From positions 62,001 through 126,000 of the forward strand of contig DF237007.1 in assembly GCA_000708835.1 (NCBI GenBank): a DNA stretch of 64,000 nt, read 5' to 3'. Each line of letters starts with the position of its first letter. Position 1 is the first letter of the stretch. This stretch comes from Klebsormidium nitens. Taxonomy: Eukaryota; Plantae; Klebsormidiophyceae. The notes under the pieces are model-generated. The model ran no database searches and was not told the origin of the DNA. It saw only the letters and a program-made list of their open reading frames with translations. Of the stretch, positions 1-64,000 are shown piece by piece. Both the position numbers and the translations under genes were made by a program.

Positions 1-396
1 GGAACAAGCTGGAACACCGAGTCTGGGATGATCAATATAAGACAAGTGCGAGGTAGGCAGGGAAGGAGCTGAAGCAGAAGCAATATGCGCAGAAAATGCT
101 TGCTGACCCGAAAATCTCTACCTTATGTCAATCAGCAACACGATTGCAAAAAGTTGTCGGGCAAGAAGTCTTATGCCCAAAAAGCCATTCATCGTTTTCT
201 GATCACAACAACAGCGCAATGCGCCGCCCCTCTGTCAGGGAAAGGCTGCAAAGGAGCCCAGCCTTGCAGAGACTCCTCCAACACCAACGAAGCTCGGGGC
301 AGAATCTACCATCGTTTCAATAAGCCACATGTCATTCTTGCTTCCGCAAAAAGGGACTTCTGTTGAAACAAACTGAGTGCCACAATTGACGCTCAC

Positions 397-1549
397 CGCT
401 TCCCAGTCGTTTAGAACGTCTATCTCCGCCAGGGTGAGCCCCTCGAGGTCCCCGTTAATGTCTTCCGGCTTGAATGACATCTTTGCGAGGGCGCGGCTGG
501 CGTCCCTGCAGGGGGGGGGGGAGATTGCTCTATTTTTAGCACAGAACTGAGATGTCTTAGTAGTGAAAGGTGTGGCGTTTGACTGTAAGTGGCTGACCAA
601 TCGCTGCCATCAAGGGCGGAGACAGCGGCCGCCCAAGATCTGTCAGTTTCTATCGCTGGGAGCTTGAGGGAGTGTTACATATGAAAGTTGAAATCTGAGG
701 GCTTCCTCCTCTTTTGATTCGCATTTGGGGAATCTGCTGATTGTTGTTGGCGGCAGATCAAAGCGAGATCTTTGCTTGACTGGATCAGAATGGACACTGA
801 AAATCATCTGTAGTGGCTACTGAACCTGGGGGGATTGCATATTGCAGCAGAGCAATTGCGATGTTTGACTTGGTAAAATCTACCTGATACAAGTCCACAC
901 CAAATGGAGCACAAGTCACACAATAATCCCAGATTACACCCTCTTTAGGTGAGAAAGAGTTGCAGAGTTTTTGAGGAGCACAAGGTGGTCAAGGGTAAAC
1001 CCTTGAACTGCTAAGTTCTGCAATGTACATCCTCAGATACAAGCCTTTATCAAAATCAATTGCTCACAGAAACGTCTTCCTTAGTGCCCCAGCACGGCAG
1101 GCAAGCAAAACCACGGCATTCTCAAGTTGCAGCAGAGAGTCCGGCTTCTGTCAATGATTGCTTTCGTGCTGGCACCTCGACTTTGATCTTATATGACAAT
1201 GCAGCAATTGGCTAGCTCACCGTCCAGCAAACGCACAGTACGGACCGTCGGGTGGCCCGTAGAAATCCTTGCCCTTGGTTACATCATAGATATTGCCCTT
1301 GATCGCCATCATGAGCGGCTTGGTGGGGTCCCTCCCATCATACTGCTCCAGCTCAAATGCTGTGATCTCCCCCACCTCAATTGACTCTATCACCGGTTCC
1401 GGTTCTTTCTCAGCCATGGCCTGTCTGCGCCCCCCGGGCTTTCGGATGAAGCGGAAGTAGACTGAGAGAAGCAGGAGCGCAACTGCGATGAAGGTACCAA
1501 GCGGGGACTCGAGGACTCCTTTGGATTTCGGGGCCTCCAGCTCGGCCAT
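397..1549 (-). CDS. MSBP: Membrane steroid-binding protein (MAPR family, cytochrome b5-like heme/steroid-binding domain), 3'-partial
   Basis: Exons 1549-1221 and 505-397 with GT/AG ends and matching phase 2. They encode MAELEAP, an N-terminal TM helix (GTFIAVALLLLSVYF), then ITAFELEQYDGRDPTKPLMMAIKGNIYDVTKGKDFYGPPDGPYCAFAGR|DASRALAKMSF...DVLNDWEA, the typical MAPR motifs. The final exon was not found in the window. Confidence 0.93.
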
Positions 1550-1987
1550 TCGAGGGTTCTTTGGAAAGCTTTGAAGCCGCCTGTAGATGTAGAAGATTGC
1601 CCCTGACTTCTTCCAAGAGTTTGTCAACAGGCAGAAGCGACACACACACACACGCGCGACAGGCTCATGCTGCCGCACGAGACTCGAACCATTCGGACAG
1701 TGCGGACGGCCGCTGAAGCCGGTGCGGTAGGTCGAGTCCTAAACGTCTTCAACCATCCGGAGCCATTGGCTTGATGTGCATTGAAATTTTTGGAAGCGAA
1801 CGGTGTCCGCAAGTGTCCAAACAATGGCCAAGGCGGGCCCAAAACCCGGCGCAAGCCTGCATGGCCGCTTCAAGTTCTAGTGCGGCAAGCCCGGCCGCGG
1901 CGCCGATCGAGCCGCGCGCGCCGCGCGCATTCAACGTAAACCGTGACCAATGTCAAAGAACGCACTCAGCTGGAAGAATCAATCGCC

Positions 1988-3071
1988 ATGGCAGGCGCTC
2001 CCTCTGCATTCGAGCTACCAGCCGCAGCAATGTCCTCTTCAGGCGGGTCCTTCTCTGCTCCCTCTTCCTCATGGCGACCTTCAGCGGCCGCGTGCGTGCG
2101 GCAAAGCCGCGTCAATTTGAAAAGACCATCGCAGGCATCATGATCAGGACAGTCAAACCGGAGGCCAGCGTTGGGGTCATGACCTTGCCTGACCCGGAGG
2201 TCATAAATGCGTATCTTCGCACCAACACGAGTCTAAAAAACATTCTCCTGCCTGACGATCCGCCGCTGCAGCTAATCAAGTGCGAGATCTATCTGATGTT
2301 TACAGGGGCTTTGTTCAGTTTCTACACGGCAGACCATCCAGGGGGTTGTGATGAGGCCCCTCATCCAGTCGTCAAAACACTGTTCTAACAGCGAGAAGTT
2401 CTGGAACTATGAGCTTCGGCGGTGGCTGTGCTCTTGGCCCCTACTAGTGACTCTTGCGGGTATTCACGCCTTCATCCTGACTCTGGTGTCCGAAGAGTAC
2501 CGCAACAGGATTGACATAGAGGTCGGTGTGCACGGAGAGCCCGTTGCATAGCTTTAGGGTGGTTCCTGCCACTCTGCGTTATTGGGGGCTTCGTCTTGGC
2601 GGTCAAGTGGACTGCAGTGCACGTGAATGCACTGCAGTCCATCTGCCAGACCCTGCAGAGGGCATCAACGGATTTCTGCACTCGAACAAGATCAGTCTGA
2701 CTCTTCATCGTTGCGTCGCTTTCCAATGGGAAAACCCCGGAACTCATTATCCGCTGTTCGAGTTTTACACTGGCATGCCCAAGAGCTTCTGCCCCCAGCT
2801 TTTTGCAGCAAAGGCTATCTACGCTGACTACTTGGATGAGCTTCCTGACAACTTCGCATTCGGCGGATATGGTCTCAAGGAAATCTTTCTCATACTGCCA
2901 GGGCGCTGGATCTTGTCAGGTGCCACACTCTTCGGCCTCACCCTCTTCTTGTGCGAGATTCCTTGTTTTATCGTCTTCATCTTTGCCGACTGGTGGCGAG
3001 CTGTAAGCAGAGCACCGAGTAGACCCTCGAACAGGCTTTGCAGAAAGTGCAAGCAGAATGTACCTGAATAG
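1988..3071 (+). pseudogene. Frameshifted paralog of the 373-aa membrane protein at 4242-5363
   Basis: Collinear similarity to 4242-5363 from the ATG at 1988 through LPDPEVINAYLRTNTSL, FYTADHPGGC, RWLCSWP, IGGFVLAVKWT, LPDPAEGIN and FYTGMPKSFC. The homologous frame changes at about 1998, 2383, 2530 and 2614-2642, with no room for introns. Confidence 0.8.
2608..2641. repeat. Perfect 14-bp inverted repeat (hairpin) with 6-nt loop
   Basis: TGGACTGCAGTGCA (2608-2621), loop CGTGAA, TGCACTGCAGTCCA (2628-2641). Confidence 0.9.
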
Positions 3072-4241
3072 TCAGCGAGCGAACAAAGATCTTCTTTTTA
3101 TTGTATGTTCGGCAAAAGTGGCCCTGCTAAGGCAATTCTCTGTCAAGCGCAGACCTGGGACCGGACTTGCAGACAACTTGCTTATGTACGTGTTCCTGTA
3201 GATACATATCTGGACACAGGAATGTTTTTCTTGTCGTGTATCAACCTTCTGCAAAGTAGAAGGCTTTGACGTACACGTCGTGGCCGCGTCATAGGGCTCA
3301 TTCTTATATTCAGACGGCTCTTGATATCTTGCTGTCCAACGTCACTCTCCTTGCCTCACAGATGACTTATTGTGATCATCATATTATCATGAATGAGCCT
3401 CGTAACATTGATACCAATGCAGAATGAATGGAATCGACGCATCTCGTGCTGGGAAAGAGGGGCTCGTGCGGCCGGGTATTCCATGCGTGTCTAGATTTAC
3501 TTCTAACAACCCAGGAGGTTACGCCCTGCTTCTTGCATACTTTGAACCTCCCAATTAATGTGATTGTCTTACGACTTCGCATCTCCTTTGGATGTACATG
3601 TCTGCAACTCAAATAGCGCGTGCTCGGTTAAGTGCAACTGCGAAGCTAGTGCATCTTGCATCTTACACGTGTGTCCCTACTGTTCAACTACAGGCTTCAC
3701 ATGCAATTTCGTATCAGAGATGGAACAAATCGAGGAAAGCCCATGCTCAATTTCAGGACTCGATTTACGTGCACCTTCCCAAGTTTCCGACTGGGAACAG
3801 GATATATAGCGGCTAACTGAGAACCCGAAGTCGTAGAGTGAGAAACGCAAACCGCCTGCGCGCATTGACTAGCCTTCGTGACGTCATGGGGCCAAGCTAG
3901 CGCGTGGTTTTTATCAGGGATTCCCCCTCAACCGGGTCGTCAAGATCCCTGATACCTGGAATATGCCCGGGACAGCCTGAACGCTTTGAAAGTACCTAGT
4001 ACTGGCGGAAGCAAATAGAATCAAGCGCCCGGTAGACACATGCGTGCCCCCTGTCTTCTGCCAAGTGTCTTGTTCGGCAGGTCACCTCTGCACCAGTGTA
4101 AGCTGACAAGGATCAGAAGGACCGAACATTAAAACACCACTTCGTCTCCGGCTGGCTGTCTCCATCTTGAAAGTGCACAGCGGTCTCATGCGGCGTTGAA
4201 TCATAGTTTCATCCTGTCCTGCAGGAGCGCAAGGAGCAACT

Positions 4242-5363
4242 TTGCAAGCAATAGCCATGGCTGCCAACAGCTTCTGCTTTCGTGCTGGCCCCCACAGCCC
4301 CATACTTCTCGGCCTGCTCTTCTTTAGCTCCCTCATTCTCGCCATCTCTTGCAGAAGCATCCAGGCTACCACGCACAGCCTGCCAGGAGACACCAGCAGA
4401 ACGATGCTCGCCTCCGAGGACTTCTGGAACATGAGCCTACCGGATCCTGACGTCATCAACGCGTATCTCCGCAGCAACACGTCGCTCAGGAACAGCCTCC
4501 TGCCTGGGACTCCTCCCCTGCAGCTTATCAAGTGCCACGTGTACCTCATGCAGACGGGGAATTTGTTCAACTTCTACACGGCAGACCACCCGGGGGGGTG
4601 TGAAGAGGCCCCTCGCACAGCGCTCAAACCCATGAGCTCCTATTCCGCCAGCGAGATATTCTGGACGCTTACTTTTCCGAGATGGCTGTGCTTCTGGCCT
4701 TTCCTCCTGGCCCTTGGGTTTGTTCACTTCGTCCTACTGTCACGACTTAATGAAACATACGAGCGGCGAAAGCGATCTGGCGTTTTGACTGCTGCCGAAG
4801 AGAAGGCAGCAGGATTCTTCTTCGTTGCTGCATTCGCTTTGTTGTACGGTAGCTTGTTTGGGGGCTTCATATTCGCCGTCGGATGGACCGATACAGAGGA
4901 GCTGTACCCTCAGCTTTTGCCAGATCCTGCGAGCAACATCAACTCGATATTCCAAACGAGCAACGTTAGCCTAAACTTGCACGTCTGCAACGCGACTTCT
5001 CCACTAACGGGACGGGACGTGACCCTTTTCCAGTTCTACACGGGCATGCCACAGAGCTTCTGCTCTCAGCTCCTGGAAGCGAAGGCCGTCTATGGAGACT
5101 TTCTGGACCATCTTCCGGACGAAGTCAGGTTCGATTACACCACCGGACCTGCATTCTTCCCGATTGTGGGGCGCTCTGTCATTTTAGCCGCCGCCATCTA
5201 TGGGTGGGCTCTGTTAGTGATAGAGGCAATCTATGTGATTGCTATCACTCTCAATCAACGGTCTAACGTCTCCGAAAGAGAGGTCGAAGCCGTCCTAGCT
5301 CAAGAGTTAGACATGGTAGAACAATTGTTTGGGGATCATAAGCAAGACGCAGATCTTCCCTAG
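4242..5363 (+). CDS. Uncharacterised intronless membrane protein (373 aa): signal peptide, 3 TM helices, two internally repeated 2-Cys domains
   Basis: Uninterrupted ORF with a hydrophobic N-terminus and three further hydrophobic segments (WLCFWPFLLALGFVHFVLLS; FFFVAAFALLYGSLFGGFIFAVGW; VILAAAIYGWALLVIEAIYVIAITL). N-glycosylation sequons fall in the predicted luminal parts. Conservation against the adjacent paralog supports coding status. Confidence 0.85.
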   Translation: MQAIAMAANSFCFRAGPHSPILLGLLFFSSLILAISCRSIQATTHSLPGDTSRTMLASEDFWNMSLPDPDVINAYLRSNTSLRNSLLPGTPPLQLIKCHVYLMQTGNLFNFYTADHPGGCEEAPRTALKPMSSYSASEIFWTLTFPRWLCFWPFLLALGFVHFVLLSRLNETYERRKRSGVLTAAEEKAAGFFFVAAFALLYGSLFGGFIFAVGWTDTEELYPQLLPDPASNINSIFQTSNVSLNLHVCNATSPLTGRDVTLFQFYTGMPQSFCSQLLEAKAVYGDFLDHLPDEVRFDYTTGPAFFPIVGRSVILAAAIYGWALLVIEAIYVIAITLNQRSNVSEREVEAVLAQELDMVEQLFGDHKQDADLP

Positions 5364-6299
5364 CTAAGCAGTGCCGTCTGTTAACGGCCAACTGGAGGGG
5401 AACTGGATAGTTGTCTGACCTTATGGACTTGCAGGAGACGATGTCTGACGACTCTGCTGGTTAGTCGCTCGACTTGCAGATGTACCTCTGCCTATATGGG
5501 TGCAGTTTTCTCATTCATGGCCCTGCTTCTAAACCCAGAAGACTCGATTGGACATGTGCTGCTCTTTAATCTATCACGCCAAACTTGTGAAAACCCAGTC
5601 GTTTTCTAAGATCGGCCGAGGTACACTTAACTCATCATTGCAGGCATGTACATGAAAGTGGGAATATTGTTCGAGTCCTCGATCTACGTGCGACATTTGC
5701 AGTAAAAGACATGCAAAGGGATCTGGTTGGAGTAGATGAACGTACTACGGGCCCTAGTCTCGTGGAGCAGAACTAAGATAGATTGACACATGCATGTGCG
5801 GACGCAAGGTCAAGATCGTCTATACACGTTGACTCCATGTATCTTTCAATAGGCAATCTAATGCATGATGCAACTCACACTTTTTTATTGCATCTGATCG
5901 AGATGCTTACAAAGCTCAATCAAAAGTTCTGTTCGGTACAAGAGGGTACACATGTTGGGTCTGTAGCATGCGCATGCAGTCTATCCTAAAGTCGAACAGC
6001 TAGCTTGCAACCTAAACTTTTCAGAGCCTAGCTCTTCCTACTGGTACAAACCCTTAAACCTACAATTAAGCGTAGCTGCAAGCGTGTAGCACGAAGCAAT
6101 CAACCAACACTGTTATACACAACGTCTTCATCCGCTCCAATAGCATAAAATCCGGGTCCTCAGATGGCTCGCTCTGATTCACACTACTATGCACAACCAA
6201 TCCTAATGAGCTCTTTCGAACCACAACACAAGACCGTTAACATCCGTTCGTCCAACTCATCCTTTGACACCATCCCAAAGGGGGCCCTGGGCAAAGGCC

Positions 6300-9200
6300 T
6301 TACATCCCCGCCATGGTGTCAAGCACGGTGGACGTAATACTCTCCGCGCTCACGTCCGGCAGCGGGAAGTATCTCCCGCTTCCGGCGCGCGCGATCTCCT
6401 CCCCAAACGACTCCTGCCGCCACCGCTCGGGGTCGATCACCAGCAGGTTCACGTTTTTCTGCATCAGGGGCGTAAGTTTAGAGTAAGTACTATGGCGTTT
6501 ATCACAGATGGAACGCTGATCCTCAAAGCGTCTTGATTTTGTTCTTTTCGACGTGCACTGCAGCGAGAAGATGTCAAACGTAGGACGGACGTACTAAGGT
6601 CGTATGGAGGAGCGGCTACTATCACGATTTTGACGACTTCTAGAACACATATCCGTCAGACGTGAAAAACGCCAACCGTATGGATCTTCAAGGGCGAGCG
6701 CCGTTATAGAGCGATCTTTCTGCTTGACTTAGTGTGTTCGAAGGTGGTGTCACCATTTCCCACTCGTGATGCACTTCGTGGTTTCGTCCATTCGGAATCG
6801 TGAATGTCAAAGTGAAAATCAGAGTAGTCAAGAATGTGACCTTTACCTGGTCACCGATAACCCGCGCCACGTCCAAAACCTCCTGCTGGACGTCCGCCAT
6901 CGTGTTCTGCGCCGACCGGAAGAAGGCGGACGCCCACGTAGCGCCGTACGAGAGCCGCGTGCCCTTCTTCCCGGACAGGCTCACGTTCGGGTCCGCGTCC
7001 GTAATCGCGACTATTAACACCTTCTCCACCTCGCGCCGTTTCTGCGCGGCTAACCCGGTTTCTAACCCGGTTAGCAGCGCCCGGGCGATCGGGGTTCGGC
7101 CGCCGGTTTGCGAAATAAGTTCGACGCACTTTCGGGCTTCTTGGACGGAGCGGGTGGGAGGGAGGAGAACGGTGGCCCCGCTTTTGGCGAACTGGATGAT
7201 GGCGACTTGGTCCCGGTTAACGTAAACCCGGTCGAGGAGCTGGATAACCGCGCCGCGCACGCTGTGGAGGAAGGCCTCCATGCTGCACGAAGTGTACGAA
7301 GACAAGTTTAGAGACAGGACCAAACCATGGCCTTGGGTCAGAATGCCCTCAAAAGCCTTGGAAGGACGCCTCCTTGTTCTGAAGGAACCGAAATATGCGC
7401 AAACGGGTCGAAGAATGTCAGGATCAAAAGCTGAGATGGCCGAGAAAGACAAGCAGATCCTAACGGTCACGCAGCCAGAGGGTTGACTTACAAGCAACAA
7501 GGGAGTGTCAACGAGCAAACGAAAGGCCTGACGAAGAACGCACTAGCAAGGGATAGCAAAGAGAAAATGGAGAGAAGCGAGCTCGTGCACTTATGAACTG
7601 GCCATTTTTTCCAATCTGCATCTTACGTTGATTCATCCTAATATACGTATTGTGAAGCAGACAACACTTCTCGTACGACCTGCAAAAGAAACACTAAATA
7701 GCAGAGTAAGATCGTGCTCCGTGATGCCGTACCTGCCGCTTGTGTCGACCACAAACACGACCAGGTTTGTCGCCTTCCGGATCCGCTTCTTCTCCCGTAT
7801 GTCCTCCATCCGCACCTGCACCTTTACCCGACTCTCGCCCCGGTTTTTCCGCTCCCTTTCCGCCAGTCTCGCCTGCTGGTGCGGCGCGGAAGCTCTAAGC
7901 GTCGCGTCGACCGCGACGCGACTCATCTCCGGAACCGCCGCCCGGGGGAAGATGGACTTGACGTACCGGCCCCGGAGCGTGGATTCCGCCAGGTTCTTCC
8001 GGTTCCGCCCGACCTTTCCGCGCGACTCGTCCTTGGCGAGCTTCCGCTTGCCCATCAGCTGCAGCATTTTGAGCAGCTCCGGGTCGGCCACTTCGCCCGC
8101 GCGCGAGAGGGTGAACTTGGACGGGAGTGCGCCCACCTGCAGCAGTAAGGAGACTGTAGGGTCAGCATTCGCACAGCGACGGTCGTCGGGTCCTGACCTG
8201 CATTAAGCGCCGTTCCGAGACGAACCGATGATTCAGGATGCGAACAGAAAGAGGCCAGGCTTGCACGTCCGGGACGCGCCACGACGCAAATTGAAATACT
8301 TGGTCAAGACGAGCCATGCCAAGGGCTCTGATCAAGGCGACCCAGTAGAATGTCCGTTTATGACGGCATGCACGTTTTGTCCAGAGTGACCCTGAAACAT
8401 CGATGGGAATCTAGACAAGTCTCTCGATCGCACATCAAGTGTAAGCTGCTCTCACAGCAACACATAGTGGGCTTCGCCGATTCGTCGTCGACTTGGAAGA
8501 CTCTCGCAGCGGATACTCCCGCGCAGAGACCGCGCAGGTCCTAATGAATATGGAGGAGAGGCAATAAACATGCAAGGCAAATCCCTCTGAAAGGCCCACA
8601 GTGTCTGCACTTGCACTTACCTGAGGCCCCTCCCCTTCTTCGCTGGTTCCCATCTCCCCCGCGCCTTCCCGCCCCCCCTCCTCGTTCTTCTCTCCGCCCT
8701 CGCTTTTCTGGTCGAAAGTCACCTTCTCCCGGTCGTCCGTTCCGCCGGAACCCCCGGAATCCGGCGACGAGTCCTTGTTCTTGAACCCCAGACTAAGCTG
8801 CGACATCGCCGCTACCGCGACAGCGGGGTTGTCGTCCTTTTGCGCGGCGGCAAGCGTTTTCTCGAGCGCGCTTTTCTGCTGGAAAAGCCGCCGGAGAGCG
8901 GAACGCTTCCGGTCCCACGAGCGGAACGGCGGAACGGGCCCCGGTTGGGAAAGCGAGTCGGCCTCTTCGGGCGCGACGAGTTGGAGGTGGGACGCCAGCT
9001 CGGTGATGAGAGAGATGAGAGCTTCGGCGTCATCGGGATCCATGGCTGCATAACAAAAACAACCGTATGTTTGATTGCACACATCAGTGGTCATCCGTCG
9101 TCACCAATTCAAGAAGAAGGTGTAGATGAGGGCATGGCAAGGGGACAAAAGTAGTTCTATCATGTAAAGGAAAACAACGTGCTTTTGTCCAAACCTCGAA

Positions 9201-12200
9201 AAACGGATAAGCCGCAGAATAATCAGCCGTTAACCACTAATGGTCAGTCGTAAATATCCATCGAGCGAACATGGCGCTGTGGTTAAGGACAACCCCAACG
9301 GCGGATGTATGATCTGCCGTCAAGCGAAGCAACGCCCGGAACGAGCCTAGCACGAAAGGCGCTTCAACGAGCGACCGGAAAGAAAAGTTCTTTAGTTGTC
9401 CATCCAAGCTGGGAGTGCGTCGGCGACACGCGGCGTGACGCTTTCAGTCCTAACGCTGACTAGCGCAAGTCAGAGTCTCTGTAGGCCACTTTCAAGACGA
9501 AAACCCGGTCCAAAAGAAACCCTCCAGTCTTTTTTGCATTTTTTCCAAAGAATGTCAATCTCCAGTCGCTATCGGTAACTTTTCTGTTTCGTCTTTCTAC
9601 TGAGCACCTTCAACAACTTTTCTATCCTCACCTTTCAGCTGCTCCTCAGTCGTCCCTTCCTCGAGTCCCCGTAGAGTCTCCATGGCCCCCGCCCGCACTT
9701 CCAACGCCTTCAACACCTCGGGCGAGACTTCCCCGGTCGCTTGCTCGTGCGCGATCGCCTCTGCTGCTGCCCGGTCGAACCGCCCAGGAGCTGGCTTTTC
9801 CTCCTCTGCAGAAATACAAGCTCGCACTTCTTCGCGTATATGACACAAGGAACAGTACTATGTACGACTGTCCACATGACTTCAATTGTAGTGCCATAAC
9901 GACTTTTTCTGGATTGGATCTTTCGTTTCAGTGGAAAAATGGCCATAAAGACCTCAACAACATCAAAGAAGATATAAGCGAAGTGTTCAGATGTGAGTAC
10001 GTTGCAAAGCGTTCTCCATGCTCTGGTCGACCTGTTCACAAGAACGAGCCCAGAACTTGTCAAACGGAACGAAAGTATCCAGACTCTTCGGAACGGGCGA
10101 TCAACCCAGAGTCCTCTCGGCTTACTTACTCGCTACCCCTTACCAAGATGAAGCAAGCCGGAACTCCAAAGAACAGTTTCTTCGAAAACTCCCCCTCACC
10201 TTCCTCTTCTCCGTCCTCCTCCGTCTCCACCTCCTTGCTCCGCGGCAGCACCGCCAGCTGTACCGCCGCCCTCAGATCCTCCGCACTTACTGCCCGGGCG
10301 CCCCTCAGCGCGGCATGTGCCTTCGCCACGCGCGCCGCAAACGCTTCCGCCCGGTGACCCTCGCATTGGCCACGGATCGCCTCTTGAACCAAGTACCGGG
10401 TTTGCTCGGAGGAAAGAGTGACGCCCTCACGGAGAATCTCCTGACCCCTCGCGACGATGTTACGGAGATTCGCTTCTGGGTCGGGGGATTGTACCGGTCG
10501 GATAGGGCCGTCCGAGAAGCCCAGCACGCGGTCGACGGCCTCCGGGCGCCATTCGAAAGCGGGCCGCGCCTTTCCGTTGCTGTGTCCGTTTCTATTTCCG
10601 GTTCCGTTTCCGTTTCCGTTTTCGTCGGCCTTCTCACTTGCGGCTTTAGCCCCGTTCTGGCCCCTCGTTTCAACGGCATGCTGGTCTGTAGCCAAAGCTC
10701 GAGCGCCGTTTCCGTTGCTGACATCGTTCTGTCTTTTCCCTCGACTACTAGAGAATATGCCCCGCAATCCAAACCAAGGGCTGCCATTTCCAGTTTCTTT
10801 CTTAGCCCCGTTGCCTCCATTCTCTCTCGCCTGGGCAGCTTTCGTACCCGTCCCCCTGACACTCGTTCCGTTCACATGCTTTCCGCTCATATTCACTCCG
10901 TTCGTACTTGTTCCGTTCGCCGTCGTCCCATTCTCACTGGCCCGATTCACACCCGTTCCCTTCCCTTCGGCTCCATTTGAAGCCCTCAAAACTTTCGACT
11001 CTACTCCCTTTACAGCAACTCGCCCGTTCCCCTCCCTAGCCCCTGCACTTCCATTCTCACCAACACTCATCCTCCCGTTCTCAACCGGCTTGCTTCTCCC
11101 ATTTTCATGCCCGGTCAGTTCAGAAGCGTCTCCGGACTTCGAAACCGGTAGTCCAAAACGCGCGGTTCGAATCGGACCGTCCGCAGTCGCCACGTGCATG
11201 GCGAGTCGATCGAGTAAATGCGGCCGCATCTCCCCCTCTTCGGGGTCCCACGTGGCAATCACTGCAGCGGGGCGGCAGGGGTGCCACACGCTGAGGCCCT
11301 CCCGCTCAATTGCGTTGTAACCAAGGTCGACTGCAGACGAACGGTGTTGAAAGTCAGAGTTAAACGCTTTTCAAATGGACGCTTCGATTCCACGAGAGGA
11401 GTGTTCCTAATGAGTGAAAATTGAGGGATCGTTTGGATTCGAGGATCATTTGTTGCCCCACCGAGCGGTTCTGCCAGAAAGACGTGACACAATGAGAGGA
11501 AGTACTGGTAGATAGTCCGAGAGTACAAGATGGCCCACTCTTTCACCTAGGCATTGTCCACAAGAATCGAGAAGGCGTATATGTCGTTTGAAGAAGCATT
11601 CACAAAATTCACACCAAACAAGACAAGACCACACAGAAAAAGTTCAATATTAACAGCCTTGAGGTTGCTCAAAGTAGCACACTTCAAAAAGCAGGGTTTT
11701 ATGAGTAGATATTTGTAGACTCACTTGCATTGAAGAGAAGATTTGCAACCCCTTCATCTAGCAAGTTGAGGTTATCAACGTACAACACCCCCCGATGCGC
11801 CTCTGCCAACAGCCCGGGTTGGAAAGCCGCCCTTCCGCCTTGCAGCGACTTCTCAAGGTCAACGCTGCCCAGTAGCCGGTCTTCGGTCACGTTCAAGGGC
11901 ACCTGGCAAGTGCATGACAGGTGTCAACGAGATCTTGTACACGTTATGCTTTGAAAGTCGACTTCAGATCTTGAGAGAATTGTCGAATTGACCCAACCGG
12001 GAGCATAAGACAGTTTCGTGGATTAAGGCACGACACGGCCTGCGCCCGCTTCACCGAAAACACATCACGAGTGCTTAGGTCAAGAGGCACGGCTTTTGTG
12101 AGCACTGCAAAACAAAACCTAGACGGTGGGACGCGCCTAAAATACTGCCCTTGGGTACATGCTTGTAATTTCGCTTGCACGGCGTCTACCGTGCGCTTCG

Positions 12201-13077
12201 GTCAAATGAAAATCTTCTGCTGTCCAGTCGCGGAAAGCGTTCCTTAAGACTCCAGTGCCGACAAGAATTTCAGAAGGACTAAAAGCACTACATATGACTT
12301 TAGGAACATGCACTTACTCACCTGCACAAACGGCACGTCCCGCCACTGCGTCTCCACCTCATTTCCCACCCTCTCTAGTTTCTCCCTCAAACCGCTCTCC
12401 CACTCTTCCTCCCTGCCTGGGTCTGCATTTGCCCAGCTGCCCGCAACCACCTCGATCTGCGGCAAAAGCGCCGGAAAAGCTCTCGCCATGACCGTCTTCG
12501 CTGTGCCCCTCGGGCCGGCGATCGCAACGCCCCCCAGCTTGGGATCGATCGCAGCGATCAGCAACGCTTTCTTCGCTGCGTCATTGCCCACGATCGAGGA
12601 CAGCGGGAAGGACCGCCTTTCAAAGGAGTCAGGAGCGACTTTGGGAGATGGTTCTGCTTTTGTGGGCGCAACTTGCGCAGGCCTCTCTGACACCGCAGCC
12701 GCATGCGGGGCAGCGACGCATTGTCGCCTCTTTGCATGTGTCAAGGGTGTGCGGTGTTTGCTTCCAAGCAGGCCAATCCGGTCTTCAAGGAGGAACCCAC
12801 TGAAAGCTGGAAAATGGCGCTCTGGCCAGAGACTGAATCCGTTCACGTCTGGAATACTAGACGCAGCTGGAGCCGCATGCAACGGACCAGTGGAAATACC
12901 ACTGCGCTTACATGGAATCAATGCCGATCGCCGCTGCGTTGCTTTTCTAAGGGAGAAATGGAGTGGTGCATGTCTCGTGTTGGTTCCATGAGAGAAGCTT
13001 TGTGGGCTGCCGTATGGCGAGCAGAAGCGCTGCGGAGAGCTGAACAGTGACAAAGGGCAAGTGGCCGCAAGTGCCAT
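6300..13077 (-). CDS. CHLD: Divergent magnesium-chelatase subunit D-like protein (AAA+ plus vWA), about 1220 aa, with transit-peptide-like N-terminus
   Basis: Eight exons: 13077-12322, 11902-11725, 11330-10200, 9805-9632, 9045-8621, 8136-7733, 7282-6847, 6458-6300. All have GT-AG ends and consistent phases; total 3663 nt = 1220 aa + stop. Motifs [79 protein letters not shown] follow the ChlD order. Confidence 0.9.
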
Positions 13078-14392
13078 AGTGGACTCTCAACCGTCCTCTT
13101 ACTGAGATTATTTGCAAAGGTTGTGGGCCAGTTATATAGAAAAAGTAATGCGCAATATGGAGAAGGCCCCTGGATCAAGGTCCGTAGGAAGCAAGCCGAT
13201 GATCAATTGCAAGACATTGAGCTGATCCGCAATTTCAATGCAACGACACTCCTGGCGCTGCACCACCAGCAAGCTAGCTTTTCCCCTGCAGCCTTCAACT
13301 TTCATCAACAGCTGCTGAAGGACGCAATATGGTCCTAGAGAGCGATCAAGTGACGAAAGGCCTCCCCGAACTGTTCCAGTGTACCGATCATAATGCAGCA
13401 ACTTGCAAGTATCAAGACACCTGTACAAGGAAGCCCTGCCAGAAGCCCTTTCAGCGCTGTAGGCCCAGCTGGCCAGGCAATCTGCAAAATTTTCGATGGC
13501 TACTAGCGCGCTTGCAAGAAAGACGAGGGACAACTGTCACACAGAAGGGGGCATCTTACGTCAGCTCGCTCAAAGTGTCAGGGGTGTGCTCGTGGTCCAC
13601 GTGGCAGCAGGCGGCGTCCTACGCAAATCTGCATCTTGTGGCTAAGCTTCTTGCCCGGTCAGCAAATCTCGGCACATATGGGATTCCGGTTAGCAATCAT
13701 TACCGGCCGGAAATCCACGATGGGGCGGCCGGTCCAGCTACGGTGTGAAGAGTTTGGGTACCCCGGGGCCCGGCCCCTAACATCAGAATTCAGGAACAAA
13801 GCATCCTTGCTTCGGTCGGACGTTTGAGTTTGAGTACGCCGAACCAGTGCCCCGGTGACTTCGATCAAACAACCAGCCAGCCCCGGTGTGCGTGCTTCCC
13901 GCCATCCTCAGAAGTCGGAGTTCTTGATTCCTGCTGAAGCGCAATGGAGGGCCAGGAAGCATCCAAACGGAACTGCAGAAAGACGCAGAGCGTCTCTTTG
14001 GAAGACGACGTTGTAGGCCTAGAGGAAAGGGGAGGACTCGTTGACCTGTGAGAGCGCAGCTGTTGCCATCGCCTTGGGTTGCATTCAGGGGCCCTGGGAA
14101 GTAGGTTGCAAAGAGACATCCTTGTCCAAATGTGTTGGCCGCATTTGGGTCCCATGCGCAGCTGCACGAGCGTTTGTAAAATCACCCCGCTTGCCTGTTG
14201 ATGTAGGGGGTTGGATCTGGTATTGCTGAGCTCTGTTGTTACAAATTAGAAGGGGGCAAACTCTTTGGGTATGCTTTGAAGGTTAGCTTCAACCACAAGT
14301 TTGAGAGACTTGCCATGAGCTTAAAAAGCTGTCGTATCTAAAGAACGCCTTCAGATTTTACATAGGGCGTGAATCTAGGTGGGATTGGGACG

Positions 14393-17300
14393 ATGGCTCA
14401 AGCAGGGGTGGCCGGAGTTGGCCTCAAACTATCAGGGGTTTTGTCTTCCACAGCTCACTCCCAGTCAACCGGTCGCCAGCAGTCAGATCTGTGCTGCAAG
14501 GCACTTCCTCTTTGGGGAGGGTTTGCAAAGGCCAAACCTAACCAAACCTCAAGCACTTGGGAGCAGCATTCATGGGTTGGCCGAGGCTTCTCATCTGCTG
14601 TGCGAGCGAGCCGGGATTCTGAAGGGGGCAAGAAACGGGAGGAAAGTCCAGGGGGGAGAAGCAGATATCCAGACTCTTTGCGGGATCCGAGCAACAGGGG
14701 AGCAGCACTAGAGGGCGAGGAAAATGTGGAGAGGAGTTTGGACAGGATTGAGACGGCTGCCAAGGCGTCAATCGATAAGCTACGGCACATCATCTATAAG
14801 CTACGGACGCAGGCCCCCGAGGCCACAAGCACCGAGATAAGCACCGTCAGCGGCGATTTATTGATGGGAAGTGCAAAGTTCGCAGGGCGGGATGAAGAGA
14901 TTTTCATCAAGCAGGACTTTGAAGTAGAACTGGGTTCTTTTGGGGGCGAAACTTCAGGCGACGAGTCCGACTCTCCAGATGCGGAGGCGTTTGTGCACCA
15001 CGACGCCCTGACCTGCACGCAGACATCTGTCAGGATCGACGAGGCGACGGGGACAGCTGTCGTGTCGGTCACAGCCACCGTGCGCGGCGGTGACATCATC
15101 GACCAGAGCTCATACACTGAGAAGAGTGTGGCTCTCGCAGCGCGCGCGCTCGCACGCACGTGCCTTGCTTTGGACGAAAAGGCGCAGGCGGCATTGGCAG
15201 GGGGACAGTCTGTCCTCAAAACTTTGCCAAAGCTGGACCGGAAACCGCACGAGCTGCTGACGGAGGTGTTGCAAGACGGGCAGATCGTGAGGTTTGCGCC
15301 GTTGGTCGAGGCGGGCAGCAGTCCGTTCCGGCATAAGTACGAGGTGGAGTTGGAGATCCCCCAATGGAGCAAGGCGAATGCGGTGTTCATTCCATTTGTC
15401 CCTGGGGATGCATTCCTGAGGTGGCGGAGGGCCCCTGCGGAGTGGGTTGCCTATCAGGTGGGTTTCTGAGGGTTTTGGAGGCTGCACTGTTTTGAAGATC
15501 TATAATTTAGAGGAAATGGAATTGCTTTTCTTTTTGGGATTGAGCAGTCAGACAAAGATATCCCAGGGAAACGTGGGCGTTTTCTTCGGGAAGAATGTGC
15601 AAATTATCATCAACAACGCGGCAGTCTCAACAGAAGGACACATGGGCTGAGGTCTTTTGGCAATTTGCAGTGCTTTCATACAATGGGGTGTGCTTCAGAC
15701 ATCAAATCTTACTTGCGCCTTACGTGTATATTCCTTGTCCCTTGATGTTTCTTGTTTCGTGAATCACCTCAAGGGGGTTCGTAGGGTTCCCTCATGCTCC
15801 CCATTGCTACTGTGTATCTGCATAGAAGTAGGCAATGTACAGTCTTGTTGAATAGATTCTGATCCTGGAGATCTGCATCTTTTTTGTTGCTGTCTACTTC
15901 TTGCCTATGAAGCATCAAAGCTAAGACTGCCACCTATGGGGAGTCAAAAATTGATCAGATGCCATTGTTTTGAATGCCTTCACGTCTACTACATGATTCC
16001 TGCGGAATCACAGCAGAACAATTAGTCACGAGAATGTCTACCTGGTTCGTACACATTGAAGTGTTCGTTCGTAAGGCCCGGTTCAATTCCGCCCCTTTCA
16101 GCTCTCAGAATGAGGATCTTTCAAGACTTACCATTCCGGTGTTGAAAACCACGCGGGGCAAGTCAGTTGCCAGTTTAACTGTAGGCAAATGCTTTGCAAG
16201 ACTATCCAGCACTTCACAATTGCTCCATATTCAAGTGCACTTTCTGCAAGCATCGTCATCTGGTTACAAACACAAAGAATCAAGTAACAGACTTCAATCC
16301 TGGTTCGCAGATGAACCTTCTCTTGGGCCTGGACATCGTACCCCCAGCAGCAATCCGAACAAACGTGCAATTGGGCGAAGAAAAGTACGATCTGGGGGTT
16401 ATGGTGGCAGCAGTGAGTGGGTTGAGACCGCTTTCGAGCATACCCACAAGAGTGAGTCTTCCTTCTAACCAAATTGGAAACCCCTGCTCAATACATACAA
16501 TGGTACGTTATCGCTTTTTGGGTGACGGCCAAAGTTCTTCTGCCGTTTGATCCATCTGGGGGATCAATTGCTTGCAAGGCTTCCTTTTAGCAGCTTTACA
16601 AATCAAAGTTGTCTGCGCTTTTAGAAAGTGACAGCGGTGCTTCTAAGCGCGACTTTTACCAACTCTAGGTTTTCAGTGCCGGGCATTGCATGCATCTGAC
16701 ATTCCCCTTTTGTAGGGGGTGAAAATCGAAAGTTTAAGCTGTCCAGCAAGGTGCAACCAGATTATCACCGCTTCTTGTCTTCTCTTCAGCAGATGCGAGC
16801 ACATCCAAGTGCTTTTTTTCCTTAAAATGGAGCCTTTTGTCCCTTCCAGTCTTGTCAGCTTTTTGGTCTTGTCGGCTTAGCCCAACTTTTGAGCCATGTT
16901 GCTGACTAATAAGGGACATACCTACGCTTCGCCTTTCGTCTGAATGTGAGTGGACCGCTTGACTTCCTCTCGTCAGATCGTGCCTACTGCTAGTTGCAAA
17001 ACTTCTCACCATTTTGACCAAATCCCTGTTTACAGCTTCTCATAGACCCCATTCTCAAGGGCCGTGTCTCTGGTCAGCTCCGCCATCTCAACTCGATGTA
17101 TCCAACATGACAGTGCAGAACCAGTTCAGGAAAGACTTGGACGCAGGCTCTATCCTTTAACTCCAAGAATGGGCCATTCCATCCCGCGTCGCTCAGGTCA
17201 GCACCGCCTGCATTGATTCTGCCACATTTTGACTTCATTTTTACTTCCAGTTACAAAACACGTGAACAAACAACGTCATTGCTCTAGAGTTGCTCACCAA

Positions 17301-19201
17301 GATTGGTTCATCATTTCCAGAAATGGGGCGTGCCGTCCCCCGTCGCCTTCGTCACCTCCGCCCACGTTTTGGACGCGTTGCTTGGCGGCGCCCCCCGGCA
17401 GCCGCACGAGTTTAAGGCGGGCAACCACTGGAGTCTCCAGGGGGGGTTGAAACCAGTGGTGTGGGAACACCCCATGGGGCCCGGCCGGGGCGCGCTGCAT
17501 AGCATGTGGTCGCACCGCGGGGAGCGCAAGGGAGTCAAGGTGAGCTGATTTGGTGTTTGTCCGTGTCCTTTGTTTGTCCTTGAACCTTCTCTTCTTCCTT
17601 TCTACCACTTTTTGCTCCGTTCCTTCCTTGTGTTGGGCGTAAGTAGGCGGACTCTGCTCAGCGGAGATTGGCCTCGCACAACGAGCAATGCAGGCTGCAA
17701 GGTTAATAATGGGATGCCCGGTGTTAAAAGAAACGGTTGTCTTGGCTGGGCAGGGAAAGCGAGAATTCCGTTCACCTTAGGACCGTGAGGCACTTCGTTG
17801 CGGCTCATGCTCTCAACAGACCCTTCACGACACAGCGCCAAGGTTCCGGCATCTTTTGAAGGTGGAAATGGACAAGCAGAGACAGTCTGTCGACTGAGGC
17901 TTTGGCAACCTTTGCTCATGGGTCAGGATTGGCCGTTTTTAGTTTGCAGCCTTCTTTTACTGCTAAATGACAGTCCCTACGTCTCGGCCCTTCGACTCTT
18001 TCTGATTTTTTCCTTGCAGAATGAAGGCGTTCAGTTGCAGCGTTCTCTCCGCTCGACCGCACATTGTTCAACCATCGCGCATAGCAAACTTTGCTTCAGG
18101 TCTCGTACTCCCTCTTAGGGAAAGAACGCTTTTTCTCAAAAGCAGAGGATCGGTTTCGCTTGCACTCCCCTTTCTTCCCGCCAACAGAGCCGTTCCTCGA
18201 CGATGCTCGCATAACCGACGGCGCTGGGCCACAGCGTGCTTGTCGAGCAATTGCAAAATTTCTATCTTCGAAGTAGAGTTTGCGCCGAAGCGTTCTGTTT
18301 GCAGCGTTCTTGTCTTTCTCCGTGCTGACGGTTCCTCCCTCTCCCCCACAGTCTTTGTCAGCGTTGAAACTGGCGCTCTTAAAGGCGCTAAGTCACAGCG
18401 TGCCTTTCAAGCAGCTAAGTCTTTTCTATAATCGGAGATAGTGCCTCCACATCGTTCGCTTTTTCTGCAGCAGCTTTTTTGTCTGCAAAGTGCTGACAGT
18501 CCCTTTTCCCGCCAACAGAGCATTCCGGCGACGACACTGGCTTGAGGGAGGCGAACACAGCGTCTGTTTAAGCATTTAATGTTTCTTCCAACTTTGGCGG
18601 GAGCAAGCATTTTCCGATAATCAAAAGCACCTCTGAAAACAGTGAAATTTTTTGTTTCCCACGCCCACAGTCCCTTCCCGGCAGTCTCTTCCCGGCAACA
18701 ACATCGGCGCGCTTGAACGAGCTGAGTCGCAAAGAGCCTTTCGAGTATCTGGCGTGTTTTCCATCTTAGAAGAAGAAGCTCCTGTTTTATTGATTTATTC
18801 GCAGCGTCCTTGTAATTCTTGGTGCTCAAGATCCCTGTCCCCTGTCTCCCGTGCCAACAGAGCATCCCGGCGACGACTCTGTGGCGCTTGAAGGAGCTGA
18901 ATTACAGCTTGTCGTTCGAGCAGCCGCACGTCGTACGTCTTTTCATTTGAAGCCCTCGCTTTTTCGCAGCAACTTGTTGTTGTTTGTAAGTGCTGACAAG
19001 CCCTGTCCTTCCCGCCAACAGAGCATCCCGGCGACGACTCTGGCGCGCTTGAAGGAGCTGAGTCCCAGCGTGCTGTTCGAGCAGCTGGGCGGCGCCGTCA
19101 CGTCCGACGAGACGGAGCTCATCCTCGAGCGACGGGATCAAATTGTGGCGTACTTCGATGCGATGGCCAAGCGACACGGCGGGGAGGCGGTACTGGTTTA
19201 G
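14393..19201 (+). CDS. PI4K-II / Four-jointed / Fam20-like kinase-fold protein, probably a pseudokinase, with transit-peptide-like N-terminus (534 aa)
   Basis: Exons 14393-15457, 16311-16451, 17321-17539, 19022-19201, all phase 0, total 1605 nt. The spliced sequence gives AVFIPFVPGD...RAPAEWVAYQ|MNLLLGLDIVPPAAIR, resembling the E.AAY.L..LLGL..VPP signature, and a C-terminal TTLARLKEL...ILERRDQIVAYF helix typical of these atypical kinases. Confidence 0.75.
17950..19070 (+). repeat. Degenerate ~165-170 bp tandem array of branch point + 3' splice site + start of the last exon
   Basis: GCCAACAG|AGC recurs with the AG ending at 18187, 18518, 18860 and 19021 (the true acceptor). Weaker intermediate copies lie near 18350 and 18690. 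GTGCTGAC branch-like motifs occur near 18322, 18490 and 18990. Confidence 0.8.
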
Positions 19202-21281
19202 GCGGGTGATGGGTTATCTTGTAACCGGGTGGTCAGTGGGCGATGTAAAGTCATGGGCGGTCGAAACAACAGACTGGTTGGGCGGTTAAGTACCCCGGTG
19301 GTTTGGGTATGCGTAAGGCAGACCGGTTTGGCCAATCCGGGAACGTGTGATTGTTTCGTCAGGTGATTGCTCGGTGGCGATTGATGAAAATGGGGTAACC
19401 GAGTATGTAAGCTGGATGCACGTAAATGGCGAATGCTTTGATTGGACTGGACGGGGTCAAGAACGCAATTGTGAGGCTTCCTTTGTCGCGGGCCTGGGGT
19501 ATAAGCGTTGAGGGAAGATCGCTCGAAGAGCCGTGGAGAACGCTTAAGTAGTGTGGACGGATTCTTTCAACGGTGGTTCCCTTTCAGGTTCTAGTTCTAA
19601 AGAACGGTGATGATTCTATGCAATAAGATGTGTGTTTGAGCAGTGCACGTTACAGTCGAGTCGACGTCTACATTAGGCAAAATACATAGGAGTGTCGTCC
19701 TTATCAGTTTCGAAAATTGACGTTGCGTATCAGCGAGCATTTGGCGGTCCAGCACCACTAGGCAGCCGCAATCTTCTGAAGACTATTCGATAACACTAGC
19801 TTATGCTTGTAGTAGTCGGGAATAAGAAGACATTTTGTAAGTATTATTAAGTGGCAGCGGTGCGCTAAGTCCGTGGGCTTGGATGCATAGAATCGCAAAA
19901 ATAAGCAAGTTGAGCGTTGACTGGAGTAATTACCATTCCTCGGTGAAGGGTCATATTTGTAAATGTAGGGCTTTCTGTCCATGAAGGTGCAAGTCGATTA
20001 CCGACGGCCGAGTCATGTTAATTTCTGGCTCACTGGACTGCTATGCACTGGTGTCGAGCAGTCATTTGCATGCCACTCAATGATGATGGACCCAATAAGC
20101 TTCCGCATCAGATTAAGTACATGGCATTAAGCATCCTACACAGGCCGGTCACAATCCAAGTAAGCTACGATCATGAAATTTGGAGAACGACAACGTACAA
20201 CCGCGTACGTTGCCAGAACACATCATGAGAATGCCGTCTCTAGCTACAGCGCGCTCCCGGCAACACTGGGCGGCCTATAAGAGCCGACGCTAATTTGATG
20301 GAAGGCCGCCAGCGGTAGATCATGCATACGCAGCAACAATCAAGAATCCGGTATGATGTTTGAATACCCAAATTCTACTAGCTGTAGCCGCCGCAATCAT
20401 TGATCAATGGCATCGAATACCGTTGCTTGCAGCAGCTAACTCAGATGTCGCATCAGTGTTCGATTCCGTGGAGCCATTCCCGCTGCATATGCTAGTCCTA
20501 ATTAGTAGACATGATCCCACGGTATGATGAGTGATACAGCTGAACCTGGGCGCATTGCTCTGCGTGCGCATGCTCTTGCTCTGCGCGCTCATGGCATAGC
20601 ATGTGCCCTGATGATGGCTGTTCGAAATGCAGATGGAATGGAAGATGGTGCTTTCGCCGCAGAGTATCCAATATGAGACATGAGTCGTGACTTTCCAGGG
20701 ATTGATCGTGCATGCAACCCAGTGGTCCTGCTAGCGAGCTACTGTAGAGGTGTGCACATAAGCTATTCACGCTAAGATGGCTGCAAGACTGCATGTCATC
20801 ACCGCATATCGATCGTCTCTGACGCAATCATTGACATTGGATCGAAGACATCTTATACTACTAAGATGTAAGTAAGCCGTTGCACATGGTGGTGCGATTC
20901 CCGCAGGCTTTGGGTGCAGTGCTTCCCTATTGCAACATGAATGTCCCAAGATTGACCTCCAAAAATGTACGGACAATTTCTGTTGAAGTAAGCGCAACGT
21001 CATTCTAGACAAAGCCTGTGCTTCGCGCCCTGATGAAAAGCGCAGCTTCTGAGCTACGAAGACAAAAGACTCGAGGGTTTTGAACGCAAGACACCGCGCT
21101 CTCTTCTGCATAGTCACGTAGCCTTCGTACAGAAGGGGTCACATCAGTTATCCTTGCGCTTCGACATCTGAACGGAAACCTTGCCTTGGAAGGCGCCTCC
21201 ACAAAATGATCGTTCCTCACATGAGAAAATTGAGTTTCGTTTTTAGCGGTGTCTCCTGAGAACCTGTTCATCTTCTTGAAC

Positions 21282-24200
21282 ATGGACGCAGCCATGCAAG
21301 CTGATCCGGCCCGGTTGGCTAAAAGGGAGGAGACCGTCAGAAGAGGCCTCAACATGGATCTTGAAGCAGTCCGGAAGACCGCTATCCAGCGCGCGGAAGA
21401 GGCACTTTCGTCCTCTGCATCGACTAGCTCCGTCAGCATTCCCCCAGAGGTCCATCCAAGCGATTCAGGCACAGAGTATGACCTTGAGAAATGCGTGGAA
21501 ACCCTGAAATCACCGGTGACTGTGAACAGGCTCTGTGCAGAGGACTTAGAGCGAGCTTTTCATCTGTTCTGCACCGCTGTGAAGGTCGGCATGGACACTG
21601 CTGAGAGAACAATATGGGGCTTTGCAGGGGACCTCTCGTTTCAGGACCACATGCACGTGCTTATGATGATGCTGAAGCAAAATGCTTCAGGCCAGGACTT
21701 CTATACCGTCATGGTGCGAAGCGGGCTGGCAGGGCTTACTCTTGAGGACTGGCTGGTCAAAAACCTAGTTCCGCAGAATGTGGCGCTTGTTTATCTGGAC
21801 ACTGCCATCGATCTTGCGACCAAAGATTCCACAACCTCTGAAAGACTGGAGGTGAAGATTCTCATCCCAGTAGTCTTCTCGATCATTAGGATACACCAGT
21901 AAGCACCAAGGGCATAAGATAAGATGAAGTGGAACATAGACCGCATGCGGTAGTCTTGTAATGCTTTGACTCCCAACTACTCCTCAAGGAAGGGTCATAA
22001 GAATCTGTGGCGAGTGACATTCTGCCCGCGAGAGGGAAGTTTCAACCTCGATCGAATAACCTGGTCAATCGTTTACCGGGGTTGAAATGTTGCCGTTCGA
22101 GAGACAACAGTTAGGATGCGTCTTACCAGGTCACTGCCATACACTTTCGATTGTGCTCAAAGTCGCGTTGAGATTCGCACATGCATCCACTTCAGTAGTG
22201 TCCATGATTTTCGTAGCACCATAGATGTCTCGACATTGAGCCTCTAAAAAACTTCTAGGAGTACATTTTCCACGTACTGCTTTGCTTGTTCAAACACAGA
22301 CAAGAATCAGCATCGCTTCCACACTGAAATCCTGCCCTTCAAGCATTCGCAGGGCTTGCGAACCCTAGCTGCCGTGCTCAGTGAGGGGGGCCCAGGCTGT
22401 CACAGCAAGTTCCACGAAGCAGGCGCACTGGAGCCGTTGATTGCCAGGTTCCTGACGACAGAGTTCTCATTGGATGACCTGTTGCTCCCTCGAGACCGCA
22501 ACCTGGCAGCGTGGATGCTCAAAGTCTTTGGCGCCCTGGTGCTTCCCTCGTCGGTCATGCGAACGGTCGTTAACGGACAAGCCCTGCCAGAACAACCTGC
22601 ACCAGGTGAGCAGATAAGTCGGCCTCCTGCCTCTGTTCCAGCAATGTACATCAGTTCGGCTGTGGCTTCTGTTCTGAAAGGAACTGGCACCCTATTGTCA
22701 CCTTGATAAGACTTTTGCTGAGAATTGAGTCTGCTCTTTTGTCCAAAAAATCTGCAAATGTTGAAGATTGAGAGCAATTCATCACAGTGATCATCTATGG
22801 ACCGATAGGTCAGGAGTGACGTATGAAAGCAGAGCAACTTCGAGGATTGATTTTTGCCTCCTGCTTGATGGAACTAATTGTCGCTTTTTTTCGCCACACC
22901 TCTCTCGGAAAAATGCTGAACTATCAAAGTACCTTGTGAGGACTTTGTGAAAGGGACTTTCGTTGATGCTGATTGCAAAGCCTCGGAAATTTTGACTTCG
23001 AAAGCTGGAAGCGCATTCGGAGGGACCGATGCTGGAAGTTTTTTTGCAATCAATCCAGAAAAGATGCTTTCGTTACGCTGCTCCAATCTGCATCCTGTCC
23101 GCCCCTACTTAATAGATAAAGAACTGTGTATGAACAGGTAGATTTAGAAATGTCCAAAGTGGACCCGAACCGGCTCTAATTTGGATCTGTCCTGTTCGGC
23201 CCTGGTTCTTAAAGGATCTCTCGCAGGGAACCTCCTTAACCTTTTACTGACTTATTCCTTAATCTTGAGTATCTATTCTCAAGCTTGAGGAACTATTTTC
23301 CCCCTCCTCTGTTCTGAAAGCGAGTCATCAACAGGACAAATCATCTTCCCACCTTCCAGGCGCGGCCGAGGCGATTGAGACTCTGTTCGAGAGGGGTGTC
23401 GTCCGCAAGATTCTAGACATGCTGGCGCACATGGTTGCGCGCGCGGACGACGTCCGGCGCGACGTGCGCTTGATCGACTTCTGCAAGATGCTGGAGATCC
23501 TGACGACCGTGCTGGGGAATCTGTCGAACAAGGAAGCGATGTTCTTCGACGAGCTGAGGCCCCTTCCAGGTAGAAGGACCTGCCTGCCAGAGTTTTTAAA
23601 GAGCTTTACTCGGAGTCTAGGCTCTAGCCTCAGAGACTCCGGTTTGCGATTGAGAGTGCGGCTCCGGTCCTCGCTGACAGTTTTCCGGCAAAATTGAGAG
23701 TCAGCATGCAAGACATGCTTTGTCTGCTGTTCGCGGACTTGATTGCAAATTTTTGGCTCTGATAGTGATCCAAGTGCACGGGATTCTCACTCCAGCGATG
23801 CGCAATTGGCTGATCCATGGTCCGTTCAGATGTCCATCTGCTTTGCGGAATTCACGTTGATTTGGTTGGTGTGTCCCGCGTATGCGTGCAGATTTCGCCA
23901 GCAGCTTGACGTGGCTCATCACTCACTGGAACTACGACCTCCACTCCGGCCTCACGGCAATCAACATTGTCAACAGAATGTTAACCACGGGAAGGTGCGC
24001 ACAGAACTAAGCGAAGGGCCATGATCGTTTCCTGCCACTTTCCAGATAACTCTCTTCCCGCATCTACGCTTTCAGTTGTTTCGTCTGCCAGCTACTCTGT
24101 TTCAGGACCGCAGTTTGCGAGTTCGTGCGCAATCTGGTGGGGAAATCAACAGAAACTTACCTTTGACTGACGGACGGCTGACGTCATCCTGACAGGTCCG

Positions 24201-25464
24201 AAGATCGCGCCGCGGCGTCCGAGATTGTCCGCCAGGAGGGGGTGCTCAAAGCCGTCGCGGAGTATGTCAACAACGCCCCCGAGGAGGACTTCGCAATAGA
24301 GTTCGGCGACAGCGGCCCAGTCCAAAAGTACGATGTAAGCCTCTGAAACTTTCTCCAGGTTTTCGCGCTACTGATTGTCAAGGTTATCACTGATTTCAGC
24401 AGAGTTCTAGTTCTCGTCTGCATAAATCAACCCCATACGGCTGCAGCTCAAGCTCAAGCGGCTGCACTGCACAACCGTTTACTCGACGTAAAAGGCTCTC
24501 GTATGTCACGTTGGCCAGACTCTTCTCCCGCAGTGTGCACACATAACCCAAGCTACACGCTTCAAAGTGTGTATTAGAAATCGATTATAATTCTTGCACG
24601 TTGCCTCTTTCCCGCAGCCCCTGCCGGACCTGTTCATATCCTTCCTCTCCGTCGAGGATCTGCAACCTGGCGCGCTCACCCCGGCGGTCGTCTCCACTCT
24701 AGTTCGTATCGCCGCTGGACCCGGCGCCGCGGCCGCGACGCGCTCCCAAGCCGCGGACCTGCTACGGCGCTTCCTGGGGGAGGGTTTAGTGTCCCCCGAC
24801 CAAACCGGGGTGCATATCCCGTGCGACGAGTGCGGGGCGGAGAAGTTCCCCGGGGAGCTCAAGCGGTGTTCCCGGTGCAAGTGAGCTCACCCCCGGGTTA
24901 ACAATTATGACTTGTCCGAGGCGGATGCAAACTTGTCAGATTCGAAGCCGATCCGAACTCGGATCAAAAGCAAGCTTTGATTGCGCTTCCCCGATCTGAA
25001 ACGGGTCCGACTTTATTGAAACCTATCCGAATAGTCGCTATTCTTCGCATACTATTTGTACCTGGTCCGGACAAAAGCGTTCCAGCAATGCCGTGCGAGC
25101 TTGCTTTGACATCACAGAAGCGTGTTGCTCATATCGTGCCAGTAAAGAGGCAAGCTTTGAGAGGTGTTGCTACACACCCAAGTGGCCTGGCGTGGCTTCC
25201 GACTTGATGTCTTTGAAGAGATCAGATTGTTTCTGAATCTTCTGCCGGATCTTCAGCCTGCGAGAACCTGCTTGCTAGTTCTGCCCGCGCACTGAACCCG
25301 CGAGTAAGCTTTTATGCCTCGAAGTTTTTCTATCCAGCATCATCACCTTTTGCTGTGCGTTTTCACGCAGAGAAGCCCGGTACTGCAGCCCCGAGTGTCA
25401 GCGGGCTAGCTGGAAGGAGCACAAGAAGAACTGTGTGGAGGCTCTGCCGGCGTCTGCACACTAA
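21282..25464 (+). CDS. ARM/HEAT-like helical protein with C-terminal MYND zinc finger (543 aa)
   Basis: Exons 21282-21851, 22353-22605, 23360-23569, 23892-23994, 24196-24334, 24618-24880, 25371-25464 with consistent phases, 1632 nt. The C-terminus CDEC-x11-CSRC|KEARYCSPECQRASWKEHKKNC is a canonical MYND finger. ARM-like segments include AGALEPLIARF, GVVRKILDML and GVLKAVAEYV. Confidence 0.85.
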
Positions 25465-26588
25465 TTGAGGAAAGAACCCAAAGAAAGCCTCTAGCCGAGC
25501 GGCAAAGTCCTACCCGGATATAGACGCGAATGTATGCAATGACAATTGCGCATGCTCACTGTCGGAGGAGTTTCCCCCTCTTCAATACGCCTTCTTTTAA
25601 TTCTGATCTGCAATAATATCTGAGCTTTCGTTTTCCAATAGCTGAAAACGAAGGATGTCTAAAGCTTGTGATGTAATCAGGATTTGGAAGACCAGACGAT
25701 AGTAAGTGCAAACGTTTTGAGGAGGCCCAAGACTCGTCCTCCAAGGAAGACGGCAGTATGTCCACCTCTTGTCCTGCAAGTCGTATCCGGTCTTAACCTA
25801 GTAGAATCAGTGACGTGTATGTAGCGCCCTGCAACTGTATGTATGACAGATTTACGTGGGCCAAAAGCATGAGAATATGCGCGAGCACAGGGTTTTTCCC
25901 GTGTGGTTTAGTCTCATGGTCAAAGAGTGTAAATGTACGTTGAGGCGACGTTCATGAGCCGGCCCAGTGCAATTCACAATTCAGGTGATTATAGGTCATG
26001 ATAGGATCGGACGGGATTGCTGTCTTTTCCAGCTAGGATCGCGTCGATGCAATTTGGTAGTTGCCATGGCCGCACGGAACGCAACTGGCTCTGGCAAAGA
26101 ATCGTGAACAACCTTGCCCGAGCCTTATATACCATCCGACACGCAACTCCCAATGAGCCCGTTAAAATTCCTCGGCATACCATTGCATGAGTCGGCGGCC
26201 CGGTCAGATGCATAAATGACAAAAAGCATGCACGTCATTGAATGTCAGGACATTCAGACACACATTCTGTGATGCGGCGATCGATCGCGAGAGCCCTATA
26301 CCGCAACAAACAATCCGATTGTAGGTGTGCTTGCATATTCAACAAGCTCGTCGTCTGACGCGGAGTACAGGCTGTTTGTACACTCTTCTACCTCTCAAGG
26401 TCGGATCATGGTCTGGCCCATGAGGACGTGCAGTCTATTGTAGTGGTTCGGATCGCTAAATGGACAATTTCGGACGTTGCCATGGCAGGTAACTGTTATG
26501 GGTGTTGACGTCCCTGGAAGTACTCTAGTCATGAGAAGCCAGACCTTTATAACTCTTCAACTGTTTTCTAACGAAACGGACACTACTG

Positions 26589-29500
26589 TTACGCAAACTG
26601 TGTTTGACGCTCACTCGACGGCACGGGGGAGGGCTGCTGCTCTGCTGATGGATCTGACGCCCCTTCTCCGACCAGCTTTCCAAATACCATGCACTCCAGC
26701 AGCGAATTGCCTGCTAAGCGATTGGCGCCATGGACTCCACCTGCAAAGGCCACATTTGCCATTTGAGGTCGACACCATCGTTTTGTACTCTTCAACGTGT
26801 TAAAGTGGTCTCCAATACAGCTTGAGAGGACAGGAGGTGCGATAACACAACAGGGACTCGTGACTTCGCCCTTCATGACTTAGACCGGCGTCGGCACAAC
26901 CAGTACATCGTCTCGGACAAAGTATCGGCACTTAATTATTGTCGCTGCAATTATTATTGGAGGGAACAATCTCGCAAGGACCACGCGATCATCCACCTTG
27001 TAACTGAGCTGAGAAGCGCACGGAAGGGCAATAAGTCTACGACTGTTGCTATGTATAGAAGCGGCGGCAGAATCTCATCGGAAGGGCCACCATTTCTCCA
27101 ATCCGCGGCCAATCAACGGGCCGCCTGTTGCAAATTTGAGAACGCCACACGTACGGTGTTTCGCGCGATTTATTTCGCTCGAGAAAGCGAATTAGTATTC
27201 GTATTGCGCAAGGTGGGGGCTGCTGCTACGCTTCTATAAAGATAACGATCTACAATTTTTAAATGTCGCAATCGAGGAGACCGAAATTCCAGCCAGACCC
27301 ACCTGTCACCTCTCCGGCCGCCCACAGCCCGGGAATGACGTCACCCGCTTGCGTTAGCACCCGCCCCCCGGTGTCGATCTTCAGCCCGCCCATCGTGTAA
27401 TGGAGTGACGGAGTAACTAGACACGTGTATAAAGACTGGTCCAGGCGGAAGAGCACGGGCGCCGACGGTTTTCCGAACGCGTCGTGCTCGACGCGTCCGT
27501 ACTCGTCCAGCGTCCGGGCCACGTGGGCCACGGGGAGGCGCCAATGATCGCACAGCTCTTCCTCCGTGGCGAACTGACAGAGGCGAAGGAAAGAGTTCAG
27601 AAAATGGGAGAGCTCTGAAACCTTGAGGTTCTTAAGGCAATAGAGAGCGTCAGAGATGTACGAGACTTCGGAGAGAGTCTGTGGTCAGTAAAGAAAGAAA
27701 GAGCGTTGTAGTTGTTGCAAGGAGTGAAAGAAGAATCCACAACGCTTTGCAGTTCGCCAGTAGCGGGGGTGGGAGAGTGACAAGCAGAGATGTCGGTTTC
27801 TGGACGGACTGGCTGCCGAGTCGTAGTTAGAGGCCGCACGATTGCAGTGGTGGGGCCACGAGGGGCGGTCTCTGTGATGGATCGACTGGTGGCTACGTAT
27901 CAGTGCAAAACTAGGACGTTCAAAGATTACGCACTCTACGGTGAAAGCCAGGATTCCGCTGGTGGCCAGAGCAGCAACGGAAACGGATCGAGATATGGGT
28001 TTAGCACAAGGCAACGAAGATTGTCCAGGCAGACAGGATTGCGCTACGATTGCTTCTTGATGTGAATAAAAAGCTTCAATATCTTGCGGGTTGATATTCA
28101 GTTACCACTGTGCTTGACTAATAGACAGTTGAAACCCTGCTTCTGACCATTGACAGTTATCAAAAATCCTTCATATCGTTTTTAAGACATATTATTAACA
28201 AGGTGAACTTGCGCTCAGTACGCAGCTTGAATTCACCGTTTTCCCATCGGTAACAACCATCTCCTCACCTTTTGCATGAAGCCCATCTTCATGTAGAACT
28301 CCGCGACCGACCGCCCGAACCGCTCGACGCTCTCGTCGTTAAGCACCAAAAACGCGGTAACGGGTGCGAGCGTCGCCTCCTCCGCCGCTCGTTTTGTCGC
28401 GCCTTCTAGTTGCAGCGGCTGACAGTGCTCCAAGATTGCCTGCGCGACCACATCCCTGGAAAGACAGGGTTTGAGAAAGTCAGAAGTGCTGCCACGTGGC
28501 GCTCGAGCGGGCTGCCACCTCAGCAGAAAGAGGTGTCTGACTTTTGCCTCAGCGGCTGCAATGCTACAGGATCGTGAGGGCGACAAGGTGTCTGACGAGT
28601 GGAGACTACAAGGGGTCAGAGGTGGTGCCACGTGGCTTCTAAGCGAGTCCCCACGTCACTGAAACAGGATCACTTCATGCGGTTGGCACTGTGCACATCT
28701 GAGGAGCGCCTGGGCCGCAACGTCCTTGCCGGAAGGCGCGGTCAGAAATATATTCGGACGTGGTGCCACGTGGCGTCATCAGATTGGACTTCACTAGATT
28801 TCTTCTGAAGCACAAAGCGAGGGTACCTGCTGCACAACTTGCGGATTCAGTATTGGAACACAATTTTGGGCAGTCTTTATCGATGGAGGTTGCATAAGTC
28901 TCTGAAGACCTCAAGAATAGACCCGACAATCGCTCGTAGAGCTGGAAACTGGAACTGGAAACTGTACCCTTAGATTCAATAGCTTGCCACGTAGAAGTCA
29001 GCGCTTTCATTTCCACCCTCAATGCCTAACATCGGCTCGTATCGACCGATTCCGCAAGATGCCGCCGGTCCCTGTAACTCTGTACCCAACCCTATACTCA
29101 TGACCCTCCGGTTCAAAACGTCAAAACACAAAAAGCCAAAAGCGTTTAACTTCTCACCGCGTGCTCAGCTCATCGACGAAGCGCTCCCCCTTCTGATTCA
29201 GCAGAATGCCCCCGATCGCGCGCAGCGCCTCGGGCGCCAGGAACTTGGTCGGGTTAGTGGGGTCTTTCGGGTCAACTAAACCCGTGGGATGCAACTGCAC
29301 CTGGTCCAGGTCCACTGACCCGGCTCCGATCGCTAACCCGAGCTTAACCCCGTCCCCTGTCGCCCAGGCGCCGTTGGTCGTGGCGAGCCGGGAAACCCCT
29401 GCAATCGGAAAAAGTCAGCATTGAGGACTAAGGAGACCGAGTCTTCGATGTGGGCTTTGTGATTTGAGAACGTTGAAAGCCGAGAAATGGTACCTGCAAA

Positions 29501-31841
29501 GTCGAGTGATCGAAAAGTCGAACGCAGAGATACACGCAGGTCTGAGCAGAGCACCACGCCGACAGAAGACCAGAACGAAATGATGACTAGATCTAAGGGA
29601 AAACCGACCTTGCGGAGGTTTTTCAGCGAAACTGCGACGCAGTGCCGACCAGATGAAGCAGTTTTGGATCTGACTAGCCTGCGCGGAGTACAGTTGGCTT
29701 CAGAGGAGACACCAGATTTCCTTGTAAAAAGGATGAAATCAACGAGATAAAGAAGAGGTTCACACGAGCAAAGCGAATGAAAGCACCACAGGTCGGAGAA
29801 AGGGAAGAAGGGCGTACAATGCAGAATTGCACCGTAGGAGGATTATGAGACAACTTTTCAACACGAGCTTTCGAAATATGCGCTGTTCTTTCTCCGAAAA
29901 CAGGATCCTGAAATGCCTTCTTCGCACCTGGAACGTGCTTCTGTAGCAACCCCTCCCGATCCGCACTATACCCCCCCGTGGCCAGAACCACCGCGTCTGC
30001 CTCCACTGCCCGGTCGCCCTCCCCCGACCCGTCCCCCACCCTGCACCGCACGCCTTTCACGCGCCCGGTGCGGGAGTCTTGGAGCAGTTCGAGCGCCCGG
30101 GTGTTGGTCAGGACTTGGACGGCGGAGGGGGGGAGGGAGTGAAGATGGTCGATGAGAGTGTGCATGATTACCCCCCCGATGTTCGTGGCTTTTGCGGTGG
30201 CGGCCGCGCGGTGGGTGCGGGGTCGAGAGTGGCCGCCTGAGGGGGAAGGAACGAAGGAGAGACAGAGTGACGAGGGGGTTCTGGTCTGGGGCACTTTAGG
30301 GCAGTGTTTGGGGTTAAAGAAAGAAGGTCTAACTGGACAAGTTGGCTTTCGGAAAAAGGGTAGTGGGGACTCGATGAATGTAGAGAATGAAAGCATGAAG
30401 GATGACAATCGGGAAGATGACGCAAGTATGACAGGCCCGTCTGACCTACTTCACGTAGGAGATGCGAGAACGCAATATGAATCTTTGGAGTGCGACTTCG
30501 GAGTGCGACTTATTGAGCTGCCTGCACGAGGCTGTGGAGACCGAGAGAAGAGTTACACGTTTTGGCTGTGCGAAGGAGAGTGCAAATCTTAGGCAATGTC
30601 GACCACTTCTCGAATTGAAGCTGACATGGAGGAGGTGCGAAAGAAGGATCCATTGCACGAGCAACTGTACAGAAGTTGAAGTACTTCAAGGCAGTATTCG
30701 ACCAACAAGAAGCACCAGCTCAGATACACTCGATATGTCTAAATGTGAGACAAACTTCCTAAACCTTCTCTTTCTTGTATGAATACGACCCGAGGTCTGT
30801 CAAAATGACGAGCTTAAACAAAAGAAAAAGAATACGCATAAGACTTGAAACAAGCCCACGAGCATGTCAGATTTTTAGTTGTTCAATCTCCTTACCACAT
30901 TGTGCGATGTTGCTAAGGTCGATGCCCAGGCTCTGAAGGGCGTCGATTGCGCCCGCCGACTTGTTGACCAGAACGTCGACCAGCTCTGCTGCGCAGCGGC
31001 CCTTTCCCGAGCGCAGCGTATCCTCCTTGAACAGGGCGGTGCTGTCTGGAATGCCGAGCGCATTCTGGGGGGCAGTCTCTACAGGCATTAGGAGGGGGGT
31101 GAGAACCGTTTTTAGTATGGTCGACCGGATCAGATGGGGCACTTGTTTCTGGTTTTCATGGGTTATCTCAGATATGTTGAAGAATGTCGGGGGTGAGATA
31201 GTCAATGAAGTTTCATGACCGTCCAATGACATGCTTGAAGTTTGAGACCGTAGCTTAGAAGCTCAAGCTCGAAAATGATGATGCCAGTTCAACACTCTTT
31301 GGTTTGGCTTCAAGCACATAAATGTGGGAGTCTCTGGACTGCTGAAATACAGATTTTAACACTCCTTCCTGAGGTAAAATGGCGATCAGACTCGCCTCTT
31401 CAGGATCTCCAACACAATGCAAGTACTGGTGCAAGAAATCGCAAAAGTTTCTAAGCTCCTAGTCTGGTTATCTCCCTTGGACACGACAAGAGGGAGAAGT
31501 TGCACACCACATATGGCTACTGAGGGAACACATATAAGCGGCCCGCGCAACGCAGGAAGATCAAGGAGGAACGATTACTCTGATTCAGAAGTCCCATCAC
31601 ATAACCCAAAGAGTTCCTGGGACTGACAAACCAGACAAAAATCAGCCTGTTGAGTAAGCAAAAGCAACTCACCGGCACCATTGATGCCTGAGCTAGCTTT
31701 AGCAGAGTTCCCCCCCAACTTGGCACACTTTTCTATGATCGTGACACGCCCCTTGTTCTTGACGACCTCGAGTGCGGCGGTAAGCCCTGCCAGCCCCCCC
31801 CCAACAATGACCACGTGCCTGCTTTCAGGAGCGGCCTCCAT
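26589..31841 (-). CDS. Soluble FAD-dependent fumarate reductase, Osm1/Frd1/flavocytochrome c flavoprotein family (503 aa)
   Basis: Exons 31841-31673, 31078-30896, 30236-29928, 29398-29158, 28455-28269, 27573-27303, 26740-26589 with consistent phases, 1512 nt. Motifs [86 protein letters not shown]. Confidence 0.92.
28491..28774. promoter_or_regulatory. Three perfect palindromic G-boxes (GCCACGTGGC) at ~137-bp spacing in a fumarate reductase intron
   Basis: GCCACGTGGC at 28491-28500, 28627-28636 and 28765-28774. The motif is seen directly; a regulatory role is only inferred. Confidence 0.35.
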
Positions 31842-33327
31842 GGTGCAGTATCCAGTTGCGGGACAGGCAAGCTGCATGAAAAGCAAGGGCGAAAAATTAG
31901 ACTTCAACTGAACGAAGTTGTTTTCTCTTGTGGTTTGATCCCCCAACTTTCTGTTCAGTGAGCCTATGAAGGTACAATTTTGAGTGATTCAAGTGCAGTG
32001 ATAGCCTAGAGGGTGGTGTTCCGAGCTTGAGTACTCTGGCTGTGTTGCCTTAGTGTCAATTGAGATTACAGGCTATTGAAGGGGGCGTAGTTGCAAAAGA
32101 AGTAATTGCTGCTGGTTTGCGGACCTGGTCAATGGTAGATTTTAAGCTCCTGAGCTGCAGCTTTATCTCTGTCATTTGAGAGCTAGGGGCAATGCAGTTC
32201 AAACTAAAATATAGTAAATACCTTTTTGGTATCCGAAGGGCCATTTTGATTATCCACTCATGGATGGTGGTATAAAGTTTTGCTTGCTTTCAGAAAGCCC
32301 ACACTGGGTCAAATTAGCAAATCAGCGGAAGAGTGGTTGCTCTTAGACTGAAAGACTTATTCGAATAGCACTCTCTTTGCCCTTCCTGTGGCTGGCACAC
32401 ATTCTGCAAGGCAGGTCAATCTGCAAAAGTTGAAAGTCTCAAAATTGGGGAAGAGAAAACAAAGTAGCAGGCAATGAAGCAGATTGGGCTTAAACCAGCA
32501 ACACTTTTGCAAAGGCCAGCTAGCCATTCAATTCTGCCAGCTCACTGTCTTCGAAGCGATGCTGAGTAGTGATGTCAACAGTTGCAATGCGACCGACACC
32601 TTAACGAAGCGGGGGCATCCTGTGGAGAAGATCAGCATGGGCGTCCGTCTCTGAGGGCAATGCAAAGAAGCATTGGCAAGATGATCTCAGGGCAAGCTCG
32701 AGTGAGAAACACCTTCTGGCAATTCCTCCTTGCTCATGTTTAGGAGCGGAATGGCTGACCTCCATTCAGTGATTCACAAGCTCAAGCCTTTTCACTGGTT
32801 TCACAATGCAGAATTGGGAGAATGCAGAGCAAGGATTGTGTTCGAAAACCCTATTTCCTTTTACACTCCGTGGTTAGATGCAACCCAGGCTTGACCATCG
32901 ACACTCTTTAAACAGACGTGACTGGAAACCTACTGCGAGGTCAAAGTGTGTTGCATACGACCGCAAACCGAGGTTACTCTAAACAGGATGGAGCTCACGT
33001 CTTATATAGCTCTTGTGACGCTCATTTTTAAGCTTTTGTTTGAGCTTAAAACTTGTGTTTTGACACTATTGCAAGCGTTGCGCCTCCCACCTCAGGTTAA
33101 AAGCCCAATCCTCTCACGCAAGTGTCAACAATTAGTAGCAGAGGCGCAAAAATATACCAACAAAATTGAACAGCTGTGGTACAAGACTTCGAGCCATGCA
33201 GGATCAAAGCTTGCAGTCTACATTGAAGTGTTGAATTGCGCACCTCTAGAGCTGCACCTCTCGGTTCCTGCCAGTGCTACATCGCATTTGCGAGCCCCTT
33301 GCTGCCACCTTGCTGCAGCTGAGTCCC

Positions 33328-34656
33328 ATGGCGGCTGCAGCTGCAGTCTGCCGCATTCCGGCCACATTGAATTCGTGCAATTCTGCGGCAACAGCGAGTT
33401 CCACGTCATCTCGGCAGGTAAGGATGACGGACTGACAACTCGCTTTGAGGACTGACAGCTTGGAAGAGTTATTCCTCCTGCCCTTCTTGACCTCCAGGAT
33501 TTCAAGCGAACAGAGGACGAGCCAGAATTCCTGAGCGGGCTAGGATGGTGCCTTCTGGCGCTCCTTGCTGTACCATTCGAAAGTTGGCAATTTTGGATGA
33601 ATAACTTGAGGAGTTTGTGAGAGTTTGTAGGTGGTTGGGTGTTCAGTGTGTGTGGGTGTCAATTTGGCATATATTGAACCTTGTTCTGCAGCAAACTGCT
33701 TTGAGTTTGTATGGCAGCATTTCTGCAGCTTCATTCTGTATTGTCCCCTGCTGGTGGTGCTGAGAAACAGCCTCACATCTCTGCTATAAGACATATCTGG
33801 CATAAGGGTGTATACATTGTGACGTGCAATCAAAAGTCCTTTTTTGTCTAATGAAGGCCATGGGCAACAAATTGACATAGGAGCTTACTGTCAAACTGTC
33901 TGTTCAAAGTTTGCAAAGCCCTCACTATTTCTTGAGAATTGGTGCAGCAAAGGCGCCACCATTTTCGCCTCAAGCGGTGAAGTTGTTCCGTAGAATAGAA
34001 TACAATCAATGAGACATAGCCCACGGACTACTGCGTTCCTTCTCAGGGGGCATACGCTCCGTAACATAGTGTCGCACTGCAGCGACTCTGTATAATCTTC
34101 GTTGTAGCTGAGTGACAAGTTCTTCAACAGTCTGTTCTTCTTCCAGGCTTCTAGCTACCAACGGTGCTCACTTCTTCCTCAACTGCCCCGCAAGTTCCAG
34201 GCCCAAACTGCCAGGAATAGATGCACGCATCACAAACATTTTGGTGTTGCTCGACGATATGGCCGATCAGTTCGGGCGATGTCTGAGGAGGACACCACAG
34301 GCCCTCCAGCGGAATCCACGAGCAAAACGGCAGAAGAACTAGCGGCGTTAGAAAAGGCACTTGGCAAAGACAAGGTCTCGACCAAAGTCAGGCGGAGGCG
34401 GCGGCAATCAACCCCAGAAAGGGCGAAGCCTTCGAAACCTGTGCAGACTGTAAAGAAAGAGCCGTCATGGGACGAGATGAGTCCGGTGAGAAAAGTACAG
34501 GAACTCCTGTATGGCGAGAAAGGGTTTCTCTTTTGGCTGAATAAACTTGCATATGCTGCAATTTTCGGGTTGATAGGGCTTTGGATTCTGTTCCGGTTTG
34601 TGGGACCAGCGCTAGGACTCTATGACTTGGTGAACCCGCTCGATGTCCCACAATAA
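33328..34656 (+). CDS. Small predicted plastid membrane protein (199 aa) with transit peptide and C-terminal TM helix
   Basis: Exon 1 33328-33417 (MAAAAAVCRIPATLNSCNSAATASSTSSRQ, donor GTAAGG) joins in phase 0 to exon 2 34147-34656 (...GRSVRA|MSEED...GEKGFLFWLNKLAYAAIFGLIGLWILFRFVGPALGLYDL). The Ser/Ala-rich N-terminus and VRA cleavage-like site suggest plastid import. The C-terminus resembles a conserved uncharacterised plant chloroplast protein (from memory). Confidence 0.8.
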
Positions 34657-35799
34657 ATCACCTTACCTGAACGCATGCAAAGGTCAAGTTTGTCAATACG
34701 GACGCTCATTGCCATACCCGATTTTCGTTTGCTATACCTAGTTCTGGATGTGAATCTCAAGAAACAACTGATCAATTGGTCAAGCATGGTACTCAATTGA
34801 CAAACAAGGTCGTTCTTTCGAGAGATTGCTCTCAGTCCTTCCGTCCTCAGCTTGCATCAACCAGTTCGTATACACGTCTTTATCCTGACAGCGCCCTGCT
34901 CGCCACAGTACGGCGTTCAGATCTTGGTTAGTTCCTGTCCGAACCGTTTTTACTGAGGGATCATGGAACTTGGTAATGTAGATGATGATGCACCGCTCCC
35001 TGAGAGCCTACGCTCGCCCGGAGCGCGCTATGTTACACGACGTTGTATAGTTGTTCAACCACCGTCCCAGCAAAACATCATGCAACGCCCAGATTAAGGT
35101 TGAGCAGAAGGTCAACCACCGCATTCCGTGGTGCAGATGGCTTGCATTCAATTGGAATTCTAGACAAAGAGGTCAATCTGAAATGAGTCCGTTGCATGCA
35201 ACCCATGGCAGACGGTCAAGACTTGGCTAGACGTCGCGCAGCATGCAAGATGCTGAAGTGCACTGATGTATGGCGTGCATGGCAGCATTATATGTATAGT
35301 CACCGCATGAAGCGCTAATCGATATGTGGGCCCCGCCGCATGCACAGCTGCCGCGGCACATGATATCGCTAGCCTCAATGATGCAGATCCGTTGTAGCCG
35401 GTCATGCTGCCATGCATCATCAGTGCGGTTCTCATCAAGGCCTGTATCAAAGACTTCTGCCTAGCTGTCGGTTAAACTTACACCGCGTAGCGTGCAACAA
35501 TTCAGCAACCGACGGGTCAATGTATAAATTGGCATGCAGCCATGAAAACCAATACGACAATACATCACAGCTGTTGCGACGGTACATGGAATCAATCTCA
35601 AATCTGATAAAGCTGTCCTTCGCGAACCCTTCGCGAACTATTCGAAACTGCGAGTTTTTGGAATCCACGTCAATTGGATAGGAGTTCACAGTAGTCACCC
35701 GCCTCCATCACTAAGCCGGCCCCCCAGTTTTGCAGAAAACCCACAATAAGAAGTCGTCCAAATCCTTCGTCTTGTTTCCGGAGCTACCTGGTTCCCTGA

Positions 35800-38700
35800 A
35801 AACGTTTCCGGGTCTTCTTGAATACGTGCACGCTTGTCTGCGCGCGCGCACTTCTCGAAGGCTCGGCTGATGATGCTTCCCAGGCAAATCCTTGTCTTGA
35901 GACGCCCGGTAGATTGCCCTCTTCTCGACGCTGCATCGCAGACTAACCGGTATGTGGACACGGGGTGCTTCTAGCCAATTCGATTTGCCCGGTGGAGAGC
36001 CTGGTTGGCGGACGATAATGCAGGATCCTCAAGTTAAGGGGCAACACTAGAAACAAGCTTCGAATCGAAGCAGCTGATGTTGTCTGGTATCCGTGAATCA
36101 AAGACTACGTCCGTGAATCAGTGTGGACGTGACATCATCCCGCTGTTCCCAGCGCGAACACTGTCAAAGCGGACAATTCACATCGATTCATCAAAAATAT
36201 AGGAATCTCCTATTTCTGGGAAGACCAGAATTCTCACTCCTTCCGTGGGACATGTAGACAGGCTTTCTCGTGTAGCCAAGTTTGACTCGGCTCTGCCTGC
36301 GAAAGGAAGCTGAGCTCGCCTTTGCAAGGCAGAAACTTGCTCACCTCTCCACTTCAGGCACCGGAGCCGTTCAATTGTCGTCCGCTTTTCCCTAGTAGGC
36401 TGCGGGATGGGTGCACCATGTCTATCTCTTGACCGGGCACCCTTGATCTCATCCGGCGCCGGAACCGACCCGTTCTCATCCTCCGAGCTTCTACAATCTC
36501 CTGGCACCGATCCCTGATTCTCCTCCGAGTCTAGTTCGTCTCGGTCCGACCGCTTCCCTTTCGGCTTGCGCCGTCTCATGGTTGCGGGCGCCCACGTGTC
36601 CGATCACACGTGTCAGATTATCCGACGGCTGCGGCTCTTTGTGATGCGCTGCTCGTAGAACTTCCTACCGAGGACCTTGTCTACGAAAGCAGTCTTGCAG
36701 CTCCTGCGCCTTTCCGTTCATCTTCAACCGCAGATATACGAAGTCGTTCCGCGGCGGAACCCCCAGCGCCCCGTGCAAAATTCCCTCCCCAGCGTAGTAC
36801 AGGAACGGCCCAAAGAGCGCCGTCAGCTCCACCCGAGCGGCTTCCGGTTCCGGTTCTGCTCCCGCGTTCCGTTCCAAGTTCTGGCCCGTTCTGGCGGACC
36901 ACTGCTCGAGCGGCCTCTCGACCCTTATCATAAATTCGTCGCTCGCTGGCAGGGCGCCCTCCAGTTCCTGTCCGTCTCGCGGGTTCCGGTGGCGATTCCG
37001 GTGCCGGAATACACTCCAGCGGACTCGTCAGACTGGGGTGCTGCCGCTTGGTTTTGCGCGTTCTTGAGTCCCGTTCGACTTTCTGGGCGCGGGCCGCGCG
37101 CGCCGAAGAGCGCCATGCCTGAAGCTCGAGGAATCTTTTGTGGCAGAGAGTACCTGAGAGGGAGTAAAGGGGCATCAAAATGCTTGCAAACTGATAGACC
37201 ATTCGGGGACTGACTTTGATTGAGTCGGTTTGGTTTTCATCAGGGAAACCCTCGTCAAGGTGAGTACTCATATGATGGCAACGCTCCCTTCAGTCAAATT
37301 CAGTGGAAGTAACAGGCGATCGCCTGGATGCAGCTACTTGATACGTCGAGGGCGGTGTGCAACGATATCAAATGATGGAGGGACCAATTTTTGTATTGGG
37401 AATCTGAATATATGCTCAGTCGCTTCTAGTACGAAGAATGGTCAGTGATCGTGAATGCGTTCCTAGAAAAGTCTCGCCCAACATTCACTTGGGGAGCATT
37501 CGCAGATTGATTGCACGCTTTCCTTTCATACACCTGTGACGGTGGGTATGCCGAAGAGGCTGACGCAATGGTGACGAACAAACGGATTGTTTTGAGTCCT
37601 GTAGTCGATAAGAAGAGACCTGGACGCTTCTCTAGATCAACAGCAGATCACCTGTCAGCATAAGCACCCGCGCCGTCCTCAGTCGATCCAACACCTGGAA
37701 CGTCTGCGTTCCGGTGACCCTCGTCCACGACTACCTGGTTCGGAACCTCCAGAAGCAGCTTTCCAAGCTCTGCCTGCGCGCCCGTCCGCCTCAGCTGCTC
37801 ATAGCTTATGAGCAGCGGGCCGTCCTTCCGGGCTCGCCACGTGGCGACCGTTTGCAGGCATTTCTCGTCTCCGTCTCGAGCGCGCACGTGCCGCGCGCCG
37901 CAAGTCTCGATCCGCGCGCTCTCCGTTCCGCCCGTTCCGCGCGGCTCCGGAACTCCTCCTCGCGCCGCTCCTGCGCGGCCGCGCGGCGGACGCTTGACGT
38001 GTCCAGCCGATAGACCGCCAAGTGGCGGGGCTTGCCGGGCTTGCCCGGAAACCACTTCCGAATTTCGAGCAGCCAGTTATCTTGGATGCTGGCGGGCGCG
38101 ACGATCAGGGGCAATAGCCGCTCTTGGTGACGTAGGTGCTCGTTCAGGGCTAACGCCTGCAAAAGGACGGGCGGTTTTGAGAATTTGTCGCGTTTTGTGA
38201 ATCTACTCAACGATGAACCGGCCTGTTCTTGCCTTGATTCCGGTCGCCGAAGTAACTTGCTACAAAGAGCTAGGACTTAATTATTCTTTTGCCATTCTAG
38301 AAGGAGTCAGCCCGCGTCTGCGTCTCAGCTCATCGGACCGGCCGCAATGTGCAAACGGAAGTAGATGAACTCTGAATACCAGTGACTATTTTGAACGGTT
38401 GTTATCTTGCCTGCCTCAGTCTACAGTAACTTGTGCTAAGGGGAAACGGCAGGGTTCAATGGTAATGAAGGACTGCGACAGCTTCCGGCAGAGAAATCGA
38501 AAAGGAAAACCTGAGAGTATTTTGAAGTCTGGACCTTCTTTTCATATTGTTCAAAAATTCATGTCGGGGTCCAGTTTCGAAGAAAAGAACAAGCTCGAGC
38601 AACGTCTTGAATTCTGAGACCTGCTAAATGGGTATGCAAAGAGGTCAAAGTTTGTTATCGAAGCAGAACGACACAAGAGCTCACCACAAGAGTTTTGCCA

Positions 38701-39742
38701 AGCCCGGGCGACATCCACAGGATTGCTCCCCTACCCTTTCCACCGGCCTCTGGATCGCCCACCATTCTCCGCTTCAGGAACTCAAATGCTTCCACTTGGT
38801 GCGGCAGCAGGTTTGCTTTTGAAAACGTCTCCCCACTGGGTGCCTCCAAAGAAGTTCTCGCCCCCAAAATCTGTCTCTCCAGACCGACTCCCACGCTCTC
38901 CGGGGCGTTCTTTTCCCTCATCTCCTTGCTGACGTTCTTACCATTTCCTTTCGTATTCAGAATCGGCTCCTTTGGCGAGACCTGACTTTGGCCGCCCGTT
39001 GCTTGCTTCGACTGACGTGCGTCCGCTTTCGTGAGCGGGGGACCAGCCGCTCGCAGCTCCGCGCGCGTGCGCGCTGTTTCTGCGTCGACGGGCGCGCCCA
39101 CCGCGAGCGCCTCCCTCATTGCCCGCTCGCGCTGGATTTGGGCGCACTGCTCCCAAGCAGTAGCCGCCGCGCCCTGGTCCGTCCCATCAACGGTCCGAAC
39201 CTGGCCCGCTCGTCATACAACGGTTCAAATTCGTCGCCGTCGCTGTCGGACGGCCACGTGAAACCCCTTCTGATCTGGCGCTCCATCGAGTTTCGAGCGT
39301 TCCCAAGCTGCTTCCGCCGCTCACGTTTTGCCCCGTTTTAGTTCCCAGCAATTTGTTTCACTCGCTCGTTTACGACGGCTGTTCTTCCGCCCCCTCCCCT
39401 CCTGCGGGTTAGCGATTATTTCCCCGTCGCGTAACCCAAACCCTGCCGCTTTCACGGCCCCAGCCGCAAACCCTTCGCCTCACGGACGCGAGGGGCGCGC
39501 TCTTGACCCCACCCCGCGGCCGCGTTCGCGCGCTCCTCCGCTGCTATGAGTCTCGCCCACCAGTCCCTGGACAGAACGTCCCGTTCTCCACTTCGTACAA
39601 AGGTATCGTTTGCAGGACCTCGCACTTTGGCAATCTTCGCGAGGCGCCCCGTCTTGTCGCCGACTTTCACTTCCGCCTCCTCGCCCCCTGTTAGACAAGA
39701 TCGAAGAATCCGGTCTTGAATTTGGAAGGAACCGCTCTGCAT
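35800..39742 (-). pseudogene. Decayed SNF2/SWI2-family helicase gene
   Basis: Motifs in correct order: LLPHQVEAFEFL and GAILWMSPGLGKT (38700-38810); LIVAPASIQDNWLLEIRKW; LISYEQ; VVVDEGHR; RVLMLTG|T; FGPFL; RILVF; QALHRANRIG*KHPVSTYRLV. Frame changes occur at about 39150, 37900-37990, 37710, 36950-37100 and 35930, and there is an in-frame TAG at 35973-35971 in motif VI. Confidence 0.8.
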
Positions 39743-40808
39743 CGCTGCCGGTCTCGTGTTCGCGTTAAATCGGCGCGCGTTCTGCGACCGGATGTGTACC
39801 CCGGCGGTGACTCGAAAGGTGCGCCGCAGCTACTTTAGCCTTAGCGTTTGCTAGATTGGTCCAGTCGCCTGTCCAAGTCAAAATTCTTGACGCCGTTCGG
39901 ATCCGGTTCCGGCCCGCCCGTTCCGTCTCCTGATTGCGTAGCTCGGCTTCCTCGAAGGCTCGGCTTGATGGATCTCAGATTCCGGTGTCCGTCACTCCCC
40001 CAGTTTCCGCTTCCGCCTGTTGCCTCACCCCAAGCAGACACTTTGTGACCCAGGTTCAAGCAGAGCGTGACAGTGGGGAATAGCACGACCGGTGCAGCTG
40101 TCGGTCAAATTCAACCTTACATGTATACCTCACTCAAATTAACCGATTGCAATTGCTTGAATAGGACGGCAACGAAAAGGGGAGCAGTTCCGAGTCCTTT
40201 TGCGCTTTGCACCAAAAAGTAAGGAAAGCCTATCCTCGGGGCGAGATTTTGTCCGAGGGTGCAAATAGAGTAAGAATCCTCGTAGCCGGGCGAGGAGCTG
40301 AAAGTACTGCCAAAACCAACGTAGGAATTGTGCAATTCAAGCTTTCAGAACGCGTCGTCCACTTCTTGATACCGCCTAGGTTATATGTTATCAATGACTA
40401 CCACGGGATCTACTCTGGTGGCTGTAAACCGTTTGCTTGGCTCGTTGCAAAGAAGCATGGTTCGAACTCGCGCGCACGCAAAATACTCGACAAACTCCTT
40501 CGGCTTGATCCGAGGACGTAAGTGCCGCAAAGAGTCTCGTACACAAGCTAAGAGAGACTCAGCTTTCATTTCAAGCCACTGAAAATCGTCACGAGAGTCT
40601 GTTTGTAGAGTCATCCTGATCGCAGCCTGAACTCTGAAGACTTGAAAGCTTGCCCACAGTCTGGTATGAAGAAACTAGTCACATGACCAGCTTTTCAGAT
40701 ATTCTCCCTTCCCATTTCTTTCATACTTCCTTTGAACTTCTTCGCACCGCAAGCAAGGCGCCACTGATTTTTTCAGCCGTCTGCAACCCCCGCAACCTGC
40801 TTGCAAAG

Positions 40809-43800
40809 ATGGAGGCGAAGTCGTCCCTGATTGGCCTCTTCGGCCTACTTTGCCTCGTCCTGCAAAGTGCAGAGGTGAGTAAAAGTCGGTGGGAAAGACA
40901 AGCAGGTTTCCTATCGAAAAGGGGACCTCCTTCTGATGCTTGTTCTTTGTTCCTAGCTTTGGCTTACTTATGAGACCCTGCTCTCCGATCCGCGTTCTTG
41001 TTGAGTAGTCTCCATGTCGAACTTCCGGCGAGTGACTCGAGCATGAAATCTGGCAAGGCATATCATTGACATCAGTCTGTCACTAGGGAACTGGACGATT
41101 CTAAATTGCTGTATGAGTTGGCAAAGTATATAGACAACCTACATGGGCCACTCGGAAGATGCATCTCGTCCTGCTTATCTGGTCGATGGCCTTTTGTAGT
41201 GCGGGTGTTCTTGTTTCTTGTGATTCAAAGCCTTTTTCAAAAAGACAATCACGGCCAACACTTGTCGGAACGTCGGAGCGAAGAGTCAGTAATGTCATGC
41301 CGTGATAAGCAGCCGTTTCGGCCGTCGTTTTTAGAGTGTGTGTGTTTATGGTTTCCGCCCAATCACAGAAATCGCAGTTTGGAAGCCGCTTGACACGTTT
41401 GCTTCATCAATTTCAGGTTTTCGCAACCGCTTTGGGGGAAGACTCCGGTTCCGTCGATCCGATGACGGAACTCCGGTTCCGAGGCGAGACTACCGCAGTC
41501 GCCCACCGGAAGCTGATGCAGACTGCGTCACCAACTCAGGCGCTAGGTAGGTGCAGAACGAGCTTCAAAAAATATGGAGTTAATTGATCTAGATACTGCC
41601 CTAAAGGGCGATCGAGGAACTTCCTAAACCTGGCAACGGTGGCGAAACTAAGTTCCAAAATGAGGAAGAGAGACCCGGGTCTTTGAGAGGGACGCTTTAT
41701 TTCAGACCTGACTCTCAGGTGGGCTAGTGAGGTCTCGTTCGGTTACTATATTCTTCTGGTTCTTGGTGCAAGGTTGAAGCTTGAAAGCACGTCTCAAACC
41801 AAAATCCTGCGAATGACAAAAAAATGCTGTGCAAATCTGGTGCAATTAGGTTCAGCTTTGGTCTCACACTCCGCTGAGCTCAACTTGAAGCAAACCCTTC
41901 GGTCCGGATGCTGACTTCGAGTTCCTCGTGCTTAATCCCGGGTCAACACCTTAACGTGCAGGTGCGGTTGCGTCCATGTGCCCGCCTACTGACCTGATGT
42001 CGAAGCCGCTGACCCGGGTCATCTGTTACTACGTCGTGACGACTGGTGGGGTCGAGTCCAGTGCGAGGGCGGATTGCACGTACAACGCAACCGGTGCTCT
42101 TCTCAAGCCTTCAATAATACCCGCGGTCTCCTGCCCAGGTGAGAAAAGGGGCGCCGTTCCTGCTTCGAATAAAGCTCCAACCCGTTTCGACCCTTGTAGT
42201 GAATGCGGCCGGATCGGCTTTCATCACCTTTTGCTAGAAATCAAGCTAGAAGATCTACAGAGAGGCCGAAGCAGAGGCGGGAGGAGGGGACCTCGGCTTC
42301 TGCATAAGTCTGGGACGTTGTCTGGAAGCTGATCAGATGTAAAACGGTAATTTGTGGATAATCGACGTTGGATCCTTTCATTTCACCCAGAGTTCGCGAA
42401 AGATTCTTTTGGCCGAATGGAAGCATGTTATACAAACTGGAGGAGATTGGCACTTTACAAGGAATTCTTACAGACTTGGACGTACAGATGGGTTTTTCCT
42501 CGCCCTGTGGCCCTTCCGGCCAAATCTCGGCCAGTGCCGCTTGTGGTATAGATGCAAATAGTGACCGCTTTATTCGCTGCTTCTATGCGGTGATCATCCA
42601 TGACTTACAGATCTTCTCGACTTCGCCAGACAATCTCCAACTAATTATACTAGCAACTGGAAGTACTGTGCTTACCTTGAGTAGCATCTGTTCTTGGCTC
42701 GCAGTAATGGTCGTCCCCAACTCTTGTCCCGCGTCGGTTCAGCAGAACGTTGCAAGTGCGTACGTGTTCCGCCAGATAAATTCTGCTTGCCGGTACTTAA
42801 TCGCACTACCCGTAGATTCACGAGATTGCGTTTACGCCGCGACTGGCGCGCCAATTCCGAGGAACGACCCCGACTGTCCACGTGAGCGCTCTTCTTCGAA
42901 GGCAAAGGCCCTTGATTCAAGATCCATCTTCAGGTGATAGACGAAGGGAATGATCGGATGATGTGAATTTATTACGGTTTTGTGAAACACCATAGATGAT
43001 GTCTCAAGTACGAGTCCTTAAATAAGCGCCATATGAAAATGGGGGCAGAGTAAAAATGTTGGCCAGCCCGAGTGGCCAATTGATTGCCATACGGGTTCGC
43101 ATGCTTCAGTTCGGGACTACCTTAAAGCCTGAATTGTTCTAACCTCTTTCAAGGGCGTTCTGGTCTCGTCCTGAAATTCTAGGCTGTGTTGTATGATCAA
43201 AGCTCCTGAATACAAAATCATCAAGCAGCCCCGTTGCTTGACGGGGCTGGCAAATTCTCGTGCTTCACACATGTACTTTTGAATATGTGCGCAGGCGAAA
43301 TTAGTGTGTCCCCAACGCCTGCTCTGACGCCTGCTCCAACGACACAACCGCCAATGACACGTAAGTTGAACTTCAGTTGGCCAGCTTTGCGGTCGTCGCT
43401 CCGCTGTTCTGGGCTCCATTTTGGATCTTAAAGCGCGAAAGGAATCATTGGACAGAGTTGGTTGGAGTGGAGCTCCTCGTACCTTGGAGCTTAATAATGA
43501 AGCGAATAGAGTTCCAGTATCTCAGAAAAGAACGAGAGAAAGTTTGCGTAGCTCTTGCTAAAGAGCGCCCAAAGCTTTCTCAAGTGCAACTTCCCGTTCA
43601 AGCACGTCTTTCATGTCTTTTTTGCAGGTGTAGTGAGGCTCACATGCCCCGTCATAAATTCGACCTCGAACCCGTTGACGCGATTCGCGTGTCTGTACGG
43701 AGTCCAGCAGAGTGTCCCAGCCAGCTTTAACACTACATACGCGGACTGTTTCTACAACACGACCGGTGCACTCGTGCAGTCGCAAGTGGATGATCCAAAT

Positions 43801-45372
43801 ATCCTCTCCTGCCCAGGTGGGCTATAAAACCTCGAAGACGTTTATTTTCAATCTTCAAAACAATTGCTGCTTTTTAGAAGCTGACGAGAAGTAGAGGCAA
43901 AGGAACGCGGTATCTCTTCATTGACCGCATGGCTCCCTATAAGAGACCCTTAATTTGTGATTCCGGGTTTTGTTGGGGTCAAGTTGAGATGCGGCTCACA
44001 GATTTGAACGCTTTCTGTTGGGGCTTGGTTGAGCTCTAGCAATATCGACATCGGTCTGCAGTCGATACGCATACCTATTTAACCGTTACGTGTAGCAGCG
44101 CTACTCTTAAACGATGGAAATCATTTGGGGCCAGCGAACCTTTCACCTAGTGAAAGGTTGCTAGATTGCATCTACCCTCAGATCTATGGACTCGGAAGAT
44201 GTCATAGACTGAAGCGTCAAGCAACGACCCAATTGAGCAAGCTTGAAGTGTCAAGAAAACGTTATTGAAAGGTTGCAACGCGGACATCTGTCTTCATGCA
44301 TATTTGGCTTCACGATGACTATCACATACTACTACCGTCGTACAAAGCCAACGCATCAAGGACATCTTCAAGCAAGAGAATCTTGGCACCGTTCATTCAT
44401 AAAGTTGCAAACGACTTATCATTGCGCCGCAAGTTTGCCCCCTAGAATCGACCAATATGTGAATAAACTCCCCTCGAAGTCCTTTGGGCGCGCGGGCAGA
44501 TGGTTTAACCTATCCGTGTTCTTTGTCCCTCCTCATTGTAGGAAGCACACCGGTCCCAAACTCGTGCCCTAGCGCAACATCGGTTGGAATCTCTCCTGCG
44601 GTGACATTCTTCAACTTCAATTGCCTCTACAATACTCCTGCCTTGGCGGCCGGGTTGGGCCCTCAGAATGAAGGAAGTTGCCTGTACGAGCCACTTAATG
44701 GCACATTGCTCTTTAGCATCAATGTTCAATGTCCCGGTGAGTCTTGCACCTCTCCTCAAAAATAAAACCCATAAAAATAAAACCCTTGCGTTCGTCACCG
44801 GCCGGTCTAGAATCCCTTAGCATGATGATTTTGGAGTGCAAGGAAAGCACGTGAATTTTTTCGCCTACCGACGCTTTTTCTCCAATACTGCTAACTAACA
44901 TAATTAGGTCCGTTTTTGTCTCGTTTTGTAAATCGTTTCGACGAGCGGGTCCCCGCCACCAGATAGACGGTTGGAAGGGCACCTCATGCGTTTGAGCGGC
45001 TGATTGGGTATCCCTGGTAGAATCATTACCCAACAACTGAATCAAACCTTGAACGGGACTTGATTTGTCACGAAGCGGTCTGCACAGCAGTGCACTAGCT
45101 GTAAGCGGCACACTTGAACAGCCGTAGAGTTCCTTCAAATTTACAGCCGATGAAGTGGTGCTCGTTCAAGGCCCACTTTCCGGGAACTGGGACTTTCAAT
45201 TGTAAGTCGTGCACATGCAGCCCTTAAGCCACAGAAAAACGTCAGGAAGGTTGACTTGAAACGAATTTAATCCAATTTTCCGTTTTTCCGGTCCAATCAA
45301 GACCCGCTGTCGTGCTCATGACTATACCTTGTTGGACTTGTGCAGGCACCTTAATGCCCGTGCCGACTTACG
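40809..45372 (+). CDS. Secreted protein: signal peptide, RKLM propeptide, four ~55-aa 4-Cys repeats and a Pro/Thr linker (last exon unresolved)
   Basis: Exons 40809-40874, 41417-41546, 41962-42138, 42705-42881, 43295-43360, 43628-43816, 44542-44736, 45346-45372. All have GT-AG ends, with phase 0 for the first intron and phase 1 for all others. Repeat consensus CP-x13-18-CxY-x11-17-CxY-x2-3-(T/N)G-x10-15-CP. Confidence 0.8.
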
Positions 45373-46760
45373 GTAAGTTTCCGTTCCTCCCTTGACCACC
45401 TAGCCGAGTCCCATCTTAAGCGACAGAAATGTGCGCGCCATCTTTGAAATCGGCCCACGTACAGTGACGTGGATTTACGTCGATCATATTTCCAGGTTGC
45501 ATCTTGTACTACTTGAGGACGTATTGGATTCGATTGATAAGCATATGCAACGAATCACCTAGACATACAAATACAGCTTTCCGTTGGATACGGAAAGTTG
45601 CTCACTAATTGAACCGGTCGGTCGATCTGGTGCGTTAGGCAGGGACATCATGATGAATAATTGGATTGCAGTTCATTTATGCACTGTACGTTACCCTTGC
45701 GACCACGTTTTTCGTCTCAGTACTGTCGGTTGCGTTGTTGCCCTTCCTGAATCATCCAACACTCAATGTGCAGGCGCTTGATCGTGGAAACAGTGTAACA
45801 GGATTGAAGCCGTAATTCCGCAACTGTCGCGCGCCAGGCTTTGGGCAGGATGGTCCGGGTATATAGAACGGTGGATAGAAACGGCGTGTGTTTACGTTCA
45901 ATTGTAGGATGTGAATAAGAGCGGGCAGAAACTAAGTTGAGACGAAACAAGATTCTGTGTAGTGCCGAAAAGAAGGTTCCGAGCCTATGGTTTGCACATG
46001 GGCGCAGTATGTACAAATCATTTCAGTCAGAGAGGTTTAGCTAATGTCTCTATTCACGACCCAACAAGTCCCGCTATACAAAGAAGTACGCTAACTGCAC
46101 AGCCAGCTTTTGACCAACCTCTTTTAATGAACACAAATATGTGAATATAACTAAGAAACCCCATATGGCCGTAATGATCCTAGAGGTCCTCACTTTCGAG
46201 CGCCAGCCCTACTTATTCCCTGTGCTCCTATGTACCTTCTCTCCGGGCATGCCCTTTGCCGTGTAAACGAGTGTGAGTATGTACAGCTTTTACCTGCCTC
46301 ATTTACACGTGAATGGTCTATTTTCTTCCCAGCACTGCTCCCATGTGCTCCATGTTGCCCCATCTCCTCATATCTGATAAAACCCGCTCTGCTTCACTTG
46401 GCCCCTAATCGAGGTAAAACGGTGTATGCAACTATCGGTCCTTCTTCGTCCAAACGAGGCTCCATCTCTCCTCAGCTCGACCCCCCAGCTTGTCGTCACA
46501 CACTCCATGAACCAGCGCTTCCCACTCGCTCCAGCCCACAGCCGTCCGGATCCATCTACTACCTCCGTACTGAACTCGGCAAGCCAACGAAGAGCCCTGC
46601 TTCCGTCCATCCCGCTTCGGCCACCCACTGCTGGAATTCAGCCGTGGGTGCCAACGCCCTAAGAATCTTCTCCCGAGCTCCAAAGCTCCACCACCGCAGG
46701 ATTCGCCCAAACCCCTCCACTACGGCCCAAACCCCTGAAGCCCTCACTCGCCCGCCCAAA

Positions 46761-49700
46761 TCAACTGCTCGTCACCCGTTGCAGTGACGTCGTCAGATCC
46801 GGCACCATGGCAACCGTCACAACGAAATAGTCCGTCCCCAGGGGCAGCCCGAACGGGTTCCACCGCGGCCCCCTTCCCCCCCCCTCGTTCTTCCCCTCGA
46901 TCAAACCCCCCGCCATCGACTCTGGCGACGGCGGCCGCGTCACGTTGTGGTCGATGTGCACGATCTGCCCCACGATGTACTTGTGAGCGGATTCCGGCTG
47001 GTGGTGCCGGAACAGCAGAACGGACTCCTCCGCGAGGAAGTAGTACGGGCAGTTGCAGTTGACGGCCTCGTAGTGCCCGACCCCGTTCGGCAAAAACACC
47101 GCGAGCTCGTGCACGTTGAACGACGTGAAGCAGATCTTCTCCTTGCCGATCTGGACCGCGCGCTCGTGTTTTACAGCGAGCGACCGCAGCTTCTCGCTCG
47201 CGACCTCGACTTGCTTCACCAGGCGTGCTTTGGCGTCCTCCGCATGCTGGATGCGGGCCAGGAGGTCGCCGCGCTGTTGGACCAGCTGGTTGACCTGGAA
47301 AACAAAAGGAGGATTGCTTCGGACCTTAGGAGCTGGCCTTATCGGGTTGTAGTAAGTGACCAGTATTGTTGAAGAAATTTGACAGAAAGTTCTTGCACAA
47401 AAGTGGCCAAACCGTCAAAGAGATGAGCTGAGAGCTTGATGCCCTCCTGAATCAGCCAATCGACCTTAAGTAGTAGAGAGGAACGTAGTCGTTCTTGAGT
47501 ACGGGTCCTGGAAAAAGGAAAACTTACACCAATGTAAAACAAGCACAACAGGACTGATAACCTCGAACTCTGACAGCACAGTCTCCAGGAGTGCAGACCA
47601 TCTCAGGCTGAAGTTATGCAGTTCGAGCAGATCCAACACAAAAGAATGACCGCTGTGGCACATCAAACGCTCACCTCCTCCGAGCACACCAGATAAACTG
47701 CCACAAAGGCTTCTTCAGTGGGTAAAGAAAATTGTCGCAACGCACCTGCTCAGCCAGTTGCCGCACCGAGCCCACAAACACCTCCTCGTCCTCCGCACGC
47801 CCCAGGCCGCCGTTGCTGAGCGACGCCGCCAGATTGCTCAGCGCCTCCGGAAAAGCGTCCGACGGCGCTGCCAAGCACCGGTTCAGCCGGTCCAGTAGGC
47901 CGTGCATCCGGACGCTCTTGGCGCGGAGAGAGTCGTACTCCTTCCCGCGCCGCTCGGCGGTGACTAGGTTGGTCTGCGCCGTCTCGCGGGCCTCGTGCAG
48001 GTGGTTCTCCAGGTGGGCGCAGTTCACCTGCAAGCGGAGACAAACGCCTCGGTCAGTGTGGAGTTTGTGTTTGTAAACTGGCTCCTTGAAAGCGAGCTTT
48101 GACTTCTGGATTCAGCACGAACGCGCGTTACCTTTCTCAACTGTCTCACTTCGTCAAAACATGCTTATCCGACATCCGTGGCGACATACACAGTGTATCA
48201 AAGCTCGGGAGTGCTGGACGAGTTCCAAAAGTCCAGAAAGACCGAGGGCTAATTCGGAGCACGCGCCTTGTTCTGACCCAAACCTCGAAGATACAGATGG
48301 CCGCATCAAAGCTCGGGAGGGCTGGACGAGTTCCAAAAGTCCAAAAAGACCGAGGGCTGACCCGGAGCACGCGCCTTCTCTCCCCCAAAGCTCGAAGACT
48401 CAAATGGCCGCTCGACTCCTCCAAGAGAGCCCTTGCAAGAAGCAGTCCTTAGCACAGAAGTTGACCCTCTCCCCAGCTCTGAAAAGGTAAAACAAACCCC
48501 AAACCCCAAACCCCAAACCATGAAACGCTCCAACCCACCTGGCACTCGCTCAGCAGGTCTGCGTTCCGCTTCAGTTGCGTGTTCAGGTCCGCCACCTCCG
48601 CCGTTAGCGCCTGCACGCGCCCCTCCGCGTCCACGCACGCCGCCGTCCGGTGCGACAGCGCCTCCTGCAGCTGGTGGAGCTCCCGACGCAGGGTGACGTC
48701 ATGCGCCACGTCGGCTCCGCTTGCTTTATGGCGGGCGGTGTCAGCCTCATCCTGTACGGTCAGTAGCGGGCGTTCAATCAGCAAATGCGTTCTACAAGTT
48801 ACGTTCTAGCGATGTCGGCCACGTTCTGACGGTCAGAAACAAGCTTTGTTCATGAGGAGTGTGTTTCGCGTATCTCATTTAACAAAAATACGCCCTCCTT
48901 CTTCAGCGGGAGCGGTGCCGGCCCCTTCCTGACCGTTCAAAAGCACTTGGGAGTTATTCATAGTGCCTCCGTATCAGTGACGAAGGCGGACTATGCAGCT
49001 CAGGTCATTTGTGCAGGATTACGCAATCGCTGAACCCGATGCTGATTAAGGAGAACGTTGACCACTGGAACGTTCGAGCGGCTGCTTGCTGAAGGGACCC
49101 TAAGTGACAAGAAGGATGACGAAACTGCAAAAACGGGCCGCACAAGAACTTCCAGCAGAGGCTTCATCGGTACTTCGAGTAACACATGCCGAAGCAGACA
49201 AACGTGAATGGCTTTTCAGCAAACATCGTCATGTTTACGACTTTCGCAGGCAGAATCTGCTGACGAAAACAGTGACCAGAGGACTCAAACGACAGGAGCC
49301 GTGTTCGAACAAGGAACGTCTAACCCGTACCTTCGGCTCCGTCCGCTTCCCGCCAGCCTCTTCCACCCGCCCGCTTGCCCCGCCCCCTTCTTGCGACGCA
49401 CTCACCCCCCCTTCCTCCATGTCCCTCACAACGCTGCCCATCCCGCTCTCCAGCATTCGCGTCTCGCCTAGCGTCGCATCTACCATCGTTTGATCCAATC
49501 CCGCCGGCCGCGCCTCTTCCACCCTTTCCGAGGGGTTGCTCTTCTCAAGACTCGTCACATCCTCGCCGCCCATGTCCCCCCCCTTCTCCGCAGTGACGAC
49601 CGACCCCCCCTCTGCAGTACCAGACGCCTCACCCAGCGCCTGGTGCGACTTCTTATGCTGCTCCGACAGCTGCGCCTCGACCTCCCGGATCCGCTGCTCA

Positions 49701-52700
49701 TACGCCTCTAGTTGTTGCTTCTGCCTCGCCAGCGACTCCTGCAGGAACTGCGCGTGCTCGTCCTTCCGGCGCAGCGCCTCGCTCACCCGCTGCGCCGCCT
49801 CCCTCCTCCGAGGGGGGGCGGGCTCTGCCGATTCCTCCCCCCCAGCCTCCTCCTCTTCTTCCAAAGTGCACAGCATCGCGACTGCGGCTGCATACTCAGA
49901 CCGCAACCACGCGTTCTCCACTTCCATGTCGTAGCCACCGCCCGCCACCCCCCCTTCAACTGACGTCTCTCTCCTCTCCACCCCCGTCATGATGCTGACG
50001 TCACCCCCGCCCTCGAACGCCCCCGCCTTCTGCGACCCCACCATCGTACTCGTAATCATCGCCCCGCTCCCGCTCATGCTCGCCGACAGCTGTCTCGACC
50101 CCCCCCCCAGCCGGCTCTTCGGCCGCTCCTCCGGCACCCCCCCGATCTGCGCCAAGTTTTGCAAGTCCGCAACGTCGATGTCGAGCAGCGAAGAATCGAA
50201 GGTGGGCACGTTCACCTCGCACTGGCTGGGCACTCCCGAGAGGCCCATCCCCTCTAGGATCTCCCGTGGTAAAAGGCCCTGCTGCCGCATGAACTCCTCC
50301 CGGCGCGCCACCTCAGCATCGCGATCTCGCGCCATGCGCTCTGCCAGCTGGCCGGCCTTGCGCGTGTACAACTCAGCATAGGCCTTGCGCCGGACGACCT
50401 CAGCAAGGCACGCGCGGTAGCTGGACGCGACCTTTCGCACAAGGAGCAGCTCGGCGAACACCTCCTCCTGCGGTTTGAAGGGTAGTGGAGCTTCAAACTA
50501 CGTAAATCACAGGTTGACTGTCGGAGAACAGAAAAAGCAGGGACGAAATGATAGACAATAAGCAAAAGAGGGACACATGGCAAGACAAGCAAGGAAAAAG
50601 ATTCGGATCTAGTGGCCCAACTTATGGCAAACCCTGCCGTCAAGATATGAAGCTCAGGCTATCTAAAGAGGAAAGACTTGGGGCCCATTTGGCAATTTTG
50701 AAATGCATTGGCGCGTCGGTTCTCTGCAGGTGCTGACAGTTTGATAATCAGCGACCAGCAGGAGCACACTCCGTTCGATACCAGTCTGTTCCAGCCAGCT
50801 GGCCAAAACGCCCCACCTGTCTCTGCATCGCCTCCCGGTAGCCCACCAGCTGGTTCCGCATGTCGCGGATCCGCCGCTGGAGGGCCGCCACGCTCTGCAG
50901 CTGCGTATGCACGCAGCGCGTCATCGCGACCTTGCACTTATTCATGTGTTGCACGAGCCCCGAGAGGCGCGCATCACAGTGTTCCACGGTGGGTAAGTGG
51001 TTGTTGATGTGGACCTCGCTCATCGGGTCGAGGGCCGCAACCGCGTCGAGGGGGCGAAGGGACGAGGTGAGCTGCCCGCTGACGCAGTCTTCGACCAGCT
51101 TTTTGACGGTGTTCAGGTCCTTGCTGGAGAAGGATAGAGAGACTCATCAGCCACGAAATCAACATTTGGTCGATGCTAAAATGGCCCTGGAGTGCGTCAC
51201 GAGATTAACGACGGCTTTTAGTTCTTGTACAGGTGGAAGTAGGATGTAACAATTGCCTGTCAAATCGACTAATAAGTGACCTCCAATCGAGCTGAATAAT
51301 TGGCAGTGTTCAGGTCTTTGCTGCAAGTGGAGGGTTAAGGAGAACGCTAAGCCAGAGGAACGAGATCGTTGATTCGGCTTTGGGCTCACCTGGAGGCCAT
51401 TCGGAGCATAGCCAATCAAGCGGCTGCTCTTAAGTCGCTGCTGCAGAAACCAAAATCCCTAGAACATTGGGCTCTCCGTCAACTTCCTAAAGTTCGGGGT
51501 TAACGCGCTCCTGAATAGACTATCCTCCACTTGAACCTCGATTGTATCCCCGTTCTGTGAACCAAACCCCAAGGCAAATACGACCCAGACCATCCCTCCT
51601 TTAATGTAACCTCTTTCAAAACGTCAAGGTTCGCTACCTTCTGCGACGTTGGAAACAAACCATAAGCTATGTTCCAGACGCAGAATCGGTGTAGAATCAT
51701 GGCAAAACTACTGACTCTACTTTACGCTGGCCTTGACTTCTTACGCACCTGAGCGACTGCAGAATGCTCGCTTGCTCGTCCACCGCCGCCTGGTGCTCGT
51801 CCATCTGGTCTTCAATGTGCTCCAAATCGACATCTGGTTCCGTCATCTTGAGGTCCTCTACGTTCCTTTGCAGGCCCGTGAATTGAGCCCGCAACTCGCC
51901 GACCTTGGCCTCGAAGTGGGTATGCGAGGTTGCGCAGTCGTCAGCCCACTTTCGGATGCCCTGGTCGTTCAGACAGTCCAGCAAGGTGCTGCAAATGAGG
52001 ATGACGCATGCCATCAATGAGTGAGACTTCTAATTTCAACTGCATCAACTACCTTTTCGCATGGTCAGCCACTGCTGATAGGCACGTGATTGACACGAAC
52101 CCTGCTACAATTAGAGAAAGAGGACTCTTTGCCTTACTTTACGAAAACAAGGACTCACATCACTAGGGACATCGTTGACACAGCTGCTAGTGCACGATTC
52201 AAGCCTTTTCGAGTATTTTCAGACAAGGCCTGGGATGCGGGGGACATCCACAGCAGCACTACATCACTCACCTGCGACTTTCTGTCTTGAGGACCGGGTG
52301 CAGCTCCGTGTTGCGAAGGCGCTCCATGTCCCGCTCAAAGTTGCCGAGAATGTCAGAGTGCTTCCGGTGTTGCTCTTGGCAGGAGCGGGTAAATTCATCA
52401 TATCTGCAGGTGCAGTGACGAAGGTGGCTTTTTGAGTCATGCAGACAATGCCCCAACATCTGATCACCGTCTCTTGAGGGGGCAACTCCTCACTCATACT
52501 GAGTATGATAAGTTCGACTCTGCGTATCCAAAACTGGTATGTTACTTGGTCGTGAGTTGCTGACTGCCAAGGGCTCTGTACAGTATGATGAAAATGTCAC
52601 TACCCCGAAGAACAACTTCGCTCTGCTCAGAGGATGGTGATCACCAAAGGGGATCAGACCCCAGGACGAATATGCTTTTAAGGAGAGAACACCTCCTTCT

Positions 52701-54845
52701 GCACTCCCAGCGTAGGGCAACTAAGTAGAGCATTGCATTAACATGCATGAGAGTGCCTTCCGAGAACTGTACCCAAGAGCGCCAGAGGAAATTGAAATGT
52801 ATTTTAACTGAATGGAGCGCTTCTCTCTCCTGTTGTATATGTGAGTCAGCTCACCTCTGCTTCATATGGCTGTAGTAAATGTCCATGTTGCCGCGTGCTG
52901 TCTGGATAGCCATGGCCTGCACCTCCATCTCAGCAAACAGCTGCCTGGAGACACAAAACAAGATCATCTGATTTCAAAAGTGCGCCGAGTAAGATTGTGA
53001 AGAGTCGATGGGGGCAGTCTTTCCTCAGAAGAATGACCGCATTTCCTAAAGCAACAAGCCGTCAATGTGCGGTTTTGTTCAAAACCAAGCCGCGTTTTTA
53101 GAACAGATGCCGACTACCGTTCCTGAAGAAGCTTCGGACCAAATCATGTGTTGTCCCAAAAATCTGCATGTCCAGAGAACAAGCAACAAGGGCGAAAGGC
53201 ACACACAGAAGGATACACCGTCTTTCACCACTTCTTAACCACTGAGCCCCTCACCTGCACAAGTCATACCGCTGCTGGCTCCCCCGCCAAATCGCCTGCG
53301 CCTTCTGATAGTGATACCGAAACTGCCGCTCGTACGAGGGCAGCGCCCGCAGGAGCGGGTTTGGACTCTCATCTAGGGGGTGGCCAATCTCCAGCCTAGA
53401 TGGTTCCCCAGGAAGCTCCAGCTCGACATCGTCGACTAGGTCTGCCTCTGGAATTGGAGCATCAGCGACTAGACTGGACCGGTTGAAGAGGAACACGTGC
53501 TTGTCTTCGGCGGGGAGGCCGTAGTGGCCGAGCGTGCGGGAAGGCTCCAGGCGCAGGTCGCGGCAGATGAGCATCTGCTCGGCGGGGGGCACGCCCATGA
53601 GGGTGGCCAGCGCCTTTTGGACGACATCCACGCTGCAGGGGGGTGGGAAGAATCCAAGTCAGGAAGCGCCGTACTAACAAATGGATGCAATTAATAGAAT
53701 GGTTCTCACACTGCGCTTTCATCTGCACGAACGCTGTGCACAAGTTTGGGTTTTGGAGTAACACAAAAGGGAAGTGAAAGTTTGCTGCAGAAGACAGGAT
53801 GGCCATCTTGCACAAAGAGAAGGCTCCACAATGCTGAGAGTGAGGGTGACGCCAAAAACAACATAGTCATTTTAGAAAGGCATCAGTGATCAGACTGACA
53901 GGAAATCAAAAGCATGAGAAAGGGACAGAGTGCAGAGGGCTCCAAGCGACGGGTTTCCGTAGATACATGTACAATGCGCAGTGCCTATCTGATACAATAC
54001 ATTCTGCAACAGTGATTCATGACGTACATTGACATGTTAGCAGGTGTGAGAAGCGCTGATAGGACCTTGGACGGCCCATTCCAAACTCAAGGGGCACAGA
54101 AACCTTAAGCAGCTTGAATCTACAAAGTTTAGCAATGGACACTTTTTGTCCTTCTAGGAGAGTTTTGGTTTATCCTCCTGAAAAAGTCAAGCTCTGCAAG
54201 CAGAAAAGAACGTAGGAATGCCACAGCAGAACTGGCTGTATAGAGGACAAGCTTTCGCACAGACCCCGCTTGTTAGAGACCCAGCACTCTCTTAACCCAT
54301 ACAGAAGAGACCATCTTATGTACAATCCCCGTTGCGCTATACCCGCTGCGCTGTGAAGTGTTCGGGTTGTGTTGATGAAATGGACAGCAACAGCCAGAGC
54401 ACACAGAACACAGCCAGAACAAATGAGTCAGAGGCTGTTCATTTTCACAACCAGCAAGCTCCTCTACTAGAAGTTGTCCAGTTTCACAGCCAGCAGCTCT
54501 TCTGCTATAAGTTGTCTGTCAAGTGTGCTTGCAGAGAGGCCAAAATGGAAACAACATGGGTGCCTGCATCCAGGGGCACTTTCTGCAATAGGAAGGGCTT
54601 GAGAGACTCCTAACAAATAAGGAAGTGCCTGCAGATGATAGAAACAGCTTAACAGCAGCTTGCAACTCAGCGGTTGGAATCAAGATAAGCAATTGGAAAA
54701 GCAGAAAACCGGGGAACTGCCGGGTTTCAGCAGAGCAGACTCAAGAACAGCACAGGCAAAATATGACAAAACAAGAAACATACCTAGTGCTGGCCTGGCA
54801 GTCCAGTTCAAACTTCTTGCCATTCTGAGCCACGTGAATCAACAT
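46761..54845 (-). CDS. ATG11: Autophagy-related protein 11 (1124 aa)
   Basis: Ten exons: 54845-54784, 53632-53255, 52944-52855, 52403-52272, 51988-51749, 51123-50817, 50467-49331, 48751-48539, 48027-47746, 47294-46761; total 3375 nt with consistent phases. Features include MLIHVAQNGKKFELDC, a ubiquitin-like N-terminus, YRACLAEVVRRKA, coiled coils and the C-terminal claw (KEKICFTSFNVHELAVFLPN...YIVGQIVHI...NPFGLPLGTDYFVVTVAMVP). Confidence 0.95.
48197..48412 (+). repeat. Two-copy 108-bp direct tandem repeat in an ATG11 intron
   Basis: ATCAAAGCTCGGGAG...GGACGAGTTCCAAAAGTCC...GACCGAGGGCT...GGAGCACGCGCCTT...CTCGAAGA...ATGGCCGC begins at 48197 and again at 48305. Confidence 0.9.
48494..48519 (+). 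repeat. Short (AAACCCC)n telomere-like microsatellite
   Basis: AAACCCC AAACCCC AAACCCC AAACC, about 20 nt from the ATG11 exon 8 donor site. Confidence 0.7.
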
Positions 54846-55700
54846 GGCTGCCTCTTGCTATCCAGTCACTCCTCACAGTTTGTGTGTCTCCGGCGGAGAC
54901 GACTGGTCTCGTCGACCATGCGCAAAAGAAATACTGCCAGCGACAGGGCCCTTGGCCCTGCTTGTACTTTGGCTTTGGCCTGCAAACGCTGGAAACCTCC
55001 AAGGTGGAGACGAGGAAGAGAACAAGCAGGCCCTGGCGACGAAGGAGCAGGAAGGAGTCCCCAGAAAGATCATGAAAAGTGACTTGAAATGGGGGCCAAA
55101 ATTCCAGACTGCAACTTGCAAAGCAAACCCTCAATTCTGGAGTTCAGGAAGGTGCACAATGTCCAAAGTAGCGTACTCGCACGCGACGTGTCAGACAGAA
55201 GACAGCGCTCCCGGTCATCGAACGGCAAAGCCGGCGCTATCCTCGTCATCGAATGGTCAGCACTGCTTGAGTTCTGACTAAAATCCACCCAAATGGCGGC
55301 TAAATAAACGGTCTCGGTTCGGAGCACGTAGTGCCCGGGAACGTGAGGCGGCTACGGCATCCAAGGAGGTGCAAGTCCTCGGTTGCTTCATGACAGTGTC
55401 CACCCGGTCACTATCGAAAGTGACTGAGTACCCGGTACCTAGCACCAGTTTTAGGGTTCGCTTTGCTCCCACTACCTAGCTTCCTCTACCTGCCCCTCTA
55501 CTCTCTAGCTGGTCTAGCTGCCCTTCACACTTTTCACACTCTTTGATGACACCTCATGGTGGCGCCTCAACCGCAAGCTAGCCAGTGGATTTTGGCAGCA
55601 CTAAGGACTAGCAGTAGTTGAATAAAAGCTTCTGTGAAAGGAGCAGGTCCAGCGGGTTGCACCCAGAGAAGACTTCCAGTGTTCCAGCAATTGAAAGCCA

Positions 55701-58700
55701 ATGGCGGAACCGAACCCGCGCATTCGTTCAATGGGGTGGCTGACGGAATCAACCGTCATGCCCAAGAAACAGAAGGTCATTCAGGGGGTTGGGCCAAGCA
55801 GTGTGGTGGAGCTGAAAGCGGAACTATACAAAGCTCAGGTGAGCCAATCAGCATTTCTTTTGACACCTTGTAAACTAAGGAAGGTAGGAAAGTTCATTGA
55901 GAAAAAGTGGTTTCAACATGAAATGCTGACAATTGGAGGATGACATGACTGCGAGGCTGCGACCTTAACAGGTCAACAACCATGTGCTCACCTGCTCCTT
56001 GTGTATGCCACCATGTTTCTTCGAGGTTGTGATGCTAAAGGCCCGGCAGCTCTGGTGTGTGCAAAAGTGTGCGTTAAATTCAGTAAATTCAGTACATTGT
56101 GTACGGTGATGTTGAAATGGAGAGTCAGTTTGAGGCAGGACCTTTAAGGACATTAAAACTTCTTTTGAAAGCGTTTATTTGGAAAGAGATGAGAATCACA
56201 AAGAGCGTGGCGAGAGTTTGCACACTGTTTGCACCCTGATTATCGATGTCATATTGATCATTCTTGCTCACTTGCAGGAAGAGGCAAAGAGGTCCAAGGA
56301 CCTGGACCCTGGGGAGAGGAAAAGTAGGAAGGTGGGTTCCACCACCTTTCGAGCCCCTAAAGTTTGAGCCCAGACTACCCGCCCATGTTTATTTGCGATA
56401 ATAAGCATCTTTATTTTCTGTGCAATACCATACCAGTATCCCCGAGTTGAGGCTTGCTATGATTGAAAATGTCTGCCTGTTCAGGAGTTTGTTAGGATTG
56501 TTCAACGTGCTCATCTCGAGAACAAGGATGATGGTTATTGGAGCAACATGCAAGTCATTTTTCAGGCCAGACCTTGTTCTAGGCGTAGCACAGTTCCTCA
56601 GTACAGCAAGCTCTACCCTGAAAAGAAGGGGGCTAAGAACGCGACTCCATAGCGCACTAGGATAAGAGCATTGACACTGTTTTCTATGTACGAACAAGAC
56701 CTCAACACCAGGCGTCGTCACCCAAAGTACAAACGTCGGACCCGCGCGCAATGAGAGATCTCAGATCAGCATCCTGAATTGGACACATCAGTTTCGTATT
56801 ACAGGAGCGAGGAATCAACATAGCGGACTTGATGTCAAAGCAGAACCCGGGCGTCGAAATGCGCAACCGGCGGGACGAGCAGCAAACAGAGGCAGAACAA
56901 GATGTGTATGCTGCGCTGGAGCGGAAGGCCGAACTATATGATAAACTAGGTGAGGGCCATTCTGCTTGGTTGTTTTCTCGTATATCTTTCTCATGTTCTC
57001 TGTCGTCTAGTCTTCTTGGTCCTTTCCTTCACATCCCTTTTCTTGCCCTCGTACTTTCGGCGTCAAATCCTGTTCCCCACTTTCACCTGTTTTCGCTCGT
57101 AAGTCCTTGTTACGGTCTTGTTAACGTAGTTGATCTTGGGAAACAACTTCGCAGAAAGGGCTTTCTGTTCGTTTCCTTCGTCTCCATTTTGATTGCGCCC
57201 CCTTCCGACCCGGTCACAGAATCCATGACAGCCTTTTCAGCCCTGGCCAAAGCCTCAATCACAAGGCCCGACGGTGCTAATTTCGGAAGAAGTCAATCTT
57301 TCGTGATTGAAGTGACGCTCTATCAAATACATACACACAAGTCCTGACGGTGTTAAACTCCGGGTCAATTCAAATTCTCGTGATTATAGTGACGCTCTAT
57401 TAAGATACACGGCCTTTCATGAACAGCTCGGGCTCATTGCTTTGACTTAAAAGGGCATCGTTCACAGAACCTGCTTCCAGCAGAGTAGTCCAAGCAACGA
57501 GACAAGTCTGAATTGTAGGAGCCTGCGCACTGATTCCTGTTGCCATTGATGTCTGATCGCAGCACGGGGGGACATAGCAGACGACGAGCGGAAGGAACGG
57601 TACAGCGTGGACTTCTTTTCGAAGGGTGGTCGAATTGCGGAAGAGGACGATGACCCGCGCGAACAGCGGCGAGGGGCCGAGATTGCGTGGAGTTACAACG
57701 GGGGCGCTGGAGGGAGCAGGGATGTGGAGTCAGAAAGAGAGACCGAAAGGGAGAGGGAAGAACGGGAAAGGGAGGAGCGAGAAAGGAGGCGCGCTGCGGA
57801 AGGTGCGTGCAAACCTGTTCTCGAGCTGTTCTACCGGATTGGTGCAGCGTGGACATTCGTTTATATTGTAGCCGAGGCTAACACTCTCATAATCTGCTGT
57901 AGTATCGCCCGTATTTTATGATGGCTCACTGTTGACCGAATCATAAAGTGCCCGAAAACGTTGTTGCAACTTTCAGAGTAAGGTGATTAGAAGCGTTTCA
58001 ATGGACCAGAGAGGGTGCTTGTCGTGTCTTTGCAGTTCGCTGACCCAGAGGCGATGAAAAGGTTGCCATGCTTCACAAGCTCGCTGGCAGAAGATATGAA
58101 AAGGGATTCCCGTTGAGATGGAAATGGACCAGATCATCGAGCAAGAATGGTCGCTTTTTAAAATCAGCGAAACAGGTCTGAAAGACACAGGCTCACTTCG
58201 ACGGTTAAACTAAGGGCGGCGACGTTTTCTTTGTACTATCACAGAAGTTCGGGACCGCTAGCATCAAATGATCAGGTTCAACTGCCTTGTGGAGCGACAC
58301 GAAGGAGACCGCCCTTACACGTTTCACGGGTTGCACTTGGATACCCTTTGGTTGGATCAGCGGGGATTGAAAACGTAACGATGATTGAATGCGTTGAGGG
58401 CAACGGTCGAGTATAAAATGATAGCACGAGTACTGCTCTTGAGACTCTGTGGAAGACTGATAGTACACTGCGCCTGTTGTATGCAGAAGAAGCAGAGGGC
58501 CGGCGGAGACAAGAGGCGAAAGAGCTGATACAAGAGGTGAGTTCAGTTCCCAAGTATGCTGCTTTATCATCGAGCGCATGGGATGCCCTTGAATCGGTGA
58601 TCACATGGATCTCCACGAAACCTTATCGCACTTGCACGAAGGACTGGAACTCGAGATCAGCACTAATTGAGGTGACGAGTGCTTGCCCGATACACTCTAA

Positions 58701-58996
58701 CCAAAACGACCCCAAGATTCACTATGCTCGAGGCAAAGTCAGTGTCGGGCTCAGCACACAAGTGTGCAGATTTGGTACCAAGCGAAGAGCCTCGTTCTTC
58801 TGGATCTTTAAGGTTGGTCATTGAAAAAAGAGAGAATGCATCCGTGCAGGTGCATAAGGAGACCGTGGCCGGTCGGGAGAAGGCCGCGGAGCTAAAGCAA
58901 AGGAGACAGGAGCAAGCCGAGAAGACTAGGGAACGACTAAAAGCGGCTTTTTTGAAAAAGCAAGCGCAGAAGTTGCGGACACAAGGTGCACTGTGA
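55701..58996 (+). CDS. CCDC174: CCDC174-like (plant At4g18257-like) coiled-coil protein (257 aa)
   Basis: Exons 55701-55838, 56278-56331, 56805-56949, 57563-57802, 58487-58536, 58850-58996; 774 nt with consistent phases. Motifs SMGWLTESTVMPKK, GVGPSSVVELKAELYKAQEEAK, NPGVEMRNRRD, LERKAELYDKLARG, YSVDFFSKG. Confidence 0.85.
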
Positions 58997-59773
58997 CTTG
59001 CGCATCGGTCATGGGTTGTATATTGAGACCCATGTAGGGTACATCATCGTCCATTTCCAATGATGCAGGAGCCCTTTCTTGAGTGGTGCTGCCGTCGTGT
59101 CACCGGCTAATGACCGACACCTGGCAACGTGTGAGCCGCACATGTGTTTTGTAAGAATGACCGTTAGATGAGCTTTTCTTCTCCTGGTGATGGATTGCGC
59201 GGGGCAATTAAAGAATAGTCGTGTTGATAGCATTGTCGAAAGTTCTCATTGTGTGGGTGCATGTCAAGGGTGCATGCTCTCATGAGGCGCCAAGATTGAG
59301 GGAAACGCAAATCTCCTCCTCGTATGACAGTTCGTGCATACAATAGACTGATACTAAGTCATCCTCGAAAGCTCACGGCATGTGGGCCCAACGCAACATG
59401 TGCACATCAATATCTGGCACGTGCCAACCTCGCTAATTGGCCATGTTCGACCGTTCATTCATTCATGTACGGGAAGATTGCGGTGTGTGTTGCCTCCGTC
59501 GTCTCTACTCGGCACTCTTCAGTGGCGTGCGTCCAATTGCAGGTGCATTGAGGTTCCGTCTGCCGCACATACCGCAGCCGCGCTGGTACATGCGGTGTGC
59601 AGCGCGGCTGCCGCCCGGGCCGGGCGCGAGTACAGGGGTCACGTGCTTCGATCAAGAAGTCCGGTCCAACTAACCGGTGAGTCCGTGGCCAGGGGCTCTC
59701 GCGACTGCGAGTCACAACCGTCGATCTTAGACAGTGGAGAAAGATCGATGGTTGCGAACTTGCTGTCGGGATA

Positions 59774-59997
59774 CAGGTCGCGCAGAGGACGCCGGTCGGC
59801 CGGCCGCCGGACGGGCAGGTGACGTCCGCGAGCGCGGCTACAGTCATACCAAACTGGAAGTTTCGTCATTGACTTCTGACTTATTTGCCAGTTGCCGGCC
59901 TTGCGTAATATGAGAGATTCCTCTTAAAATCTGTGAGGCTGGGTTGGGTCACCAGGTCGCGCGGAGGACGCCGGTCGGCCGGGGCCCGGATGGGCAT
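59774..59997 (+). repeat. Imperfect GC-rich ~45-bp direct repeat pair
   Basis: CAGGTCGCGC(A/G)GAGGACGCCGGTCGGCCGG...CCGGA(C/T)GGGCA starts at 59774 and 59953. Confidence 0.7.
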
Positions 59998-60609
59998 TCG
60001 TCCGGTGTTAGACGGAACCCAGACGAAGGTATCATGCATTGAACGACTATATTGAAGACTGTAGCCTGTCTCGCTGCGTACAAGCCGTTGCCTTCTCAGA
60101 CTCTTAGGTAGCTTAGTAGTCCACTAATTCAAAGCGACATTGCTTGATAGCCTAGGCACAAACTTGGCTCATGCTTCTGACATGCTTTTAACATTTCCAG
60201 CAGAGCTGAGCATTGAGCAGATTAAGGGCGCTTCTTCTTGGCGCTACTACCATACCGCAGCATTCCTTTCGGACTCAATACTAATCTACTAAGGAGTCAA
60301 TAAGTTGTGGTTGGAAGTATTACAAGTTCTTTGTAGCGGCAACCAGACAACATAACAAGATAACAAGTGTTTCAAGCCTGAGACTCTACAAAAAGCCGGG
60401 GAAAGAGCTTTTCACTATCGTAAGCCGCTGTTGAAGGCTGTTTCAACCAGCTGGACCTATTCTCCTCTCGCCCCTCTTCAAGTCGTAGACCCACAGAAGT
60501 GCAGCCTTGCGCGATTAGTTGAATTTCGTTCCACACGTCCGTACAGTACCCGGTCGAGCTGAGGACTTCAGGAGAGTTTTGCGCGCGGTATTGCTACTCC
60601 AGAGGCTTC

Positions 60610-61047
60610 ATGGCTCGGCCTAATGAGTCTCTGCCCGAGGTTCCTGTGAAGGAGCGACAACGCTTGATGCGAACACTGCGGGCACTCAAGCAATGGTTCC
60701 ATGAAGTTGGATACGAGTCGAACGTGCTCCTACACTTCAAGGACGGTTCAGTTCCGCCCACATGGACACTCTATGGGCGCATTGAGAGGAAGCCTCATTT
60801 GCTGTATGGTGAGCTAGGTCAGGATGATGAAATTTGGAACCGGGAGGCACCAAAGTGGAACCTCACCCCGGAGGACAGATTGAGAAGGTTTACATACAGA
60901 GAACAAATCTTTGTAGCAATTGCCGTCGTGCCAGATGCTGCCGAAAAGCCTCTGGTCGGGCTCAACGTGAGCACGGGTGAGCGCTACTGCTTTGAAGTTG
61001 ACATGTTGAATTCCTTCAAGGCGTCGACAGCAAGCTCAAGCACTTGA
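60610..61047 (+). CDS. Hypothetical 145-aa protein, no recognisable family
   Basis: ATG in good context (TTCATGGC), no internal stops and protein-like composition, but no motif recognised. It could be one exon of a larger gene. Confidence 0.5.
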   Translation: MARPNESLPEVPVKERQRLMRTLRALKQWFHEVGYESNVLLHFKDGSVPPTWTLYGRIERKPHLLYGELGQDDEIWNREAPKWNLTPEDRLRRFTYREQIFVAIAVVPDAAEKPLVGLNVSTGERYCFEVDMLNSFKASTASSST

Positions 61048-62135
61048 TAGAAGGAAGAGGCGAACGGCGAGGCGATGCGTTTGGTTGTCGGATGCAGACA
61101 AACATTGTGTCGTTCGCTAAATATTGAGGAACTTATGGTTACCTTTAAGAAAAATTTAGATCAAACAAGGTCGATAGAAATCTTCGCAAAACACCCGCAA
61201 TTATTGGAGGTAGCCTGGTCCAATCATGGAACCGATCTCTACCCTACGTCATGCAATGGACCACAATATTTTCACCCATTTATGCATGACGTCAGCGCCA
61301 TCAACCGTAACGAAGCTGTGCATTGTCATACAAACTCTCATACTGGCAATCTGGCCGTTCGAGCCCGTTCAATTACTGAATCCTGTAGCAACATCAACGT
61401 GCATTTATTCATCACTACCGTGCACATTGGCATATTGAGTAGGATGCAAAGCTGATAAGACATGTGCATGTGCCGCACATTGTCTGCTGAAGGCACGATA
61501 TCATCGTTCGAACTAAACGAGTCAACCACCGTGACCATGTTACCTTGAAGACACATCATTCAACTTATGCATGTTGAAGATGACCATGGGATAACTGCTC
61601 AGAAAAGACGGATCATAGAGTATCTGAGGCACGGGCTAAAAAGTTCTTACACAATCTGCACAAGTGAGATCGAGCTTTGCCTCCTGAAAGAGGTTTCAAC
61701 TTTTGGCTTTTCTGCATGATAATCAACTTCATTCAGTGTCTAGTGCCTTGTGGGATCTGGGCCTCAAGGCCCCTGCCTTATATTAGAAAACCCAGAATAC
61801 AGCAACTTGCTAGACATCATTGATATTCGTGCCAAGAAGCTTTCAGTTGCGCGGCTCGTGCAAGCATGCGACGGCCATTGCGGCAGCCAGTCTTACAACG
61901 AAGCAGCAAAAGCCTTGATTAGATTTTGGATCCATGGAACACTGTCCTCATCTTCTTAAAGAAGGAACGTGCTCTACTTTCGTGCCGTCTCTAAGTCAAC
62001 TCAATTGCGGACCCTAGTCTTAGCTTTGATCAAGCGCTCACATACATGCGACTGCTCTCTCTGAGACAACACACTCTTCTTCTTGATTATGTACACTTGC
62101 CGTTACAATTACAATGTACCTTCTTTCCTGTACCT

Positions 62136-63711
62136 CTACATGCGGAAGACACCGTAGCTTCCCGGTTCCGGTGGCCCGCAGTTCAGAGCTGCACTAAGAC
62201 TCAATCCCAACACGGTGCGAGTATCGGCGGGGTTGATGATCCCATCGTCCCATAAGCGAGCGCTAGCGAAGAACGGGTTGCCTTCCTTTTCGTACCCCGC
62301 TCGGATGCGCGCCTTAAAGGCCTCCTCTTCCTCCGCGCTCCACTGGAGGAAACAAGGACACGTGGCACTGAGAATGAGTCCTTTCGGGCGTGTTCGGGTT
62401 TCTTTTGATGGTAAGCGAACGTGACGGTTGCTGGTGACGAGATTGCTGGTGGCGTCAGGATGCATAGATGAGGTGACGAACGCTCTACTTCACACTGTCC
62501 GCAACCTCAAACGAATCGCGGTTCTTGGCAGGAAGGTTTCCTTCCTCAATGAATGTCACGACGAGGAAATCAAAGTGAAGTCTGCACGACAGACCATTAG
62601 GCCACACTTGGAAGCAGTGCAAAGACCGGGACCTTGCACTTGCAGTCCGGCTGGAGACGCGAGTCAAAATATCTCTGTTGACTAAGGACCGCTCTCGGCG
62701 AGACAAACAAAACTGAAATCTGAAGCAAAAGCTGACATGCTCCGCATCCGTACCCACCCTTACACTCAAACCAACCCTACCCGTCCCCCGGGCAATTTCG
62801 TTGATCAACATGGCCCTTAATCAACATGAATTGGAGAACTATTGAACCAAACCGGCTCCAGCAGTCCCACAGCATTCAGCCGCCACGAAAAGCCACGCGG
62901 AACAGGGCAAGCCTTCCCAAGACCTTCCTCGCTGAGAGTATCTGTCAGATACTGGACGACACTCAAAGAAACTTCAAATCAAGCAGTTCCCGGGGAGGAG
63001 CCGAGTGAGTCTTGAGTGTTTCCACCAACGGGCGCTGCTGATCGAAAGGCGAAGCGGTAATCCGGCCGTGGCTGCGCACCTGCTTCTTGTCCCGCGCCGC
63101 CTTCTCCTTCTCGACCTGCGCGAGCACGCCCGCGGCCTGGTCCCCGCCCATGACGCTGATGCGCGCGTTGGGCCACATGAACAAAAAGTGCGGGCTGTAG
63201 GCGCGGCCGCACATGCCGTAGTTGCCCGCGCCAAAACTGCCGCCGATGATCACCGTCACCTTCGGGACCTGCGGTTAGGAGATCGGTTAGCTTAACAGCA
63301 GGTAAAGGGAGAGAGTTGGTGGTGACGTGGGCGTGTGAGAAAGTGGGCAGGTAAGAAGTGGGGTCGTAGACCTTCTATCCTACTTGCCGATGTCCGCTTG
63401 TAAGATCGTATCGTCTCTCGCCCACTCAGTCAATTGGGAAGCGTCGGAACAATCGGGACGCAGAAACGGAGGCGTCCGTGATGTACTGGACCGGCCGGAA
63501 CGTCCGCTGTCCATTGGCGGGTATAGGTAAGCAGGGCCGGCAAAGGTTTCCGACGCGCCTTGCGCACCGGGTCAAATGCTTTGCACCACGTCAGATGCAT
63601 CTGAAGCACGTCATGCACACGTCAGCGGGCCCTTACCTGCGCGCACGCGACCGCCATGACCATCTTGGCACCCGCCTTCGCGATGCCGGACGCCTCAGCC
63701 TTGGTGCCGAC
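62136..63711 (-). CDS. MCCB: Methylcrotonoyl-CoA carboxylase beta chain, 5'-partial (last three exons)
   Basis: Exons 63711-63637 ([25 protein letters not shown]), 63268-63080 ([49 protein letters not shown]) and 62342-62136 ([27 protein letters not shown]...YGVFRM*), all phase 0. Confidence 0.95.
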
Positions 63712-64000
63712 CTGCGTGCAAGAGGAAACCGTTCCGTTTGCGTATCACTTTTGCAATTCCGTACTTAGACCCCTCTGTCTCTCGGCGCACTATCCGCAAG
63801 AAACCTGACGATCAATTTCTATCGGACGAAATTCAAATAACCCGTTGAGAACAGTTTCCTTAACGCGCGATGCATTACGCAACCGAATTCCTTGGGAAAA
63901 ACTCGCCAACGTAAATCTGGAGGGGACTCCGGGCAGATACATCGATGCCCAGAGTCCCGCACTGCCATGGCAGGTCCGAGAAAGATCGGAAAGTAAAGGG

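Follow-up and report, generated by a model that had tools for sequence, protein, structure and literature searches.

A remodelled CHLD gene in Klebsormidium nitens, probably encoding the magnesium chelatase D subunit

The protein encoded by the CHLD locus of Klebsormidium nitens is, judged by its domains, a real ChlD: a ChlI-type AAA+ domain is joined by a linker to a VWA domain whose MIDAS is intact. We think that the locus probably supplies the working, and probably the only, D subunit of this alga after lineage-specific remodelling. Magnesium chelatase commits protoporphyrin to chlorophyll and starts chlorophyll synthesis; the D subunit is its least understood part, and the role of the AAA+ site in that subunit is debated. 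We know of no high-resolution structure of a full-length D subunit and of no established function for its linker. By homology, the product of this nuclear gene would be imported into the chloroplast, the AAA+ domain would become part of the ATPase ring formed by ChlI, where it would bind nucleotide without hydrolysing it and act allosterically, and the C-terminal VWA domain would dock ChlH through its MIDAS in a Mg-dependent manner, by which ATP energy from ChlI would reach the porphyrin-binding subunit. More speculatively, a linker module new to this lineage may act as a regulatory or spacing element.

Gene model and N-terminus

The gene occupies positions 13077..6300 on the minus strand of the window (the whole 64,000-nucleotide stretch analysed, contig DF237007.1, positions 62,001 to 126,000) and has eight exons. 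Its seven GT..AG introns were set by spliced transcript contigs from four runs belonging to four studies, and these contigs confirm all eight exons, the RNA check that the first-pass annotation had proposed. The joined exons (3663 nt) encode 1220 aa with one stop, which is terminal:

12322-13077, minus strand: exon 1, aa 1-252, with the start codon, the putative N-terminal targeting extension and, including Walker A, the first part of the AAA+ domain; based on the ORF from ATG 13077, which matches Mg_chelatase and TIGR02031/TIGR02442
12628..13077, minus strand: putative chloroplast transit peptide region, 150 aa, by composition
11725-11902, minus strand: exon 2, aa 253-311/312, the Walker B part of the AAA+ core; TIGR02031, 75 bits
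10200-11330, minus strand: exon 3, aa 312-688/689, completing the AAA+ core (WDPEEG, LLDR), followed by the long insert, the lid and the beginning of the acidic linker; AAA_lid_2 match
9632-9805, minus strand: exon 4, aa 689-746/747, opening portion of the linker module specific to Klebsormidium; set by transcript joints
8621-9045, minus strand: exon 5, aa 747-888, covering what remains of the helical linker module and, after it, an acidic tail rich in Gly and Glu
7733-8136, minus strand: exon 6, aa 889-1022/1023, a conserved segment ahead of the VWA domain (with a 12-residue motif and APxQ) and the start of the MIDAS; TIGR02031, 73 bits
6847-7282, minus strand: exon 7, aa 1023-1168, VWA / integrin-I core; matches to VWA_2 and to BchD (PDB 2x31)
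6300-6458, minus strand: exon 8, aa 1169-1220 and stop, end of the VWA domain; weak TIGR02031 match; joint 6458|6847

The exon 1/2 joint (11899|12319) is canonical after a shift of 3, exon 3 is unbroken in the contigs of all four runs, and the exon 4/5 joint (9045|9632) is found in four runs. The exon 5/6 joint (8134|8619, canonical after a shift of 2) appears in one run, and the GT/AG sites homologous to it are kept in the orthologue of a second Klebsormidium species. Similarity to that orthologue begins exactly at ATG 13077, and four in-frame stops lie within 20 codons upstream of this start. The length of about 1220 aa and all the motifs quoted in the first-pass annotation are borne out by the checked coordinates and translation, and the protein is indeed oversized, being 60% longer, by about 450 aa, than canonical green CHLDs (743-842 aa).

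GenBank GAQ80618.1 ("Magnesium chelatase subunit CHLD", K. nitens) matches residues 197-1220 without a difference, so the deposited model is truncated: it starts at Met197 and is 196 N-terminal residues short. A practical point for users of the public entry is that both the putative targeting sequence and the P-loop are among the missing residues. Of the first 60 aa, 14 are Ser/Thr and 8 are Arg/Lys, with Asp/Glu absent, and this transit-peptide-like N-terminus suggests plastid targeting. The N-terminal 150 aa are the fastest-evolving part of the protein (dN/dS 0.46, 55% identity to the Klebsormidium orthologue).

Conserved motifs and added segments

The motifs and additions discussed below lie as follows:

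12493-12516, minus strand: Walker A / P-loop GPRGTAKT, with its Lys kept; canonical CHLD has G(R/K)RGTAKT at the aligned position
11756-11788, minus strand: Walker B, 11 residues, with Asn in place of the catalytic Glu
11233-11250, minus strand: WDPEEG, translation checked
10573..11184, minus strand: 204-aa lineage-specific insert, aa 361-564, at the junction of AAA+ core and lid, Gly/Asn/Ser/Ala-rich
10237..10476, minus strand: AAA+ lid with GHRAE, aa 597-676; PF17863, pLDDT >90
7735-7746 and the next codon, minus strand: DTSG|S of the MIDAS, spliced across the exon 6/7 junction
6985-7005, minus strand: ITDADPN loop (canonical ITDGRAN), with the MIDAS Asp kept and Gly-Arg-Ala replaced by Ala-Asp-Pro

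The AAA+ domain, core and lid together, matches PF01078 and PF17863 and, on exons 1-3, TIGR02031; it is modelled with pLDDT >90, and its best structural matches are BchI (1g8p) and ChlI (8osg). From cyanobacteria to angiosperms, the canonical motifs are VDE(I/L)NLLD, (Y/W/F)NP(E/D)EG, TDGR(A/G)N, and DASGS, where "cyanobacteria" stands for two cluster representatives with cyanobacterial traits, a label we inferred. The P-loop residue to which the first-pass annotation drew attention is R, K or C among the 14 CHLD/ChlD sequences aligned, which leaves G(R/K)RGTAKT as simply the common form. At Walker B, both Klebsormidium species have Asp-Asn (aa 295-296) rather than the Asp-Glu of an active AAA+ ATPase. 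This Glu is invariant in 11 of 11 canonical sequences; among 70 other D-subunit sequences (ChlD and bacterial relatives), 24 have Glu and six have Asn. D subunits do not hydrolyse ATP, as found for Synechocystis ChlD (PMC3789969), and are not defined by the Asp-Glu pair. The term "motif-degenerate" fits Walker B and the TDGRAN loop but not the critical residues: LLDR and GHRAE keep their arginines, Walker A keeps its Lys, and the MIDAS is kept as well. In the lid, R638 is kept, while position 656 is Ala here versus Arg in 62 of the 70 relatives. The AAA core as a whole differs at 12 of 91 invariant positions.

Most of the extra length lies in two additions, the 204-aa insert and a helical linker module of 141 aa. 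The insert has a counterpart in none of the canonical sequences aligned, is flanked on both sides by the ChlI/BchI PDB matches, and is predicted to be disordered (pLDDT about 32, without secondary structure); it evolves with dN/dS 0.30 and carries indels between the two Klebsormidium species. A hexamer microsatellite lies at 10571-10625, overlapping the coding region of the insert. The linker, which exceeds the usual length by about 141 aa through insertions at aa 694-780 and 787-840, begins with an acidic run followed by KPAPG (aa 677-696). The helices of its module are predicted with pLDDT 57-87 and have dN/dS 0.10; a single-sequence AlphaFold model of the module alone is likewise helical, at low confidence (pLDDT 55). 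Exons 4 and 5 gave no Pfam or NCBIfam match, and homologues of the module were found neither in a word-index search at E<=1e-3 nor in an ESM Atlas feature search. Beyond the linker, ASAPHQQ aligns with canonical AAAPYQK, and PF26791 (AAPxQ) matches the orthologous ORF.

The C-terminal part is a VWA domain by its VWA_2 match, its match to BchD 2x31, and its predicted VWA folds. In Synechocystis, the integrin-I domain binds ChlH and the MIDAS is required for catalysis (PMC6604950). The MIDAS is complete here (D1019, S1021, G1022, S1023, T1086, P1087, D1118, and N1122), these columns being invariant or Ser/Thr-only in the 70 relatives, and all 15 family-invariant residues are kept, every MIDAS residue included. 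Elsewhere in the domain, the protein departs from 48 of the 99 VWA positions that do not vary from cyanobacteria to angiosperms (78 of 273 over the whole protein); the unusual changes include G1119A and the charge reversal R1120D. A search of JGI metagenomes with the VWA half found no relatives.

Evolutionary rate and the identity of the gene

Phylogenetically, the protein falls among the ChlDs of oxygenic phototrophs, a clade with support of 100/99. The unconstrained tree does not group it with streptophytes; placement as sister to the other streptophytes, with streptophytes monophyletic, was not rejected (AU p 0.082). Among the best 120 matches, the highest-scoring full-length ones are streptophyte CHLDs, Chara first (about 430-443 bits). 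Of the families matched, TIGR02031 (BchD-ChlD) scores highest overall and on each of exons 3, 6, 7, and 8. It gives 427 bits for GAQ80618.1, under the equivalog cut-off of 499.55 (Physcomitrium 831, a cyanobacterial-type ChlD 816, Pedinophyceae 559), a value that holds for the deposited short form, which is without the first 196 aa; on its own, exon 1 contributes about 49 bits more.

The first-pass annotation was right that this CHLD evolves fast: it has 147-169 unique substitutions versus 49-61 in Chara, Closterium, Physcomitrium, and a marine picoplanktonic green alga (p <=3e-11), about three times the lineage-specific change of other green CHLDs. The phylogeny it called for returned a ChlD placement but not an ordinary branch length, the stem branch measuring 1.7-2.7 substitutions per site versus 0.13-0.22 for the end branches of other streptophytes. 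The second Klebsormidium species has the same eight exons, an intact 1199-aa ORF, the same odd motifs, and the same additions. Between the two species, which are separated by dS of about 0.47, dN/dS is 0.06 in the AAA core, 0.01 in the pre-VWA segment, 0.09 in the VWA domain, and 0.10 in the linker. The core domains are under strong purifying selection (dN/dS 0.01-0.10), and the Klebsormidium lineage went through a burst of change that was then held by purifying selection.

The main alternative, which we consider less likely, is a neofunctionalised paralog: a canonical CHLD would reside elsewhere in the genome, and the duplicate described here, with a changed ChlH-binding VWA domain and new linker parts, would modulate magnesium chelatase or work with another partner, and could still enter ChlI rings through its AAA+ domain. 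The threefold acceleration fits this proposal, as does its uneven distribution, with close to half of the invariant VWA positions replaced but far fewer in the AAA core. For a sole essential subunit, such change at positions invariant for more than two billion years is extreme, as are R1120D and R656A, and it would be expected after duplication. Loss of the Walker B Glu, the score of the deposited form below the equivalog cut-off, a conserved new linker module without homologues, and a gene structure unlike that of other streptophyte CHLDs point the same way. Streptophyte CHLD gene structure is otherwise very stable, and the K. nitens gene shares one of its seven intron positions (with phase) with Closterium and Marchantia and is without 11-12 introns common to those two. 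We had considered intron positions as a test of ancestry and set them aside: there was only one match, and two chlorophytes share almost none with Marchantia, so the introns missing from K. nitens cannot be called losses.

Against duplication, GenBank itself names this locus CHLD, and the locus is transcribed, has a transit-peptide-like N-terminus, is under strong purifying selection, and keeps all residues required for D-subunit function; the first-pass proposal of a second copy distinct from the housekeeping CHLD is not established by this analysis. No other Klebsormidium CHLD appeared among the best 120 matches of either of two full-length searches, which is weak evidence because the ranking was very flat and a second copy could escape. 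Two short VWA fragments from the representative search were rejected as Klebsormidium paralogs: one belongs to a bacterial operon beside CobN/ChlH-type genes, and the other is a CHLD exon of a green alga with 65% GC. The literature searched offered nothing usable on K. nitens CHLD copy number, with accession-type terms in no paper. The CHLD of Pedinophyceae sp. YPF-701 (CAG9465357.1) is equally accelerated (102 versus 102 unique substitutions), and long branches lead to other algal ChlDs in the tree too; rapid CHLD evolution is therefore no rarity. The roles outside magnesium chelatase that had been suggested (a non-Mg scaffold, a partner of a second ChlH, retrograde signalling) found no support in this analysis.

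Two further readings can be dealt with quickly. A decaying gene under relaxed constraint, en route to a pseudogene, could have the degenerate Walker B, the many replaced invariant residues, and the long low-complexity insert, but it is most improbable given an ORF and splice sites that are all intact in two species at this divergence, the low dN/dS of the core domains, derived motifs that are themselves conserved, and transcripts correctly spliced in four studies. Least credible of all is that the gene has no part in magnesium chelatase and encodes a cobaltochelatase-type (CobT / TIGR02442-like) protein, whether ancient or acquired horizontally, or some other MoxR-VWA protein. In favour of this, TIGR02442 slightly outscores TIGR02031 on exons 1 and 2, but TIGR02031 wins over the whole protein (TIGR02442, the aerobic cobaltochelatase-type family, reaches 417 bits against a cut-off of 779.45), canonical CHLDs too score high on TIGR02442, the gene falls firmly in the oxygenic ChlD clade, its closest proteins among the matches listed are streptophyte CHLDs, and it has spliceosomal introns, one of them common to streptophyte CHLD.

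Implications and comparison with known D subunits

If the gene encodes a working D subunit, K. nitens, a desiccation-tolerant alga, would offer a natural mutagenesis experiment in which the Walker A Lys, the two arginines, and the MIDAS are what survived a threefold acceleration, and in which the connection between AAA+ core and lid tolerates 204 added residues and the inter-domain linker 141. If it is also the sole working CHLD, the Walker B Glu, the Arg of TDGRAN, and about half of the invariant VWA positions would be replaceable in a functional enzyme. If a canonical copy exists as well, the gene would be an unusual specialised CHLD paralog, a built-in modulator or alternative bridge of magnesium chelatase; we know of no such paralog described.

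Canonical streptophyte CHLDs (Chara braunii, Closterium, Marchantia, Physcomitrium, and angiosperm CHLD/ALBINA1) have the same domain order as K. nitens: transit peptide, ChlI-type AAA+, acidic linker, APxQ segment, and VWA with MIDAS. They are 72-88% identical among themselves, whereas K. nitens is 45-49% identical to them and has DN for DE in Walker B and TDADPN for TDGRAN. Near the P-loop, the Pedinophyceae sp. YPF-701 protein and that of K. nitens have the G-N-x-A-A-K and AGPRG changes in common; since K. nitens is nearer to canonical streptophytes than to YPF-701, these changes look convergent. In contrast to K. nitens, YPF-701 is of normal length (779 aa), keeps Walker B DE and TDGRAN, and has 25 invariant VWA positions changed rather than 48. 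BchD and bacterial D subunits resemble K. nitens in combining a degenerate AAA+ ATPase site with a MIDAS VWA domain, and the MIDAS Thr in GG.TP is found in most of the 70 D-subunit sequences as it is in K. nitens; the bacterial subunits are without the insert and linker module, and K. nitens branches apart from them, in the oxygenic ChlD clade. The key residues of Synechocystis ChlD, namely the Walker A Lys (the K49 equivalent), the LLDR/GHRAE Arg, and the MIDAS Asp, Ser, Ser, and Ser/Thr, are also present in K. nitens (PMC3789969, PMC6604950). The Synechocystis linker is a short polyproline/acidic one, while that of K. nitens is far longer and includes a helical module. In Synechocystis, the Walker A mutant K49A is inactive, whereas the Walker B mutant E152Q still forms the complex and has about a fifth of the activity (PMC3789969), and it is to E152Q that the natural Walker B change of K. 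nitens is comparable.

Gene model and identity

The minus strand of window 13077..6300 carries a single gene, its ChlD-type ORF segments separated by stop-rich gaps. Contigs from four public transcript runs in four studies, compared over window 6400-12399 (6,000 letters), are spliced at seven joints, each reading CT..AC on the plus strand and so GT..AG for a minus-strand gene. Six of the seven joints are present in all four runs; the other, between 8134 and 8619, is seen in one run, with GT and AG sites that are retained at the orthologous locus of a second Klebsormidium species (genomic contig L001, sample SRR23617307). The resulting model has eight exons and 3663 nt, that is, 1220 codons followed by a single stop. 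Four in-frame stops lie within 20 codons upstream of the ATG at 13077, and similarity to the orthologue begins exactly at that ATG. These spliced contigs from four studies bear out the exon model of the first-pass annotation, for which it had looked to RNA, and every motif that it had quoted was found, at verified coordinates. Low-depth unspliced contigs from the same runs as the spliced form cross introns 7 and 3 (window 6432-6865 and 9778-10229) and are most simply read as pre-mRNA or trace DNA.

The locus already carries a CHLD annotation, though in truncated form. The public protein GAQ80618.1 ("Magnesium chelatase subunit CHLD [Klebsormidium nitens]", 1024 aa) matches residues 197-1220 without a difference, so the deposited model starts 196 residues too late, at Met197, and misses the putative targeting region and the P-loop/Walker A (window 12490-13077); the longer start is backed by RNA and by the orthologue's ORF. 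Full-length searches and the fold used GAQ80618.1, with the first 196 residues searched as exon 1, and the joined 1220-aa model was used for local alignments and trees.

By architecture the protein is a ChlD. Searched exon by exon, the pieces hit the Pfam families Mg_chelatase, AAA_lid_2 and VWA_2, and six of the eight hit TIGR02031 BchD-ChlD (NCBIfam), the remaining two being without a family. AlphaFold, given an alignment of 71 sequences, models the AAA+ core, the lid and the VWA domain with confidence (pLDDT above 90), and the PDB structures that these predicted domains match are those of BchI/ChlI and VWA proteins. The protein has the family residue at each of the 15 columns that do not vary among the 71 D subunits. 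Also intact are the residues of the MIDAS, the metal site of the VWA domain (D1019, S1021, S1023, T1086 and D1118), the arginines of LLDR and GHRAE, and the lysine of Walker A (residue 194, which lies beyond the range of the 71-sequence alignment and was seen in a separate alignment and translation). The protein falls within the ChlD clade of oxygenic phototrophs (support 100/99), and among the best 120 matches listed its top full-length matches are streptophyte CHLDs, Chara braunii first. The deposited form, lacking the first 196 aa, scores 427 bits against TIGR02031, below the equivalog cut-off of 499.55; the proteins of Physcomitrium and Pedinophyceae sp. YPF-701 reach 831 and 559.

Two other ORFs in the window, both exon pieces of other genes, match an ATG17-like autophagy scaffold domain below the Pfam cut-off (49235-50461, minus strand) and a FAD_binding_2 flavoprotein domain (29674-30408, minus strand).

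Divergence, added length and selection

Between Physcomitrium CHLD and other canonical green CHLDs identity runs at 72-88%, whereas the K. nitens protein shares 45-49% with canonical green CHLDs and is no closer to them than a cyanobacterial-type ChlD is. With the latter as outgroup in Tajima's relative-rate test, K. nitens has 147-169 unique substitutions against 49-61 in Chara, Closterium, Physcomitrium and a marine picoplanktonic green alga (p of 3e-11 or less), and the Klebsormidium stem branch measures 1.7-2.7 substitutions per site against 0.13-0.22 in other streptophytes; the suspicion that this copy is fast-evolving, with no ordinary branch length, was well founded. Because of this long branch, the tree does not settle its position inside the ChlD clade: a free tree places it apart from streptophytes, a constrained tree with K. 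nitens as their sister is not rejected (AU p 0.082), and with other long branches left out its nearest neighbors are streptophyte algae. The CHLD of the chlorophyte Pedinophyceae sp. YPF-701 (CAG9465357.1) is equally accelerated (102 versus 102 unique changes); two of its changes close to the P-loop, G-N-x-A-A-K and AGPRG, recur in K. nitens and are apparently convergent.

Replacement of invariant positions is uneven between domains (see table), and includes G1119A and R1120D in the TDGRAN loop of the VWA domain and R656A in the lid. Canonical ChlDs all have the Walker B glutamate, but of 70 sequences from the wider D family only 24 do, and 6 have asparagine.

Conservation by region of the K. 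nitens CHLD (invariant positions defined from 11 sequences, cyanobacteria to angiosperms; dN/dS between the two Klebsormidium species)
N-terminus: dN/dS 0.46
AAA core: 12 of 91 invariant positions changed; dN/dS 0.06
Insert (aa 361-564): dN/dS 0.30
Lid: 5 of 34 changed; dN/dS 0.23
Linker: dN/dS 0.10
Pre-VWA segment: 13 of 49 changed; dN/dS 0.01
VWA domain: 48 of 99 changed; dN/dS 0.09

The largest addition, an insert of 204 aa (361-564) that stays in the mRNA in each of the four runs, has no counterpart elsewhere and sits exactly at the short connection from AAA+ core to lid in ChlI; it is rich in Gly, Asn, Ser and Ala and predicted to be disordered (pLDDT about 32). Opposite it on the plus strand lie antisense ORFs at window 10018-10980 and 10457-11320 (320 and 287 aa, Pro/Phe/Ser-rich), which look more like by-products of repeat-like composition than genes. 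The linker additions (aa 694-780 and 787-840, 141 extra residues) are predicted with moderate confidence to be helical. They match no Pfam or NCBIfam family, and a search of 5.8 billion proteins turned up no homologue within the length range covered. Ahead of the conserved FPL motif the N-terminus is about 55 residues longer than that of Physcomitrium, and with no acidic residues, 14 Ser/Thr and 8 basic residues in its first 60 aa it resembles a chloroplast transit peptide.

The L001 orthologue keeps all eight exons, all GT/AG sites and an intact ORF of 1199 aa, its exons 76-95% identical to those of K. nitens and its introns without any alignment. The derived motifs are all identical between the two species, so the burst of change is old. 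Judged from the substitution ratios, the present sequence, new linker module included, is under purifying selection, which together with these shared motifs rules out a decaying gene. The gene is a real, expressed and constrained CHLD that is strikingly diverged and enlarged.

Copy number and comparison with known D subunits

This gene is probably the sole, remodeled CHLD of K. nitens. That it is instead a specialized paralog beside a canonical CHLD elsewhere in the genome, as the first-pass annotation proposed, seems rather unlikely. Full-length searches with GAQ80618.1 and the Chara CHLD returned no second Klebsormidium CHLD among the best 120 matches listed, weak evidence given their flat rankings; a VWA-exon search of representative proteins found one close relative, a Klebsormidium fragment, all others being at most 49% identical; and a literature search yielded nothing on CHLD copy number in K. 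nitens. Among the top representatives was also the VWA exon of a multi-exon CHLD on a 65% GC green alga contig (L005, Logan SRR30952582), from an alga unrelated to Klebsormidium.

Gene structure is ambiguous on this point. Closterium and Marchantia have 12 of their 13-14 CHLD introns in common in position and phase, a sharing that reaches across the divergence of Zygnematophyceae from land plants, while only one of the seven K. nitens introns (after PFVQ, phase 0) is common to streptophyte CHLD, a single exact match having a chance of about 0.03 by our rough count of possible sites. Of two chlorophytes compared with Marchantia one shares a single intron and the other none, so the introns missing in K. 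nitens need not be losses. Should a canonical copy turn up alongside, the K. nitens CHLD would be of greater interest; as it stands, it serves as a natural experiment on which residues a D subunit can do without.

The heavy remodeling is concentrated in the ChlH-docking domain, which predicts either that CHLH has co-evolved or that the partner has changed. By analogy with the family, the Klebsormidium D subunit may bind nucleotide without turnover and still bridge ChlI and ChlH. [quoted passage not shown] The integrin-I domain is the part that binds ChlH, and catalysis requires the MIDAS (PMC6604950). The Klebsormidium protein keeps the Walker A lysine, the arginines and the MIDAS; the hydrolytic glutamate alone is gone, a pattern that fits a D subunit which binds nucleotide without turnover and still bridges ChlI and ChlH.
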